Origin: Alloascoidea hylecoeti
Lineage: Eukaryota
Direction: 5' to 3'
Length of the DNA: 64,000 nt
Assembly (NCBI GenBank): GCA_001600815.1
Contig: BCKZ01000001.1
Coordinates: 1,521,389-1,585,388, forward strand
A program made the position numbers and the translations under genes. Positions 1 through 64,000 of this stretch are shown here, piece after piece. The notes under the pieces are model-generated. The model was given only the letters and a program-made list of their open reading frames with translations, did no database searches and was not told the DNA's origin. Position 1 is the first letter of the stretch. Each line of letters starts with the position of its first letter.

Positions 1-2193
1 CAACAATTCTTCCTGATGGTAGGTCTGGTAATTCAGGGGTATAGATTATCCGGGGAATTTCATTTTTTGGTTGAAATGGTCCAAATCTAGGAGGTTGATA
101 ATTTTGATCTTGTCTTCCTTGTGATGCACTAAATTTTTCGATCTTTTCTTGAATTTTGCGGATTTTGGGATCATCTTTTGTCTTTGGGACTTCTTCACTC
201 ATACGTGCATAACCAAAATATTCTCCTGATCTGTTTGCTGAAAAAATTAGATAAACATTATCATACTCCTAAAATATAATTTTTTTAGTTAGTATTGACA
301 AGAGATCAAATAAGTGAAAAAAATATAAAATACCAATCAGGTACCGGGTCAACTCACTCTGTAGAACTTATTGAACTTTGCAATATTATGGCTTTGGACA
401 GACCAAACACCAAGAAGAACACTCGTTATCATATCATCATAGGTCAAGCTTTTCACGATAAAAAAACAATCTTTAGGCTCACCAGGTTCATATTCTTCTT
501 CTGCGTATACATCAACACCTGAACTTTGAGAGGAAACCTGATCATGAGTAGTGATAGGGGATTCTGTAATTGCATTAATACTTGTCAATTGCCGTCTAGG
601 TAAATCGAGTGTGGCATTATTATTATTATGTCCGGCTGCAGGAGAATTAATTGATTCTGATTGCAATTGACTTTCATCATCAAGTTTTTTCATCCGAACA
701 GCTAACTTTCGGCCTCCAATTACAATCTTTGAAGTACCATTGGCATCATCATTTACTGAACATTTTTCAATCATCTTTTCCATGGTTTCCCTGTCCCGAA
801 AGTTGACAATTGCGCAACCACTCTCTTCGATATATTTCACACTGGCCAGTTGTTTGCTTTCAAAAACTTCAATTAATGCAGCTAAATGATTATAGCTCGG
901 AGAAACGGACGGAAGCCGTCCTTCGTAAAGAGCTTCACGACAGATTGACGTATTTGATTCCTTAAATAATTTTGTAAGACTATCTGCAACAACTTTATCA
1001 ATTACACATGCAGGACCTGAATCAAGTTTCCTTTGTGGAAGATTTCCAACCCATAATGCAAAGTTCGTCTTTAGTGGCTTTTTCGGAGGGCCTCTTGGAA
1101 ACCCGGGTTGTGTACTCATTGAATATAAAGGCTTGAACATATGAAAATAACTGCTGTTGTTCATGTAACCTGTATGATGAGTGAGATGGGGATTAAGATT
1201 TATGCTAGAGTTTGAACGAGATCTAGAGCCTCTCCAACCCATCTGCTGTGACATATTAGGAGTTGAGTTACTTCTGTTTCCCAGTGACTGTATAGCTTGA
1301 TTTGAGTCTCGTGGCATTCCTGGGAAATTATTAATGTTATTGTTGTAGTTTCCATAGACTTGACCGTGGTAACCTTCATTAGGTCTACTGTAAGGTGCTT
1401 CTTGTATCATTGGTTGATAAGCTAAGTTAGTAGTACTTGTATACTGATATGTCATTGGATACTGCTGTACGCCAACCCCTTGAGGCCTAACTCCGGAGAA
1501 GTATTGGACCTGGGAGTGATAGGGCCGTGGTTCCGAGGGTACGGCGTTGATAAGTGAAAATTGAGGGTGTTGTACGGGATTAGAATTTACAGGCATTGAT
1601 TGATGAAATGATTGGGAAGGAATTGGAACCAAATATTGTATTGTTGGAGCGTACTGAGGAGGGTATGCCTGATAGGCAGGCGCTATGACAGTATTTGGTT
1701 GGGATCCAGGTGCTCCTGAAGGTTGAAATTGAGGAATATTGGGATAACTATTAGCCAATTGAACATTTGATGGATTTCCAGGCGTATTATACACAGAAAT
1801 TTGGGGCCTCCGCATTTGTTGTTGAGTAGAAATTGTAGGTGAATAGTAATTTCTTGAGTACATAGCAGGTTGTAATACTGGAGCAGGACCTATAGAATTT
1901 GTAATTGGGGTTGAAGAATTTTCATGCATATATTGCATTGGAGTGAAAGAACTATTGGTGGGATGATTATTGTTAATTGAAATAGATGAACTGCTGGCCT
2001 TGTAACCCAAATTTTCTTTACTTGTGGTTACTTTTTTCGTCGAACCTAGGCGTACATCTTTTGATTGTGTATTTGTTTTTGTGTATTGTGGTTTAGCATT
2101 GTTTGGAGATCGGGCGATTGGTGCGGTCACAAAGTCCTTCTTTTCACGATCAGTTTTCTCAACTGAATGGCGATTGGGTTCTTTCGTTGTCAT
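1..2193 (-). CDS. YTH-domain (YT521-B/YTHDC-type) RNA-binding protein with degenerate RRM and P/Q/Y-rich N-terminus; join(358..2193, <1..268), continues off the left edge
   Basis: ORF contains PRGPPKKP..FALWVGNLP (RRM start) and FFIVKSLT..GVWSVQSHN. Intron 269..357 (GTGAGT donor, TACTAAC branch, TAG acceptor) joins to EYDNVYLIFSANRSGEYFGYARM, the canonical YTH core. Confidence 0.9.
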
Positions 2194-4985
2194 TGAAAAA
2201 AAACAGTATACAATAATAACAAAAGGTTGAAGTTAAAAGTTCATTAATCTTGTTATTCAATACTATATATGCAGTGAAGAAGAAACCCCCGATTTTAGTT
2301 TAGATTGAAAGTTAGAAGTTTGCAGGGAAAAAGAAAAAATATGAACACAAAGAACAAAATTGAGCAACGAAAATTCAATGAGGGTCAACGAGATAATATA
2401 AACGAAGATCTTCAGTGATTGATAATGATCAGTGGTAAGTGAATGCAATGAGACGGATCAGCCGTTGTGATCTATGAGTCTACCAATTGTGAATAAGGCG
2501 AAAAAGGGGGGGTTGCACTTATATAAGCCTAAAGTATAACGGAGACGGAAGAGTTCAGAGCGCTTTTGCTGGACCAAACTTTTTGAAAAATATATAACGA
2601 AGACCTAGAAGATGTTATATTTTTAGGGCCGGTACAAATGAACCAAGAAATCCGAAAATATTTGGTGGAGTGATAGAAGGTAAAGTTGGAAGAAAGAACA
2701 AGTAGTATCAATAAAAAGTAAAGTAAAACAAAAAACAAAACAAAAAACGCAAGATCTCGGGGTCGCGATCAACAATTCTTTTAATTATATTTTTATGATT
2801 AGATATTTGGGTTATTCCCTGATGGATGCATACTTTGTTTGATGTCTCAATACTTTTTAAATTTTATACTATTCAGGTTCGGTTTTAGTTTAATTCTATT
2901 TGTGACTTGACTGTGTCTCTGCATGTGGGTTTGAGGCCACTGCTTGTATGTGGGAATGCGTGCATGCAGATTTTAAATATACAATCGTCTGCATACTTCT
3001 TGATGTCTTTTCATTAAATTTATTTACCCATGGCCACCTGTCTACTTACAACAACAATTTTTCGCTGTCGAAAGTATTCATATTTCAGCTATTTTACCAT
3101 TGGCTCTATTGTAAATCGCTTTAAAGCTTAAGTGTAATATTATAATCATCTAATCATAAAACTAGTCCTCTCATGCATATCGCAGAGTTACCAGCTTACC
3201 ATGGCCATATGCATATTATCTTTGGCATATAATACTAGATATAGATTATTTAGAGTATAGTTAATTATAACATTATAGTACAATATTGTTCGCAATCATA
3301 TTTAAACAGACTGTCAAAATAAAGAAAAAAAAACAGTTTTGTAAATTAAAAGGAAAAAAATTCGATAGAGAATCGTAAGTTAACCTGGAAAATATTATTC
3401 TCTAAATTTTATATTTCCTTTTCAACAGTAAATATCAACTTCCCGAGTCCTCGTGGCCAAGTCATTGAAGTTCATGAGTCACTTATGATCAAACACTTAA
3501 ATTTATGGTCCAAGATATGCATATAAATATATCATGATCAAGTTTTGAGCTTAGATTCGATTGCAATTCTGAGCTTAGTGCTTCTATAATTTACACACAA
3601 CTGTAATCCTATAACTTATAAATGGGGTTTATAGTCTGCTATCACTAACTATGTTCATCTTATTTAGAAACCGCAAAAGGAGAAAAAAAGGAGAATAGAA
3701 AAAAATATAAAAGGAACGTTGCTAATTGTTGATAACAGCAGACAACAACTGTAAGCTTAAGCTTAAATGTATATGATTTTAAATTTCATAGCTGATCCTA
3801 CAAAAAACACTGAATGTCTACACGTGTACACGTGATGCTAGCTCTAATTATATGGACAAGTTCATAGTTTTCTCCAGTGGGGATAATACTTCATTTAGTG
3901 TTCTTATGCATAATTTTCATTCTGAGTGGCTTGTATAACTTATAAGATAAGAATGTTTAGTAGGAAGTATTCGAATAATATTCATCGTTTAGTTAGACCT
4001 CGAGGTGTCTTCGATATCAGAACAAAGTATGTGACAAATACAAATAATAGCTAGTACTAGTTATATGCTATCAAGTGTAAGCTCATGATTCATATATAAT
4101 TGTTTGTGATCAATTTATTATAAATAAGTTGTTTTATTTGAAAGGATCTCCGGATGATTAGTTGGTCAATCGAACTATAGTTTCGAAGTAAGGGAGTGTA
4201 TAATATTTTTAATAGTTTATGAGGGTATTTGAATAAGATATATCATTGAGTGCCATAAGCAATTGGTTCTATATTCGGAAACAACCTCAAACCAATAGCG
4301 TACGTATCTAATATAAGTTAGCTCGTTATCAAATATTTTATTAATCTTAAGTCACTTTTAAGTGTAAACTTAATTTCTATATTCTTTCAGCATACGTACG
4401 TTCGTACTTAAGCTTATATTTAGTTTGTATATATTAAGCCAACAGCAAATTATTTTTATATTACTTATCTTGGACTAATTATATAATAATTATATATATA
4501 AGATCCTATGTGCATGTGTTTTATTAATTATTTTGAATTTATGATTCATTTCTTGTTTATTTTTGCAATTTTTGTCTTGTTGTACACATTACTCGATTTA
4601 GTTTGCTATGTGTTTTATACTACTGGAGGAGAGGCAATATATATAACGCTGACTTAGCGTTTACTGTAAATTTCTGGATAGAAATGAAATGATAATATAT
4701 CAATTGCAAATCATTTATAATAATAGTTACATATAAGTAGATAAGTATATAATTATACTTATATTTATATGGCATAAAATATACAACTGTTTAGTTTTTT
4801 ACTTTTCTTTGATCATCAAAAACTCTCAATGTATGTGACCAGTTACATTAACTATACTACTTTATTATTTTATTAGTTCCGTATTTGGTTACAAAGCTCA
4901 CATTATTATAACATTAATGTTAAATATATATAGTATTAATAAAATATTTCAAATTGGTGAACACTTAAAATTATATTACTTTATC

Positions 4986-4991
<6 letters not shown>

Positions 4992-5022
<31 letters not shown>
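4992..5022. repeat. (TA)n microsatellite
   Basis: Pure AT dinucleotide run read directly. Confidence 0.95.
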
Positions 5023-5026
<4 letters not shown>

Positions 5027-5479
5027 TATTTGTTCGTGAGGTATACATTGCAGTTGTATACGTATAGTTGTAATTAGCCATAGGAGGAAAATTTGTCATA
5101 AACTCGATCGAGTTCTTAAATTTAATTATAAGCTTGTAGTTGTATCCGATTATACACCATGAGCCATAATTATATATACATATAATTACAACACATCAAT
5201 TAGTTATATACACGCATGTATTTTTATTCATAAAGCTATAGATCTAGCTATACGGGTATAGCGGTATGTATAGCCTTAACCTATAAGCTATATCGATATG
5301 ACAGTGCAAATATACTACAAACAAACGACAAGGTACCACATTAATATTATTTCATCATTCTATTTCTTAAGCTATGCCAGGTAATAATTAAAGGATTAAT
5401 TATACTCGTAGTTACTATAGCCATAACATTCTATCTCTTTATAAGTTATACCATAGCTACTGTTCAATACAAAATAAGT

Positions 5480-6060
5480 AATTTTTTCTCAAGCGTGTAA
5501 TAATGCGCGTAAACCATTGCTGTGTATATGTAATATAAACAATTTTTATATGATAATAGCTCACAATCATGTATAATAATGAACTTTCTTTTCGCTGGTC
5601 ATGGCCTCGAGAAACATCACATTTTTCCAGACAATTTAAATTTGGTCTCATTTACTAAAAGTTGTTCCTGATAAAAAAAAGCAAAATGGTTTGATTAATT
5701 AATATTACAATTACAAGTTACCTTCCATATTACTTTATTCGGCCTTGTAATATATATATATATTTTTATACAATGAATTTGATAAAAAATCTAAAGGTTA
5801 GGGTTGGAATAAGCATTACAGTAGTTGTAGTCAATCCTGTTAAGGTTGTTTCAGGATTGATCAACAAATATTTTCTCCGTTTACAAGCAACATGTTGAGA
5901 TGGTCCTATCACGGGTTTAATTTATATTTGGTACCATTCACTAATAGCTACTTCTATATCGATATACTATAAAATTTAAATTTTTTAAATTTTCTATTGT
6001 ACCTTTTTGAAAACGCTTTGAAATATTAATCGTGATCATATTTAATTACAAATTTACTGC
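5480..6060 (-). mobile_element. Highly degenerate Tc1/IS630-like transposase relic (C-terminal half)
   Basis: Minus-strand translation across frames gives ordered remnants: ..KGT.., AIS, P..ACKRRK..TTLTG, NMEGNL, RPNLNCLEKC (cf. SPELNPIE.FW). Same motif order as the intact ORF at 55622-56917. Confidence 0.4.
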
Positions 6061-7363
6061 TTTAAAGCTTAATGCAATTGATGCAATTGTTATTCCGATG
6101 TCTTGGAATACGTCCTTCGATACATTATATTATTTATATATTTAAGTTTATAGAGAACCGGACAAGCTTTATTTATACCTCATTAAATTCTTATTATTAA
6201 CTTTAAATGCAATCAACAACACAATAATACTTGTTACAATTGAGAAAGCTAGAGATTCTCTTCAACTATTCATGTTTCTTGTCTCCGGGGGTTTCAAAAT
6301 ATAAATCTAGAAATATTTGTTTTGGGTTGCCTATGAAGAAGAACATAAAATTCCTAGTCGATCTGAATCTGAAAAAAGAGGATCATGTTCACAATGAGTA
6401 ATTTGCATCTGAGGTTTGAATAGATGGAGCAAAAGTCTAGATCCTTCGAAATTGAAATCTAAATTATTATTATATATGTACGAACTATAGCCTAATAAGC
6501 CTATATATAGAAAGTGTGGTACAATTATTGATAGCGTTAAATGACTGATCATAACAATTAAAATTTTAAAGTCTGATAAAATAACATTGGTGCATTAAAC
6601 TTAATTATAGCATTTATTATTCAATGTAAGTTCAGTGTCAAACTCTACAACCAACAATGTCCTACCCTACTATCTTCCACATACTTATAAACTAAAGTTC
6701 AAACTGATGATACATTTGAATATGGCCATGGTAGCTGTGACTAGATCAAATTTTTTATGCAAATTCCCGTCCATATCTATAGCTAATCAAGATATATGAT
6801 CCATTTTAGATCTAGATCTGAATTTGTGGTCTGTGAGGTCGGTTAAAATTTTATGAGCTTAAACGGCATTATGAAATATTTCAAAAAAAGTGCCTGAGTC
6901 AAAATTAAATCTCAACCTCCAAATATTAATCTTAAAATTGATTCTAGATGGATACCACAATGGAAGAGTGTGTTCCATCGAGAATTTAGTAATCTATATA
7001 TTTAGCACTAATAACTACTAGGAACAAAATTGGATGAGCTTATATCTCTACAGGTGATCTATACCCACGCGCCGACATGCCATATCCAAATACTAACAAT
7101 TGCAGATGTACAAAATATAAAAATTGATCAAGTTTAAGTCATTCTTATGGTCATTATTAGAATCCGGACCTTAAGAGTCCGAGTGCGAGGTTAAGTTTCA
7201 TATTCGAGACCAAACATATTTGTGAAAGGATATAACCATAGACCCTGACATGATTAAATGAAAATTTTGGGAAAAACAATGAACCTAAATTAAAAAGAAT
7301 AAGCTAGATCAAAATAAAAAAACTAGAAAACTTGGCTATTATCCATATAATTGATCACAAGCT

Positions 7364-7394
<31 letters not shown>

Positions 7395-7429
7395 GACTAA
7401 TTATAGACATAAATTTAGAAGATTTAGAT

Positions 7430-7800
7430 ATAGGGATGAGGCATTCTGCCCTGAACTTTCAACATTGGAGAAACCTCTATATATTTTATATAGAAGATAT
7501 ATTACAATGCGAACATATATTACCAGTTTCAGTTTAAAGTTAAGTTATAAGGAAATACTACTATTGATTAGCGTTTTTAATTCATTTGATTTATCAAATA
7601 GGAAATGATTGTTTTGTTTAGAAAAAAAGTTATGATTACTTACGATTGTATAGCAAATTTGCTAACATAAATAATTATTGAATGAATTAGTTAGTCTATA
7701 TAAAATTCTACCCTTTATGCCCATTTTGCGATATACATCGGTTTAAGCTTAATCTAGAATTTGTTATTACTAGTTGCAATTGATTGATTTTCAATAATAC
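7430..7800 (+). mobile_element. Possible pogo/Tigger (DDE_1) transposase relic
   Basis: Frameshifted translation: FCPE / FNIGETSIYF (cf. FN.DETGLFY), RTYITS..KEILLLISVFN..RK.LF (cf. KERITV..C.N..G..K), N..Y*MN (cf. AWMT). Confidence 0.35.
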
Positions 7801-8287
7801 GTGATTCGTCTGAATTTCATTTTTAGATGCTTTATCAGTTAATATTGCTATATCAATATTAGTAAAAATGTTATGATTATGATCCATATTTATAATTTTA
7901 TCTATAAGGCCTTATATTTTCATTTAAATTTGATAATTATAATCAGATCGAATAAGATTTATAATTATGAACAAACAATTATTTGGAATTGTATTTAATG
8001 ATTCATATCCAGAATAATATAGATGTATATAAATCCGTTAAACAAAAAACTGTAAGCGCTCTACTTCTATGTTTAGAATTGTGAACCGTATAGGCACCTC
8101 ATATAGTTACAGATAGGCCTCGCTTAAACTTAGGCTTTTTTGCAGATACTCTCCAAAAAATGGTAATATTCTAACTAACCACTGAATATATATTAATACT
8201 CTACAAGCTGTTCTTAAAATAGTATACCTAATCCTGTTCCTTAAGCTCTAGATATTTTATTAGTCTTTATAAAATGACATCTTAAGT

Positions 8288-9283
8288 TTAGTATTTAGTG
8301 TTAGCGCTGTTTATGGCATAAATGGAGTCACTAGATCTACATATCAATCAGGTTCTCAAAGTGGTACCTTGATCTATGAGGTCCCAACAGTTTAAAAGAA
8401 ACTCATAAATAGATCTCTCTTCACTTCAACACCATATGAAATGCTAATAATAATTCTACCTTTGATGCACTGTTTTGAGGAGATTCCAAATGCGCTCAAC
8501 TGGTTTTAGGTTCGGTGAATAAGGCTGCAACTTCACTACCTCTATCTTTTTGTCATGAAACAACCTTATTGTGATTCCAACTTCATGGATAGGTGTGATA
8601 TCTTAAGGTACCTTCAGAGATCCCATCAAAGACCTCTTACAAAAGTCCTATGTAGGAACATGCAGTGGCTTCTTTTTTTGTGCCATCATGATCCTCAAAT
8701 ACTCTACATAGTGAAGTTCGACCTCCTTTTCAATTGTCAGCTCATACCATAAGAATTACCTAACCCTACTTTCTTGTATTATGAATATTTTGAGGTTCGA
8801 AGGCCTAGCCCGACTTTAGTTGAGCATTTACGTTTCCGGATCTGTATCTTGATCCTGTAGCGCCCGAACATCTGTCACTGGGTACAGCGCCATCCCAAAA
8901 AGTCCTGAGACTACTGTAATCTATCTTTATATCATAAATTCCCGTTCTATTGGTTCTTCTAATTCTAAAATGGCTTCTTACACCCCGCGAATCATCCATA
9001 TTCATGTTTTTTTCAAAAGGGTTATTATGGTGGACTTTACAACCTTCAGAATTTGATTTACTGACATTTCAGAAAGTTAAGTGGGCTCGTTCATTCGATG
9101 AGGCGTTGGACTAGAAAAGTTGGGGTATTTCTTTACAGTGAACCACCTACTTGAAGGGCTGATATTCCTATTTCGGCAACTGTGAAGCTATGTTTACTCA
9201 GATTACATGTTTCAATCCGCTCAGTTGCAAAATATTTTTAGAATTATACTTGAAATCTCTCTTAACGGAACTTTAGAAGTCAT
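8288..9283 (-). mobile_element. Degenerate Tc1/mariner transposase pseudogene, copy 1
   Basis: Starts MTSKVPLREIS. Catalytic-region remnant DITPIHEVGITIRLFHDKKIEVVKLQPYSPNLKPVERIWNLLK. Ends CWDLIDQ..ANTKY*. About 1 kb with many stops and frameshifts; alignable by eye to copies 2 and 3. Confidence 0.85.
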
Positions 9284-9659
9284 TCTATAATATATTTAAA
9301 AAGATGGGTTTTTTTGGAGGCGGTGCCTGAAAAAATCGACTCCTCCCGGGTGTATCTATATTCTTGTCTTTCGCTAATAGTATATATTGAAACAGATGGT
9401 AGGTATATGAGTCTCATAATCAGCTAGTCATCGTATCCTTAAATGTCTGTGTTATATAGGTTACAAGTATATATAAACGTTCATGTTATTACAAGTAACA
9501 GATTTAAGAGTCAAAATTTAAATCTATTTGTTGGAAAATTTCAATGAAGCTGATAAAGACTTTATTATATCATGATCATGGGAATTTCAATTTTTTTGTA
9601 ACTTTACAACTAGCGTTGGTTATGTTCTTTACTATTAGTTTATAAGGTTTCTTAAATAT

Positions 9660-9815
9660 ACGGAACCGCTGAAGTGTAAAGGATGGCTTGGAGTCACTCT
9701 GATTTTGCTTTTTGAGATGTTTGGATACTTTCCGCGACTTACGCAGCTCGTTGTTCGTCTCATAACGATCACCCTCCAAAAAAATGGCAATAATGTGGGG
9801 AGCCATTCAATAGTA
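9660..9815 (+). mobile_element. Short opposite-strand Tc1-like fragment between copies 1 and 2
   Basis: GWLGVTLILLFEMFG (cf. W..V.FSDESKF.LFG) then HPPKK / AIMWGAI (cf. KHPP.VMVWGAI). Confidence 0.4.
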
Positions 9816-9900
9816 GACAAGACCTTAAAATATTCCTAAAGTAGTGCATAGTGATACTAGAGATTTTATTAGACTATAAGTATAAAATGAAAATTTAAAT

Positions 9901-10858
9901 TTAGGATTCATTGTTGGAGCCCTTAACTCTATAAACGGCTATAGAATCAATCAGATTATCAATGATATCCTGATCCATGAGGTCCTAATATTTTGAGAGA
10001 CATAAATAACAGGTCTTTTTTTCATTTCTACACCATGTATAATGCTCGTAATCTCAATTTCAGCTTGGTGATAAATTATTTTGAGGAGACCTCCACATGT
10101 GCTCAATTGGATTTAAATCATGATCATGCTGGAAAAGGAGGCCAATCCTGCTTGAATATGATAATCTCGAAAATCGCATCAAAGACTTCTTCTAGAGGGT
10201 TTGTGTAGGAACGTGCGGTGACTCCTCTTTTTCTGCTTACAGACCAAGAATTCCTTATTTTATAAGTATTTTGAGGTTCAAAGGCCTGGCCTGGCTGTTG
10301 TCGGGTATATAATTTACGGATCCGGATCTACCAAACATTCGTTTCCGCCATCCCAAACGTCCCGAGACCACTCCAATCTATTTTTAAACAATACCTTTCT
10401 CTTACTTTCGCTCATTAAAAAAAAAAAAGCCGAAATATATATTAAAGTCCCCAACCAAAAGTGCCATAGATATATGATACCCATATTCCATATTCCATAT
10501 TCATGTTTTTCCAAGAGGGTCGGTAGATAGTTTTTAATATTCGAATTCTAAAGTTGAATTTTAGAGCCTGTTCATCTAATGTATTCAAGGAGAAAGCTTT
10601 TACAACCATCAGAATTTGATTTTTGCCATCTTAAAAAGTTAAGTAGGCTCCATCGTTAGAGAGGTGTTAGACCAGAGGAGTTGGCATATTTCTTAACAAT
10701 GGACCTTACAATTGAAGAGATAATATTCAGCATTCTGCATATTTCGGCAATTGAGAGGTCATCTTTACTCAGATTACATATTTCAATTCGCTTAGTTGAT
10801 TGCAATTTCTTGTTAAAATTACAATTCAATTTTCGCTTAACGGAATTTTAAAAGTCAT
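9901..10858 (-). mobile_element. Degenerate Tc1/mariner transposase pseudogene, copy 2
   Basis: MTFKIPLSEN; HTH KRIEICNLSKDDLSIAEICRMLNIISSIVRSIVKKY; DWPPF..DLNPIEHMW; DQDIIDNLIDSI. Candidate element end TA|CAGCCGG on minus strand at 10935-10943. Confidence 0.88.
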
Positions 10859-11224
10859 TGTATAGTATATTTAAGAAGATGGATTGTTTTTTAGGAGGAG
10901 GTGCCTAAAAAGATTGTGTAAAGTTTAGCTTTAACCGGCTGTATTTACACGTTTAGTGATTTTGTTGAATATATCCTGATTTAACACTTTAAATAACAAT
11001 ATAATCGATTGGATGATCCTATTCCAAATTGATGTCACAGATGTGCACCTAATTCATTAATACTTGTTCTCTTATTTGTATTTTATATTAATTAATATTT
11101 CGACTACTCCAGTCTGCTACGCTACACTCGAGTCAAGCTACTTGTAGTTAAGCTTTTTGAGCACCACAAAAATGCAATATTATAACCAGCCCATTGAATA
11201 TTGTACAAAGCTTTAAGCTATTCT

Positions 11225-12056
11225 TAATAACACTATAAATGACTGCATGGTGTCAAATTATCAATGATATCCTGATCCATATCCCAACTATTTGAAAGAG
11301 GCTTAAAAAAGAGATATTTCTTTCTTTGTACGCCGTGTGGAAAAGGCTCATAATCCCAATTCCATCGCAAGGAAGTTCCAAATGTGCTCAATCGGATTCA
11401 TATCCGGTGAAAAAGGCTACTACTCCACCTTTAGCTCCTTCTCACGCTACCGATTCATCATGATTCTAGCTTTGTGGATAGGTGTGTTTTCCAGTTTGGA
11501 TATGCTACTTTTGTCAATATCACTAATACCCTTTTACAAAAGTTATACCATAACGTGCGGTGGTTACTTCTTTTCTGCACCCAACCATTGTCAAGCACGG
11601 CTTTTTTTTCCAAATTTTAGCCCATATCATAATATTACTTACAGACTCAGATTTCCTTATACTATACATGTAAATAATTTTTGATTCAAATGCTTGGTGT
11701 GGCTGTTGTGGACCGAACACCATCCATGGCACTACTCCAACATATATTTACTAATATATATTTAAATAATTTCATTCTATTCATTTGATTCTTATCATAC
11801 AGATATTAAAACCCTCAGAATTTGATTTGTTGCTATATCAGAAAGTAAAGTGGGCTCCCTCGTTAGAAGAGGTGTTACGCCAGAAGAGTTAGCATATGTC
11901 TTTACAGTGAATCGTATAATTGGAGGGCTATTATTAAGCCTTCTGCTCAAAAGCCATTTTTATTCATGCAAATCTTAATTGGCTTAGCTGGTGGTTACAA
12001 ATGTTTTTTAGAACTAGAATTACCTGAAAATCGTTTAACAGAATTCTAGAAGTCAT
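11225..12056 (-). mobile_element. Degenerate Tc1/mariner transposase pseudogene, copy 3
   Basis: SNIMIWAKIW; LENTPIHKARIMMNR*REKELKVE**PFSPDMNPIEHIWNFL; WDMDQDIIDNL. Nucleotide similarity to copies 1 and 2 (e.g. tcagaatttgattt..gggctc..tacagtgaa). Confidence 0.85.
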
Positions 12057-13049
12057 TCTATATTTTTTAAAAAAAGGCCCTTTATTAAAATGATATCCAG
12101 AGAAGCTTAAAAATATGTAGTAGCATTGTAGCTAGGCACGGCTGCGAATAATAGCAAACTGAGACAAATTCATTGTTCTATCAATTTTTAATCTTGATTA
12201 AATAGTCACATTTTCTTTACTATCAGATACTGTAAATATGACGTATATTTTAATCACCGAAAATCTGTATTTTATCGTTAACGTTTAAACGTTTATGATA
12301 GAGTGTGTTGTAAACATAGGTAGGATACCATTTAAAATATATATACAGTGTTCCAATGATTTCTTTTTAAATTGTTCTATAGTTATAGTTATTCTGAGAT
12401 ATATCATCGTTTAATTTACACACACAATTAATTATACGTTTTTATATACACGGCTGAAATGAAAGTGTCAAACAAAGTTTATATTTCATCTTAATTGATC
12501 TATTTAATACTCCACAAAACTTAAGAATTATAGATTTCTTGAAACTAAACTTGGAAATATCATCATATGGCATTATTTAAATATGTCAACAATTACAATT
12601 AATATAATAAATTCCATTTCAAAATTGAAAAAATCAATTATAAATCATTATCAATATCAATGGGCTTTGAACTTTAAAACATTGAATAAACTAACAAAAG
12701 AATATGATAATATCAATAAATTATAATTTATGATTATTATATAGACGATTTTGATTTAGATAAATTATAATTATAATTATGAAGACAACAAATACAACAA
12801 TGAGGGGGGAAGAAGAAGAAGAAGAAAAAAAAAAAAAAAAAAAAAAAAAAAGACAGTTAAAGTTAGGTACAAATTAATATAAACACCAATCAATTGTTAA
12901 ATTTAAATATTAACAAGGAAAACAAAAATAAATAATTAAATAACTATATATACCATACCAAAAAAATGAACTATAATTTCCAATATAATGTAAAATATTA
13001 TTGGAAATTGATAAAAAGACTAATTAATTTAAAAAGAATTAGAATTAAA

Positions 13050-13205
13050 GTAATAATAATAATAATAATAATAATAGTGATAGGACAAAACTTTAAACAG
13101 TTAGAACAAGATATATATATCGAAACATAACAAAACAAAACAGAACGAAACGAAACGAAACGAAACGAAACGAAACAGAACAGAACAAAACAAAACAAAA
13201 CAAAA
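13050..13205. repeat. Compound microsatellite (AAT)n plus (AAAAC/GAAAC/AGAAC)n downstream of the Zn2Cys6 gene
   Basis: Directly visible tandem tri- and pentanucleotide units. Confidence 0.9.
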
Positions 13206-13477
13206 TATGGGAAATATATAACCACATTTAAATAGTTAAACATAAATCATTATTCAGCCAAATAGATAAATAGAATAGAAAAATAATAGGAAAAAGTGTG
13301 GTACAATAGATAGTTATAAAATTAAATAAAAAAAGACAACAATTGTTGAAAGCAAGAAACCTCTTTTATATATATGCAAATATGACCTCCCTTTTGAATC
13401 GATATAATATATACCAAATTAATAAGAAATTTTGAAAGAAAAAATAAATATATATATGTATGCATGAAAAGTTATCG

Positions 13478-15754
13478 TTATATAAAAGAATTTTCATAAT
13501 TTAAAGAAGTTAAAGGGTTTGATATTGAAGGAGGTGAACAAAAAATTGATATTAAATGAATATCATCTAATTCAGCAGCAGCTGAATTTGAGTTATTTTC
13601 ATAATCATAATCGTAATCAGAATTTGAATTAATATTATCATGATCAAAGGGAACATTTGTAATTTCATTATTTAAATCATTTGTAAAAGATTTAACAGAA
13701 CCACAAGAACTTGAATCTAAACTTGTTGTTGATAATGTAATTGATGATGAAGAAGTTGAAGAATTCCTCGAAGATTGACTACTTATATCATCACCATTAT
13801 TTGATGAAGAAGAGATTGTTGAAGGATAATAATTCATATAATAATCATCACCTAAAATTGTCATTCTATCTAAATAATATTTTTTTAAAGCTTCAGCATC
13901 AAGTACTTCACTATAATTCTTTTGACTCTTTAATTTATTATCAAATTGATTATTTAAAATAATTGGTAAACAATCATTTAAATCCAATTCAGTTAAATTA
14001 TCAAAAAATCTAATACTCGTTTCTTTTATATTAGAATTTAATCTTCTTGATTTTTTTTGACAATGAAATTCTTCAATAAAAGGATTAAAATTTACTAAAG
14101 CTTTATTTAAAATTTGTATTCTTTTTGTAAAAAATTTAAACAATTTTGAAGGATAATCAATAAATTTAAAATAATCTTTTGAAATTAATAAATTTTTTGT
14201 TGGTATAACATTTTTAAAATAATCTTCATCATATTCAATTAATGAAACAGGACCTGTAAAACCAATCATAAATAAATATCTTGCATCAGGAAAAATTGCA
14301 TCTAAAACTTTTGAAACAGTATGATAATATAAATATAAAATTTTTTCTTGTGCAGTATATTGATTTTTTTTATTATCAATATTTATTGCTCTTGATGGGA
14401 ATTTTGAAAGCCATTGTTGTAAATAAGTATATAAAATATAAGGAGAATACATTGTTGCAGTATCAGTTCTTGGGAAAGTTGTTGTTAAGAAATTTAAAAT
14501 TTTCATTAAATAACAAACTAAATGATCATGTTCAGTAATTAATAAGATATCATTTGAAGATTCAATAAAAGATTGAATTGATTTGACTTTTAATATTAAT
14601 TCATCTAAGAAAAGTGGTTCATAAGCAGGGAAATAAATTGATTTAAAGGATTGAAATAAAGAGCTCGAAGTCCATTTTGCAATTGTTGTTGCCTTTGGTT
14701 CAACATTTTCCATTTGTTGTAATATTGCAGTTAAACCTTTCACAAAACCAACGAAATCTGAAGGATCGGAATTTTTTTGATATAGAATGTCCCAAGACAA
14801 GAACAGACTTGAGGATAAATAAATATCGCCACTATTAATATCTTTAATTATATCAAAAGTCAGGCCCTGTCTCATACTTTTCAAAGCTTTTGATCTGTAG
14901 TTATCAGATTCGGTTATTAGTTCAGGATCCCCGGTTTTGATTGCCATGAAAGTACAACTGAAGGTCAGGATGGCGTGGAACAATTGAGGATTTTTGAAAC
15001 TCTGCTCAAAACACATTTCCATCCAGGAGTCGTAGGAACCCTTTGTTTTCGAACAGTCGAAGCCCTCATCGGCCATTTTGATGGTATCTATTTTGACGTG
15101 GACATCGACGAGGTCTCGCTGGGGGAAGTCCATCGGGGGGATGCTGACGGCGTTGTAGTGGGGGAGGTCGTGTGGCACGGGGATGATGGGGACGGACTGG
15201 TGGCTCTGCGGGAGGCTCCGCGGGAGGGACAGGGAGCCGGGGCGGTGGGAGCCGAGGCGGTGGAGGCTTGGGTAGATCTGGGAGGTGGTGATCGACATCG
15301 GCCGCTGCAGGGTCCGGCGGCACCTCCCCACCTCCAGGCCGAGGTCCAGGGCTGAGTCGGCGTCCAGGCCGACCTCCACCTCCACGTTATCCAAGTAGGA
15401 GCACCGGCACTACTGCTGTTAGCTAATTGTACGACTGCGGTAACTATAAAAAGTGATGGCACTTACGTTGGACTTGATGCACTTGTCGCACGTGGGCTTG
15501 GTCTCGTCGCACTTGATTCTTCTTTCCTTGCAGTTTTTGCAGCCCAGGTGGGAGTTCTTGTGCTTCCGTCTCTTACGCTTGGTGGTCGTCGTGTTCTTGG
15601 CCGCGTCCTTCTTGACTCGATCTTTCTGGGATTCGGGGTTGAGTCTGACGGTCTTCGGGGGCGTGGGCGAGCAGTCGGCGGAAAGGAAGCCGGAGCCGCA
15701 GGAGGCCCCGGACGGATCCACGAATATCATACTCCTTCGGATTGCGCCCTTCAT
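13478..15754 (-). CDS. Zn(II)2Cys6 transcription factor (Upc2-like, fungal-specific TF C-terminal domain); join(15467..15754, 13478..15409)
   Basis: RRKHKNSHLGCKNCKERRIKCDETKPTCDKCIKSN, then intron 15410..15466 (GTAAGT..GCTAAC..TAG), then CRCSY completes the six-Cys cluster. Downstream LFHAILTFSC..YRSKAL resembles Upc2-family middle regions. Confidence 0.88.
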
Positions 15755-18069
15755 AGCTGTAGAAATAATAGATGTTCTTCAGGAGGTTCAAAGGGATTTC
15801 GTTGTTTTTAAATGCTTTCATTTCTGCAGAGAACTCCGTATTTTAATTACAATTATTATTATGGTCACTGGAAAGTTGAAAGTAATTGAAAAGTAATTCG
15901 ACGTCTGTTATGTGTCTACCCGGTCCGTGCCTGCTACAGGTGACCCGCTGCTGCAGATAATAATGGCTGCTGATTGGTACTTTTATTATAATAACCGCTT
16001 CTATTATTTATCATCTTCATGCCGACGGTTGGGGTTGGCTGTCTTCATCCGATGCTCTTCTGCCTGCTACGTCGTCTCCATCTGATTTCTGACCTCACAG
16101 GCCACTCCAACCCTCCAGAACCTCCCAGATGTGTGCCTAGCAGCTCAAAAAGTGCCTTGCAGCAAATCATCCGTTTTCATGTTTTGACCCATGAAACCTC
16201 AAATATGCATTGTTTCTTTTATTGTTCCCATATGGAGGTTAAGGTTGACCGAAGGCGCGCAACACCGTTAGTACAACCTAGCTTTCTACACCTAACATGC
16301 AATAATAAGCTTATCCTTCAATCTTTCATTTCATTTCACACATATCAATTGCATATCATCAATTCAAGTATAGGTGTGATCACTCTACAATGACTTAGCT
16401 AATCATCCAAAATTAATCTATATTTGTCATCAACTTCTTTCTTGCTGTTGTATCTTGTCTAGATTTCCTTCCTCTGTTCACCATCTGTTTATGTCAATTA
16501 CAACGTGAAACAAAGAAATCTTGTAAACATATTGTGTACAATAGATGCACGTGCGATTCCGCTTCGGTATACCTTCAAAGTATTATAATATTGTGATTTC
16601 AAACCAAAAGCTTAATTTTCCTCTTGTAATTCTAAAATATACTCACCGCAAAATTTTAAAAGGCTAAATTTGATGTTTTCAAACAATGCCATAAGTGACT
16701 GAATGTTAGCAGATACGTATATCTATTGATAGTAGCCTTTTAATTGATCTTCTACATGTTATTCAATCCGTATAGATATCAATGTTTAGATGAGTGCTGT
16801 TCTTATACTTTATATTAACGTTTATCAGAATTAGTAGAGTTTTTAAAATGCCAGATCTTTTACCTAGATAGTTGTGTAAGTATCACATAATCTGATTGAC
16901 AGCCCCAAATATATTGAGTAATGGCCAGTTGGCTGCTGCATCTTCTAGAAAACCTTTAAATTTCAGATTTAGATATGACACTTAACACTTACATCTATAC
17001 TTCCACTGAGACTTTACACTTGTACTTGAAATTTATATTGGTATTATATCCCATGAGGGTTTAGAATCTGTAATTATACAATAATACGAGATTATAAAAC
17101 AAACAAAGTAACTCGTGATTATCTTTCCGTTCCTTCAATCTTCAAATTTTACCAATTATAATTCTCAATCATATCATTTTCATATCAATGATTATAATTA
17201 CTTTTATTTTATTCTATAATGATTTAACTTGCTGTTTTTGTTAATCGGGATATCTAACTATTAAATATAAAACAATTATCTTTGTATACTTCTAAAACTA
17301 ATTATAGCTTTAGCTAGCACATTATCATTTTAAAATGTTATTTCGGGTCTTATCCATGAAAATTTTAATTCTAAATTTTGGAACTACCTAGTTGTACCTA
17401 CCCCAGATGATAATAATCAAATGATCAGATGATTTGTACAGGTTTCATGATCTTTGATAAAATACAAAACTGCAATTATATAATGTTAATGTTATAGACA
17501 TTAACATTATATATTAAAATTAATCATTTTATCGTACATTTCATGAAAAGCATCCAAAAAAAATAGCTCCTATTTTCGTTAAAACTGTTTCTCTTCAAAA
17601 CTCTTTAGAGGTTAATTAACCGAGAAAGTAGATAATCGTCTATATAATCGATATTCATTCAGATCCTTTTTACCTCAACTAGGTTTATTTATACTCTATT
17701 TATATTTCCATATTATATGCACCCAACAAGAAAATTTTCTCACTCTTTAAACATCAATTTCAGGCTCGTGCACCTTTGCGCTTACATCCAAGGATTATGA
17801 AAATGATTTATCTTAGATCCTCCTTTGGAATAAATAAGAAAAAAAAGAATAGAATAGAAAGAAAAAATCTGAAAATATAATGGTAAAAAAAATAGAAATA
17901 AACGTTTTTGGATTAATATACACCTAATATAGGTTTCCTCTTTTATAAATATTAACAATTATATCCTTATAGCAGTTATATAACCAAAGCCTTATTTGAT
18001 CTTACATTATATTAATATTTTATAAAATATACTGTTATATGTTAGGCAATTATAACTGATATGTTCTAG

Positions 18070-18145
18070 ATCTTTTTCTCTTTGGGATTTTTCTCTCTGG
18101 GATTTTTCTCTTCGGGATTTTTCTCTTCGGGATTTCTCTCTTCTC
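18070..18145. repeat. 15-bp minisatellite (GGGATTTTTCTCTTC-like), about 5 imperfect copies
   Basis: Seen directly; minus strand reads REKSR/REKSQ repeats. Confidence 0.85.
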
Positions 18146-20822
18146 ACATTTGAACTCTTTTGGCTTTTCTCTTTCACTGGCGCATTTAACTTTTTCTCCT
18201 GCAATTGGATATTTACACAATATTTAGAAATAGTTTGAATTAATTAAAATAATAAAAATATAATGGCTCATGTCTGAGGAGATATATGAATCATCAAATA
18301 TTTCTATTGAAATTCCATAACTTACGGATTTTATATATGAAAATGAAAAACTATTAATTTTGTAATGTAAATAAATTATTTAACTCCATCGTCTCTGCTC
18401 AAGGCCAAGCCGACGCCATTTATCCTCTTTACAATTATAATAGCTATATATAATAATAGATTTATAAAACATTTTGAGATTTCAGTTAACTTTATAAACT
18501 AGCGCTGTATGATGCATATTTTAAAATCCTCCCCCATCATTTTAACATCAAAAACTTTACACGTTTTATGATTATAAAAATCGACGATCTATTTTTATTT
18601 CTATAAATTACCGGTACCGATTGTTACGTCAAATTGTCAATATGATGTTTATACTAAATTAGGAACTCCGCAAATCTCCAATTTTTAAATTTTTATAAAC
18701 ATGAAATCTTGAAAATGTTCCATATAATTTAAATTTATATAGAACTTTCATTAAAAATATTAAAATTTATCATCGTAAATATGCAAAAATTTATAGAATT
18801 TACTTTATGAACATTAAATTATATTATTTTACAGTTAATTTATGTATAATATGATGTAGTCTAACATGTAAAAATATATTATTGTGAACCCCGACTATTA
18901 ACAGATCAAATATCAATGAAAAGATCTATAATAATCACACACCAATATTTTCACATATTCAATGGAATTGCAATGGAAATTGTAATGAAAATCGCAATTG
19001 GAATTTTCACTGCCTCATTATTCAACACTTTGAAACTACTATAATTTGTATTGACTGTTACAATTACACCATGCTATGTTATATTCTAGAATATTAAAGT
19101 TGAATTGGTAAAGGGGGTTTTAACACAAGGTATTCAATTCACGGATAACAAATTCAATTTCATTTATAAATTCGACCTAATTATAACTTAAGCTTACTTT
19201 TACTACATATTGCTTCTGAACAATCAGGAACCATCCCCCTCCTCTGCATCATGTATTTATATTGCAATTGATTGATTCAATTTGATTGATTCTTCGATTT
19301 GATTTGATCAGGGTTTTAAATGAATTACAATATTAAGTTTGAAAAGATGTTTACTTTTTTCTTGCTATAATTAACCGTAATTATAAAATTTATTTGCCAT
19401 AAAACAGATGTATAAGAACACTTTAAAATTTTAAGGATATCAAATGATGATCAATCATGTCCGATTGCGATAATTATGAAGATCGCGGTTAGTCCCGTGT
19501 TGCACATGATTTTTAACTTCATTGGCCAAAACCTATCCTCCCTCCCATATCTAGATGGAATAAATCTTCTATTCTATTCTTTTCATACAAATTAAATATT
19601 AATCCATCTATGTAACCTTATAGTTCTATAGATTACCCCTTGTGTTGCAAAACTTCAATATACAACCCATACTTCCTCATGACAATGACGAAGCTGACTA
19701 ACAATCGTTACTACAGCATTTTGTTAAATCCATGGTATTTGCTACCAAATGCATACTTTATACTTTGTGATAAAATGCAAATTTAATGCGTGAGGGAGCA
19801 ACTGGTAATGCACTCACTAGCTTGATAACAGAGACAAAATTTGTCCTAAAAGCCACAAAATATGCTTGAACTTCTATTTATTTGTGTACTTCCGAAGATT
19901 TTGATTAGATTTTTTCTTAAACTTAATTGTTCCATCACCATCCAAATTAAATCTATTATATATACCATTATTAGTCATATATAAGGTTTATATTAGAATA
20001 ATCTTACATAATCAGAACCTGAGTATACTCTCTTTTTATAGATTTACTTATTTTGGTAATAATCAAAGTGTAAAGTTCTCATTTTAATAATTTCAGAACC
20101 TTATTATAAGAAAGCTTAGACATATGATTATTAGATCATATAGTATGGACCTATGGAAAACTTCAGAGTTAAAAAATGGTTAGTTAATACTTAAGTATGG
20201 GAATATGCAGGGTAGATTTATTTGCTTAAATAGAAATAGAATACATATAAGAAAAAAAACTTAATCTTAAATAAGAGTTATCTTTTGCATATGAAAATGA
20301 TATTTCTAGCTCCCATTGTTTTTGTAATGATACTGGTAAACCCTAATGTTTTGACATATTAATATACAATATACATAACATGTATGCATTAATTTCAATT
20401 CTAATCTAACTAGATCTTCATTGTTATAAAATTGAAATACTTTAGGTATCAATTCATTTTTAAATGTATACTTATAACTTTTATGAAATTATCAATAGAG
20501 TACAAAATATATATCTAGTAAATTACAAAGGTACGACTATAAGCTAAGAGCTAGTATTGTTAGAGCCATGCAGTTGGATGGTGGACCATTGAATTGCAAT
20601 TAGAATTGCAGTTTTGGGTACTATGTATTTAATCTGAGTTTGAAGCTTGAATCGGGCAGTAGCTATCTATAAATGTAAAACACGCCCAAGACAAGTCGTA
20701 ACTAATTCAACTAATTTCAAATTTAATAACTAGCCTAAATTAAACAATAACAAAACAATACTAATATTAATTACAATTGCAACACAGCAAAAGAAAAAGA
20801 TAATCAATATATAATATATCAA

Positions 20823-23559
20823 TCAGGGGTATTGTCCTGGTGCAGGTCCAAAATGCCCCTTCACAATTAAGGATGGATCTTTTAATGGTGTTTGACTACC
20901 CTCAACTCCACCATACATAACTTCATTTCCTCACCAATTGATAGATTTATCATGGTATACAACAGCAAAAAATATAATAACACTAGAAAAAGCAACACCA
21001 GCATCAAGAGCTGATGCTAAGACGTAGTTATACTTCTCCCACCATGCCAAATGATGTCTTTTGATGTAGTACATAAAAACGAAGGATACATATAAGCCAG
21101 GAGTGTAGTAGGAAAGATTATAAGGAGCATAGATTAACAAACCACCAATAATCAATGCTAGGTTGAAATAACGAATAACTGAATATTTTTTAAAGTAATG
21201 CTTAGCCAAAATACATGGAATTGGTAACAAAGCGCCTATTAGGAAACACCATTGAAGAATTGAATATAATCCTCTAAAAACACGTTTTGGCCCAATAACA
21301 CCCCAAAATACAGATACTGAGAAGAATGTAGTAACACCTGGACAAGTGAATTTCTGCTTTTGAAGAGGTTGACATAAATCCACAGTATTGGCAATTTGCC
21401 AATTCATAACACCAATACAAACAAGACATTGTAATAAAACTGCAATCAATTGTCCTCTAAAGATTGATCTTGGTGGGACTTTAGCATAGTGTGCCATTTT
21501 TTGATCACTAATATAATTTTGTGCTTGACCATCTATGTTATATCCAATAGCTTTAATAATCATTAATGCTGTACCATTTCCTGGTAGTGCATATCCAATA
21601 ATTAGTTCAACTAATACATTCAATTCAAAACCCCAACCAGTCACTGCTGCAATAATAGTGATTGGAATCAAAAATACAAAATTAATACCCAAAGCGAAAA
21701 CAATTGTCCAAGCAGGGGTATTAGTTGGATATTTTTTAACACAAACAATAGCTAATACAAAAGAAATCACCAGCACAATAAGAAAACACCAATCTGGTAC
21801 TTCTTTATATTTTGACATCATTTTAGAGTGTGCATCTTCATGACCTTCAAAATGTCCTCTCTTCCAATTAACTATTGATTTATATAGATCAACAAAACTA
21901 TATCTGATAAAGTCCCAATCTGTGACAAAAATGTAAATAATAGAGAATGGATATATTGCAAAGAAAGCACCATAAACTAAAAAATTTCCAGCAGAGTAAA
22001 AAGGAGGTGAATAGCTTTGATACTTTGCTTCATCCAATAAACCATTGTTAATACCTGTTTAATTTGAAACCTTTCCCCAGTGTTTGTGAATAAAGCATTT
22101 GAATTCATAGGAATATATGCTGACCATTTATAATTTGTCCAGAAAAGTGCTGGAATGATAAACAAACCAATAAGTGACCCAACGTATTGATTAGCTAACG
22201 AGTAAAATGGAACTTTAAGTGGTTGACTATATGATATGATATTCCAATCAAAAGTAGTTACGGGATTTAATCCCATACCATAAAAAGTTCCAGTAATTGC
22301 TGCAAGATTAAAATTGTTTGGACTGATCCAAGTAATCCAATTGAATGATGAAGGGGCTTGAAATAAGTAATCAGGAAGCCAGAAATAAACAAAACTGCAT
22401 AAAAAGACAATAAAGAAAAATCTATATCTTGAAATAGTCCAACCATTGATATTTTGTTTAATCTCTGCTTTTAAAAGGGCTCTGTTAAGAGCAAGAGTAG
22501 GAAGAACAGTAGGCCAGATTGATCTTTCAGGGTACACAACTAAACGTCTCAAAACACCTGCAAATCCAACACCAAGATATTGTGAAGATAAAGTGAGAAG
22601 GAATTGAAAACCAATAGTAACCCATTCATTTGCATAATACATATCTAATTTTTGAGCATAAAAATTATATGCTGTAACATATGTAGTTCCATTGGCAATA
22701 CTTACCATAACAGTCGAAAAAATTTGTTCCTTAAATTCTATGGACCTGGATTTAGATGAAAGTTAAACACTAATAAGTTGACTTCTTTTTTAGGAAGAAT
22801 ATACTCTAAAAGTCTTCCAGTTGGTAACATCAACATCTGAAGCATATAAGTTGAAATTGAAACAGGTGGTTGTCTAACAGAAAAAAATTGATTAACTCCA
22901 GCACCAATAATCACCCAAATACCAACTACATATGCCCTAAATGTTTCGCAAGGCATATCTTCATCATCAAATGGATCTGTAACTGACCGAACTTCTGGAT
23001 ATGGTCAATGAAACTTAATCAATGCAGCCTCTATTCTTAAATCAAAATCATAATTTTCAGGATCTTTATACTCTTCCCTACCTTGAACTAACAATTCAAT
23101 CTTCTTGTATACATCGTGAGGGAAATTAACATCATTATTATTATTGAATAGAATTAGATGTTGATTCTTGTTCGCTCATTGTAATTGATGTCCTCAGATT
23201 GTATAAACACGTTGTTCTTAAACTCTTGGAAATTAAATATGAATATATTTATTATATTATATTTTTACGATACCTTCTAAAAATGTGGGAATTCCTCCAT
23301 ATAAATTATGGAATTATGATAAATCATTGCTTCATTAAGTATATTCATAGCATCGTCTTCCGAAAGTGATGAAATTTTGTCATATATATATAAGCTATTT
23401 CAGCTGGTATGGCATCTGTTCTTTATTGGCATCAGTCACATCATCAATTATATTTTCATCGACTGAATGACCTTTTTCATTAACTTCTCCAGTGATAGAA
23501 TCAGATGTATCAAAAACTATAGGCTTCTTTGGAAAAAAGCCCTTAACTGAATCAAACAT
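20823..23559 (-). pseudogene. OPT-family oligopeptide transporter pseudogene (OPT2-like)
   Basis: OPT motifs H*PYPEVRSVTDPFDD, GAGVNQFF..R.P, WPTVLPTLALNRAL, Y.EVPDW, KMAHYAK.PPR, WWEKYNYVLASALDAG, ending GHFGPAPGQYP*. Premature TGA at ~23006 and 20931, frameshifts near 22730 and 22040, and an insertion at ~23137-23312. Confidence 0.88.
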
Positions 23560-25449
23560 ATTTGATCAATAGTTAATTAACAGGAGTTATTTTCTAGATG
23601 TAAATAATAAAAAAAAAATTAATATACACAATTGCTATCTTTTAAATATTCACCAAGTTTCTATAAGTATCAGCTAAGAAACGCTAAAACACCCTTAATT
23701 CTCTAAAGCTAAAATTAATATTGCGAGATTTAGGATATAGAAAGGGGGGAAAAAGCTATATTGCACTCTTTCAAATAGTTATCATGGTATAAATATGCCA
23801 AATCTCTATAGACGTCAGATAAGAAGTACCAGTAATGAATTAGTGTAAATAAAACCTTTAATTATCGTTAATACTTATGTTGGCCTATAAGGTTACATTT
23901 AAAACACAATATTGATATCGCATTACTCTAAGAATTTGTTACTACTTGTATAAACCCTTTTACTTTAGGCAGAAAATATCATTTGGTATGATATAATCGT
24001 AACAAATAGTTGAAGTAAGCTTAAGATAAGTTTCTTGTAATTATAGACTTCAGAGCTGGAGTAATAAGTTTGCATAACGTCTTTACGCACGGCTGTTGAA
24101 ATCCAATTTAGAGTTATATCATACATTTAGTAGCTAAGTTAGCATATAATGCTGTAAGGCAAAGTCTATACGTATACCTGCATAACGCACCAAATTGATT
24201 TCGTTAATAAATTCCATACTGATTATCATAAGTTGAACAAAAATACTAAGCAACAAGGTCATTTAAATAATATCATTAAAGATATAGTTCTAACTTCAGC
24301 TGCAGTAGTTTATTGAATCTTCCTCACAAGTGGGTAAGACACATTACATTATACCGAATCTTTAATATGCTTAGACAATAGCCCAATTAGATATGCATAT
24401 GCCTAATTAATTATCCTTAAAATTCAATTATAACTAATTATACATCATACCAAGATTATATATTTTATTTGAAAATGTATTTCTTTAATGCTATTTATAA
24501 TCATTTAACAAGATCATCAATATTAATTTTGTTCTGACATTACTGATGTAGCAATATAACCTTGACATTTGTTCAGGAGGTTCAGACGGATAAAAATTAT
24601 CTTACGACAGAACTATTGTGATCAATATACAGTAGTTATTAGTAAGGTATATGTTATGTATTACGAAGAAGTTAAAAAAGACAAATAAGAGTTATACAGT
24701 AATATACACACGACCACCAGTCTCTTTCCATCTAAATGTTGAAACACGTCCACTATCACAAATCTATCAAAAAATTTAAAAGAAATTATGCATAAATGCA
24801 TATCAATATCTATAGCTTTTTGCTAAAAGCAGTTTTTGATTGACATCTAATTCTCCCAGCATGTGGGCTTTCCCGGACACCTTTAAAATCGTTTGCACCT
24901 ACCAACAAGAACATCAAATGTCTTTTTAAAGATGAAAGCGGATAGATAAATGGAAAATAGAATTTGGGTCATTCCTGATTTATCTTTATTATTTTGGGTC
25001 GAGGCTATCGCTAAGCTATTAAAATATTGACATATTCCTTCATTCGTACCGCGTACAGTAATATGCGGCGTTTTCCCACATATTTAGTGAATAATTACTT
25101 ACCTACCTTATGCGATAAGAACCCTCACACTCTCTAGCTAGTCAAAATTTCTATATGTTTGATTTATTATTAACTACACGTATGTGAAAATTGTATTACA
25201 GCACAACTATTTTTTTTTTTAGTTTTAGTTTGCATGCATTACCATATACAGTAAGTTTATATAATTGCAGACTTATATATATAGTAATTATGTATATGTG
25301 CATATGCAAAAATAGTTAATTAGTTAGTTACTATTACTATTGGAAGATTTCATTTCTGCTGGATATCCACTCTTGGGCAGCCAATAAAAAGGTTGGGCTA
25401 CTTTTAGTGTTACTTTCTGGGCATGGTATTTAATAGTTTGTATACTTTG

Positions 25450-26200
25450 ACGAACAAATGAGATGGCTGCCACCTTAATAAATGATTACCTAATCTTGTA
25501 TCTTTTAACCGCTTGAACTTTCCGGAAGTTACTTGCTTGTAAGTTGTAAGACATATCTCCAGTTACACATCACCAGTTATTTATCTAAATTATATCTAGA
25601 TGGCGGCTGAGTCGGTCATCCCTCATTGGACTATATTTGCCACGTAATAATATTGAGAAGACACTTCGACGCCACCTTCATTTAGCATCTTGCATCCCAG
25701 CCACCAATAATGACTTATTGAACCGAACGACACATTGGTCCTATGGAGCTACCTAGCTTCTTTATGAACTAATTGGTTCCTGTGAGGGAGGAATGACATA
25801 AAATGACGTAATTAATTGGAATAAACTAATTAGAGAGACGATGATCGGATCACAAAAGCTTACCTGGACAGGTTAAAACTAAGATTAGAAAGTATATTAA
25901 GGAGCAGTGGCAGGCAGTGCAGCAAGCTGGGGCCAAGGGAGAGTATTGGATGTTAAAACCATATGTTCAGTGCCGAGTAAGATTTAGCGACAATTTTCTT
26001 CCTAAAAGTTGGAAACCAATGGAACACAGGTTTATCCGGCGCCGAACTGGATATGTTTCAGGCATATTGCCACCGTTATTCCCTTAAGCTTGTAGAAGAA
26101 GAGGAATACAGCTATGGGACAGTGCAAACGATGAATCATAATATATGAATGTCATAGCAAACATAAGATGATATATTAGTTAGGAGCAAATACGATACTG
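25450..26200 (+). mobile_element. Degenerate non-LTR retrotransposon (LINE) ORF2 3' region with mutated CCHC knuckle
   Basis: KIRKYIKEQWQAVQQAGAKG..FIRRRTGY/(fs)FQAYCHRY..EEEYSYGTVQTMNHNI.EC matches the R(L)RTGH..F..Y.HR....C.CG..QT..H...EC pattern. Upstream AAESVIP..SILHP resembles the post-RT region. Confidence 0.6.
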
Positions 26201-27303
26201 GAACATTTGAAAAGACAAGTAGTTCGAGATAGAGTACGAATTTCAATTGGTTTGGTCTTCTAAATTGTAAATGGCAGGCAGTTTTATTTATTTCCTCCAC
26301 TCTTCCTCTTATTTTTCCCTTCATCCTTAGGCGATTATGTTATTTTAGTTTTATTTTTCTTATTTTGGTTTTGGTAGCCATGGACCCAGTTTTTCCCTCT
26401 CTTTGAAAGGCTTCTATGTATCTACGTTGACCACTCGAACTGAGGAGACTAGGCAATTTAGAGTTAGTGAACTTCCAATTGGGTGAAATTCCTAAAGAAA
26501 TATTAAGAATTTCATTTCAGAGATAAGCAGTGCCACTTGACTAATTAGCTGGGTTTAATATTTCTTCTTCTATAATCTTATGTATTCAGGAACTGGAACT
26601 GCGCCTCCTTCTACTAACTATAAACGAAGTCAATATATTTTTGACCATCTAGATCTACTGTTCTAGATTTATATCTAACTTCGACTTACGCTTGCTAAGT
26701 AACCCAAGCTCAAAGGATTATAAGGATATTAGTGCTAATGATTAAGAACTTGCTATACTAATGATGATATGGGCCTATATCATAACATTATTCTTCTGAT
26801 TTATAATTATACATTTATATAACATAACACATTCTTTTTAAAGCTAATCTGCAAATGTTTATTTGATCATGAAACACGTGATGAAAATTATCAACAAGCA
26901 TCAGCAAGGGATATACGAAGGGCTTGGCGCATAAGGGAGCAAGTACATGAAGATCACAAAACAAAAAATAATCAAGAATAGAAATGAGGACAGAAATTTG
27001 TAATAGAATAGAAATAGAAAAACAAAGAAATATATAATAGCATTTAAACTAGCTTGTGAAATAACAGGTGGTGGGTTTCAGCCAGTTAAAACTGCCATTT
27101 CCCATATTTAAATTTGTGTGCATGATCATATTATAAATTCATAAATTATAAATTTAAAAAAAGAGTAAAAGAAAATATATTATTTATTCAAATCACCTTC
27201 CCTTTTTCTCTTTGTTTAACCTCCCCTTTAAATTTTAGGCTCATATTTTCATATTACATTTTCAGATTTTTTATCGCTTGTTCCTCTGTTATAACACATT
27301 CAT

Positions 27304-27975
27304 ATGAGATTCAGAAGACACTCTAGACAGGGCTCAACCTCTACGACAGGATCACATGGGGGTCATAAATTTAAAGTTGATGTTTCTAAGGAAGACGCTC
27401 ATCGTATGAAAGTTAGAACAGGAAATGTCCATGACCCGATTTTAACTGCTGTCAATGAAGCACAACCATTTGAATTGGCGTTAACTGGTCATAACAATCA
27501 AAAAACTGTCTCGTTGGAACAATATGCTACTCAATGTCAACTATCGGATTCTTTTGGTAATCCGATACCCGAAAGAGATATAAATAACCCGACAAGAAAT
27601 AGAAACGAAAGACCTTTAGACACAATAAGAAGTTTCGAATACAGCATTTCTGGGGATCCTGCTTACAAAGAGATGTTAGAGACGCCACGATATGGATTTG
27701 TACCAAGATCAAGTTATGGAAGATATCCGGCGTCTCCTATTGATTTCGCAACTGCTGATGGAAATCCTTACGATGTAGCCGTTAGAGCGTCATTTCCAAA
27801 TAGAACAGCTCCAATATTGTCAACAAATGATCCCTTAACCTCTCCGATAAATGGGGATTTTACCCAAAGGACTTCAAATTATACATACCAGCCTGTTGCT
27901 GTACCTCCTCCACCTGATACTAATGATAATAAAAAGAAAAAAAGAAGAAGCTTCTTCAGAAGAAAAAGACATTGA
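27304..27975 (+). CDS. Conserved fungal protein, DUF2406/mug9-like
   Basis: HDPILTAVNEAQPFE..DSFGNPI..DINNPTRNRNERPLDTIRSFEY motif; basic C-terminus KKKKRRSFFRRK. Confidence 0.7.
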   Translation: MRFRRHSRQGSTSTTGSHGGHKFKVDVSKEDAHRMKVRTGNVHDPILTAVNEAQPFELALTGHNNQKTVSLEQYATQCQLSDSFGNPIPERDINNPTRNRNERPLDTIRSFEYSISGDPAYKEMLETPRYGFVPRSSYGRYPASPIDFATADGNPYDVAVRASFPNRTAPILSTNDPLTSPINGDFTQRTSNYTYQPVAVPPPPDTNDNKKKKRRSFFRRKRH

Positions 27976-29102
27976 ATATTAATATTTTCCTTGTCTGGCT
28001 ATTTACTTAAACTTTGTTATGATTCTATCTAGAGTTCTATTTATCTTAGACTTTTATTTCTCCACTTTTATCATGATCTTTTTACATGTTTATATTGCTT
28101 TGATTGTTTTAGTTTAAATTGGTCTAGATTCACTCTTAAATTTTGTCTAAGGTGGCATATTATTTGATGCATGTGATTTGCTTTTCTTCTTTTATTTCCG
28201 GCCGGTGATGACTTTATATATTAAATACTTATTGGTGATGTGATACCTATATTGATAATCACATTAGATGTTATAATTATGTTAATTATAACCTTAACAA
28301 AGTGATGTTTAAAATATATATAGATAATGTATAAATGCACGTAAATACTTTCACCTCATAGCACAAATGTATTGATACTGTTATTTCGTTCAGATGTTTT
28401 AGGGCGCCCGGGCCGATTCTAATCGTAATATCATATACAAAACTTTTCCTTTTAGGTAGTTCTTATTTATAATTCTATTTATATTTAAGGTTTGGATAAA
28501 CTCAACCAAAATTTGTCGGAAACATATCAAAGCATTGAGATGAATTCAGCAGAATCAAGCGAAGAGGAACAATCTTGATTATAGTTACCAATTGCAAGAG
28601 GAAAATCTGATTATGGATGAAGAATGTGCATTTGTTTTCTACTAAAACTTGTATTAGCACCATTAATTATGATCGAGACATACCACGTGACTGTAGGTTG
28701 CTACTTTGAGATTGTGATTTAAAGTATTTATTTACTTAACAACCAAATAATTGTGAAAAAAAGACCTTTAGAACCGATAATACCTTAGACAATTTTTTTT
28801 TCATTGTTATAGACTAATGTCGAAAATTGTTACTTCGTTATCGAGCACTCTTTTTCTTCTTTTTTATGGCAAGTTTTCAAATGCATTTTCATCCAACGTT
28901 ATATCTTGATCCATTTTCATTCTTTCTTCATTGGATGGAGTTTCTTAGACAGTGTTTTTTTTTTCCATACATTATTTGTTTCATCAGATGAATATTTGAA
29001 AATGCAAATGAAGACTTTCTAAAAAAGTTTCCACACGAAACAGAAGTATTTTTTTTGAAGATCGCTCCGCCCAAAGCTTAGGAAAAAAAATTAAAAAAGA
29101 TA

Positions 29103-29176
29103 TGGACGACACCGGAATCGAACCGGTGACCTTCCGCATGCGAAGCAGACGCGATAACCAACTACACTAGACGCCC
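29103..29176 (-). tRNA. tRNA-Ala, anticodon CGC
   Basis: GGGCGTCTAGTGTAGTTGGTTATCGCGTCTGC-TT-CGC-AT-GCGGAAGGTCACCGGTTCGATTCCGGTGTCGTCCA. G3:U70 alanine determinant, GTTCGA T-loop, downstream oligo-T Pol III terminator. Confidence 0.95.
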
Positions 29177-29958
29177 AGATATCAACAGGCCTTCGGCCTA
29201 AATTACCAAGTGACTTCTTGTACATTAATTGGAAAATATATGAAAAAAAAAACATATGGTAAGATAAAGAGATACAATAAATACAAGAATACAAGAAGAG
29301 AAACTGAAAGAGAAGTAAAGAAGAAGAGGTTTTATACTCTTGGTTTAATAGTTTCCAGTTAGAAGGTTTAAATTATTTAGATATTTTAATGGGAATTATA
29401 TAACGTTAAAAAAAAGTTACGAATTGCAAAACCAGCAACCAATATAATTTATTAAAAATAGTATTTTCAAAATCTACTTAATCTCATAATTCTGATGATA
29501 TATTTTCAGTCTTTTATTTTGTGAATTTTGTTGTGAGCGTTCTACGATATAGCGCGTTGTGATTTGGTAGTTTTCAACCCAAATTAAACTCCAATCTATT
29601 AAAAAAACGCAATTTCAAGCATGCCACGATTAGCTGGAAAATACCATATGCCCTGATACTATGCCTCTATGTCCATATAATAGTCTAATGGCTCTTTAAT
29701 GTAATTGTGCCGTAGTGAAGAGTAAAAATTTATGAGTACCATAAATTGGTATTATCCACCTCAAAGCGCTAAAAAAGTTGTAAGACGTAAGTTCATCAGC
29801 TTATTATAATCATCGAATCATCACCACTAATTTAGACGGCACGTATAAGCATTCTTAATAATGAGAAGAAGAATAAGAGGAAGCCCATACTCATTAATTG
29901 TTGAATACAAAACAAAATGAGCAGATATCGTATAGTAAAGTTCCCAAAGGGACCACAG

Positions 29959-29965
29959 TTACCCG
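29959..29965 (+). promoter_or_regulatory. Reb1-like general regulatory factor site TTACCCG upstream of CCT6
   Basis: Exact TTACCCG about 110 bp before the ATG; the same motif recurs in several other promoters here. Confidence 0.5.
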
Positions 29966-30073
29966 GCCATCAAGGTTTTTTCATGACCGCGTGTACCAAA
30001 TGTAATCGAAATCTTCGATCTGTTTCCACTTTATTATTATTTTCCGACCATACTAAAATAATCATATTATAAA

Positions 30074-31972
30074 ATGTCTGCAATTCAGTTGTTGAACCCA
30101 AAGGCCGAGAGTTTAAGGAGAAATCAAGCTTTACAGGTTAATATTACTGCTGCTCAGGGATTACAAAGTGTTCTTGCTAGTAATTTGGGCCCAAGAGGTA
30201 CTTTGAAAATGTATGTTTCCATTAGCCTATTCTTTAAAATATTGAAAAATGAAGAGATTGAAAATATAATTGATTCAAGGAATGTGACTAATTGATGTTT
30301 TGTTAATTAGGCTGGTTGATGGTGCTGGAAGTATTAAACTCACAAAGGATGGAAAAGTTCTCTTACACGAAATGGTATGGAATGAAAAGCGATATAATGA
30401 TCCTTATTTAATATACTTCTTATTAACTTACTCCTTTGATTTTTTTGGTTTTAGCAAATTCAAAATCCTACTGCTGTTATGATTGGTATGTTTTTTTTTT
30501 ATTTGTTTTTCTTTTCTACTGATGTTGAAATATATGAAATATTCCATGATATTCGAATCTAACTTTTTCGTTTGTTTGTTATAGCCCGTGCCGCTAGTGC
30601 TCAAGATGAAATAGCAGGAGATGGAACAACATCTGTTTGTATATATGTTGGTGAATTTTTAAAACAAGCCCAAAGATATATTTCTGAAGGTATTCATCCA
30701 AGAGTAATTGTTGATGGGTTTGAACTTGCCAAGACAGAAACATTAGAATTTTTAAATACATTCAAAAAAGATGTGGAAATTGATAGAGAATTATTATTAA
30801 CAGTCGCAAGAACTTCTTTAAATACCAAAATTAAACAATCTATTTCTGAAATCTTAACTCCAATCGTTACTGATGCTGTTTTAACTGTTAAAAATCCTGA
30901 TGAAAACAGAGTTGATCTTCATATGATTGAAATAATGCATATGCAACATAAAGCTGCAACTGAGACCGAATTAGTTAGAGGTCTTGTTTTAGATCATGGT
31001 GCTCGTCATCCTGATATGCCTAAACATGTTGAGAATGCTTTTGTTTTAACATTAAATGTTTCTTTAGAATATGAAAAAACTGAAGTTAATTCCGGGTTTT
31101 ATTATTCAAGTGCTGAACAAAGAGAAAAATTAGTTGAAAGCGAACGTAAATTTGTTGACAATAAACTCGGCAAAATTATTGAGTTGAAAAAAGAAGTTTG
31201 TGGCAACGATCCAAAGAAAGGTTTTGTTATTATTAATCAAAAAGGTATAGATCCAATGTCACTTGATGTCTTAGCAAAAAATGGTATTTTAGCATTAAGA
31301 AGAGCTAAAAGAAGAAATATGGAACGTCTTCAATTAGTTTGTGGTGGTGAAGCCCAAAATAGTTGTGATGATCTATCTCCAAGTGTTTTAGGTTGGGCTG
31401 GATTAGTTTACGAACAAACAATTGGCGAAGAAAAGTTCACATTTGTTCAAGAAGTCAAAGATCCAAAGAGTGTTACTATCTTAATTAAGGGACCAAATGC
31501 TCATACGATTAATCAAGTAAAGGATGCTGTTAGAGATGGTCTTAGAAGCGTTGCAAATACAATTAGTGATGCAAGCGTTGTACCAGGCGCTGGAGCTTTT
31601 CAAGTAGCAGCAGCTCAACATCTTAAACATGATTTCGTTCGCAAAAGTGTTAAAGGTAAAACTAAATATGGTGTTGAAGCGTTTGCAGAAGCTCTCTTAA
31701 TTATTCCAAAAACTCTTGCGATTAATGGAGGTTATGATGCTTTAGAATCAATTGGCACTCTTGAAGATGAACTTGACGAAGGTCATGTAGTTGGCATTGA
31801 TTTAAGTACTGGTGAACCAATGGATCCTTCTGTTGAAGGTGTTTATGATAATTATAGGGTGATTAGAAACAGTATTGCTTCTGCTTCTTCAATTGCTTCC
31901 AATTTACTATTATGTGATGAACTACTGAAAGCAGGCCGTTCTTCCTTAAAACAAGGCCCACCAGGACAATAA
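30074..31972 (+). CDS. CCT6: Chaperonin CCT/TRiC subunit zeta; join(30074..30210, 30311..30374, 30455..30485, 30585..31972)
   Basis: [64 protein letters not shown]. All three introns have canonical ends and keep frame. Confidence 0.97.
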
Positions 31973-32162
31973 ATAGTAAATATATAAATTAGAAGCCCAC
32001 AATTGCAAACTATTTAAGTGTTTTATAATGTATTAATTTTATAATTATATAAGATTCTGATTTGCGACTCTACAGAGTTACCCTACCTCTTTCTCTCGAA
32101 CACGTATGTTCCATATATCCAACACTTCGATCTTAAGCCTTCGACAGACTAATCGTGATAAA

Positions 32163-34257
32163 ATGCCGTTCCAAACTCTTCGTGACCGTCAAATTGGTAT
32201 GTGTTTTTATTTGGAATGCGATCCGGTGGGATTTGGGCCCAGTCATCTCAACATTTTATCCATTTTTACTTTAAAACTAACGAATTGTTCTATAGAGGTC
32301 ATTAAGAAAATGTTAAACCTGAATAAACCTCCAAATTGGAAAGCTGGTGATAATCCGGAATCTGAACCCATTTGGAAAGTTCTTGTTTTTGATAAAAAGG
32401 GTCGTGATATCATTTCAACTGTCCTTCGTGTCAATGATCTTTTCAATTGCGGAATAACCATGCACATGTAAGATCTAAATATATTTTTACCGCCGCAAAT
32501 ATATAACTAACCAGAGGTTTGCAACCCAATACAGGCTTATTACTTCAGAACGTTATCCAATTCCAGATGTCCCATGTATTTATTTTACTGCTCCAACAGC
32601 AGAGAATCTCAAATTAATAACAAAAGATTTACAAACCCCACTTTATGATAGTGCTTATGTTAATTTCACCTCGTCATTACCAAGACAGTTATTAGAAGAC
32701 TTTGCTTCCCAAAATACAAACACATCACATCTTATTAAACAAGTTTACGATCAATATTTAAATTTTGTGGTTACAGAGCCAAACACTTTCAGCTTAGATA
32801 TCAATAATGTCTATTCCATACTTAACAACCCAAAAACAATTGAAAATGAAATTCAATCATTAATTGATAATATTGTAAATGGAATATTCAGTGTTATAAT
32901 GACAATGTCATCAATACCAATTATAAGATGTGCAAGAGGTAATGCAGCTGAAATGATTGCTGAGAAATTGGAAAAACGATTAAGAGATAGAGTATTAGAA
33001 ATGAGATCACCAAATGGTAGTAATGGATTATTATCAATAAATGAATCATCATTGCAAAGACCTGTTTTAATATTATTAGATAGAAACTTTGATTTAGCAT
33101 CAATGTTTCAACATTCTTGGACTTATCAATCAATGATTAGTGATGTTATGAAATTGGAAAGAAATAGAATTAATGTGACAACAAAAGAAGGTGAAGAACC
33201 AAATATAAAAACAACTACAAAATCTTATGATTTAGAACCAAATGATTTCTTTTGGAAGAAAAATTCTGATATGCCATTTCCAACAGTTGCTGAAAATATA
33301 GACATTGAATTAAATCAATATAAATTAGATGCGAAAGAACTTACCAAAAACACCGGAGTTTCCAATTTAAATGATATAAGTCAATTAGATCCATCGACAA
33401 ATGCACATAATTTAAAACTTGCAATTACCCAATTACCTGAATTAACTGCAAGAAAACAAATTATTGATATGCATTTAGATATTTGTACAGCATTATTAAA
33501 AGGTTTAAATGAAAGAGGTCTTGATGTTTTTTTTGAAATCGAGAGTTCTGTATCAAAACAAAGTAAGGGTGCAATTTTAGAGGCAATTAAAGATCCAAAG
33601 TATAAGCATCCTGATGATAAACTACGGATGTTTTTAATTTTTTATTTACTTTCGGGTGATATACCATCAAATGATTTAGCTGATTATGAAAAAGCATTAG
33701 AATCTCAAGGATGTGATTTATCTGCATTAAAATATATTAGAAAAATAAAAGATTTAACTAAAATTACAATAATGAGTTCACAAACAGCATCAACTCAACA
33801 AACAGACTCGGGATCAGGTGGTGATTTATTCAAAGGATTTAGTAGTATTTCATCAAAATTAGCCTCAGGATTAAAAGATGGTGTTTTAACAGATGGTTTT
33901 AGTAATATCATTTCGGGGGTTAAAAATTTATTACCAACAAGGCAAGATTTACCAATTACATTAGTAGTTGAATCAATAATGGAACCAACTTTATCGTCTT
34001 CAACATCATCAACAGATGACTTTTTATACTTTGATCCAAAGGCAACAAGAGGTGCTCACGCACGACCGCCAAGAAAGCAAGCATTTGATGAGGCAATTGT
34101 ATTTACTGTTGGTGGTGGGAATTATCTTGAATATGGTAACTTACAACAATGGGCAAATAATGGATCAAACTCTGAAAAGAGAATTATTTATGGTAGTACA
34201 AGTCTTGTTACACCAACTCAATTTTTACAAGAATGTTCAACATTAGGAATGCTTTAA
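32163..34257 (+). CDS. SLY1: Sec1/Munc18-family ER-Golgi protein Sly1; join(32163..32196, 32296..32467, 32535..34257)
   Basis: TLRDRQI..IWKVLVFD..IISTVLRVNDL..GITMHM|LITSERYPIPDVP; RPVLILLDRNFDL; AIVFTVGGGNYLEY. Confidence 0.95.
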
Positions 34258-34364
34258 ATATATATGTATAAATATATATTAATAATTAATATTATTTTCC
34301 TTTTAATTATAAAATTAAATAAAATACACGCTTTTTTATAACTAATTACCTATAGTTAACAAAT

Positions 34365-35810
<1,446 letters not shown>

Positions 35811-35912
35811 CTAAGATATACTTAAGTAGTATGAAATATACGCGCATGACAGTAATATCATAATAGTATTGACAATAATAATACAAGTATATTTATATTT
35901 AATTATATTTAT

Positions 35913-36861
35913 TTACTCCAAATCAATATCTTCACCAATTTCTTCATCTTTGGGTTCTTTTGGTTCCTGTGCTTCGGCCCATTGGGTGACGTCGTCAATA
36001 TAACTTAGAATCGTTGCAACACTATCAGGATTTTTCGCTTCTAAAGGTAAATATTGAACCATACCAAAATCATCGATAAGTTGAGATATTGCTACATTCA
36101 AATCATGAAATCTTGGATTTGATTCTGATTCTTGAGCTGAATCACCTTCTAATAAAAGTAAAGGATCAGGGTCTAAAAATCGCTTCAGCTGCCTTTTTGA
36201 AACTTGATCTTTGATTAGATCCATTTTGCTTAATATATTTAAATGAGGAGTTTCAAGTAATATCATTGCAGACATTGCAGATAATGAGCCCGAGAAGAAT
36301 TTTGATTTGTCAACAATGAATGGTGCTTCAAGTAAGTAGGTTGCACATAGTGAAAAATTCAAATGTTGGGTTAAATGCTTAACGATAGTTGGTAATATCG
36401 GTATATGTGTATATAATTCTATTTGGCCAGGACAGTCAAATATTAAATACTCATCATCAAAATCACCGATCTGTTCGTCTAGCCAGTCAAGATTATTTAA
36501 TAAGAATCTACAATCATTAGTCAGGTAAATAAAAATAGGTGATGCTGAAATTTTATGTATGGCTTACTCAAAACAATAAACGAGACCACCATTTGGACCA
36601 TATTCCAGTTCATCCATCACATCTTCTAGAGATATCAGCTCCCTAATATCAATTGAAAATTCATATTCTGAAGGTTCAGCAGCTGGATCTAAATTGACTA
36701 TATGAGCTCTTCTTCCTATGCTTTGCATGTGAGTAATTAAAGCATTGCAAAAAGTGCTCTTTGATAACGATGTTAGCAGCAAGAAAGTATACTCTGAAGT
36801 CGGAATAACATACTTTTCCTACTCCAGCAGGTCCCAAAACCAAAACACCGACTTTTGACAT
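35913..36861 (-). CDS. GPN3: GPN-loop GTPase 3; join(36814..36861, 36568..36758, 35913..36507)
   Basis: [46 protein letters not shown]; two canonical introns. Confidence 0.93.
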
Positions 36862-36967
36862 TTGTGAATAAATTTGTGATATTTGATACTGCAAAAAGAT
36901 GTTTTTCAAAAGTTACCCTGCCTGAGCCGACCTTACTATCTCTGGATCCATTTTAAAGTTAGACGGC

Positions 36968-37777
36968 ATGAGTTCAGACAAAACAACAGACACAACAAAA
37001 GCAATGACAAAAAGAAAAAGCAAACAAGTTTCCGAGGAGTTCGAGGACAAACTGAGAAAACAGCTTCGTGGGGCGATGCCAGTCGATGTTTCCGGCCTGA
37101 AGTCATATATCTGGAAATACTTCTCTAAGTTCAGTTCTTCAGAATTAACAGATTGTTTCGTTATCTGCAATAAATGCCGTGAGAATCGGAAATTGTATTG
37201 TTTCATAATGACAAAAGCCAAACAATCTAGCACGACTCCAATGCGAAGGCATTTGCTACACAAACATGCCATAGAAAATCCAACTAATGGCAATGCTGAT
37301 CATGGAACACCAATTTCAAATTCAATTGCAGATAGTGACACCAGCAGACCCACGCAGGATGTTAGTTTTCTAATGGAACCTACTCATGCAAATGATAATG
37401 ATAGTACACCAACTTTAGATCTCGAAAAACTTGACAAATCTTTAAACAAACGGAAGCAAACACAAACGAATGAAATAGTGACAAGTTTGAAAAGGACAAA
37501 AACGACGATGGACTCAATTGGAAATGAAAAAGATTCTTCTGAAATTGAATCATCAACAATTGCAACAATATCAAATAATAACTTTAAAAATATGGAAAAT
37601 AGAATACAGATTCTTGAAAATAAAATAGACCTTGTAAATAACAATTCTTTAAAGATGGTCGAATTAAGTAAAAAAATATTAAATGAAATGAATCAATTTA
37701 AACAATTACTTGGATTGCAACAAATTTCCAATGGTAATGAACACAATATCAATATTAATAATGACTATTCTAATTAA
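36968..37777 (+). CDS. Stand-alone BED zinc-finger protein with C-terminal coiled coil
   Basis: SYIWKYF..VICNKC..SSTTPMRRHLLHKH fits the BED consensus (W..F, CxxC, HxxxxH); no hAT catalytic domain follows. Confidence 0.8.
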   Translation: MSSDKTTDTTKAMTKRKSKQVSEEFEDKLRKQLRGAMPVDVSGLKSYIWKYFSKFSSSELTDCFVICNKCRENRKLYCFIMTKAKQSSTTPMRRHLLHKHAIENPTNGNADHGTPISNSIADSDTSRPTQDVSFLMEPTHANDNDSTPTLDLEKLDKSLNKRKQTQTNEIVTSLKRTKTTMDSIGNEKDSSEIESSTIATISNNNFKNMENRIQILENKIDLVNNNSLKMVELSKKILNEMNQFKQLLGLQQISNGNEHNININNDYSN

Positions 37778-37879
37778 AATATAAATATAAATATATTCAC
37801 CTATTTTATCTCTTTTTAAAAAAAAATATGCTCTAATGTTATCTTTTTATATAAATTTGAAATATGAAGTATGAAGTTA

Positions 37880-40278
37880 CTACCAGATATTTAAATCTTT
37901 CATATTATCTGATTCCATTTGTATAAATACTTCTCCAAATCCTCTATTTTCTAAAACTTCAAGAATCTTATTCTTAACTGAATTATAACCAAAACCTTTT
38001 ATATAAATTATATGAATTGATCCACATAGTTTATTATTCCCATCATTCCAAAACCTTGGTTCACTATAACTTTGTACACCAGGAGTTGTTGAAATATCAT
38101 TTAATACATCTCTTATTGATGCCTCTGATACAGAATCATTTGATAATAATAATGATTTTGATGTTGATTGAATTAATGGTATTGCAGACATTGCAATTAA
38201 TATACCAATAAATAATGATGCTAATGGATCAAATCCATTCCAACCAAATCTATTAGTTAATAATGTTGATACAACAACCCCAACTGATCCTAAAGTATCT
38301 GCCATTATATGTAATAAAATTCCTTTCATATTTTCATTTTCTGCTGATGAATTACAATCATCATTACCTTCAGCATGGGAATGGGAATGAGAAAGGGAAT
38401 GACTGTGACTGTGTCCAGAGCCATGACTATGTCCATGTCCATGTCCATCACCATGATTAAAGGCAAAAATTCCAACCAAATTAACAATTAATCCTAATAC
38501 ACTAACAACTAATAATTCTCTTGTTCTTTGTAATTTAACGGGATGTATAATTCTTTCAATCCCTTCAACTAAAATACCAGTTGAAATACCAATTAATAAA
38601 CATCCATTTGCAAAACCTGATAAAACCTCAATTTTATTTAATCCATATGGAAATTTCGTTGATGGTGGATATTTTGATAAGACACCAGCGACTAAACCAA
38701 CCATTAATGCCAAACAATCGATAAACATATGAATTGAATCTGATAATAACCCTAATGAATGCGATAAAACTGAATATAATAGTTGAATTAACATAAATGA
38801 AAAATTCAATAATAAAAAATAAAATATATTTCTTGTATCTGAATGAGATAAGATGGTATTAAGTACCGTTTGTTTCCCTTTATTATTATTAGTATTAACA
38901 GCAGAGGGTTGTCTTTCATCTTCATCTATATCTCTTTTTGATGGTGATATGATGATTGATAATATTGAAAATAATAAGTGTAAACTATTGAAAACATTAC
39001 GACCAATAATCCATTCTAAAACCGTTCCGATGAATCCACTAGTTGCAGCATTAAAACGAGAGGGGATTAAAACAGGTTGTGATATTAAAAAAACCGAACA
39101 TGAACCAACTGAAACAATTAATAAAACAGGAAGTTCAATTGTATTCCAAACAAATAATATTGATGGTATCGCTAATATAAGTCCAAGTGGTATAAGAAAA
39201 TTTGAATTTAAAGAAACTTTTTTTTGCCATAATGAACTTGCCAGAAAAAGGATTGCTCCATATGATAATAAAACAACAAAAAAAGATACTAGAACTTGTT
39301 AGATAAAAATTCAATCAGAGTGTAATTAAAATAATAATAAACATACTTTTGGAATAAAAAATATCAAATAAAAAACTCGTAACAATATAACTAATTGCTT
39401 TCCATGATAGATTTAAATAGAAATTTGAACTGCTTATATTTTCATTTCTAAGAACAAACAGTAACATCGTGGCCCTGATAAATAATAATGTTAGCCATAA
39501 AGTTCTAAAAATGAAGAAAATGAAGTATCATACCTGACTGCCCCCAATTCTGATGCACCAACATAGAATGAAAATAAAGATGCTAATAGTAGCACATTTG
39601 ATATCAGAGAATTCCTACCATTTCTTTCATGTGTGCCCTATATGTAATGTAAAGTTAATAAATAGAGATCAAAAAGGATATATGTATTTAAAAAATGTGG
39701 TACAAACATACATTTAAACCTGATTTTTGATAAACACCGAGAACAAAAACGCCTGTACCGGCCAAAGTCAAGGAAGTTAATAATAGCGTAATTATATTAT
39801 TTTTCTGTTCAATTCCTTTTAAACACGTTTGAGCACATATTAAACCAGCAGGTAAAGCTAATAATGAGGTTATTGATTCAATTGATAAGAAATTTCGTGT
39901 TTGTGGACATTCATTATCATCATGATCATGATCAAGATCGAGATCGAGATTTGAGTGATAATGATTGTGCTCGTGTGTGTCTTCATGGTCATGGTGATGT
40001 TCATGCTCGTCATGTTTATGTGTTTGCTGTAGTTTATCGTCTAATGAGGAGTGAGAATGAGAATGAGTATGTCCATGTTCATTTTCCGACTTTTCTGAAT
40101 CTGAAGAATGGGACTCTACATTAATCGCAGGAGTATTAAATGTCGGTGGAGTTTCTAATTTCCCATGCTCATGTTGATGACTATGACTGTGGCTGTGATT
40201 ATGGTGGTGAAGTTCGGATTGAGGGGGGGTCTGATTTAAATCGATATCCACCAACTGAGAATCTGTATATTCCGTCAT
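37880..40278 (-). CDS. MSC2: Cation diffusion facilitator zinc transporter (Msc2/ZnT5-7 type) with His-rich N-terminus; join(39712..40278, 39534..39637, 39347..39474, 37880..39294)
   Basis: DTRNIFYFLLLNFSFMLIQ..SLGLLSDSIHM..DC, His loop, ENMKGILLHIMADTLGSVGV; introns keep frame by manual check. Confidence 0.85.
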
Positions 40279-40489
40279 TAGAAGTAGTTTTATAAATAAA
40301 ACGTGGAAATGCAAATGTAAATGTGTTGGTTTTTCTGGAGTTACAAAAAAAGGGAAAACACAAAAGGAAAAATAAATACGTAACCACCATGGTGCTTAAA
40401 TTGGATGAAATATTTGGAACAAAACATACAACTGTATATTTTTATTTTACATTTATATTTATATCTATATTTATATCTATATATCATTA

Positions 40490-42473
40490 TTAATCAAAAA
40501 GATCAGTCCCAAGTTTGAAATCTTGACTTTTATCCTTTTGATGTTTATGTGTTTCATCTTCTTTAAATAAAGTACTATTACTGGTTTTCAACACGGGAGT
40601 ATTTGACCTCGGAGACTCTAACATCCACGAAAATGGAGAATTTTCTAATGACATTTGGTTTTTTGATGATATTTGTTTTTTTGGAGTCACTGTTTTGTTG
40701 GCATTTGTTTGTGATGGAGGAGATTGAGTTAAATCTCTAGAAGGGGTTAAATTTAAATTCTCTGTCTTGCTATCATCATATAAGATACTTATATTTTGGT
40801 TGTCATATTCGTTTCGTCTTTTCACATTATAATTACAATTAGGATCAACATTATCCATTGCAATCGATTCTAATTTCCCTCTTAAACCTTTAATAAAATC
40901 AGTTGTACGTGTGGTATTGATATTTGAGTTTTTAAAGGGACTAATTATTCCATTTAAATTCGCTTTTCCACCATTCAATTTATCAATTGCAACATCTTTT
41001 GCATTTTCAAGTAATTTCAATGGTGATATATCCATCGACTCTCTATAACTATTATAGTAATAGTCAAAAGGTGATGATACCTTTGAATTTGGTGATTGAA
41101 TTAAACTAGAAATCGGAGGAGTATTATAAGCATATAAAGACCGATATTTCTCAATTATATATTTACCGCCTAATGGTGATGTATGATTTAATAAATATAT
41201 ACTATTGTTAATATATGTTATTGGTTTATCTGGTTCAGTTGGATAATTTAATAATGTTTTATAAATTGTTGATTGATCCCCATCAAAGACTATAAGATAT
41301 TTCAGAAGTTAGTTATTGTGATATGTATAAGCTTAAATGAATACTTACAAGTTCCTCTCATTCTTATTAGCATAACTACACAAATCATATCTAATATTTT
41401 TGGTGATCTCTTTTCTTTGTCAATATCAAAATTTATGAAGATACCATCCCAAATTTCTATTAATTCATCAAAATTAAACTCCATTGAAAACATTAATCTT
41501 AACCAACGAATACCCCAAATTTGAGAATTTATATCTTCTTTTTGAAACCAATTCGATAAAAATGGATCAACTGTTTTTAAAAGATTATTTTGAATATAAT
41601 TTGAATGAGAAATTATTAACGATTGCTCTTGATCGTTATTAATATCATTTATTTCATAAAATTGTTTTAATGGTATCATTATATGTCTAAATAATAAAAA
41701 CGTATCATGAATTAAATAATCTTTATTATAAAATTTGATTATATTTTCATCAAATTCGATTGTATTTTCATCAATGTCGATCGTCATATTTGAGGTTGAT
41801 TTATTAAGATTAATATTGTGATTAGTTAAATCCATCATATTTTGATCTAATACCCAGTCTACAATTATAATTATAGATGTTAGTATATAAATATGATATC
41901 GCTATATTAGTTGGATAACTTACAAATTGGTGCTAAAATCTCATGCATTCCTTGTCTATAACCAGTATCTGGATTTAATTTACTCCAAATATAAAGTATT
42001 TTGAATAAATCTTTCTTAACATGGGATTCTCTGAAGAAAGGAATTGATGGATATAAACGACATATGTCGATATATATTTGGTGAGATAATTCATCCTCGT
42101 TATTGTTAACATTAAATTCGTCTTCATCTTCGAAATCACAATTGGGATTTATTTCCTGTATTAAGGCATCAAACATATTTCGAGAATCTTTTAATACCTC
42201 AATCCATTTTTCAATATTTAGTGTTTTAAAACATAAAAATATCATCCATATCAGATGTCTAGATCTAAGATTATCTGAGATTATATATTTTGAATTATTT
42301 AGATCTGATTTAAGTCTAGAAAGAGATTTCTTATCATATTCCGATTTGATATATTTCCACTGTGAACTAGAAGCAAAATATTAGATGAGGAGTGAATCTA
42401 GAAGGATATATATGAATATATATTGGGCATACTTTATTTCCAGGATTTTATCTATTTTATCTGATTTATCCAT
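40490..42473 (-). CDS. TBC-domain Rab GTPase-activating protein (Gyp6/TBC1D5-like); join(42433..42473, 41924..42366, 41349..41858, 40490..41289)
   Basis: R...W, IYIDICRLYP (IxxDxxR), GYRQGMHEILAPI (YxQG), IRWLRLMFSMEF, TLLNYP. Confidence 0.85.
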
Positions 42474-42599
42474 TTTATCGATTTTGAAGGTTTCCAACAA
42501 TAATGTAAACACCCAATTGTATAAAAAATGATGTAACTGGAAGCAGACAAAAAGAACACTCCTCTTTCTTTTATTTACTTTACTTTATTTATATTTACT

Positions 42600-44826
42600 A
42601 TGGAAACCTCTTCAAAACCACCAACAATTAAATATTCTCCGTTTAAATCAATAATAGAAGCTTCTTTTTTTCATTCATTATCTTCTAAAAAACTAGATGA
42701 TGCTAAATTATCAACTGAATCGATTCCTATATTTGCATCCTATTCAATATCTCAATCTGTTTCTATAAATACACAAACTCCTTTATCTTTAAATGGTGAT
42801 AGTTTTTTAGAAACTGAAGAATTTTTAAGTAATGTGTAAGTTTATAAATGTAAATATACTTTCATGCTTATAATTATATTATTTACTAACAAAGTTAGTG
42901 ATCTTGATCAACTGATCGCCCCCGGGGAAATTTATAATTTAAACACAATACAAGAATTTAAAAAACTTGATAAACAACAATATATAAAATCAAGAGCTAA
43001 AAAGGTGTGTATAACATGTTAATATCAATATTAATTATAAATCACTTGCTAGCCCTAACAACTTATCATTATAGATCCTAAACTCAATTAAAGATGGTAC
43101 AGTTTTCGATGATCCATCGTTATTATCGTTCTTTTCGATTATTTCATTTGCTGATTTAAAAAAATATAAATATACCTACTGGGTTATGTTTCCTGTAATC
43201 CATTCAAATTGGATTTTAAATGCTAATGATAAAGAATCAATTAAAAAAGTGGAATCAAAAGAATTGATTAAAGTAATTAGAAATTGGATAACTGATGAAA
43301 ATATACCACTAAAACAAAAAGGATTCTTCTTTTTAAAAAATAATAATGAAGAAGTAAGTGAAGAAAATTGGCAAATATTTAAATTATCGAATTATAAATC
43401 ATTCTTGAATAAACAAGGTAATAACGATACTATAAACGTTGGATTTCTTGATCCAAGCAATATGCAAGATTCACCTGGTTGGCCTTTACGAAATTTCTTA
43501 CTTCTTTTGTTATATTTAGGGTTTAAAAAAATTAATGTTATATGTTTTCGTGATTTTTCAACTAATTTATCTCATCAACTTCCCAAAAGTATTATTATAC
43601 CTCTTTCTAATAATAACACAAATAAAAACCTTAATTTTGATGATTATAAAGTGACAGGTTGGGAGAGAACAAGTAATAATAAATTATCACCAAAACAAAC
43701 TGATTTAACCTCGTTAATGGATCCTAAAAATTTAGCAGATCAAGCGGTTGATTTAAATTTAAAACTTATGAAATGGAGAGTAGCTCCAAAATTAGATCTT
43801 TTAAAAATTAAACAGTTAAAATGTTTATTATTAGGTGCTGGTACATTAGGATCATATGTATCAAGAGTTTTGTTAGGATGGGGTGTTCAGAAGATTACGT
43901 TTGTAGACAGTGGGAATGTCTCTTTTTCAAACCCAGTCAGACAATCATTATATACTTTCGATGATTGTTTAAATGGGGGAAAATTAAAAGCTGAAAGAGC
44001 TTCTGAAGTGTTGAAAGAAATATATCCATCAATCGACTCAAACGGTTATAAACTTGAAATTCCAATGGCTGGTCATCCAGTCACTAACGAATCAAGACAA
44101 CATGAAGAGTATGATAAATTAGATCAACTAATCTCAGAACATGATGTTATTTTCCTTTTACTAGATAGTAGAGAAGCGAGATGGCTGCCTACATTAATGG
44201 CTATGGCAAAGGGTAAAATTGCAATTAATGCTGCTTTAGGATTTGATAGTTTTGTTGTCATGAGGCATGATATTCTATCAGATGAAGGAATCGCAACACT
44301 TGATGAAGGCAATAATACAAGTACAATTACAAACGAAAAAGACGAGCCAAGAAGACTTGGATGCTACTTTTGTAATGATGTTGTTGCTCCAACAGATAGT
44401 ATCAGCAATCAAACATTAGATCAAATGTGTACAGTGACAAGACCAGGAGTTGCTTTATTGGCATCATCATTGGCCGTTGAACTATTAGTTTCATTAATTC
44501 AACACCCTGATTTTCCAAACGTTTCTGCTACTGATACCGACTCTGATTCTACAAATGTTTTAGGATCAGTGCCACATCAATTGCGAGGATTTCTTCATAA
44601 TTATCAACTAATGACTATAAAAGGACAAAATTATTCATGTTGTTCAGCATGCTCAACACCTGTTTTAAAAGAATGGAAAAAACATGGGTGGGAGTTCGTT
44701 AAAAGAGCTTTAAACGATAAAGAATACATAGAAGACTTGAGCGGTTTGACGGAATTAAAAAATCAAGTTAATGATTTAAACCTTGATATTGATATTGATG
44801 ATGATGACGACGGAGTATTGATTTAA
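42600..44826 (+). CDS. ATG7: E1-like autophagy enzyme Atg7; join(42600..42835, 42899..43004, 43075..44826)
   Basis: PGWPLRN, AVDLNLKLMKWRVAP, LLLGAGTLG, VSFSNPVRQSL, LGCYFCNDVVAP, LDQMCTVTRPG. Confidence 0.97.
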
Positions 44827-44967
44827 TTTTAAAATTTTAGATAGTTTAATATTTATGACAGTAATTTACATACTGGGTAAATTTCATCACAGTGTCATCC
44901 AAGTATGTATTCAACATGTGTAGTGAACATGTAATGGGAATAATAATAACTATAGAAATAACCAGAA

Positions 44968-46429
44968 ATGCCCAAGCATACAGAAGGTCCTGATTCAAAG
45001 AGAGGCCTATCAGAAGAAGATGATGATGAAAAGCCTCTGGTTAAAAGGGTAAAGATCGAAGATGAGAGGAAGAATTTAGCTCAAGATGAAGTAAACTCCA
45101 AAAAGGATATCAAAAATAAAAACATAACAAATGTCAAGGTTGAAGATAATAGTGGAGATGATGACGATGATGATGACGACGATGACGACGAAGAAGAAGA
45201 TGATGAGGGTGATGAAGAAGAAGATAAAGATGAAGAAGAAGAGGATGACAAAGTGAAGAAACACGCACAAATATTCACATTTGATGGAGTTGACTATTCA
45301 TATAAAGAAAGAGCTGCTATAATTGAAGAAAATGAAGGTAAAATTGAATTTCGAGTTGTTAATAATGATAATACAAAGGAAAGTATAATGATTTTAACGG
45401 GTTTAAAAAATATATTTCAAAAACAATTACCGAAAATGCCAAGGGAATATATTGCAAGATTGGTTTATGATAAAAGTCATATATCAATTGCAATTGTTAG
45501 AAAACCATTAACAGTTGTTGGTGGTATTACTTTCAGACCTTTTGAATCAAGGAAGTTTGCTGAAATTGTCTTTTGTGCAATATCTTCAACTGAACAAATT
45601 AGAGGTTATGGTGCTCATTTAATGAATCATTTAAAAGATTACGTTAAAGCAACCTCTCAAATAATGTATTTTTTAACATATGCTGATAATTACGCAATTG
45701 GTTACTTTAAAAAGCAAGGTTTTACAAAAGAAATCACTTTAGATCGATCGATATGGATGGGTTATATTAAAGATTATGAAGGTGGTACGATAATGCAATG
45801 TAGTATGATACCAAGAATACGTTATTTAGATGGATCAAAGATTTTACTACTACAAAAAGCAGCGATTATGAGAAAAATAAGAGGAAGATCAAAATCTTAT
45901 ATAAGGCGAAAGGGAATAGAAGCATTTAAAAATGGGGTCACAAAGATTGACCCAATGGATATTCCTGGATTAAAAGAATCAGGTTGGACTCCAGAAATGG
46001 ATGAATTAGCAAGAAGACCAAAAAGAGGGCCACACTTTGCATTTATGCAACATTTATTAAATGAACTTCAAAATCATAAATCTTCTTGGCCATTCTCTCA
46101 ACCTGTTAATAAAGATGAAGTTGGTGATTATTATGAAGTAATCAAAGAACCAATGGATCTATCAACAATGGAACAAAGACTTGAAGCCGATTCATATCAA
46201 AATTTAGAAGATTTTATTTATGATGCAAATTTAATCTACACTAATTGTCGATCTTATAATGGTGAACATACAACTTATTATAAGGTAAGTTTTTTTTATT
46301 TATCATAAAATTTTGAATCTAAATATGCCGCTAACATACGTCTTTTAAATTTAGAATGCAAATAAATTACAGAAGTTTATGAATCAAAGACTAAGAGAAG
46401 TACCTGAGTACTCACATTTAGCAGAGTAA
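44968..46429 (+). CDS. GCN5: Histone acetyltransferase Gcn5 (GNAT + bromodomain); join(44968..46284, 46355..46429)
   Basis: [45 protein letters not shown], bromodomain [17 protein letters not shown]. Confidence 0.97.
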
Positions 46430-46539
46430 TAATAACATTTAAATTTTAAATGTAACCAAACCCACTATTGTATCACATAAATATTAAAGTTATGATATTA
46501 ACAATTTATTTATTATTTAAATATATCTAATGAGAAATC

Positions 46540-47410
46540 TTAAATCTGTTCAGCTGGTTCTTCAGCTTCTAATTTTTCAACAATTGCGTTCATTCTTGAA
46601 TCATCATATATTTTAAATCCTTCTTTCGTAACACTTGCGATTTGAGCATTATTTGCATCTAATTTTTCTTCCATAACTTGCTTTAAAATCTTTAAAACTA
46701 ATAATTCAGCTTCCTCTAATGTTAATGAAGCATGATATTCATTTTGGAGTTCTGCTTGTGCTCCTTCACTACCACTTCCAATTGCCTTTGCATCGTATCT
46801 ATGATATGTTCCTGATGGTTCAGCATGATATCTAATAAAAATGAAAAGGAGTTAGTTGAAGATATAAAGAATCGAAACAAATACCAGTACATACAATTGT
46901 GGACCATTTTCATCAACACCTGCGATTAGTAAAGCAACGCCAAAAGGTCGGGACATGATTCTCTTTTCGCCATTAGCACCTTCACCAAATCTTAAAGCCA
47001 AATCACAAACAGCCTGAGAAATAGATTCAACACCAATTGGTTCATCATAATAAAGTTGATGGTTCAAGGATTCAACACGGGCATGATCGATCATTGTCCT
47101 TGCATCAGCCGTTAATCCACTCATGGCACAACCAATATGTTTATCTATTTCTACTACTTTTTCAATCGATGAAGCTTCTAACAAAGAAGAAGTAACTCTT
47201 TTTTCAACACCTAAAACAACACCCTGTGAAGTGCAAACACCAATTGCCGTCGAACCAAGCTGAAAATGGGTATTAATATGTGTAAATATATATAATTTGA
47301 AATGTCAAGCTTACCTTAATTGCCTCTAAAGAATACTCGACCTGAAACAGCCTACCTTCTGGGGAAAAAGTGCTCACACCTCGATCGTATTCACTTCTTG
47401 TTAAAAACAT
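46540..47410 (-). CDS. PUP2: 20S proteasome subunit alpha 5; join(47315..47410, 46895..47259, 46540..46831)
   Basis: [39 protein letters not shown]..; [13 protein letters not shown]. Confidence 0.96.
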
Positions 47411-47616
47411 AATTGAGCCAAATTGAGAATCTTTCGATGTAAAAACTGAAGAATTGCTGGGAAGTGAGAGTCGATAGTTAATATTTAGTGGCGATATTGA
47501 AAGTTGGAGGTTTGGGATGTGCTGGTATTTACTCTGTGTGATGGATCAATAGGGTAAATACAGGTATTCAATATGTAAACAAAACATCAAATGTCTTATC
47601 ACATTACGCAAATAAA

Positions 47617-50130
47617 ATGACTGAATATGATCCGGAGCCTTATGCTGATGAAGTGAAACTTCTTGAAGACTGGACTTCTCCTGTTGGACGGATCTCTTCT
47701 TACCAACCTTTATCAACACAAATCACTGCCAGAACAAAAGCGTATCCACTTTCAAGCATCACAAATCTACGACACCAAGAAGCTTTAATATTAGATGATT
47801 TATTATATGTATTAGTGGTAAGCATAAAATTCATTTATTAATGGTTAGTATTTCAATCTAACTATTTCACATGAGGATAATTTATAGGGATTAGAAGGTC
47901 AATATATACGTTATAGTGAAAAATATAACATTAATGAAGAAATGATTAGATTAAAGGGTCCTGATTATAGAATTGCAAAACATTTAAATCCAAGTTTAAA
48001 AGATTTAACAAAAGGAATTGTTAAAATTGGGAAAATGTATGCGGCTGTTGAAGCCTTTTCTGAAACATATACAAATCCAAATTATGGACAGGTTAATCAA
48101 GCTCTTTGTGCCAATTTTCGATATTTATTAAAGGTATTTATCAAAATTATTCATTTTATTATTTATATAACGTATTAACAGGTTGTTAGGAACATTTATC
48201 TCTTATTGTTAAAGTGCAAGCCGAAATCCAAGCTAAACCATCATATTCATTACGAGAATTAAATCAACAATTATCAATTGTATCTAAAAAATTAGAACAC
48301 TCTTTTGAAATTTGTCAACATATTATTCAAATGACAAAAGAACGATTAACAACAACAATTAATCCATATGATGATTTATTGGCAAATATTAAGAAAGATT
48401 TAAAAGAAGTTGGATCAATTGATCTTGCAGCAGATGTAGGATCAAGTACCATTTGTAAAGGGGGTTTAGTATTGCAAATTATTCAAGAACGTTTAGATGA
48501 TTTTGAAGGTGATCCATCATCAAAGAGTTTTTTAACTGAATTATTAAGGCAGGCATCCTCTCCTTATATTTCAATGCTTAACAATTGGTTACAATATGGT
48601 ATAATTTTAGATCCATATAAAGAATTTATGATTAATGAACATTCTGGTATTGCAATTAATAAATTATATAATACTTTTGCTGATAGGTATTGGGAACAAA
48701 GATATACAATTAGAAAAGATGGTTTACCTTTTCAATTTCTTAATAGAACAATACAAAATAAAATCTTATTAACTGGTAAATATTTAAATGTTGCTCGTGA
48801 ATGTGGTATGTTAGATTCACAAAAAAATACAAGACGTTTTAAAGAAGTTCAATCAATTGAAGATCGAAACTTATTATTATCAATTGATGATGCATTTCAT
48901 AGAGCGAATGATTTATTATTATCATTATTATTAAAAGGTTATCGTTTATCAACATTTTTAGATTTTTTCAATAGATTCTATTTATTACGTGAAAGTAATT
49001 CATTTTTAACAATTTTAGATAATGGATTTAATGATTTTAATAAACCTATTAAAAAATCATCAATTTCTAAATTTCAAAGATTATTAAATCAACATATTCC
49101 ATTATCCAATTATGATAATTATGTTATAGAAACAATTAACGAATCATTAAAAGTTAATCTTGAAAGAGAAAATATTCATGATTTTTTAATTGAAATTATA
49201 AAAGTTGAATCAATGGATGCAAATATTGCTTTAATGGCTGATAGTGCATCACAAGTGAAAAATTTATTAACAAATACTTTGAAAAAAAAATCAAATAATG
49301 GAGATGTAAATGATGAAGATGGTAATCATAATAAAAAAGAATCAGAAAATAATAATAATAATAAACATGATATTGCAATTATGAAATTAACATGTGATTT
49401 ATCATTACCATTTCCTTTATGTCTGATTATATCTAGGACATATTTATTACAATATCAATTAATTTTTAGGCATTTTATTTATCTTAGATTTGTTGAAAAA
49501 TGTTTAGAAAATGCATGGTCAGAAATGATAAAATCTAGCGTTTGGAGACATCGGTCAAGAAATAAAAGAATTAGAGCATGGAAATCTGAGGCTAGTGCAT
49601 TAAGATATAAAATGAGATTATTTATTGATTATTTATTATCATATTGTAATTATGATGTTACGGAACCAAGTTGGCAAGAACTTCAAAGTCAAATATCAAA
49701 TGAAACATTAGTTGAAGATTTAATTTTACATTTACAATGTTATCTTGAAAATATTTTAAAAGGTTGCATGTTAACAACAGAAAAGATTATTAAAATTTTA
49801 TCAAAAATATTTGTCACAATTAGAATATATTCATCATTTTTGCTATCAGTTAAAAAAACATTAATACTTGTTGATTATGATCTATATGAAGCATACTCGG
49901 GAAAAATATCAGAAGATGGTGAATATGATGAAGATGTAGCGGAAAAAAGAATAAGTAAAATTGAACATATTCTAGGAGAATATAATATCAGCTTTGATCA
50001 TCATATAGGAGCGTTTATTGCATCGTTGGATTATTATGCTACGGAATCAGCCATATTCACTGTTCTCTCGGAAAGGCTTGATGGAGCATTGGCAAGAGTT
50101 ACACAGCATGAGGAGGAGGTTTTTGGGTAA
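47617..50130 (+). CDS. SPC97: Gamma-tubulin complex component GCP2/Spc97; join(47617..47817, 47888..48133, 48190..50130)
   Basis: QEALILDDLLYVLV|GLEGQYI, PY..ML..WL..G.I.DPY.EF, YWEQRY, KILLTGKYLNVARECG. Confidence 0.88.
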
Positions 50131-50210
50131 ATATATCAAGTACGGTTTATAATTTGTATAAATTTAAATTTAACTTAAATCCGAGCTCGAGGCACTTTTT
50201 GTATTTTGAT

Positions 50211-50245
50211 TTCGGGTTCGGGTTCGGGTTCGGCTGTTCGGCTGT
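50211..50245. repeat. GC-rich short tandem TTCGGG/TTCGGCTG repeats in the promoter of the psq-HTH gene
   Basis: ttcgggttcgggttcgggttcggctgttcggctg seen directly. Confidence 0.8.
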
Positions 50246-50476
50246 TTGGAACGCGCACGTGCGCCCGGGAAGGCTCGGACTTTCGGAAGAGGCGCATAAC
50301 CATATAGGGAGCGCCGGGTAACGCAGCCGGAAGTGGGTGAAAACGGGACGTTCTCCGGCAAAAACATCAATTTTGGAATTTTGGGGATTTCCGACTCAAA
50401 CAACCAATTTGTTCGACGCCGCCTGTTCGACTCTTTCTTTTTCAAAGATATACAACCAACCATCGAAAAACTCATC

Positions 50477-53428
50477 ATGAGCCCTGAAAGTATCCCTTTG
50501 GACTCAAACGTTAATGAACACATCCCTTTTCCAGCAACGCCTCCAAATCTCGACGTTCCTTCACCAAAGGAAAACTACAAAAATGCTACAAAGGAGAAGA
50601 GAAAGGAATTGATGGAAAAAGCCAAAGACGCAATCTGTGCTGGTATGAATTATGCTGAAGCCTTTGCCAAATTCGGTGTACCAAAATCAACTCTTCATGA
50701 CCATATGAAAGCAACAGACTCCTTACCTGCTTCAAAGAGAAGAAATACCCTGGGCCAGGTGGTTATGAGGGTGGACTCTTCTCCTTCCATTGGCATAACC
50801 CCTAATGGAAATCCTTCTATCCCACCCCCGTTTACGGTGGCTTCTTCTTCCATAAAACCACCTCGCCACACTCAAGAAGAAATTGAACAGACTAAATTAA
50901 ATTACAAACAATCTCCAAGAGAAACCCGTAAAGAATTGTTGAAAAAAGCAAGAGCTGCTGTACTTAGTGGTATGAAGTACTCGGAAGCATCTGCTCAATT
51001 TGGTGTTCCAATCTCAACACTTCATGATAATTTAAAAAGTGATCATTCACTTCAAGAAGTGAGAGAAACAAGGAAGATAATAGCTGCTCTTAATCGATCC
51101 AATTCACATTCAAAATTAGGATCAACTCCAACTCCAACTTTTGATTCAACTGCAAATGTATCCGAAAAACAAGGATCAACTTCAACTCATTCTGAAAGTC
51201 AAAGTTCAACTCCAAATCAAATTTCAATCCCAAGTTCAATTTCAAATTTAAAATCAATTCCAAGTTCAATTTCAAATTTAAACTCAATTCCAAGTTCAAT
51301 TACAAATTCAACTGAAAGTCAAGGTCAGAGTCAAAATCAGAATCAAAATCAAAATCAAAATCAAAATCAAAATCAAAATCAAAATCAAAATCAAAATAAA
51401 AATCAAAATCAAAATCAAAATAAAAATCAAACTCCTATCCAAACTCCTGCCCAATCTTCAAGTTCAAAAAAGAATCAAATCAATGCAGAAGAAGAAGCAG
51501 CAGCAAGAAGTATCTACAAAAATGCATCAAAAGTAGATAGAAAAGCAATTTTAGATAAAGCAATTGCCTCAGTTTCTACGGGTGTACATTGCACAGAAGC
51601 TTCAAAAATCTTTGGTGTACCATTTTCAACATTATATGATAGAATTAAAGTGGAATTACCAAATCATGTTAAAAGAAGTACAATAGGTCATGACCTTGAA
51701 CAAGAAGCTCAAGCAATTGAAAAATATAAATCACTCACAAGAACTGAAAGACAAAGTATTGTTGAAAAAGCAAAAGAAGAAGTTTTAAATGGTATACTTT
51801 TATCTGAAGCTGCAGCAAAATATGGTGTACCAAAATCAACATTACATGATAAACTACGTGGTTCAGATGCAACTAAAGTTATTAAGAAACAAAGATTATC
51901 ACTAGCTGGTAATTCAAATGATACTGATATTGAAACCTCACCTCTTTATAATTCTGACGGTACACCTATTCCTGGAACTTCTAATAATGAAGTTATTAAG
52001 TTTTCAAAAGATTCAAATGAAGTTGATCCTGAAATTGAAAAAGCGGCCAGACAAAGATACACCTGTGCTAGACGTTCAGAAAGAAATGCGATGATTGATA
52101 GAGCTAAAGAAGCTGTTCTAAGTGGTATGAATACAGGCAAAGCTTCAAAACTTTTTGGTATTCCTTTTTCTACTTTATATGATAGAGTTCGCGCAGAGAA
52201 AAAAGCTCAAAGAGAATTATTAATTTTGAATGAAAATGGCACTGAATCTTCTTCTTCTTCCCCAATGAATTTAGATCATTCAATGTTGGAGAAAGCAGAA
52301 ATGGCGATTGATAGTGGTGTTTCGATAGCTGATGCTGCGCTTACTTTTGGAGTTTCAAAAGAAACCCTTACTGATCGTGTAAGAGTTACGAAAGCACTAT
52401 ATCATGCGGAACAAGACCGTAAAGTGCTTACTTTACTAGAAGAAGATGCATTAGTTAATGTTATTCATAGTGTTTGTTCAGAAACTGATCAACATGTTAC
52501 ACCTTCAAGAGTAATTTATTATGCAAAATATGTTTTGGAAGAAAAAAGAAGAAAATCTCCTAATAAATTCACTTATACTGATAATGATATTAATCAAAAT
52601 TGGGCTGAAAGATTTATTGAAAGACATCGATATGAGTTTGGACCAGATTTAAAAGATGATTCTACATTGTATCATTCACAATCAAATATACTTTCAATTT
52701 CAAATAATAACAATCCTAATATGTTATCAGATAATTTATTAAAGTTAAAAGACCTTGATAGTAATACAAATCAAATTGATTTACAGGAAAATATTCGAAT
52801 TTTAAGAAATGAATTGCCAAATGATGATAAAGGAATTAAAAACAAATTAATCAATTATGTCAAACAATTAGGTGATTTATTAGTTAAAGCATCTAATAAT
52901 AAAAACAATGATACACCAGGTGTACTATTACTTGAACAATCTCCTCATAGTCTTAACAATAAGAATAATTCATCGGTAGGTATTGATAATAATAAGAATA
53001 GAATGACTCGAAATACCCAACAACAACGTTCAAATCCATCAAGATCATACCAAGCAAATACTCAACAATCCGAATCATTAAATACAGATCCAACAATTTC
53101 AAGAATTAATGATCAACATCAGCAGTTTTTCACTTCTGCCCCTTTACCGATTTCAAATAACAATAGAAATCAAAATCAAAATCAACAAAACCAAAACCAA
53201 AATCAACAAAACCAAAACCAAAACCAAAACCAAAACCAAAACCAAAACCAAAATCAAAATCAAAATCAAAATCAAAATCAAAACCCAAATCAAAATCAAA
53301 ATCAATCACAACGATTAGCAAACAATCAACAACAACAAGCTCGTGTTCGATTTCAACATTATAATCCTCCTTCTCAAGATCAGAATGCTTTATATTTGGG
53401 ACATTATCCATCTCAGTCTTCTTACTAA
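50477..53428 (+). CDS. Pogo/Fot1-derived DNA-binding protein: six psq-type HTH repeats, one CENP-B/Tc5-type HTH, Q/N tracts, no DDE domain
   Basis: Six A...V..G.....AA..(F/Y)G(V/I)P.STL.D repeats, then LTLLEEDALV..INQNWAERFIERH. Likely ATG at 50477 (the track's GTG at 50333 lies in promoter-like sequence). Confidence 0.85.
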   Translation: MSPESIPLDSNVNEHIPFPATPPNLDVPSPKENYKNATKEKRKELMEKAKDAICAGMNYAEAFAKFGVPKSTLHDHMKATDSLPASKRRNTLGQVVMRVDSSPSIGITPNGNPSIPPPFTVASSSIKPPRHTQEEIEQTKLNYKQSPRETRKELLKKARAAVLSGMKYSEASAQFGVPISTLHDNLKSDHSLQEVRETRKIIAALNRSNSHSKLGSTPTPTFDSTANVSEKQGSTSTHSESQSSTPNQISIPSSISNLKSIPSSISNLNSIPSSITNSTESQGQSQNQNQNQNQNQNQNQNQNQNQNKNQNQNQNKNQTPIQTPAQSSSSKKNQINAEEEAAARSIYKNASKVDRKAILDKAIASVSTGVHCTEASKIFGVPFSTLYDRIKVELPNHVKRSTIGHDLEQEAQAIEKYKSLTRTERQSIVEKAKEEVLNGILLSEAAAKYGVPKSTLHDKLRGSDATKVIKKQRLSLAGNSNDTDIETSPLYNSDGTPIPGTSNNEVIKFSKDSNEVDPEIEKAARQRYTCARRSERNAMIDRAKEAVLSGMNTGKASKLFGIPFSTLYDRVRAEKKAQRELLILNENGTESSSSSPMNLDHSMLEKAEMAIDSGVSIADAALTFGVSKETLTDRVRVTKALYHAEQDRKVLTLLEEDALVNVIHSVCSETDQHVTPSRVIYYAKYVLEEKRRKSPNKFTYTDNDINQNWAERFIERHRYEFGPDLKDDSTLYHSQSNILSISNNNNPNMLSDNLLKLKDLDSNTNQIDLQENIRILRNELPNDDKGIKNKLINYVKQLGDLLVKASNNKNNDTPGVLLLEQSPHSLNNKNNSSVGIDNNKNRMTRNTQQQRSNPSRSYQANTQQSESLNTDPTISRINDQHQQFFTSAPLPISNNNRNQNQNQQNQNQNQQNQNQNQNQNQNQNQNQNQNQNQNQNPNQNQNQSQRLANNQQQQARVRFQHYNPPSQDQNALYLGHYPSQSSY
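51329..51430 (+). repeat. (AATCAA)n coding repeat, poly-QN; a second tract lies at ~53167-53306
   Basis: Direct hexamer repeats encoding QNQNQN. Confidence 0.95.
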
Positions 53429-54333
53429 AGAGACTAACGAATGAAATGAAAGAATGAAATAAAATTTATTTCACATTAACATATTGTTGAGGAAGTATTT
53501 ATTATAACGTTGAATTTTTATGGGTCGATATTTTTTTGTTCTATATTATTTGTTTCATACTATTTATTTATTTTATATATGAGGATTGAAAAATCACTAC
53601 TTATATCTCTAAACTATATATACTTATACTTAACTACTTATACTACATTAGCCGTAGACATAAATGTTAACTGATTAGGTGACAACTTGAAGAAAATGAC
53701 GAAGTCTCATTCAAACCATTTTTAAGCTAAGACTATCAGTTTTAAAGTTTCACTGGGTATAGTTACTACTACGGTGGGTAGCATATGTTTGTTGGATTCT
53801 TTAGAAGGTTTTGTTTTAACACTAAGCAAATATCGTTTAGTGTTAACAACAAGCCAGTCACTCTGCAGAATCCAGATAATAATGGGAAATGGAGATGTAC
53901 TTTGTGGCACCTCTTTCCCGGAACTTTCCACCAAAATATTCGGGGTTTTACCAGCTGTAGATAATCAGCACGTGATTGGAGATCTTTTTAACGAAATTAG
54001 AAATAAAGCCGGTAGACGCATGAAATAGACCATGAAGAATTCTATCTTCTAAATTCTTTATAATTGAAATGCCAATTAAGTAGAATGCCTTCATTCCCTT
54101 CCGAAGGATATGTTTGTTAGTCTTATTTATATTCTGATTTTATATCGCTATTAACGGGTAACACCCATCTTTTATATGTCAAATTACCCTGCTTTTTCAT
54201 GCGGATTGAAATTGCGCCGGAGTTTAGAATTGTCCCGGAGTTTATAATTATCAGATGGGGATTATAAAATTAAGGCTTTTTTCTTTACATCTTACACAAA
54301 CACACATCAACGCATATTAATTTTAAGTGAAAA

Positions 54334-55320
54334 ATGGAGGAACCTGTCTTAGCAATTCCATTTAATTCGGGGGATCAACGGGGATCTGATATTTCAACAA
54401 ATAAATCTAATCCGGAGTATGATTATGAAGAACTTCCAGATTCGTCCATGACTGCCAATATGTGTGCTGGTGCCTTTGCTGGAATAATGGAACATACTTT
54501 AATATATCCAATCGATGTTCTTAAGACACGAATGCAAATGATAACAACTAATGGGTTGGGTAAAAATGGAAGTTCTTCACTTATTAAAGCGTTGACTAAA
54601 ATTTCGGCAAGTGAAGGTGCATTGTCTTTATGGAGTGGGGTTTCTTCTATGATTTTAGGTGCTGGGCCAGCCCACGCCGTTTATTTTGGCGTTTATGAAT
54701 ATTCAAAAAATGGTTTATTAGAACATTATGGCTTTAAAAATGATAAAAATCATCATCCTATGATCACATCTGTTGCAGGTGTGGCAGCTACCGTTACAAG
54801 TGAAGCTGTACTAAACCCTTTTGACGTTGTTAAGCAACGGATGCAGTTGCATAATAATAATTTGAACCTATGGCGGACGAGTTTAGGAATCTTTCGCAAT
54901 GAAGGTATTGGTGCGTTTTATTTGAGTTATCCAACTACGGTTGCAATGAATATCCCTTTTCATGTTCTTAACTTTACCGTTTATGAATCAAGTTTGAAAA
55001 TATTAAATCCATCCTCTGGTTATAATCCTATAGTTCATTGTATCGCTGGCGGAATAGCAGGTGCTGTATCTGCGCTAGCTACTACACCATTGGATTGTAT
55101 TAAAACTTTTTTACAAACAAAGGGTATTGCACGAGAAGAAAGGATACGAAATGTTTCTTCTTTTAAACAAGCAATTAAAACAATGTATGAAATTGAAGGG
55201 TTAAAAGGATTCACAAAAGGTTGGAAACCACGGATCGTAGCTAATATTCCTTCAACCGCTATTAGTTGGAGTGCCTATGAAATGGCTAAGTTTTATCTTA
55301 ACAATTCAAATAGTAAATAA
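54334..55320 (+). CDS. MRS3/MRS4: Mitochondrial iron carrier (mitoferrin, Mrs3/Mrs4 family)
   Basis: DYEELP..AGAFAGIMEH..YPID..KTRMQ, GAGPAHAVYF..YE, three carrier repeats. Confidence 0.93.
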   Translation: MEEPVLAIPFNSGDQRGSDISTNKSNPEYDYEELPDSSMTANMCAGAFAGIMEHTLIYPIDVLKTRMQMITTNGLGKNGSSSLIKALTKISASEGALSLWSGVSSMILGAGPAHAVYFGVYEYSKNGLLEHYGFKNDKNHHPMITSVAGVAATVTSEAVLNPFDVVKQRMQLHNNNLNLWRTSLGIFRNEGIGAFYLSYPTTVAMNIPFHVLNFTVYESSLKILNPSSGYNPIVHCIAGGIAGAVSALATTPLDCIKTFLQTKGIAREERIRNVSSFKQAIKTMYEIEGLKGFTKGWKPRIVANIPSTAISWSAYEMAKFYLNNSNSK

Positions 55321-55621
55321 TGAAGAAGTGATGGTTATGTTTTATCTTAATAAACAAATAGTAAAATAATCGAGTGGTAATGGTGAACTTTATATATAAT
55401 TCAATAGTGTATTATAACTTTGCATATAATTTCCATTTTTAAATTTTTTCTATCTAGAACTGTTTTTCTATTTGTATTTCTAATAAATGAAACTTTCTCG
55501 CTTAGCTCTTCTAGAATACCTTTAACTATGGAAGCATTATAATTATAACAGAAAAAAATAAAATAAAAAACATTAACTAACATGTAGGCCTATATTATAT
55601 ATTATTATATTTTCAGATCTA

Positions 55622-56917
55622 TCAAACAGCTTTAGCCATTGATTTACCAGTCTCAGTACAAATTTTAGAATATTCTTGTAAACTAACTGCATCAGCACCT
55701 TCTCTAATTCTTTCTTCCATTGTTTCATTATCACCTAATCTACTTCTTTTTATATAACCTTTAACAATAGGCCAAAAATCTTCAATAGCATTAAAGTCTG
55801 AACTTTGTGGTGGTAAAAATAAACAACGAAATTTATTTGATTCAATAACATCTGCTATATTCCGTTGATTATCAAATGGAACATTTTCTAATAATATAAA
55901 ACTATCATTATATTGATTATCAGTATTTAATTCTTCAACTAATGATTGAATAAAATTTAAATAATGAGAAGTTGAACCACTTAAAAAATTATCATTTAAA
56001 ATAGATCCATCAATTAATTTTCTTCTTTTATAATAAGGTGAAGAAGAATCTGGAGCGGCTCTTTTATATTTTACTTCAAAATGTAATGGACCATTGGCAC
56101 TAATTGCACCCAAAACAGTCGTTGTTGTTGTTCGTAAAACTGGTGCTTTTTCTGAAGATCTTTGTCCTGATTTATCCCATCTTAAAGATCTCATTAAACT
56201 GACATTAAAAGTTGCTTCACCAACAAATATACAATTTTTATTTGGGTTTATATCTTTAGACCATCTTTTAATCCAATCAGATCTTTCTTTTGAGATTTGA
56301 GAATCAGATAAAAAATTCCCATTTGAATTTGATTTTAATTTTTTTGATAAATTTAGTGATAAATAACAATATTCTTTTATAAATTTATTAATACCAGATT
56401 TTGAAATTTGTAAATCTTTATAAACGTTTGTTAATTTATCAAATAATTCTGTAATTGTAATTGATGGATTATCATCAATTTCATTAATTAAAATTTTTGT
56501 TTGTTCATTTGTTAATTTTGGAATATCTGGTCTACGACCACCTTTTGATTTTTCTTTTGTAAATGCATAATCTGGTTGTTTTTCATCTTCTTTTAACCAT
56601 CTTCTAACAGTTGTTAATGGAATTCCCATTTTTAAAGCTGCATCTCTTGCTGTCATTGCTCTATTATGAACTAAGAAGAAAATATCAGATTTATCCTCTG
56701 GTTTATAACGCCTATATATTAATTTACCAGAAGAATCTCTTTTAGTCAGAGTTGTAGGTTCATCATTATTTTCATTACCAGTTTCTTCATTTGATTCACG
56801 GAGTGGTTTGTCTGGTTTATCAACGGAAATATCAGTTTCTTCAGGGGAATGGTGGGGTTCAGAAAGCTGTTGCTCTTGTTCAACAGGATTGTCATTACCA
56901 CGAATTCTTTCAGTCAT
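55622..56917 (-). CDS. Intact Tc1/IS630-family transposase-derived ORF with substituted catalytic residues (probably domesticated)
   Basis: HTH (AALKMGIPLTTVRRW), GGRRP..L, second HTH, IFVGEATF (D->G), LLENVPFD (D->E; cf. MDNAPIH), FLPPQSSDFNAIEDFW. Confidence 0.85.
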   Translation of the reverse strand: MTERIRGNDNPVEQEQQLSEPHHSPEETDISVDKPDKPLRESNEETGNENNDEPTTLTKRDSSGKLIYRRYKPEDKSDIFFLVHNRAMTARDAALKMGIPLTTVRRWLKEDEKQPDYAFTKEKSKGGRRPDIPKLTNEQTKILINEIDDNPSITITELFDKLTNVYKDLQISKSGINKFIKEYCYLSLNLSKKLKSNSNGNFLSDSQISKERSDWIKRWSKDINPNKNCIFVGEATFNVSLMRSLRWDKSGQRSSEKAPVLRTTTTTVLGAISANGPLHFEVKYKRAAPDSSSPYYKRRKLIDGSILNDNFLSGSTSHYLNFIQSLVEELNTDNQYNDSFILLENVPFDNQRNIADVIESNKFRCLFLPPQSSDFNAIEDFWPIVKGYIKRSRLGDNETMEERIREGADAVSLQEYSKICTETGKSMAKAV

Positions 56918-58122
56918 TATTTATCATGAATAATTAACATATAAATTTAAGATAGTATCAATTTTTTTATAAACAATCCAATATATAGTTTAATATATAT
57001 GTTTTTGTGTTTTATATATAAAGATGTGTTTAGGTTAAAATTGTTGTTTAGCAAGAATAAAGGTTGGTACGTTTCAACCTGGAAATATGGACGATTGGGA
57101 GAAAAGAAAATGACACACCACCCACAAATTTCTACCTGCATGAAGTGTCAATCAATGGCACGTGATGCAAAGCGAATAATGAGCACCCTGAAAGGAATAT
57201 GATTGGTCCGTTTTAGATAGAAGGCTTACATTAGTGTAAAAGACTAAAATGTTCAATTGCAAATATTTCAATATTGGTATTAATGTTAATTATATAGAAT
57301 GTGAATTTGATCAACTATCTATAATTGGTAGCAAAAAAACAATGAATCAAATTGGAGGCGGAATCTTGTATATTAATGGAATTAACAGTTAATTTGAATA
57401 AACTGATATAACTAAACTAAATCCACCGATACAACTAAAAGGCGTCAGTACTGATATCTTTTCTAAATACTGTACTGGTTAACTATTGCAATTAATTGCC
57501 AATTCTAACTGCAAAAAAATAGAATTCAGTTGCTTGCAATTGTACCGTATGTCATAACGTTCATTGATTATTTATAAATTTGAAAGAGTTATCTTATTTA
57601 TAGCGACAGCCTATGTAGTATAAAAATAGTACTAAATCTACGGGTTGATATCCTCGGAGTTACTAATTTTGTTACTTTCCTAACATTGTTATGGACGTTG
57701 TAGCTTCAACCTCTGTTTGGAGATCATGGCATCACATGAATCTGATCAGGTGACCCTCTGTTCCCATTACTATAAGCTTATCTCACCTTCTCCAGTCCCA
57801 TATTATACTTATATCCGATTATGTTACATTACTAATACATAACTGGGATTCTCTAAGGTCCATATCTCACTCTGTTTATTCCGTAGTTCCACTCCAACTA
57901 CCACATTGGGTTGTGCCCGAGCCGACTCGGCTAACTGCGTTTACCCGTTAACAAACCTCCAAGCTTCATCCCCTCAATTTAGTTTAGTGTTAAGAATAGA
58001 GTTAGCCGAACATCGCAGTTTTATAACCTCTATATAAAGCTTACATAGTCCTTGCATTTCAGCCTTAGAACGTTATAAGAATAATTTCTTCAACGATATC
58101 AACTTCATATACGTATTTACAA

Positions 58123-59793
58123 ATGCTCAGATCTAAAGCTCTTTCTTTATCACGTTCACACAACTGTACGCGTCCACTTAGAATGTATTCTTCAGAAGCA
58201 CTTAACAAAACCACCCAAGAACTTCAATCATGGTTTGATTCAGATCGTTTTAAAGATGTGTATCGTCCATATACAGCAGCTCAAGTGTCACAACATAGAG
58301 GTTCATTCCCTGTAATCCCACCTCAATCATCAGTAACAGCAAATAAATTATGGAATTTATTAAATGATAATTTTAAAAAAGGGTTACCTGTTCATACAAT
58401 TGGATCTGTTGATCCTGTTCAAATGTCACAATCTGTTAAAAATCAACAGGTTGTTTATGTTTCTGGTTGGGCATGTTCATCACTATTAACCACTACTAAT
58501 GAAGTTGGTCCTGATTTTGGTGATTATCCATATGATACTGTACCAAATCAAGTTGAAAGATTATTTAAAGCACAATTATTACATGATAGGAAAGAAACTT
58601 TCCATTATAATGAATGTTTACAAAAAGGAAAAGAATCAGAATTTATTGATTATATGAGACCAATCATTGCAGATGCTGATACAGGGCATGGTGGTATCAC
58701 AACAGTTATGAAATTAGCTAAATTATTTGCTGAAAATGGAGCAGCAGCAATTCATTTAGAAGATCAATTACATGGAGGTAAAAAATGTGGACATTTAGGG
58801 GGTAAAGTAATTGTCCCAACATCAACTCATATAACAAGATTAATTGCAACTAGATTTCAATGGGATTTAATGAATTCAGGAAATTTAGTTATTGCAAGAA
58901 CAGATAGTGAAAGTTCAAGATTATTAAGTAGTTCAATTGATCCAAGTGATCATGAATTTATTTTAGGAACTACTACAAAAGACTCAAAACCATTATCTGA
59001 AGTTTTATTAAAAGCAAAACAAAATGGATCAAATTCAAAAGAAATTGAAGAGTTAGAATCAAAATGGCTTGCTGAAAATGGACCTTTAGTTACAATAGAT
59101 GAAGCGGTTGAACAATTCCTTTCATCAATTAATTCAAGTCAATTAACTGGTGAAGTTTTCAGAAAAGAGACATTAGGTAAATCATTAACAGATAAATTAG
59201 AATATTTAAAATCCAAACTTGATGCAGAAGCATATTCTAAATTTCATTTTGATTGGGATTCACCAAGAACTTTAGAAGGATATTATCATGTTAAACCAGG
59301 TACAGATGTTGCAATTAAAAGAACATTAGCATATGCACCATACTCTGATTTATTATGGCTTGAAACTAAAAAACCAGATTTAAAACAAGCACAAGAAATT
59401 GCAGCAAAGATTCATTCAAAATATCCTTCCAAAATGTTAGTTTATAATTTGAGTCCAAGTTTCAATTGGAGCGCACAAGGTTATAACGAGGAAGATTTAA
59501 AGAATTTTATTTGGGAGCTTGGGAAGAGTGGATTTACTTTACAATTAATTTCACTAGCTGGATTACATTCAAATGCAGTTGCAACGTGGGAATTATCGAA
59601 TAGATTTAAGACGGAGGGTATGAAAGCATATGTTGATCTTGTGCAGAACAAAGAACGGGAGCTGAAGTGCAATGTTCTGACACATCAGGTATGGAGTGGA
59701 GCCAACTACATTGACAGCATCGTCAACACAGTGCAAAGTAACGGGGCCAGCGGGAGCGCCGTTGGAGGTGACTCCACGGAACATGGCTTTTAA
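58123..59793 (+). CDS. ICL2: Mitochondrial 2-methylisocitrate lyase
   Basis: Presequence-like N-terminus, YVSGWACSS..T, PIIADADTGHGG, EDQLHGGKKCGHL (methylisocitrate-lyase type rather than TKKCGHM of ICL1). Confidence 0.88.
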   Translation: MLRSKALSLSRSHNCTRPLRMYSSEALNKTTQELQSWFDSDRFKDVYRPYTAAQVSQHRGSFPVIPPQSSVTANKLWNLLNDNFKKGLPVHTIGSVDPVQMSQSVKNQQVVYVSGWACSSLLTTTNEVGPDFGDYPYDTVPNQVERLFKAQLLHDRKETFHYNECLQKGKESEFIDYMRPIIADADTGHGGITTVMKLAKLFAENGAAAIHLEDQLHGGKKCGHLGGKVIVPTSTHITRLIATRFQWDLMNSGNLVIARTDSESSRLLSSSIDPSDHEFILGTTTKDSKPLSEVLLKAKQNGSNSKEIEELESKWLAENGPLVTIDEAVEQFLSSINSSQLTGEVFRKETLGKSLTDKLEYLKSKLDAEAYSKFHFDWDSPRTLEGYYHVKPGTDVAIKRTLAYAPYSDLLWLETKKPDLKQAQEIAAKIHSKYPSKMLVYNLSPSFNWSAQGYNEEDLKNFIWELGKSGFTLQLISLAGLHSNAVATWELSNRFKTEGMKAYVDLVQNKERELKCNVLTHQVWSGANYIDSIVNTVQSNGASGSAVGGDSTEHGF

Positions 59794-59946
59794 GTATGAG
59801 TATACATAGTAGGCGATTAGGTAATGTATTTGTATTAGTGAGTGTTTAGGTAATACTGATATTAGTAACCAATCATGTCATGAGGTGGGGCAGTGAGGGC
59901 TAACATATAAACTTCAAATTGAAAACATTCTTCATACAAAACTACA

Positions 59947-61362
59947 ATGGCCACGGCACCTGAGGATCCCTTCGCGGACAACTACGCCAACTACCCATCC
60001 CTCGACCCTTCACGTTCCGTCCCCTCTGCCGCTATCCCAAACCAGGAGCCCGCTCAGGTACCCACCCTGGAACCCACCCATGAACCCGCACAGGCACCCC
60101 CAGCCTCCAACGGCAAAGGGAAGGCCACTTTGACAGACCCACAGGATCAAACAGACTTTCAAACAGACTTTCAAACAGACCTTCAAACAGAAGATTACAA
60201 ATCTGTTTTTTTCCGTACAAAACTGATCTCATGGTATGACTCGGCTGGTAGTAATCATTTAAATTCAATTCTTTTACAGAATAATAATGGCCCATGTGCT
60301 CTTATCGCTTTGATAAATACTTTGATTTTATCTCATTCATCACAATCAAACAACCCGGAATTTTTGAGTCGTAATATTAACATTGACACTTTAACAAATT
60401 TATTAACAAGAGATGAAGTTAATTTAAAGCAATTATTGGAAGTATTAGGTGACATATTATTAACTTTTTATTCTCAAACTCAAAATCAAAATAACAACAA
60501 TCATAGTGATTTATCAAAAGTTTTACAATTATTACCAAATTTACATACTGGTTTAAATATTAATCCAGTTTTAACATCTGCAACTTTTAAAAGCCAAAAT
60601 AATGATAATGGAATTGATGAATTAGCTTTATTTAGATCTTATAAAGTCGATATTGTTCATGGTTGGATAGCAGATCCTTCAGATTATGAATATAAAGTAA
60701 TTGAAGAAACTGGTTCTTATGAAGATTGTCAAAATTTACTAGTTTCAGCCTCAACAAATAATGATTCATCAATTGATGCTGGTGGTTCAAGTAATTTAAA
60801 TAATTTACATGAAAGGGCAAATTTAGTACGTGCTTTTCTAGGAAGAACAGCAACCCAATTAACTGAATATGGTTTAGATTATTTACTAAATTTATTACAA
60901 CATGGTTCCTTTGCTGTCTTATTCAGAAATGATCATTTTTCAACAATTATTAGACGTGGTGACATGTTATATTCATTAATTACTGACTCTGGCTTAGCTA
61001 ATCAAATTAAAGGTGAAATGGTTTGGGAAGGTTTAAAACTTGGTGGTGATGGTTTATTTTATAATGGAATGTTTGAACCTGTTCATACTAATGCCAGTGG
61101 TGATTTAACTGATGGGAATCTTGATGCTTTTGGAACTCAAGAAGATGAAGATTTAGCTTTAGCTAAAGCCATTCAGGAACAAGAAGATGCTGATTATGCA
61201 AAAGAATGGCAACAAAGAGAAGAAAAAATGGCAAGACAACGTAATCAACCACGTAATCAACGACAAAATAGATCTTCAACAAATAGACCTGTTTCTGGTG
61301 CAATTGGTAATGCTAATAAAAATAAAAAGAAATCTAAAAGCAAAGGTTGCGTTATCATGTGA
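59947..61362 (+). CDS. MIY1: MINDY-family K48 deubiquitinase with MIU-like motif and CaaX tail
   Basis: QNNNGPCALIAL (catalytic Q/C), VHGW, LFRNDHFST (catalytic H), QEDEDLALAKAIQEQE, KKKSKSKGCVIM. Confidence 0.85.
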   Translation: MATAPEDPFADNYANYPSLDPSRSVPSAAIPNQEPAQVPTLEPTHEPAQAPPASNGKGKATLTDPQDQTDFQTDFQTDLQTEDYKSVFFRTKLISWYDSAGSNHLNSILLQNNNGPCALIALINTLILSHSSQSNNPEFLSRNINIDTLTNLLTRDEVNLKQLLEVLGDILLTFYSQTQNQNNNNHSDLSKVLQLLPNLHTGLNINPVLTSATFKSQNNDNGIDELALFRSYKVDIVHGWIADPSDYEYKVIEETGSYEDCQNLLVSASTNNDSSIDAGGSSNLNNLHERANLVRAFLGRTATQLTEYGLDYLLNLLQHGSFAVLFRNDHFSTIIRRGDMLYSLITDSGLANQIKGEMVWEGLKLGGDGLFYNGMFEPVHTNASGDLTDGNLDAFGTQEDEDLALAKAIQEQEDADYAKEWQQREEKMARQRNQPRNQRQNRSSTNRPVSGAIGNANKNKKKSKSKGCVIM

Positions 61363-62361
61363 AAAATTTACGTATACATTTTTAATTTTGTATTAAATTA
61401 GTTTATTGAACTAATATCTTCATCCTGTTTTATATTTTTGTTAAAAAACTTCATTTGTTTGTTGTTTTATTTTATTTATTTAAAGTTTATGCTCTCATTC
61501 CTTTTTTCTCGATTATATATGTAATTAATTTATATTGCTTTAAAAATTTAAATGCTAGTATACTTATAATTTATTAAGTAATACAATTTGATCATGTTCT
61601 AAAGATTCTTTTCAGAATAAACCCATAAAATTAGGATAAGGGTTACTGTGTTTGTCTCAATTTAACAGTTACATCACAAATCAGTTGCAATATCAATCCC
61701 ATAATCGTTCTCTTATCTTATCTTAGCCTCCATCATAATTTTTCAACTTATTAAGAATTATAATTTTTACTGTCAATAGAAACATCGGCTATTCTTTTTT
61801 CTTTTATGTACTGTGTAGATAGATTTGGTGAAATGACAGTGTTCTATAGCTATAATACTAAATAAGAACAACAAACATAGTTCATATGTTCTTCACAAAT
61901 TAGTAATTGTTCAAATAGTTTTGATAGTTTTATAAGTAGGGAATTAGGATAGCTTTTTAATAATGATCAAAATGAGCCTAAGAACCAACAATGAATTGAT
62001 GGCAGAAATATTATCTCGACAGATCATCGAGAGAAGAAATGAAGAAAGTTAGAAAAGGCATCGATGTTTGAGTTGTTTTCAGAATTATTATTTAGAAAAA
62101 TGATGAAATATTATACTACTTATTTACGTTCATATTCATGTTTAAAATTTGATTTAAGATTTTCAATTAGTTAAATATATATTACATTACTTTCATTATT
62201 TAATTTACATAACAATACAGCTAGTTTCAAAATATAACATTAAAGGTCAAATAAGAAAAAACATTAGGTAAAGTCGAATGAACTATTAGATCAANGGGTC
62301 AATTATAAGATAGATATAAATAAAATAGGAGTAATAGTTATTCCAAGATAACAGAAGAGNC

Positions 62362-63084
62362 TTATTCCAATGCTCTGTTGCATGCATATGCTTCCTCTCC
62401 ACGTTTAAGACTTAGTAAAGGTCTAACATCGGTAACATGATTCAACCCTTTTAAAATGGGAATCAAATTTAGTAATTCAGAATCTGTGTGGTCATTAAAC
62501 CAACCTTTGATTCTGATGGAATTATCTTTGTTCATTGTGCAAGTTTTAAGAGAATCGTCGACGATTATGACTTTGCTGAGGTCAGGCTCAACGGTCGAAA
62601 TATCTTTAACATAATTTTTGTTCCTTGGGGATAAATATGAGATCAAGTTACAATCGTTGCGATATAACCTTTTAGTAAATTGGGTTCCTTCCCCTTCGAG
62701 CCAGTCAATTATTGGGTCGGCATATTGCTTTAAAGAAGCTGTGAAGATGACCAAATTGTACCACTGAGACACTTGCTTCAGAAATTCATCGCAGTAAGGT
62801 CTCTTGTAGACATGATATATACGGGATGAGTTGTTGTCCAATTTCACCTCAATCATCCGCATCTGGGACTGGGAAGCACCAATTTGAATGCGGCTTTCTT
62901 GTAAAAGCGAATGAATTAGGGTCTCGTCAAGATCAAGAATCAATGTTTTACGATAAAGCGGACGGAAAAATAGGTGCCGGGGAGGTACCAGCATTAGGAT
63001 CGATTGCATCATCTTTTGGGAGATGACTTTGAATGGGTTGGCCTCACCTGAGGATTGTAATTCGTAATCAATAGTAACGGTCAT
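62362..63084 (-). CDS. NIF/FCP1-family (Nem1-like) HAD phosphatase, catalytic domain only, copy A
   Basis: KTLILDLDETLIHS, VYKRPYCDEFL, LVIFTAS..YADPIIDWLE, YVKDIS.VEPDLSKV, GWFND, VTDVR.LLSL..GE; first ATG at 63084. Confidence 0.85.
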   Translation of the reverse strand: MTVTIDYELQSSGEANPFKVISQKMMQSILMLVPPRHLFFRPLYRKTLILDLDETLIHSLLQESRIQIGASQSQMRMIEVKLDNNSSRIYHVYKRPYCDEFLKQVSQWYNLVIFTASLKQYADPIIDWLEGEGTQFTKRLYRNDCNLISYLSPRNKNYVKDISTVEPDLSKVIIVDDSLKTCTMNKDNSIRIKGWFNDHTDSELLNLIPILKGLNHVTDVRPLLSLKRGEEAYACNRALE

Positions 63085-64000
63085 GATAATATTAAATAAA
63101 TAATAAGGAAAAGTAAGTGTAATATTTCTAGGAGCTAGAAATACACTCACTCCATGCCCTTTCCTATATGGGCATTAGTCAGGTATAAGCTTGTTCTAGG
63201 TTTGGATGTTTGCATAAACTCTCGAAAATACCACCAGAACACTCGAAAAAGTCCGTCTCTTTGATACAGACACCATAATTAAGATTATCCAAAACAACAT
63301 GTGAAGCATGCGGTATGTATTATATCCCTTCTTTTAATCTCCACCTTACGTTCCATAAATATAGTTCTTTCACTAGGTTTTAAAGACCTCCTCGATTATT
63401 CTAATTGAAAACATTGGACTAGATGCTCAACCAAGATTAAAAGAAGGGATATAATACATACCGCATGCTTCACATGTTGTTTTGGATAATCTTAATTATG
63501 GTGTCTGTATCAAAGAGACGGACTTTTTCGAGTGTTCTGGTGGTATTTTCGAGAGTTTATGCAAACATCCAAACCTAGAACAAGCTTATACCTGACTAAT
63601 GCCCATATAGGAAAGGGCATGGAGTGAGTGTATTTCTAGCTCCTAGAAATATTACACTTACTTTTCCTTATTATTTATTTAATATTATCATGACCGTTAC
63701 TATTGATTACGAATTACAATCCTCAGGTGAGGCCAACCCATTCAAAGTCATCTCCCAAAAGATGATGCAATCGATCCTAATGCTGGTACCTCCCCGGCAC
63801 CTATTTTTCCGTCCGCTTTATCGTAAAACATTGATTCTTGATCTTGACGAGACCCTAATTCATTCGCTTTTACAAGAAAGCCGCATTCAAATTGGTGCTT
63901 CCCAGTCCCAGATGCGGATGATTGAGGTGAAATTGGACAACAACTCATCCCGTATATATCATGTCTACAAGAGACCTTACTGCGATGAATTTCTGAAGCA
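62774..64000. repeat. Perfect inverted repeat: arms 62774..63340 and 63434..>64000 with a 93-bp unique spacer (63341..63433)
   Basis: 63434-64000 reads as the reverse complement of 62774-63340 (both ends checked; the mirrored 66-aa ORFs in the track are identical). Confidence 0.95.
63690..64000 (+). CDS. Nem1-like phosphatase copy B (mirror of copy A, runs off the right edge)
   Basis: MTVTIDYELQ..KTLILDLDETLIHS..VYKRPYCDEFLK, identical to copy A. Confidence 0.8.
   Translation, partial: MTVTIDYELQSSGEANPFKVISQKMMQSILMLVPPRHLFFRPLYRKTLILDLDETLIHSLLQESRIQIGASQSQMRMIEVKLDNNSSRIYHVYKRPYCDEFLK

What the first reader, a model, noticed from the sequence alone, without database searches (positions are those of the whole stretch)
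50477..53428. Domesticated pogo/Fot1 DNA-binding protein with six tandem psq HTHs, a CENP-B-like HTH and Q/N tracts
Seen: six psq-like HTH modules, five of them preceded by a similar Y....R.E.R... helix, then one Tc5/CENP-B HTH, no DDE_1 domain, and two poly-QN tracts. The ORF is intact, lies between SPC97 and MRS3/4, and has no visible TIRs. Established: pogo transposases carry one psq + one Tc5 HTH and were domesticated as CENP-B and S. pombe Abp1/Cbh1/Cbh2, which bind centromeres and silence transposons. Inference: a lineage-specific multivalent repeat-binding factor, possibly for TE surveillance or centromere function. The TTCGGG repeats in its own promoter are candidate autoregulatory sites.
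Basis: partly seen in the sequence, partly recalled or inferred. Interest (0 to 1): 0.75.

Follow-up and report, generated by a model that had tools for sequence, protein, structure and literature searches.

The report
Yeast protein with six DNA-binding heads
A single-copy yeast gene descends from the DNA-gripping end of a fungal "jumping gene" enzyme, has lost the cutting part and multiplied the gripping part six times, so it is most likely a home-grown DNA-binding regulator; animals and other fungi have evolved the same layout independently.

Summary
Observation confirmed. Window 50477-53428(+) is one intact 983-codon frame with six Pfam HTH_psq modules, a weak Tc5 HTH, no DDE_1 domain and two Q/N tracts. 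It is single-copy and has no terminal inverted repeats (TIRs), unlike a true decayed Fot family in the same genome. psq+Tc5 is the Fot signature, not that of CENP-B or Abp1, and the last psq plus Tc5 aligns with DDE-bearing transposases. Modules 1-5 form one clade, show pS>pN, and share an N-terminal helix with one paralogue only (contig C9). No orthologue was found, so selection across species and expression are untested. The multi-psq layout recurs in starfish, wasp, sea anemone, a lycophyte and a filamentous fungus; one unnamed protein has 9 psq + Tc5. The Q/N tracts are a common microsatellite here. The TTCGGG triplet occurs once in the genome, so autoregulation is unsupported, and nothing points to centromeres. 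Best reading: a lineage-specific, multivalent DNA-binding regulator derived from a Fot transposase, convergent on Pipsqueak. My searches found no yeast case in print. The scan noted a separate multi-HTH orphan elsewhere in this genome (not re-found here).

The parts
50477..53428 (+). Intact single-exon ORF, 983 aa (P0001)
   Evidence: GC3 0.16, within the 0.09-0.24 range of 7 neighbouring ORFs
50546..50722 (+). Module M1 (aa 24-82): short N-terminal extension + psq HTH, recognition helix of the 'STLHD' type
   Evidence: Pfam HTH_psq 19.5 bits; alignment A1
50864..51046 (+). Module M2 (aa 130-190): extension helix + psq HTH, 'STLHD' type
   Evidence: 21.7 bits
51202..51308 (+). 30-nt tandem repeat (3.6 copies) coding a Ser/Ile/Asn-rich linker
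   Evidence: TRF
51331..51431 (+). First poly-QN tract; a hexamer microsatellite of a kind common in this genome
51479..51658 (+). Module M3 (aa 335-394): extension helix + psq HTH, 'STLYD' type
   Evidence: 31.4 bits; sister of M5, 100/89
51686..51871 (+). Module M4 (aa 404-465): extension helix + psq HTH, 'STLHD' type; modelled as four helices
   Evidence: 26.6 bits; AlphaFold2 pLDDT 84.7; first Foldseek row 2COB, LCoR HTH, prob 0.97 but E=0.79
52019..52204 (+). Module M5 (aa 515-576): extension helix + psq HTH, 'STLYD' type
   Evidence: 36.3 bits
52259..52396 (+). Module M6 (aa 595-640): divergent psq HTH without the extension, at the transposase-like distance from Tc5; Pro and Ser that are invariant in M1-M5 are changed
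   Evidence: 19.3 bits; 13-15 of 45 aa identical to M1-M5; unresolved in trees
52439..52639 (+). Tc5 (CENP-B-type second) HTH, aa 655-721
   Evidence: Pfam E=2.8e-4 alone, under cut-off; keeps the LT..EE start and W..F..RH end in alignment with Fot-type proteins
52781..52897 (+). Predicted helical hairpin (aa 769-807), possible self-association element; weakly similar to a paralogue on C3
   Evidence: low-confidence model; BLASTP E=0.009-0.016; no link to the Fot C-terminus
53167..53305 (+). Second poly-QN tract in a low-complexity C-terminal tail
50211..50233 (+). TTCGGG x3.8 upstream of the ORF; unique in the genome as a triple; no evidence that it is a target
50314..50321 (+). CCGGGTAA, matching the yeast Reb1 site (motif identity recalled, from no call), in a G+C-rich promoter-like stretch
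   Evidence: 2 matches in the window vs 0.34 expected, 3 of 100 shuffles reach 2

Best explanation
A host gene made from the bipartite DNA-binding end (psq HTH + Tc5 HTH) of an old Fot-type pogo transposase. The DDE catalytic domain was lost, so it cannot cut or move. One extended psq unit (extra N-terminal helix, shared with a one-psq paralogue on contig C9) was then copied inside the gene five times and diversified into two recognition-helix types (STLHD in M1/M2/M4, STLYD in M3/M5). The six heads sit on long low-complexity linkers, so the protein probably binds clusters of short sites by avidity, or bridges separate sites, and acts as a lineage-specific transcription or chromatin regulator at host loci, with the Q/N- and S/T-rich parts for self-association or co-factor contact. 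Shown: anatomy, Fot-type homology, single copy, no TIRs, one origin of M1-M5, constraint among modules. Inferred: expression, DNA binding, multivalency, regulatory role. Origin from a Fot/pogo transposase about 0.9; kept by the host about 0.85; the confidence given is for the whole statement including the role.
For: psq+Tc5 is the domain pair of Fot/Fot-like transposases (PMC7386202 passages; PMC3441728 passages). M6+Tc5 aligns over both domains with a DDE-bearing Fot-type ORF (L059, 29% of 103 aa, E=6.4e-5) and with same-genome relatives L001 (27% of 114, 3e-9), L026 (33% of 129, 2e-7) and L106; 11 of 12 subjects gave a match, 10 at E<=0.002 (pairwise E-values). Single copy: M4 retrieves only its own gene plus C9 and C3 (8 matches); 44 of 44 non-self DNA matches lie in the repeat tracts. 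A real Fot family in this genome looks different: 12 of the 15 DDE loci compared are 77-99% alike, many have stops, ~200-bp TIRs, 40 end matches, and no DNA similarity to this locus. M1-M5 form one clade, 98/84, among 98 modules. Pooled pS 0.56 vs pN 0.36, bootstrap 95% range of the difference 0.09-0.31, 9 of 10 pairs with dN/dS <=0.63. The extension scores 22.0 in the C9 paralogue vs -3.8+-5.2 (max 9.3) in the other 77 of 78 modules scored. Module model pLDDT 84.7; closest solved relative is the LCoR psq HTH (E=1.1e-6 by sequence). In a Drosophila psq protein (Dan) the psq domain is needed for DNA binding and low-complexity parts drive condensates (PMC11178893 passages).
Against: No orthologue in any search, so present-day selection and synteny are not shown; the dN/dS compares paralogous pieces chosen on their conserved cores and shows constraint at some time since duplication, and the M3/M4 pair gives 1.31. 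The Tc5 match is under Pfam's cut-off. With full-length modules the M1-M5 clade drops to 85/42 and M1-M5+C9 has only 65/82. M6 has changes at two positions invariant in M1-M5 and may not bind DNA. No binding site is identified.
Confidence: 0.55

Rival explanations
1. Transposon surveillance: the protein uses its inherited heads to bind the ends of resident Fot elements and block or silence them, as S. pombe Abp1/Cbh do for retrotransposons. The resident family's TIR opens with three CCG-cored sub-repeats at an 18-bp period, a natural multivalent target.
For: A decayed Fot family with ~200-bp TIRs and 40 end matches (lower bound) is present; the 18-bp sub-repeats are read from the ends printed; psq and Tc5 domains recognise TIRs in fungal elements (PMC3441728, PMC2836289 passages).
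Against: The resident family's psq modules form their own clade (100/98), apart from M1-M5; no DNA similarity between the locus and 15 of 15 fossil loci at E<=0.01; the gene is clearly older than this family.
Confidence: 0.15
2. Centromere or satellite-binding factor, convergent on CENP-B.
For: It has a CENP-B-type second HTH (1HLV appears in both fold searches, E 0.19 and 3.9); pogo transposases were domesticated into centromere proteins more than once (PMC4231638 passages).
Against: It lacks CENP-B_N as best match and the DDE region that CENP-B-like genes keep; the candidate repeat TTCGGG x3 occurs once in the genome; no centromeric repeat was linked to it.
Confidence: 0.1
3. A transposon relic or non-autonomous element whose frame has simply not yet decayed.
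For: No orthologue found; expression is untested; the genome is rich in pogo-derived pieces (22 DDE_1 matches).
Against: 983 codons open while the other frames hold 45 and 110 stops; single copy and no TIR; pS>pN among modules with dS near 1 or more for most pairs; host-like GC3; real fossils here carry stops.
Confidence: 0.1
4. A host protein in which the repeated four-helix modules serve mainly as protein-binding or scaffolding units rather than DNA readers.
For: The private extra helix is conserved (Y-x7-R invariant) and has no counterpart in 77 of 78 other psq modules scored; whether it packs on the HTH differs between two models (separate helix, one continuous helix).
Against: The strongest conservation is in the HTH turn and recognition helix (G, P, S, T, L, D invariant), which is where psq proteins read DNA (PMC11178893 passage).
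Confidence: 0.1

Closest known systems
Fot/Fot-like transposases of the pogo superfamily (Fot1, Pot2, DAHLIAE, Trem)
   Same: N-terminal HTH_psq followed by HTH_Tnp_Tc5 at the same spacing (PMC7386202, PMC3441728, PMC2836289 passages).
   Different: No DDE_1/DD35D domain, no TIRs, single copy, six psq modules instead of one.
Drosophila Pipsqueak and other multi-psq proteins (BTB + psq hits P0020, P0026, P0027; starfish P0002 with 8 psq; Trichogramma P0003 with 5; Nematostella P0006 with 5 + DDE_1; Plectosphaerella P0005 with 5; Selaginella P0013 with 5; unnamed P0010 with 9 psq + Tc5)
   Same: Several psq HTHs in one chain. In the module tree the repeats of P0003 (100/98) and P0013 (98/91) each form their own group, as M1-M5 do: independent amplifications. 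P0010 has the same order, many psq then Tc5, and no DDE_1 among its 25 listed of 30 families.
   Different: No BTB domain; identities only 25-45%, confined to the HTH; the extra N-terminal helix is private; repeats lie 64-204 aa apart versus 51-55 aa in the BTB-psq hit P0026. That Pipsqueak has four repeats is recalled; its GAGA binding was seen only as a reference title.
Mammalian CENP-B and S. pombe Abp1/Cbh1/Cbh2
   Same: Host genes from pogo-superfamily transposases with a Tc5-type second HTH.
   Different: Their first HTH is CENP-B_N or HTH_ABP1_N in one copy, and they keep a DDE-derived region; here it is psq x6 with no DDE. No centromere link shown.
Drosophila Dan (psq-superfamily protein with low-complexity regions)
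   Same: psq-type DNA-binding domain joined to largely low-complexity sequence (PMC11178893 passages).
   Different: Dan has one psq domain; condensate behaviour is not tested for the yeast protein.
Same-genome single-psq + Tc5 genes without DDE (C9 = L004/P0037, C3 = L001, C22 = L106, C2 = L115)
   Same: psq + Tc5 in intact frames of 273-464 codons with no DDE motif seen in the printed sequences; C9 shares the extension helix.
   Different: One psq module each; none is described in the literature I searched.

Membership tests
Fot/Fot-like transposon (pogo superfamily) | HTH_psq + HTH_Tnp_Tc5 DNA-binding region | tested here: met
   (Tc5 just under cut-off)
Fot/Fot-like transposon (pogo superfamily) | DDE_1 catalytic domain with DD35D | tested here: not met
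   no DDE_1 at E<=1; none in aa 729-983; locus absent from the 22 genome-wide DDE_1 matches
Fot/Fot-like transposon (pogo superfamily) | Terminal inverted repeats around the ORF | tested here: not met
   best flank-to-flank inverted score reached by 21 of 40 shuffles; no such pair; the same approach finds ~200-bp TIRs in resident fossils
Fot/Fot-like transposon (pogo superfamily) | Dispersed copies | tested here: not met
   (only simple-repeat matches; the DNA search scored 40 of 41 candidates)
Domesticated transposase-derived host gene | Intact, single copy, no transposon hallmarks | tested here: met
Domesticated transposase-derived host gene | Purifying selection | tested here: inconclusive
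   pS>pN among the gene's own modules; no between-species test possible
Domesticated transposase-derived host gene | Syntenic orthologues in related species | not testable with these tools
   the genome tool holds no relatives; protein and metagenome searches gave no orthologue
Domesticated transposase-derived host gene | Expression | not testable with these tools
   see Tried and rejected
CENP-B / Abp1-Cbh type | Single CENP-B_N or HTH_ABP1_N first HTH | tested here: not met
   6 of 6 modules match HTH_psq best; neither family is listed; locus not among 8 CENP-B_N matches in the genome
CENP-B / Abp1-Cbh type | Retained DDE-derived domain | tested here: not met
   feature from PMC7386202 and PMC10799480 passages
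CENP-B / Abp1-Cbh type | Binds centromeric or retrotransposon DNA | not testable with these tools
   needs ChIP or in vitro binding
Pipsqueak (psq-motif) DNA-binding superfamily | psq HTH motif | tested here: met
   Pfam 123.9 bits, 6 stretches; LCoR 2COB E=1.1e-6
Drosophila Pipsqueak proper | N-terminal BTB domain | tested here: not met
   no BTB, whereas the same scan finds it in P0020, P0026, P0027

The most novel reading that the evidence does not exclude
A budding-yeast-type fungus has built a six-headed reader of repeated DNA from a Fot transposase, and uses it to hold arrays of short sites: either the three 18-bp-spaced sub-repeats at the ~40 resident Fot ends (a CENP-B-like genome-defence factor of new design) or centromere repeats. 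Together with a second multi-HTH orphan noted by the scan and at least four single-psq siblings, this would be a lineage that repeatedly turns transposase heads into multivalent chromatin proteins.
Probability: 0.15. Interest if true: 0.7.

Novelty: new variant of a known kind. Interest (0 to 1): 0.38.

Why it matters
Transposase-derived psq regulators are well known in animals (136 listed in PMC10027918), but HTH_psq was reported absent from both model yeasts, and whether fungal psq proteins are true transcription factors was called open (PMC10056406 passage). This gene is a clean fungal test case: no catalytic domain, single copy, constrained repeats with two recognition-helix types, and a one-module paralogue as a natural control. 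It would show a yeast reaching a Pipsqueak-like multivalent design on its own. The principle is known, so a specialist would find it a good example rather than a surprise unless the target proves to be transposon ends or centromeres.

Tried and rejected
Orthologue searches: aa 30-730 gave 0 of 7,999 candidates; aa 338-725 gave 1 of 8,000, a starfish protein; phmmer over 1.84 billion representatives gave 29 hits at E<=1e-3, none at 1e-30, 28-45% identical; the module profile gave 19 of 7,998, where the only hit covering the extension was the genome's own C9 paralogue; metagenome scans gave 0 of 234 and 50 of 184 stretches (46 loci), each with a single module under my profile; the Atlas had no hit at 0.9 or more for P0001; the scan's index had no look-alike. 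P0001 itself is not in the protein collection though 3 of 4 neighbours looked up are, so these blanks are weak evidence of absence. Expression: no RNA holder listed; no evidence either way. Contigs of runs X2 and X4 match the listed pieces with 0 differences and give no polymorphism data; X2 may be the source; X5 and X9 barely cover the gene. TTCGGG as dispersed target or transposon-end motif: rejected. Q/N tracts as a special feature: generic; three of the matching loci I translated are unrelated proteins with QN runs. The helical hairpin at aa 769-807 as a remnant of the Fot C-terminal coiled coil: a two-sequence profile gave no score above 0.1 bit on 28 targets; not supported, weak test. 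Whether M6 belongs with M1-M5, or the gene is a chimera of C9-like and C3-like parts: unresolved (AU p=0.49). Fold searches: no match at E<=0.001 and best Z 5.5; only generic HTHs. The second multi-HTH gene of note e1-7784816 was not retrieved, so it is not a detectable paralogue. The bacterial promoter scan is not apt for a yeast and found nothing. Literature searches listed no paper on a multi-psq yeast protein; the library lacks most subscription papers, including Siegmund and Lehmann 2002, and no supplements were read (those of PMC10799480 and PMC7386202 might list such genes).
Full report
What is there. Window 50477-53428(+) is a single open frame of 983 codons between a gamma-tubulin-complex gene and a mitochondrial carrier gene. 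Pfam finds HTH_psq six times (E=1.9e-36), a weak HTH_Tnp_Tc5 at aa 655-721 and no DDE_1. Scanned separately, 6 of 6 modules match HTH_psq best and 4 of 6 pass the cut-off; Tc5 alone scores 21.2 bits against a cut-off of 22.2. The module anchors lie at aa 66, 175, 379, 449, 560 and 624, so the heads are 64-204 residues apart on low-complexity linkers, not in a tight array. M1-M5 share 17-26 of 45 residues with each other and M6 only 13-15. M1-M5 carry an N-terminal extension with an invariant Y-x7-R. An AlphaFold2 model of M4 from a six-row alignment has four helices, pLDDT 84.7; its closest solved relative is the LCoR psq HTH (E=1.1e-6; first row, though at E=0.79). A single-sequence model of M5 to the hairpin is weak (pLDDT 62) and fuses the extension with helix 1, so the packing of the extension is open.

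Origin. The pair psq + Tc5 marks Fot/Fot-like transposases; Tigger/pogoR carry CENP-B_N and Lemi carries HTH_ABP1_N, and the vertebrate domesticates keep the DDE domain (PMC7386202, passages). M6+Tc5 aligns across both domains with a DDE-bearing Fot-type ORF from a metagenome (29% of 103 aa) and with several same-genome relatives, keeping the Tc5 landmarks. The gene is therefore Fot-derived, and the CENP-B/Abp1 comparison is an analogy, not membership. The genome holds a set of such derivatives: psq+Tc5 frames without a visible DDE on C3, C9, C22 and C2, and frames with DDE-like regions on C3, C4, C15, C18, C21 and C29.

Not a mobile element. M4 retrieves only its own gene and the C9 and C3 paralogues. 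A DNA search with the gene and both flanks gave 45 matches; the 44 non-self ones all fall on the repeat tracts. The flanks share no inverted repeat beyond chance (21 of 40 shuffles as good). The genome supplies a positive control: 12 of 15 DDE loci compared form one decayed family at 77-99% identity, with ~200-bp TIRs and 40 end matches; none of the 15 resembles this locus in DNA. GC3 is 0.16, like its neighbours. Contigs of two public runs match the listed pieces without a difference, but they break at the repeat tracts and one run may be the source.

Amplification and constraint. In a tree of 98 psq modules (49 columns, many forks unresolved) M1-M5 form one group (98/84) with M3+M5 as sisters (100/89); M6 is a long unresolved branch. 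With full-length modules and 37 rows the support falls to 85/42, the C9 module joins at 65/82, and an AU test cannot place M6 (p=0.49). The extension is shared with the C9 paralogue only: score 22.0 against -3.8+-5.2 for the other 77 of 78 modules, and a profile built without C9 ranks it first among non-self domains, by a small margin (44.8 vs 39.8 bits); I had noticed C9 by eye before this test. Among M1-M5, pooled pS is 0.56 and pN 0.36; the bootstrap range of the difference is 0.09-0.31; 9 of 10 pairs have dN/dS <=0.63 and M3/M4 has 1.31. Four-fold sites are 53 of 100 identical against 38% expected from base use, so the copies are old but not saturated. This shows constraint after duplication; it is not a between-species test. 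The recognition helices fall into two types, STLHD (M1, M2, M4) and STLYD with a preceding Phe (M3, M5); I infer two related site preferences.

The TTCGGG triple exists but occurs once in the genome, the reversed control five times; the hexamer is not enriched in the window or at fossils. The upstream stretch looks like an ordinary G+C-rich yeast promoter with a CCGGGTAA site (its identity as a Reb1 site is recalled). The Q/N tracts are a genome-wide microsatellite type found in unrelated proteins. Nothing ties the protein to centromeres. Transposon surveillance stays possible: the resident TIR begins with three CCG-cored sub-repeats at an 18-bp period (read), but the resident family's psq forms a separate clade.

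How unusual. No orthologue was found; since P0001 itself is missing from the collection, this is weak evidence. The best hits are unrelated multi-psq proteins: starfish (8 psq), a wasp (5), Nematostella (5 + DDE_1), the fungus Plectosphaerella (5), Selaginella (5), BTB-psq proteins, and an unnamed protein with 9 psq + Tc5 (names were looked up for 13 of the 29 hits, P0002 came named). Their repeats tend to group by protein, so amplification of psq has happened many times. Repeated domestication of HTH-psq in animals is published (PMC10027918, passages). HTH_psq was reported absent from the two model yeasts and its status as a fungal transcription factor open (PMC10056406, passages). A kingdom-wide screen of fungal transposon co-option has no occurrence of 'psq' in its main text (PMC10799480, passages; supplements not read). 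Seven literature searches listed no multi-psq yeast protein. Other papers seen as passages only: PMC4231638, PMC11178893, PMC3441728, PMC2836289, PMC1702500, PMC5127561. The scan's notes report another multi-HTH orphan and other transposase-derived genes in this genome; I could not retrieve the former, and treat these as leads.

Verdict. A real, intact, probably domesticated Fot-derived gene with a five-fold amplified private psq module plus the ancestral psq-Tc5 pair. It most likely works as a multivalent sequence-specific DNA-binding regulator (0.55); transposon-end binding (0.15), centromere binding (0.1), a relic (0.1) and a scaffold role (0.1) remain. New variant of a known kind; interest 0.38.

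Noticed in passing
window 55622-56917 (-): A second transposase-derived gene two ORFs downstream: 431 aa, Tc1/IS630-type DDE_3 (E=2.7e-13), with the first two catalytic positions apparently changed (read by eye). Three intact paralogues at 58-65% identity cluster on contig C3, plus decayed copies (13 matches). The scan already noted this family (e1-7784244).
   Followed up: partly
G000 C18:358938-361152 (L020) and 11 related loci: A decayed Fot-type family of about 2.2 kb, 77-99% alike, with ~200-bp TIRs that open with three sub-repeats at an 18-bp period; 40 end matches genome-wide; short paired ends on C36, C8 and C12 suggest internally deleted copies.
   Followed up: partly
L004 1423-2172 (G000 C9), L001 (C3), L106 (C22), L115 (C2): Four intact single-psq + Tc5 frames without a visible DDE domain; the C9 gene shares the private N-terminal helix with the six-module protein.
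   Followed up: partly
L007 (C15) and L014 (C18): Two paralogous Fot-derived genes with a long low-complexity insertion inside the Tc5 domain and an N in place of the second catalytic D (read); probably the subject of note e1-7785309.
   Followed up: no
L008/L013 (G000 C4:41357-42271): A 1007-codon frame with Tc5 + DDE_1 and a long N-rich tail; looks like the yeast pogo-derived factor Pdc2 (name recalled, not tested).
   Followed up: no
window 54210-54245: Two 18-nt direct repeats with a CCGGAG core upstream of the carrier gene (family D18); same period and a similar core as the resident TIR sub-repeats, possibly chance. An ACACCC element near 54160 would fit iron regulation of an MRS4-type gene (motif recalled).
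   Followed up: no
window 53638-53665 and 57596-57623: A 28-nt, 79% inverted pair that brackets the carrier gene and the DDE_3 gene; not tested against chance.
   Followed up: no
P0005 (Plectosphaerella, 624 aa) and P0013 (Selaginella, 898 aa): Uncharacterised fungal and plant proteins with five Pfam psq stretches each: further non-animal cases of psq amplification.
   Followed up: partly
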